NCBI GenBank assembly: GCA_041576165.1
Contig: JBFGLM010000093.1
Location: 1-11,230, forward strand
Length of the DNA stretch: 11,230 nucleotides
Reading direction: 5' to 3'
Source of the DNA: Acidimicrobiia bacterium
Lineage (GTDB): Bacteria > Actinomycetota > Acidimicrobiia > Spongiisociales > Spongiisociaceae
The stretch's first letter is position 1. Every line of letters begins with the position of its first letter. The notes under the pieces are model-generated. The model was not told the DNA's origin. It did no database searches and saw only the letters and a list, made by a program, of their open reading frames with translations. Shown piece by piece: positions 1 to 11,230 of this stretch. Both the position numbers and the translations under genes were made by a program.

Positions 1-1533
1 GGTGTCCTCCAGCAATGCCTTGTGGGCGAACAGCTTGCCGCCGGCACGGCCCCGTACCGTGATCGGCACCTTCCACAGGGTCTGGTCGGTCTCATCGGGG
101 ATCAGCAGGAAGCGACGCTGGGACAGTTCGATTCCACCACCGACCGCAGCGGCGTCGATCACCGGGTAGCCGCCCTGCAGGATCCACGTATCCATGATCT
201 CGCCGACCGGCTCGCCCGACGCCTCATTCAGCGCAGCCCACAGGTCCTCGGTTTCGGTGTTCCCGAATCGGTGGGCCCGCAGGTAGGCGCCGACCCCGGC
301 CCGGAAGAACTGCTCGCCCAGGTACTGCTCGATCATCCGCAGCACCGATGAACCTTTGCCATAGGTGAGGGCGTCGAACATCTCGTTGGCCTCGTCGGGC
401 GAGTTGACCTCGAACTCGACCGGGCGGGTGTTGGCCAGCGCGTCCACCCCGAACGCCCAAGGGCGTTCCACCGCGCCGAATGCCACCCACCGCTTCCAGT
501 CGGGCCGGCGGGCATCCGTGGCTTTGGTCTCCATGAAGGTGGCGAACGCCTCGTTCAGCCAGATGCCGTTCCACCATTTCATCGTCACCAGGTCGCCGAA
601 CCACATGTGGGCCAGCTCGTGGGCGATGACGTCCAGCACCCGCAGCAGCTCCTGCTGGGTGGCGGTCGCCGGGTCGACCAGCAGCGCCGTCTCCCGGTAG
701 GTGATGCAGCCCAGGTTCTCCATCGCCCCGAAGGCGAAGTCGGGAATGGCCACCATGTCCACCTTGTCGCCCGGGTAGGGGATGCCGTAGTACTCGGCTA
801 GGTAGTTCAGGCAGAACTCGCCGGACTCGAGCGCAAACTCGGTGAGGTGTTTCTTGCCTTTCGGGGCAATGACTCGCAGCGGCACGCCGTTGACGTCGAC
901 CGGGTCGGTGGCTTCGAAGGGGCCGACCACGAATGCCACCAGGTAGGTGGACATCTTGATCGTGTCCGCGTAGGTGATCGCCACCTTGCCGTCGCCCACA
1001 TCGACCCGCTCCACTTCGGCCCCGTTGGAGACCGCCAGCAGGTCGCCGGGCACCACCAGGGTGACACCGACCACGGCTTTGAGATCGGGTTCGTCCCAGC
1101 AAGGGAAGGCCCGCCGGGCGTCGGTCGCCTCGAACTGGGTGGTGGCGATGACCTGCTCGTTGCCCGCCACATCGGTATAGGTGGAGCGGTAGAAACCGTG
1201 CAGCTGGTCGTTGAGGACGCCGGTGAATCCGCAGTACACCTGCCACTCGCCGGGGAGGATCTCCTGGTCGAGGGTGAGCGTGGCCCGCTGCGCTTCCTCG
1301 TCGTAGCTCACCGACGCTTCGACGTGCTCGCCCCCCTCGTTGCGCAGATGCGCTTCGTAGATGTCCAGTTCGATGGCGTTGAGGGTGATGCTGGTCGTCG
1401 CCTCATCGACCGTGACGTCCACGATCTCCGAACCGGCAAACGTCGCGCCCGCCAGGTCCGGCTCCAGCCGGATCTGATAACGGTGGGGGATGACATGGCG
1501 CGGCAGGCGGTAAGGGTGGGCGGATTCCACCAT
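1..1533 (-). CDS. pepN: M1 family zinc aminopeptidase (aminopeptidase N / puromycin-sensitive-like), 3' end beyond the left edge
   Basis: Absent from the ORF track because it is open at the edge. Manual translation from ATG 1533: MVESAHPYRLPRHVIPHRYQIRLEPDLAGATFAGSE...TQFEATDARRAFPCWDEP...DFAFGAMENLGCITYRE...VIAHELAHMWFGDLVTMKWWNGIWLNEAFATFME. This contains the GAMEN motif and the HEXXH-x18-E zinc motif. Alternative in-frame starts are ATG 1542 and GTG 1530. Confidence 0.95.
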   Translation of the reverse strand, partial: MVESAHPYRLPRHVIPHRYQIRLEPDLAGATFAGSEIVDVTVDEATTSITLNAIELDIYEAHLRNEGGEHVEASVSYDEEAQRATLTLDQEILPGEWQVYCGFTGVLNDQLHGFYRSTYTDVAGNEQVIATTQFEATDARRAFPCWDEPDLKAVVGVTLVVPGDLLAVSNGAEVERVDVGDGKVAITYADTIKMSTYLVAFVVGPFEATDPVDVNGVPLRVIAPKGKKHLTEFALESGEFCLNYLAEYYGIPYPGDKVDMVAIPDFAFGAMENLGCITYRETALLVDPATATQQELLRVLDVIAHELAHMWFGDLVTMKWWNGIWLNEAFATFMETKATDARRPDWKRWVAFGAVERPWAFGVDALANTRPVEFEVNSPDEANEMFDALTYGKGSSVLRMIEQYLGEQFFRAGVGAYLRAHRFGNTETEDLWAALNEASGEPVGEIMDTWILQGGYPVIDAAAVGGGIELSQRRFLLIPDETDQTLWKVPITVRGRAGGKLFAHKALLEDT

Positions 1534-1596
1534 GCTCCTCATATCGGAAGGGCGCCCGATGGTACTAAGGCCGGTGCCCATACTTGACGGACGCCG

Positions 1597-2151
1597 TCAA
1601 TCTGAGAAGTCGATCCACCTCTCGGTTTCGATCCCCAACCCGTCGGCGATCCGGTTGGCGTAGGCGTAGTAGGCGACGACCTCGGCGATATCGAGCACAT
1701 CCCGGTCGCTGAACCCGGCCTCGGTCAGCTGCCCCACATCCCGCCGGGTCATGGCCCACGGGGCGCGGGTGAGTTTCTCGGCGTAACGCAGCATCGCCTT
1801 CCGCTCGTCGGAGATGTCCGCCGTCGCGAAATCGGATTCGATTGCCGCCACCAGCTCGTCGTCTTTGAGCAGCCGGCGCAGACCGCGCCGGTGGTGCTCC
1901 ACTCAGTAATGACAGTGGTTGGCGATCGACACCACCAGGGCGACCATCTCTCGTTCGACCTTGCGGAGCGACGGGGTGCCCGTCATCACCTCTCGGTAGA
2001 GCTCATAGTGGGTGCGCAGGCCCTCGGGATGAAGCGAGTGGATCGTCATTATGTGATCCACCCGTCCGGTGGCGGGATCGGCGGTCCGCTCGTACAGCTC
2101 CTTGACCTCGCCGTCGGCGGCGTCTTCGGGGATGGTCTCGATCCAGGCCAT
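1597..2151 (-). CDS. AhpD/carboxymuconolactone-decarboxylase-like peroxidase-related enzyme, probable selenoprotein (184 aa, Sec at TGA 1905-1903)
   Basis: ORFs 1903..2151 and 1597..1902 are in the same frame and separated only by TGA. The joined product reads ...REMVALVVSIANHCHY-U-VEHH...LRYAEKLT..P...TRRDVGQLTEAGFSDRDVLDIAEVVAYYAYANRIADGLG, a continuous peroxidase-related AhpD-fold sequence with CxxU in place of CxxC. Confidence 0.88.
1867..1899 (-). promoter_or_regulatory. Putative bacterial SECIS stem-loop immediately 3' of the in-frame UGA
   Basis: The mRNA after UGA reads GUG GAGCA CCA CCGGCGC GGUCU GCGCCGG C UGCUC. It forms a perfect 7-bp upper stem, a 5-bp lower stem and a GGUCU loop that begins after 18 nt from the UGA. 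Confidence 0.8.
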
Positions 2152-2157
2152 CTCATC

Positions 2158-2163
2158 AGCCTA
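2158..2163 (-). promoter_or_regulatory. Putative -10 box (TAGGCT) for leaderless transcription of the AhpD-like gene
   Basis: TANNNT hexamer 6 nt upstream of ATG 2151, with no Shine-Dalgarno sequence. Confidence 0.45.
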
Positions 2164-2211
2164 CGATCTGTCGACCCGGCCGGGGCGTCGACCTGCTCCC
2201 GCCGCAAGATT

Positions 2212-3204
2212 ATGGCTCGAGACTTGCTACCACTCAGGTTCGATCCTGTGCTCGTCCCCAAGCCGTGGGGCGGGCGGCGTCTTGCCGCCTACGGCAAGAC
2301 GCTGCCACCCGGTGAGCGCGTCGGGGAGAGCTGGGAGATCGCCGACCTGCCGGCCGCCGCAGTGACCAGCTCCAACCAGAGCCGCGGCTTGGTGGCCGGC
2401 GGCCCCTTCGCTGGCCGGACCTTGCGGGACCTGATCGAGGCCCACGGCGCGGACCTGATGGGCCACGTCGCGCCGACGCCGGGCGGGGACTTCCCGCTGC
2501 TGGTGAAGCTGCTCGACGCCCGCGAGCACCTGTCGGTGCAGGTCCACCCCACCGCCGACCACGTCGCCGCCCATCCAGGCTCGTGGCTCAAGACCGAATC
2601 GTGGTACGTGGTCGATGCCGAGCCGGGGGCGGTGCTGTACAAGGGTGCTCGTCCCGGGGTCACCCACGCCGATCTGGCCGCAGCTGCCGGCACCAAGGAC
2701 ATGGTCGAGCTCCTCGCCTCATACGATGCGGTGCCGGGCGACTTCCACCATCTGCCCGCCGGGATCCTCCACGCCCTCGGCGCGGGCGTCATGGTGGCCG
2801 AGATCCAGACGCCGTCGGACACCACCTTCCGTCTCTACGACTGGACTGGGGAATACGGGCGGGCGCCCCGCGAGCTTCACGTCGAGGAGGCTCTGGCTGC
2901 CGTCGAGCTGGCTCCAGAGGGCGCCGTGTTCCTGGGTCCCCTGACCGGGCACGGCTCCCGCACGCTCATTGAGACGGAGCATTACTGGATGGTCGAGCAC
3001 CGCCACGACCACGGCACCGAGCCGCTGACCCGCGCCGCCGAGCTGCGGGTGCTGCTGGTGACCAGGGGAAGTGTCCGCGTGGGATGGGACGGCGGCGACT
3101 TCGAAGTGGCGTCCGGCGGGACCGTGCTGATCCCGGCGGTGTGCGCGCCCGAAGTGGAAGTGGCGGTCGTCGAACCCGGTGTGATCCTGGAGATTGGTAT
3201 CTAG
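2212..3204 (+). CDS. manA: Class I mannose-6-phosphate isomerase (short cupin type, 330 aa)
   Basis: Motifs KPWGG, GESWE, FPLLVKLLDAREHLSVQVHP, KTESWY, GDFHHLPAGILHALG, EIQTPSDTTFRLYDW and RELH. The start was moved to ATG 2212 because the longer ORF from 1891 overlaps the AhpD-like gene on the opposite strand. Confidence 0.88.
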   Translation: MARDLLPLRFDPVLVPKPWGGRRLAAYGKTLPPGERVGESWEIADLPAAAVTSSNQSRGLVAGGPFAGRTLRDLIEAHGADLMGHVAPTPGGDFPLLVKLLDAREHLSVQVHPTADHVAAHPGSWLKTESWYVVDAEPGAVLYKGARPGVTHADLAAAAGTKDMVELLASYDAVPGDFHHLPAGILHALGAGVMVAEIQTPSDTTFRLYDWTGEYGRAPRELHVEEALAAVELAPEGAVFLGPLTGHGSRTLIETEHYWMVEHRHDHGTEPLTRAAELRVLLVTRGSVRVGWDGGDFEVASGGTVLIPAVCAPEVEVAVVEPGVILEIGI

Positions 3205-3806
3205 AGCCGGTGCTGTTCGATCAACAGCCGGGCCAGTCCCTGGGCCCGCCGGGCAGCGTCGCGGTCGCCCTCACCGGCCTGGACTATCGAGCCTTTCATC
3301 AGGATGTGCCACGACAAAGCGAAAGTGGCCGGGTCGCGCAAGTTGGCCTCCTCGGCCAGGGTGCGGACCACGGTGCGGATGTTCTCGAGGTGGGCGGCGG
3401 ACGCCCGACCGAGGGGATGGTCGTGCCCGCCGCCGAATTCGAGCAAGACGTTGACGAATGAGCAGCCCTCGAAGTCGGTGCGTTGGAACCACTCGTCGAA
3501 AAGGTCGAAGATGGCCAGCAGCTGGTCCTCGGGAGTGGCCCCCCTCTTGCGGGCTTCGGCCTCCACCCATCCCTTGGTCCAGACCTGCTCCCGCTGCTGC
3601 AAGAAGGCGAACACGAGGTCATCCTTGGAGGGGAAGTGGTGATAGAAAGTCGCCTTGGCCACGCCGGCCTGCTCGATCAACTCGTTGACTCCGACCGAAC
3701 GAATCCCCCGGCGCGAGAACAACTCGTAGGCGGCGTCGACGATGCGCTGGCGCGCGCTCGCGGACCTCGCAGTGGTCTCTGGCAGTGACATCTCGCAGGA
3801 AAACAT
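3201..3806 (-). CDS. TetR/AcrR family transcriptional regulator
   Basis: N-terminal HTH: ARQRIVDAAYELFSRRGIRSVGVNELIEQAGVAKATFYHHFPSKDDLV. C-terminal domain contains FEGCSFVN. Its stop overlaps the convergent manA stop (CTAG, 3201-3204). Alternative start ATG 3791. Confidence 0.95.
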   Translation of the reverse strand: MFSCEMSLPETTARSASARQRIVDAAYELFSRRGIRSVGVNELIEQAGVAKATFYHHFPSKDDLVFAFLQQREQVWTKGWVEAEARKRGATPEDQLLAIFDLFDEWFQRTDFEGCSFVNVLLEFGGGHDHPLGRASAAHLENIRTVVRTLAEEANLRDPATFALSWHILMKGSIVQAGEGDRDAARRAQGLARLLIEQHRL

Positions 3807-3813
3807 ACCACTT

Positions 3814-3829
3814 GACAGACCGGTCTGTC
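3814..3829. promoter_or_regulatory. Perfect 16-bp palindrome GACAGACCGGTCTGTC, probable TetR operator overlapping a TTGACA -35 box (3812-3817)
   Basis: Exact palindrome in the 60-bp gap between the divergent tetR and STAS genes. Confidence 0.8.
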
Positions 3830-3866
3830 TACCGCTACATAAGAGACCTACAGAAAGGGTGGCTGT

Positions 3867-4247
3867 TTGAACAGACCGACACTGATCGAGGGTGATCCCG
3901 AGATCCGGGTGGCTGTGGAGGATCGGGTCGCTGTGGTGTTACTGCGCGGCGATCACGACATCGCCACCGTCGACGACTTCCGCGACACCATCGTCCGGCT
4001 GCAGAAACGCGGCAATAACGTCCTGGTTGACCTGAGCCATGCCACGTTCGTCGACTGCGCCACCATCCACGTGCTCGAAGAGAGCTGCCGCCTGGCCGAG
4101 CGGCTCGGATTGACTTTCGCTGTCCAATCAGGCCGGCATCCGAAGGTGCGGCAGCTGCTCGACCTCATCGATTTTCCATGCCACGACACCCGCGACGCAG
4201 CTATGGCGGCGCTGGCGAGCTTCCACTCGCTGCCACGGCCGGCGTAG
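3867..4247 (+). CDS. STAS-domain anti-sigma factor antagonist
   Basis: VVLLRGDHDIATVDDFR...VLVDLSHATFVDCATIHVL...KVRQLLDL matches the SpoIIAA/RsbV pattern. TTG start preceded by the SD-like GAAAGGG (3853-3859). Confidence 0.85.
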   Translation: MNRPTLIEGDPEIRVAVEDRVAVVLLRGDHDIATVDDFRDTIVRLQKRGNNVLVDLSHATFVDCATIHVLEESCRLAERLGLTFAVQSGRHPKVRQLLDLIDFPCHDTRDAAMAALASFHSLPRPA

Positions 4248-4297
4248 GAGGCCCCTCAAGGGGGAGGCGGTCCGCACCGAGGCAAACGCGGTAACAG

Positions 4298-4340
4298 GAG
4301 GGGGCGCCGGTTTCCGGCTACGAACGCCGGCGGCCCCCTC
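4298..4340. terminator. GC-rich stem-loop between convergent genes, probable bidirectional terminator
   Basis: GAGGGGGCGCCGG (4298-4310) pairs with CCGGCGGCCCCCTC (4327-4340) with one bulge. Confidence 0.55.
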
Positions 4341-4359
4341 ACCGCCCGCCCCGGACGGG

Positions 4360-4800
4360 TCAGCGGCGGTCTGCGGTCGCCAGCCTGGCTGCCTGGACGA
4401 TGATGGCAATGGTGATCCCGATCATCGCCACGATCAGGACGACCCTGATGGGCGGCCCCCAATTGACCGCGTAACCGGCGAAGTCGAACGGGAACACCTG
4501 AAATATCCGCACCGTCGCGACCAGGGCCACGATCGACGAACCGATCTCGGCGGCGATCTTCCACGCCGCCTGGAGCGTGGTCAGGTTGATCACATTGAGC
4601 AGGATCGACGCGACCAGCGACAGGCTGACGATCGGAACGACCTGGTCCAGGTCGTCGGTAAGAAACGCCGGGGACTCCCAGTCGGGGAGCCGGTTCACCA
4701 CCCAGAGCAGCACGGCGTTTACCGCGATCGCCACCACGTAGCCGAACCGATCTGAGCCGGACGGGCCGGAATATGGAGGTTTCCTCGTCGTCAACGTCAT
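4360..4800 (-). CDS. Hypothetical integral membrane protein (146 aa, about 4 TM segments)
   Basis: ATG 4800 is preceded by GGAGG. Four hydrophobic stretches and a VFPFDF motif. The upstream part of track ORF 4360..5469 is an off-frame overlap with the yhhN-like gene. Confidence 0.75.
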   Translation of the reverse strand: MTLTTRKPPYSGPSGSDRFGYVVAIAVNAVLLWVVNRLPDWESPAFLTDDLDQVVPIVSLSLVASILLNVINLTTLQAAWKIAAEIGSSIVALVATVRIFQVFPFDFAGYAVNWGPPIRVVLIVAMIGITIAIIVQAARLATADRR

Positions 4801-4892
4801 CGGTCCTCCGTGTTCGCCTGTCACCAGGTCACCAGGTCCGGCCGGCACCCGCCAGTGCCGGAAGTCATGGCTTGGTTGAGGTGGCCGCCGAT

Positions 4893-5522
4893 TCAGAGGA
4901 ACGAGGCGACGATCAGCATTTGGCCGGCGTGGTAGGTGGTCATGATGGCCAGCCGGCCGCGGCGGATCGGCCGCACGAACCGGTTCCAGGCAATCAGCGC
5001 ATCCGAGAGGTAGAACAACAGAGCCCCAACGGCTGCGGTCCAGCTTCCCCGCCCGAGCGCCGCCACCACCATCCCCGAGATCGCGACGACATAGGCTGCC
5101 ACCGGACCGGTCATGGCCGGCTCGGTTTGGCGGACGGCGGCGAGGATGCGGCGGCCCAGGGTCGCCACCAGCACGGCGACGACGGCCAGGCCTGCGACAG
5201 CGCCCGGCCCGCCGGTGCCGGCTAAGAGGAACGCCACGATGTAGGCCAGGTGGGCGCCGAGGAAGGCCGCCAGCCCGGTCACGAACGCCGTCGGATGATG
5301 CGACAACAACAACGCGTCGCCTGCCAGCGACAGCAGGAGGCCCACCAGCAGCCAGCGATGGGCAGGTTCCTCGACGCCAAGCAGAATGCCGGTGGCGATG
5401 ATCAAGGCGACCAGCGTGAGCGGCTTGGCTAACAGCTCCAGCCGCCGACGGTCTCGGGCGACCGCCCACCAGTCGACCGCCGCCACCACGACTACCACAG
5501 TGAACAACCCGGCCGTGCGCAT
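4893..5522 (-). CDS. YhhN/TMEM86 family lysoplasmalogenase-like membrane protein (209 aa)
   Basis: Family motifs AKPL, SLAGDALL, FVTGLAAFLGAHLAY, VAAY, LFYLSDALIAWNRF and TYHAGQ, with multiple TM helices. Start placed at ATG 5522. Confidence 0.88.
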   Translation of the reverse strand: MRTAGLFTVVVVVAAVDWWAVARDRRRLELLAKPLTLVALIIATGILLGVEEPAHRWLLVGLLLSLAGDALLLSHHPTAFVTGLAAFLGAHLAYIVAFLLAGTGGPGAVAGLAVVAVLVATLGRRILAAVRQTEPAMTGPVAAYVVAISGMVVAALGRGSWTAAVGALLFYLSDALIAWNRFVRPIRRGRLAIMTTYHAGQMLIVASFL

Positions 5523-5574
5523 CGGGCGGATACGGTAACGGAATGTCAGGTCCCGCTGCTCGGTATCGTCTGCG

Positions 5575-5712
5575 GTGGTGAACCAGCGACTACTGGATGC
5601 GGCGCGGGAGGCGACCCGGACGGCGCTCGGTGACGCCCGCTTCCAGGCACTACTCGACGAGGGCGCCATCACCGAATGGGATGAGCTGCCGGTCGCGAGC
5701 CTGGCCGGTTGA
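5575..5712 (+). CDS. Small ORF (45 aa) or gene remnant: MVNQRLLDAAREATRTALGDARFQALLDEGAITEWDELPVASLAG
   Basis: Below the ORF track length cut-off. Mostly G/C third positions, and TATCGT (TANNNT) lies 5 nt before the GTG. It resembles the C-terminal 'R.ALG...F......G' tail of actinobacterial ATPase/TPR regulators. Confidence 0.4.
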   Translation: MVNQRLLDAAREATRTALGDARFQALLDEGAITEWDELPVASLAG

Positions 5713-5779
5713 GCGGTCGCCCTGGTTTGCGATCTCCCGGTGCCGGGTAGAGCCGAGCCACGCCCATTTGGAGGTACGT

Positions 5780-5917
5780 GTGCGTTTTGCTCGTTGGGGT
5801 CTGGCCATGATTGTTCCCGTGCTGTGGCGCAACCGGCACCGGGTCGCCGAGTGGTTCAACCGCGACACCAAGACCCAGAACGATCCGGACCCGTCGGAGG
5901 GAGCCGACCAGCCCTGA
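5780..5917 (+). CDS. Small protein (45 aa): MRFARWGLAMIVPVLWRNRHRVAEWFNRDTKTQNDPDPSEGADQP
   Basis: Strong SD GGAGGT (5770-5775) before GTG 5780, GC-rich third positions in the 3' part, and a hairpin directly downstream. Confidence 0.5.
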   Translation: MRFARWGLAMIVPVLWRNRHRVAEWFNRDTKTQNDPDPSEGADQP

Positions 5918-5923
5918 CCCGAG

Positions 5924-5994
5924 CCTTAGGCTGTGGGGTCCCTCTGGGGTACCCCACAGCCGAAAGTTGCCGGTGGGGGGGTTCGGCCCGGTCG
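5924..5994 (+). repeat. Left copy of a ~70-bp imperfect inverted repeat with an internal palindrome
   Basis: CCTTAGGCTGTGGGGTCCCTCTGGGGTACCCCACAGCCGAAAGTT matches the reverse complement of 6952-6996 at 34 of 45 positions without gaps, followed by shared GGGTTC and CCCGGTCG blocks. Internal 11-bp stem 5929-5939/5951-5961. Confidence 0.7.
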
Positions 5995-6023
5995 GCATGA
6001 GCCCCGATTCCCACCTGGCCGGA

Positions 6024-6875
6024 TCAGCTGCAGTTGCCGTACTGGTCGATCAGCCGGGTGCCGTTCATGCAGTCGATCAGTTCCTGCTCGCGGGATGTGA
6101 CGTCGGGCGGTGGAGTGCCGCCGGGCACGGCCAGTCGCCAGGGGTACCGCGTGTCCCAAATGAGGACGGAGACGAGTTCGCCCGAGGAATCGAAGCCCCG
6201 CGACATCGGGAATCCGCCGTCGCCGAACCCGTTGGAAAAGACCAAGGTGTCGATGCCGGGCGTCCCGTCGTAGTCGCCCAGCTCATAGTCGGCGCCGAAA
6301 TCGGGGTCCTCGATGAAGAACTCATCGTCAGTGGGGTTGGCTGCAGCCCAGTCGATCACCGCTTGGCTGGTGACGCCGCCCACCCCGCCGTCGGTCCCAT
6401 ACGCCAATTCGAAGTGGCTCCACCGGTCCACCGTGGAACCCTCCACGTCGAGCCGCACGCCCAGCACGCTTTCAAACACCTCGCCGTCTCGCGGGGTCCG
6501 CTCCCAGACGATGCTGACGTGGAGGACTTCTGTGTCGGCGAAGTCAACGGCCGTTGCCTCGTCGCCGAAATACCCCGGATCCACCTGGATCGCGTTCCCG
6601 TCCATGATCCTCACTTGACCGCCGGCGAAATGCATCTCCGTCAGAAAACGGGTCTCTGCCGTGCGGCCGCGTAGTTCCCATCGACTGTCGTAGGGTTGGC
6701 CGTCGGGGTCGAGTGTTATCCCCAGATCCTCGGCGGAAGTGGGTGCCATGTACGGCTCGATGGTGGTCGGCGCCGCAGGGCGGGAGGCATCGCTGCTCGA
6801 GCAGCCCGCACCCAAGACCGCGACGGCCAATACGACTCCCGACAGCAAGCGGGGCCGGCAGACACGGATCGGCAT
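6024..6875 (-). CDS. Putative lipoprotein with DUF4241-like domain (283 aa)
   Basis: Basic N-terminus, hydrophobic core and lipobox-like VLGAG|C, then a Ser/Pro/Thr linker. The motifs AYGTDGGVGG and VFSNGFGDGGFPMSRGFDSSGELVSVLI resemble DUF4241 (YGVDxG ... FSSGxGDGxYP). The start codon is uncertain. Confidence 0.65.
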   Translation of the reverse strand: MPIRVCRPRLLSGVVLAVAVLGAGCSSSDASRPAAPTTIEPYMAPTSAEDLGITLDPDGQPYDSRWELRGRTAETRFLTEMHFAGGQVRIMDGNAIQVDPGYFGDEATAVDFADTEVLHVSIVWERTPRDGEVFESVLGVRLDVEGSTVDRWSHFELAYGTDGGVGGVTSQAVIDWAAANPTDDEFFIEDPDFGADYELGDYDGTPGIDTLVFSNGFGDGGFPMSRGFDSSGELVSVLIWDTRYPWRLAVPGGTPPPDVTSREQELIDCMNGTRLIDQYGNCS

Positions 6876-6927
6876 CCAACAGCCATCGGCCGTGCACCAC
6901 TCTTGCCTGAGCCGATTGCCCACTTCG

Positions 6928-6996
6928 CGACCGGGGGAACCCGACCCGCCGAACTCTCGGCTGGAGGGTCCCCTCAGGGGTCCTCAGAGCCTAAGG
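6928..6996 (-). repeat. Right copy of the ~70-bp imperfect inverted repeat
   Basis: Reverse complement CCTTAGGCTCTGAGGACCCCTGAGGGGACCCTCCAGCCGAGAGTT...GGGTTCCCCCGGTCG. It keeps the GGCT/AGCC and CCCC/GGGG hairpin. Confidence 0.7.
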
Positions 6997-7026
6997 AACG
7001 CCGTCCCCCCGCACCAAAAATGCACC

Positions 7027-7055
7027 TTGAATGGGCGCGCGAGCCGGAATATGTT
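7027..7055 (+). promoter_or_regulatory. Sigma70-type promoter TTGAAT-N17-TATGTT
   Basis: -35 at 7027-7032, -10 at 7050-7055, 17-bp spacer, A-tract upstream. Confidence 0.55.
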
Positions 7056-7061
7056 TGAGGT

Positions 7062-7300
7062 ATCGACCAGTATCGGCGAGTGGTCGAGAAAGGAGTCTGG
7101 CTTAGGGATCGAATCCGGCCATGACGGGTATGGCCGAGATTCAGCAGGCAGCCAACGCAGTGGCTGTGCCGCTGTGTCGGCGACCGAAGAAGGGAGACGA
7201 TCCTTCCAAGTTGGACAGTTAGATATGTAAGGCTGCACGCCCGCCAGTGGGTGTGCGGTTTCGGAGCGAGCCCCCGAGTATCCAACGCTCGGGGGCTCCG
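7062..7300 (+). ncRNA. Candidate structured small RNA (or mRNA for a 33-aa peptide at 7121..7222)
   Basis: Lies between the predicted promoter and a terminator-like hairpin and is tiled by successive stem-loops. No known RNA family recognised. Confidence 0.35.
7268..7298 (+). terminator. Terminator-like hairpin
   Basis: Perfect 11-bp stem GAGCCCCCGAG / CTCGGGGGCTC with a 9-nt loop and no clear U-tract. Confidence 0.6.
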
Positions 7301-7342
7301 TCGTGCACAGCCGACCGATGCGCAATCGCTGGGGCTGCATTG

Positions 7343-7372
7343 GGAAACGTTTCGGCCCCGCCGAACGTCTAA
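7343..7372 (+). promoter_or_regulatory. Putative ECF sigma factor promoter GGAAAC-N17-CGTCTAA
   Basis: AAC-type -35 and CGT-type -10 elements typical of ECF promoters, about 50 bp upstream of GTG 7420. Confidence 0.5.
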
Positions 7373-7419
7373 TCGGCACACACCGGCAAATACGCCGCCT
7401 CTTCCGACAAGGAGCGATT

Positions 7420-8025
7420 GTGCTAACAGCAATCCGGCGAGGCGTCTGGTTCGGCACCGCCCTCGCAATGGCTCTGGTCCTATTGACAGCCGGCCCGGCC
7501 CACGCTTCGTGCGCCGAGCCGATCCCCATCGATCAGTCACTCGCCGAAGCCGAGACCGTGTTCGTCGGCACCGTGACCGGCCTCGACTTCGCCGGACGGG
7601 TGGCGACCTTCGAAGTGCAGGAGGTCTGGAAAGGTGACGTCGAGGCCCAGGTGGTCGTGAACGGTGGTCCGGCCCTGGCCGAGCTACGGGCAGCCCGTGC
7701 CCAAGGTCAGGACGTCGCCACCTCGGTCGACCGCACCTACGAGTTCGGCGTGCAATACCTCGTCGTATCGCACGGTTCGGACGGCTCCGCCTTGGCAGAC
7801 AACTCTTGCTCCAACACCCAGCCCTACACGGACGAGCTCGATCAGTACCGCCCGGCTTCGGCGCATGTGCCCGAGCCGTTGCCGCCGACCGTCCAGGTGG
7901 AGACCGCCGACGAGGGCCTCAATGTCTGGTTGTTGGTGGGTCTGGCCGTCGCGGCTGTGGGCGTGGTCGGAGCGATCACGGCGATAGCGGTGCGCCGTCG
8001 CCGCCAGCCGTCCGAACCGGTCTGA
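7420..8025 (+). CDS. Secreted, C-terminally membrane-anchored protein with TIMP/NTR-like domain (201 aa)
   Basis: SD AAGGAG (7409-7414) and GTG 7420. Signal peptide ending AHA|SC. Motifs AETVFVGTV, FEVQEVWKG, YLVVS and NSCSNT. Pro-rich linker, TM helix and RRRR stop-transfer. Confidence 0.65.
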   Translation: MLTAIRRGVWFGTALAMALVLLTAGPAHASCAEPIPIDQSLAEAETVFVGTVTGLDFAGRVATFEVQEVWKGDVEAQVVVNGGPALAELRAARAQGQDVATSVDRTYEFGVQYLVVSHGSDGSALADNSCSNTQPYTDELDQYRPASAHVPEPLPPTVQVETADEGLNVWLLVGLAVAAVGVVGAITAIAVRRRRQPSEPV

Positions 8026-8274
8026 ACGGGTTTGATCGGCCGCTCGACTACCGCGGGCGGCCGTATCCCGGTCATCCCCAGGGCCGGCTCAGCCCGCGTG
8101 AGAAACCGTCTTCTGGCCCCGCCGAAATCGCCGAAATTCTCTCTAGTCAGCCCCGGCGGGCGGGCGTACGATCCGCGCGTCAATTGGAACCACGGTGGCC
8201 TCGCGATAGCCGCTCCGCCGCCAGCGACCACCGGGGCTCTCTCCGCCGTATTCGCGGCGCAAGGAGGTGGATTG

Positions 8275-8673
8275 ATGGCCGTAGCGACGGCGATCGATTT
8301 CCAGGCCGAAGCCAAGAGGCTCTGGGACCTGTTCGACCGGCTCGAAATGGACGAGATGAAGGAGATGTTCGCGGACGACTTTCAAGGCGTCGACGAGCTT
8401 TCCCGCAAATGGATGCGGGGGAAGTCCGCCATCGAGGATTACATGAAGCAGCTCCAGGAGATGGGGATCGGCGACATCCACAGCAAGCTGAGCGACATGG
8501 CGACCAAACACTGGGATGACATAGCCCTGGTGACGTGCATGGCGGATCAGACCTACTCGCTGGGTGGAGAACAGGTCACGATCACAGCGCCCGTTTCTGT
8601 GCTGTTCCGTCACATCAATGGGGACTGGAAGATCGAGATGGTGCAGGCCGTACCTCTCTCGGAAGAAGGCTGA
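8275..8673 (+). CDS. SnoaL-like / NTF2-fold (DUF4440-like) protein (132 aa)
   Basis: Perfect SD AAGGAGGTG (8261-8269). Pattern MFADDF...RGKSAI...DDIALV...SVLFRHINGDWKIEMVQ is typical of the NTF2-like fold. Confidence 0.8.
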   Translation: MAVATAIDFQAEAKRLWDLFDRLEMDEMKEMFADDFQGVDELSRKWMRGKSAIEDYMKQLQEMGIGDIHSKLSDMATKHWDDIALVTCMADQTYSLGGEQVTITAPVSVLFRHINGDWKIEMVQAVPLSEEG

Positions 8674-8690
8674 GGTCATTGATCCCACTC

Positions 8691-8718
8691 GAACCGGCCG
8701 CCTTCGGGCGGCCGGTTC
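8691..8718 (+). terminator. Intrinsic terminator hairpin after the SnoaL-like gene
   Basis: Perfect 12-bp stem GAACCGGCCGCC / GGCGGCCGGTTC closed by a C(UUCG)G tetraloop, 17 nt after the stop codon. Confidence 0.8.
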
Positions 8719-8800
8719 TCTGTGCGTGTGGGTGGGTTGACGGTTTCCTCCGCCAGCGGGCGGCTGACCCACAGGCCGGGGCGCCGTAAGGAACATCCTG

Positions 8801-10687
8801 ATGTTTCGCTTGTTCCGCCAGGACCGTACTCTCGCGCCGATGCAAGCCGAACGACAGGTCCCGCCCGAGGATGTTGCGCTGTTGGGTCGCGGCCGGGACC
8901 TGATCATCCGCCAGCTCAAGCGGGCGCCGGCGGAATTCGCCGTCGGTGGTGCCGGGGCCATGCTGTTCGCGGCAATGACGATCGTTTCGTCATACGTCGT
9001 CGGGTGGGTCACCGACTCGGTCCTGCTGCCGGCGGTGGCGGCGGGCGAGGTTGCGGCCGCCACGCTCATCGGAGCGGTGGCGGCGCTGGTAGGGGTGTCG
9101 GCGGCGAAGGCGATCGGCATCACCCTGCGCCGGGTCGGCGCGTATTTCGCCTCCTACCGGCTGCAGTACCGGGACAGAATCGAAGTCACCGACAAGTACC
9201 TCGAGCTGCCGGTCGAATGGCACCGGCGCCATTCCACCGGCCAGCTGCTGGCCAATACCAACGAGGACGTCGAAGCGGCTGCGTTCGTTGCGGCGCCGCT
9301 GCCGCTGTCCTTCGGCGTCGTGATCCTGCTGATCGTGACCGGGATCCTGCTCATCATCACCGACCCATTCCTGGCCCTCATCGGCTTCTCCGTGGGTCCG
9401 GCGCTCATCTTCATCAACTACACCTACCAGCGCCGGATGCGCCAGGTCGCCGCCAGGGCGCAGCGGCTCCGGGCCGAGGTGGCCGACATCGCCCACGAAT
9501 CGTTCGACGCGGCGCTGGTGGTCAAGACCCTTGGACGGGAAGGCGCCGAGGTGGGCCGGTTCGGCGAGCGGTCGGAAGAGCTCCGGGACCGGATGGTCGA
9601 GGTCGGGCGGTTGCGGGCCGCGTTTGATCCGTTCATCGAGGCGCTGCCCAACATCGGCATCCTGGCTGTGCTGGCCGTCGGCGCCTGGCGGGTGTCACGA
9701 GGAGCGCTCACGGCCGGCGACTTGGTGACCTTCGCCTACCTGTTCGGCTTGATAGCCCTTCCCATGCGGGTGTTCGGCTGGCTGCTGGGAGAGCTGCCCC
9801 GCTCGGTTGTGGGCATGGACCGGGTCGAAGCTGTATTGCGCGAGGACGCCCGGGTCGAATATGGAGCGGCCAGCCCGACGCAGCATGGCGGGGCGTCCGC
9901 CGCTGCGCAGGCTGTCGGCTACCTCTACCCCGAATCCGAGTACGAAGATCTGGGCGGATCCTCGACTCAGGTCGCCCGGGACGCGGGAGGCGATGACGGG
10001 GACCGGCGCGGCATCGAGTCCGTCACCCTCCAGGTGGGTGCCGGGCGCACCGTGGCACTGGTCGGTCCCACGGGATCGGGGAAGTCCACCATCGCCCATC
10101 TGCTGGCCCGCCTCTTTGATCCCGACAGCGGAGAGATCTGCCTCGACGGGCACGGCCTGGTCGATCTCGACCGCACCGCCCTGGCCGGGACCGTCAGCAT
10201 CGTCTTCCAGGAGACGTTCCTGTTCAACGACACCGTCTACAACAACATCACGCTCGGCGAGCCGTTCGAGGAGGCCGATGTGATGGCGGCGGCGAAGCTC
10301 GCCGAGGCGCACGACTTCATCACCGCCCTCGTTGACGGGTACGGCACGGTCGTCGGAGAACGGGGGGCATCGCTGTCCGGCGGCCAGCGCCAGCGCATCG
10401 CTCTGGCCCGAGCACTGGTCCGCCGGCCCCGGCTGCTGGTTCTGGACGACGCCACGTCGGCGGTCGACCCGGCGGTCGAGAGCCGCATCCTGGCCGGACT
10501 GGGCGAGCTGAATACGACCGTCGTGATCGTCGCCTACCGCCGGTCGTCGATCGTGCTGGCCGACGAGGTCATCTTCGTCGAGGACGGCCGCGTCATCGAT
10601 CGTGGCACCCACCCCGAGCTGTACGCCAAGCTGACGGCCTACCGGAACCTGATCGACGCTTACGAACGACAGGAGGAACCGGCATGA
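8801..10687 (+). CDS. ABC exporter, fused permease/ATP-binding subunit (heterodimer partner carrying the degenerate catalytic motifs)
   Basis: N-terminal transmembrane domain, Walker A GPTGSGKST, Q-loop VFQE, signature LSGGQRQR, Walker B LLVLDDAT and switch region VAYR. The true start may be ATG 8840. Confidence 0.95.
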   Translation: MFRLFRQDRTLAPMQAERQVPPEDVALLGRGRDLIIRQLKRAPAEFAVGGAGAMLFAAMTIVSSYVVGWVTDSVLLPAVAAGEVAAATLIGAVAALVGVSAAKAIGITLRRVGAYFASYRLQYRDRIEVTDKYLELPVEWHRRHSTGQLLANTNEDVEAAAFVAAPLPLSFGVVILLIVTGILLIITDPFLALIGFSVGPALIFINYTYQRRMRQVAARAQRLRAEVADIAHESFDAALVVKTLGREGAEVGRFGERSEELRDRMVEVGRLRAAFDPFIEALPNIGILAVLAVGAWRVSRGALTAGDLVTFAYLFGLIALPMRVFGWLLGELPRSVVGMDRVEAVLREDARVEYGAASPTQHGGASAAAQAVGYLYPESEYEDLGGSSTQVARDAGGDDGDRRGIESVTLQVGAGRTVALVGPTGSGKSTIAHLLARLFDPDSGEICLDGHGLVDLDRTALAGTVSIVFQETFLFNDTVYNNITLGEPFEEADVMAAAKLAEAHDFITALVDGYGTVVGERGASLSGGQRQRIALARALVRRPRLLVLDDATSAVDPAVESRILAGLGELNTTVVIVAYRRSSIVLADEVIFVEDGRVIDRGTHPELYAKLTAYRNLIDAYERQEEPA

Positions 10688-11230
10688 CGGCGACCGCCGA
10701 ATCGGCTGCGTCGATCCAGCCGGACCATCGGGGGGCGTGGAACACGGTCAAGCGGGGATTGGCGCTCTCGCCGGAGCTGCGCCGCGGCTTGACGGGCACG
10801 GTCGCGATCGCGCTGCTGGCGACCGCCGGCCGGGTGATCGTGCCGGTGGCGATCCAGCAGATAATCGACCGTGGGCTGTCTGGAGACGAAGTCGATCTCG
10901 GTTTCGTCGCCTGGATGACGGTGGCGGCCCTGGCTGCGGTGGTAGTCACGGCTGTGGCGACCGGCTGGATGCACCTCCGGCTTGCCCGGGTGTCGGAAAC
11001 GGCGCTGTCCGGCCTTCGTATCCGCGCGTTCCGCCACATTCACGACTTGTCGATGCTCCATCAGGCGTCCGAGCAGCGCGGGGTGCTGGTGGCCAGGGTC
11101 ACGTCCGACGTCGATCAAATCAGCCGCTTCATGCAGTGGGCCGGGCTCATGCTGATCGTGAACGCCGGGCAGGCCCTGCTGGCGGTGGCAGTCATGCTGA
11201 TCCTGTCAGTGCCGCTCGGTGTGGTCGTGA
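10684..11230 (+). CDS. Second ABC exporter permease/ATP-binding subunit, truncated by the right edge
   Basis: ATGA overlap with the previous stop. Manual translation: MTATAESAASIQPDHRGAWNTVKRGLALSPELRRGL...VPVAIQQIIDRGL...LRIRAFRHIHDLSMLHQASEQRGVLVARVTSDVDQISRF, a typical ABC transmembrane domain that stays open to the end of the window. Confidence 0.92.
   Translation, partial: MTATAESAASIQPDHRGAWNTVKRGLALSPELRRGLTGTVAIALLATAGRVIVPVAIQQIIDRGLSGDEVDLGFVAWMTVAALAAVVVTAVATGWMHLRLARVSETALSGLRIRAFRHIHDLSMLHQASEQRGVLVARVTSDVDQISRFMQWAGLMLIVNAGQALLAVAVMLILSVPLGVVV

Follow-up and report, generated by a model that had tools for sequence, protein, structure and literature searches.

Selenoproteins of the AhpD-like type, which carry a CxxU motif, have been described repeatedly in surveys of environmental sequence. 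The 2005 Sargasso Sea survey listed 27 AhpD-like sequences with CXXU under COG2128, together with drawings of their SECIS elements (PMC1088965), and the 2008 GOS survey counted 299 Sec and 902 Cys sequences of "AhpD-like 1", the fourth most abundant family in that dataset (PMC2398784). The family is entered in the table of a 2026 review as "AhpD-like protein, TIGR01926, CxxU" (PMC13188914), and BSepDB takes it as its browsing example (PMC13326102). No biochemical characterisation of the Sec form was found in the available parts of the literature on AhpD-like selenoproteins.

Two Cys-containing relatives provide a frame for what such an enzyme may do. In mycobacterial AhpD, the adaptor that reduces AhpC (TIGR00777), the catalytic relay consists of Glu118, Cys130, His132, Cys133 and His137 (PMC3141380), and within it Cys133, which is exposed, forms the cross-link to AhpC (PMC6626918). 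In Deinococcus radiodurans, knockout of DR_1765 (structure 6k40) makes cells sensitive to H2O2, and rescue needs the CxxC motif of the protein (PMC8945050).

Here we describe a complete AhpD-like (TIGR01926) selenoprotein gene on the minus strand (1597..2151) of a window comprising the whole 11,230-nucleotide stretch of DNA that was analysed. The gene resembles the published CxxU family in its TIGR01926 model, its CxxU motif, the alternation of Sec and Cys at one column, and a SECIS hairpin that lies inside the reading frame and has a G in its apical loop; we found no essential difference from the family as given in the available parts of these sources (PMC1088965, PMC2398784, PMC13188914), to which the present gene adds a member of Acidimicrobiia type from soil or an aquatic habitat. 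It is thus an ordinary, well-behaved member of a known selenoprotein family and not a novel class. A preliminary description of this DNA had presented it as a "hidden" selenoprotein, a label that does not hold for a family catalogued since 2005; with family, CxxU motif and SECIS all in print since then, according to the parts of those reports available, the feature opens no new question.

Gene structure and reading frame

The minus strand from 2151 to 1597 is a single frame of 184 codons plus a terminal stop. It starts with ATG at 2151-2149, ends with TGA at 1599-1597 and is otherwise free of stops except for one internal TGA at 1905-1903, which is codon 83. An in-frame TAG lies 9 nt 5' of the ATG and pins the start of the gene at 2151-2149, and orthologues have the same length. 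In a mechanical list of open reading frames, the gene appears as two pieces in one frame, 1903..2151 (82 aa) and 1597..1902 (101 aa), the second opening with a GTG immediately 3' of the TGA. The preliminary description had likewise recognised two abutting same-frame ORFs parted only by this codon.

When translation is continued through the break, the text reads ...KVEREMVALVVSIANHCHYU VEHHRRGLRRLL..., with the continuation beginning VEHHRRG. The motif E68-x11-C80-H-Y-U83-x3-H87 places its four key residues at 0/+12/+15/+19, the spacing that had been proposed earlier for E, C, TGA and H in the joined text. All four codons lie on the minus strand. Glu68 (1948..1950) is the conserved acid 12 residues before Cys80, and Cys80 (1912..1914, codon TGT) is the partner residue in CxxU; both are invariant in alignment A3 and in all 66 homologous loci described below. 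The in-frame UGA (1903..1905), read as Sec, supplies the second redox residue of C-H-Y-U. His87 (1891..1893), four residues past Sec83, is supported by the motif in the loci and by alignment A3, and the last base of its codon is the first base of the hairpin that follows the UGA.

The ORF of the downstream gene pepN shares its frame with the terminal TGA (1599-1597), and we also considered a second recoding event at this codon. This candidate was rejected because the codon has no GGUC-loop hairpin at SECIS spacing and because orthologues also end here in TAA, TAG or TGA.

Protein family and predicted fold

Profile searches assigned the read-through protein to a defined branch of the AhpD/CMD superfamily. 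With C in place of U, the translation (P0001) matched TIGR01926, "peroxidase-related enzyme", at 147.8 bits (cut-off 81.8) over residues 3-175 of 184, and the Pfam CMD domain PF02627 at 4.6e-14. Against TIGR00777, the model for AhpD proper, it scored 17.7 bits, far under the cut-off of 191.95, which assigns the protein to the TIGR01926 branch rather than to AhpD proper. The TIGR00777 match, for all that its score is far under that model's cut-off, is gap-free (query 56-100 on profile 106-150) and brings E68, C80, U83 and H87 onto positions 118, 130, 133 and 137, consistent with the mapping to the AhpD relay made in the preliminary description. Compared with mycobacterial AhpD, the Glu/Cys/Cys/His spacing is identical, but the residue corresponding to His132 between the redox residues is Tyr82, as in PA0269 (residue names from the available part of PMC3141380), and the motif here lies mid-protein in a single-domain chain of 184 residues.

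The classification was supported by structural comparison. A sequence search of solved structures returned 3c1l (1.8e-29), 2pfx, 6k40 (4.6e-22), 2oyo and 2prr, with E values from 1.8e-29 to 2e-19, and the TGA column aligns with Cys in each of them. These Cys proteins, which include Mlr4105 (3c1l) and DR_1765 (6k40), are 25-32% identical to the read-through protein and share the pattern E...C-x-Y-C...H; they differ from it in having Cys where it has Sec and in being without the stretch HHRRGLRRLL. An AlphaFold model computed from 26 sequences (pLDDT 93.9) is all-helical and superposes on 3c1l, 2prr, 6k40, 2pfx and 2oyo at TM 0.84-0.87. One helix spans residues 81-95, which puts the C-x-x-U motif at a helix N-terminus. 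With carboxymuconolactone decarboxylase (PcaC) sensu stricto, the common ground is the shared Pfam domain, and neither the redox motif nor the neighbours (pepN, phosphomannose isomerase, TetR) gave any hint of a protocatechuate pathway. Profile, Pfam domain, model and a CxxU motif with conserved Glu and His all agree, and the read-through product is, with high confidence, a selenoprotein of 184 residues with the AhpD/CMD fold of TIGR01926.

Conservation of the TGA codon

If the UGA encodes a redox residue, homologues should carry either a conserved TGA or Cys at this column, as the preliminary description had anticipated. We read 66 homologous loci as DNA (65 distinct, as one contig appears both as L044 and as L078). 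The codon is TGA in 59 of them, 6 have Cys, and L070 alone has Leu, with the codon TTA. The pattern E-x11-C-x-Y-[U/C/L]-x3-H was kept in 66/66. A search of 41 relatives' genomes gave a match in 24, and TGA occupied the same C-x-Y-U column in 20/20 loci fetched, or 19/19 when L040, a locus of the unpublished genome G039, is left out. Named species genomes were scanned with peptide patterns of the query, which does not give an unbiased sample; the scan recovered 26 loci from Acidimicrobiia, Chloroflexi, Bryobacterales, Planctomycetes, Pyrinomonadaceae and others, with TGA at the column in 21 and Cys in 5.

The widest comparison covered 401 genomes of the same order, which yielded 132 matches in 131 genomes (E<=1e-45). 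TGA was present in 130 of these matches. In family f4, 56 of 59 matches contained TGA, and the Cys forms found in the order all belonged to a single genus, g79 (G373, G434, G435). The codon was read directly in the DNA of 18 Sec forms, chosen by hand to cover diverse families and low identities, where it was TGA in every case; the 2 exceptions were also read. The AhpD-like enzyme is therefore almost fixed in its Sec form across this actinobacterial order.

These counts decide against the locus being a pseudogene, whether its TGA arose by recent nonsense mutation or through faulty sequencing or assembly. The source bin is fragmented and not entirely pure (161 contigs, 96.5% complete, 7.5% contamination), and the TTA of L070 is a different codon at the column in a relative, both of which could be read in favour of such an accident. 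However, the TGA occurs well beyond this assembly, a point on which the preliminary description had staked its proposal: it recurs throughout the order, and both halves of the gene are 60-69% identical to relatives with no additional stops. We consider an error or pseudogene effectively refuted.

Under a further possibility, a variant code or near-cognate suppression would place a standard amino acid at the TGA, be it Trp, Cys or Gly. W does stand at this column in 4 of the 5 best full-length database entries (P0002-P0005), which is most simply explained by gene callers choosing a table in which TGA is Trp. Against a standard amino acid, the gene and most orthologues terminate with TGA, which shows that these genomes use the codon as a stop; homologues have Cys at the column, and a genuine TGG was seen in 0/66 loci. 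Together with the dedicated Sec machinery and the SECIS-type hairpin described below, this makes decoding as Trp, Cys or Gly very improbable, and selenocysteine the preferred reading of the codon.

A SECIS-type hairpin downstream of the UGA

The minus strand at 1873..1891 forms a hairpin, CCGGCGC-GGUCU-GCGCCGG, with a 7-bp stem (1891-1885/1879-1873) and the loop GGUCU (1884-1880), which encodes R88-R-G-L-R-R93. It begins 11 nt past the UGA, with a gap of 18 nt between UGA and loop. The minimal SECIS of E. coli fdhF also starts 11 nt past its UGA; its apical loop is GGUC, UGC comes next, and the sequence encodes G-L. In the present hairpin, the spacing and the G in the loop both fit bacterial SECIS elements, in which 16-37 nt separate the UGA from the apical loop (PMC10778597). 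Like the fdhF-type element, this is a coding-region hairpin right after the UGA with its loop inside that range; it differs in having another stem sequence, no evident bulged U and no Rfam match, and binding by SelB is putative.

Single-sequence methods did not single out the element. An Rfam scan of 1500-2300 (E<=10) returned two chance-level matches and no SECIS family, and the entire 69 nt after the UGA folds no better than shuffles (z = -0.96), so it is comparative data that argue for the hairpin. A lower stem, GAGCA/UGCUC, suggested by the minimum-energy fold of the window was dropped, since by eye it apparently does not recur in the aligned sequences.

Several comparative findings support the hairpin. 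First, synonymous sites within the hairpin are nearly frozen: over 24 orthologues, codon entropy averages 0.30 bits at its 5 conserved codons (R, R, G, L, R) and 1.57 bits at 36 conserved codons elsewhere in the gene with 4- to 6-fold degeneracy, and the GGT and CTG codons are the same in 24/24. Second, stem cells are paired at 93.6% in 42 Sec forms (40 distinct rows), compared with 23-56% when the register of the alignment is slid, and G25 and G26 are unchanged in all 42 sequences. Third, pairing is maintained through substitution. Pair 21-33 occurs as GC, CG, GU, AU and UG and is unpaired in none, and the Sec form L092 has CGT...CTA, a synonymous U-A swap for the closing C-G pair. Ten double-change cells were observed, where column shuffles gave 2.3 +/- 1.2 and 0/500 shuffles reached 10.

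The three Cys forms of genus g79 offer a natural control, each with its own alteration in the hairpin. In L071 the otherwise invariant GGT CTG is replaced by GGA TTG, accompanied by an R-to-Q change, and the fold drops to -3.9 kcal/mol, compared with -10 to -14 in neighbouring Sec forms. In L090 the closing pair is broken. In L091 pair 19-35 is broken, a pair that is also unpaired in 4/40 Sec forms. Hairpin breaks absent from the 40 distinct Sec forms are thus found in 2 of the 3 Cys-form relatives, which supports the view that the hairpin may have relaxed after loss of Sec, in a small sample from a single lineage.

The peptide HHRRGLRRLL is also retained in the Cys-form proteins P0008-P0014, so that conservation of this stretch is partly at the protein level or inherited, and not purely at the RNA level. 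One speculative and rather doubtful explanation is that the RRGLRR peptide within it, imposed by the SECIS, has been recruited for a function in the protein itself, which would account for its persistence in the Cys-reverted genus while the RNA pairing decays. If so, the locus would document how an RNA signal can shape a protein motif that then outlives it, in an enzyme with near-obligatory Sec throughout an order of abundant environmental Actinobacteria.

Selenocysteine machinery and probable recoding

The preliminary description had called for a search of the genome for selA, selB, selC (tRNA-Sec) and selD, and all were present. The genome encodes two tRNA-Sec genes with anticodon TCA (ARAGORN, 79.9 and 72.9 bits), two selA-selB pairs, and a selD with an in-frame TGA of its own in a GAGU context, which makes SelD itself a selenoprotein. 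The tRNA-Sec, SelA, SelB and SelD matches all lie above their family cut-offs. The second set of machinery lies on contigs C100 and C145. Both sets come from the same order, so the conclusion on Sec is independent of which contigs of the bin belong together. Sec use had been described earlier as patchy; this is not so in the present order, where selA scored over the cut-off in 39 of the 41 relatives. In G035, which carries a close orthologue, there was no selA match, and a tRNA-Sec (80.2 bits) was located 721 bases from a contig end.

Could the TGA nevertheless be a true stop, with the two halves translated separately into products of 82 aa and 101 aa, the second from the GTG right after the stop? 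Gene callers yield exactly such pieces. The public protein collection contains a 101-aa entry, P0007, that comes from a contig of 11,230 bases and has its start immediately 3' of the TGA. C-terminal halves of 101-116 aa make up about 93 of the 120 database matches listed (a hand count from the listing). The break, however, falls inside the CxxC, at a column that is Cys in homologues and solved structures, and it falls invariably at that one column; a conserved hairpin follows it, Sec machinery is present in the genome, and a single-chain model is confident across the junction (pLDDT 94-98, residues 61-100). Two separate products are, on this evidence, highly unlikely. Conservation of the column, the hairpin and the machinery instead support the earlier proposal that the UGA is Sec and gives a Sec protein of 184 aa, and from these sequence data we infer, with strong confidence, that codon 83 is recoded and selenium incorporated.

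The true-stop comparison also shows how the gene is represented in databases. As P0007 is the C-terminal piece, a gene caller did cut the gene at the TGA, and the split by gene callers that had been suspected is confirmed for the C-terminal half. The gene should be annotated as one 184-aa selenoprotein. Most of what public protein sets contain is either the 101-aa tail or a form that shows Trp in place of Sec, and as a result family counts, active-site inferences and selenoproteome censuses are biased for Acidimicrobiia-type bacteria. To the known family the locus adds a well-supported example, with a clean SECIS, near-fixation across an order, and one Sec-to-Cys reversion that supplies a Cys-revertant control.

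Proposed mechanism and reaction

From the anatomy of the locus, SelB carrying Sec-tRNA(Sec) would bind the mRNA hairpin at 1891-1873, and Sec would be inserted at codon 83 instead of termination; the terminal TGA at 1599-1597, which is without such a hairpin at that spacing, would terminate translation. By comparison with the family, Cys80 and Sec83 at the N-terminus of helix 81-95 would form a redox-active selenenylsulfide pair that cycles between selenol/thiol and selenenylsulfide, aided by Glu68 and His87. Sec83 would take the place of the exposed, attacking Cys133 of mycobacterial AhpD. The enzyme would most likely reduce hydroperoxides directly or re-reduce a peroxiredoxin-type partner, and would itself be recycled by a thiol donor.

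Reduction of a peroxide or of a peroxiredoxin is, by analogy, the somewhat favoured reaction. All the Glu/Cys/Cys/His relay positions of AhpD are kept, and DR_1765 (6k40), the nearest homologue with genetics (E 4.6e-22), confers CxxC-dependent protection from H2O2 in the available part of the report (PMC8945050), a phenotype that suggests a possible role in peroxide defence. Both observations weigh against a physiological reaction of the same selenoprotein other than peroxide reduction, such as disulfide or persulfide reduction, service as an adaptor for another reductase, reductive dehalogenation, or other thiol/selenol redox chemistry of the CMD fold. Such a reaction is a less likely but serious possibility, and several points favour it. 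The 2026 review calls the function of the family unknown in the part available (PMC13188914), and the TIGR00777 score of the protein is far under the cut-off for a true AhpD. Debrominase Bmp8 has the same fold and appears among the fold matches at ranks 21 and 24 (TM 0.76-0.77). A scan of 20 window ORFs found no peroxiredoxin domain, and thus no ahpC nearby of the kind associated with mycobacterial AhpD, and when flanking ORFs from 24 loci were clustered, every partner was confined to 4 loci or fewer, apart from the gene itself and its shadow ORFs. Peroxide or peroxiredoxin reduction remains our preferred reading of the chemistry.

Genomic neighbourhood

The selenoprotein gene lies between two genes of other function. 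Downstream on the same strand is an M1-family aminopeptidase N, pepN (1..1581, minus strand; PF01433 5.4e-78, PF17900 7.2e-45), which runs off the window and whose start is uncertain, with in-frame ATGs at 1581, 1542 and 1533. The divergent neighbour on the plus strand (2212..3204) is a type I phosphomannose isomerase-like gene (PF20511 3.8e-07) whose translation begins MARDLLPLRF. The reading frame given from 1891 onward lies antisense to the selenoprotein gene and is a shadow of it. Phosphomannose isomerase-like homologues adjoin the orthologue in L023 and L033, and these are the 2 of 23 other loci in which the order phosphomannose isomerase, AhpD-like gene, pepN was found.

Orthologues lacking TGA at the Sec column and public protein entries

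Cysteine forms among the order's orthologues of the AhpD-like selenoprotein gene (2151-1597, minus strand) were confined to a single genus (g79), in which the loci L071 (genome G373), L090 (G435) and L091 (G434) largely retain the RRGLRR peptide encoded by the SECIS-type hairpin, while the RNA pairing is eroded differently in each. At another locus, L070 (G352:C116:191-793), whose protein is also present in the public set as P0006, the Sec column reads TTA (Leu) ahead of an undamaged hairpin that includes a compensatory U-A pair; the TTA reflects either an inactivating mutation of very recent date or a mistake in the assembly. Most relatives in the public protein collection are C-terminal halves of 101-116 aa named "peroxidase-related enzyme", and in entries P0002-P0005 the Sec column holds W, consistent with translation of TGA as Trp.

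Selenocysteine machinery and further genes with an in-frame TGA in the genome

The assembly of the genome holding the window (G000) contains two complete selA-selB sets and two tRNA-Sec genes: a first set at C24:55512-58621 with its tRNA-Sec at C1:33376-33466, and a second at C100:605-3619 with its tRNA-Sec at C145:1292-1384. The two selA copies share 53-55% identity. The nearest matches of the C24 copy lie within the family to which the window belongs (59-65%), and those of the C100 copy in two different families of this order (58-60%). None of the 40 other relatives had more than one selA scoring above the cut-off, and 39 of 41 relatives had a selA above it. It follows that the second set either stems from contamination, put at 7.5% for this bin, or represents another system acquired by transfer.

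The selD gene (C1:171385-172317, minus strand) also encodes a selenoprotein: its reading frame contains a TGA, flanked as HGAGU-ACK, and GGUC-containing hairpins occur 3' of the UGA. Two distant CMD/AhpD-like paralogues with a C-x-Y-U motif (24-31% identity) were also found in this genome, reading CEYU at C15:34911-35444 (minus strand) and CFYU at C1:68538-69056 (plus strand); in the former, a 5-bp stem capped by a GGUC loop lies 16 nt after the UGA.

Boundaries of the selenoprotein gene and the rest of the window

The terminal TGA of the selenoprotein gene (1597-1599) is in frame with the downstream aminopeptidase N ORF (1-1581, minus strand), with no stop between them. This shared frame looks like a coincidence, since a search 3' of the terminal TGA found no SECIS-like hairpin and the stop codon is TAA in the syntenic L023 and TAA or TAG in some further orthologues. 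On the opposite side, the ORF list has a 437-aa plus-strand frame that begins at 1891 and runs antisense over part of the selenoprotein gene; the real phosphomannose-isomerase-like gene leaves out the stretch 1891-2211 and starts with the ATG at 2212, which lies 60 nt away from the selenoprotein ATG at 2151 on the other strand, the two genes being divergent.

Several long ORFs on both strands between 5672 and 8030 had no Pfam match (5811-6674 and 7303-8025, plus; 6024-6923 and 6974-7540, minus). The window also encodes TetR (3201-3806, minus), STAS (3867-4247, plus), YhhN (4893-5672, minus) and SnoaL-like (8032-8673, plus) proteins, followed by two ABC transporter genes (8801-10687 and 10684-11229, both plus).
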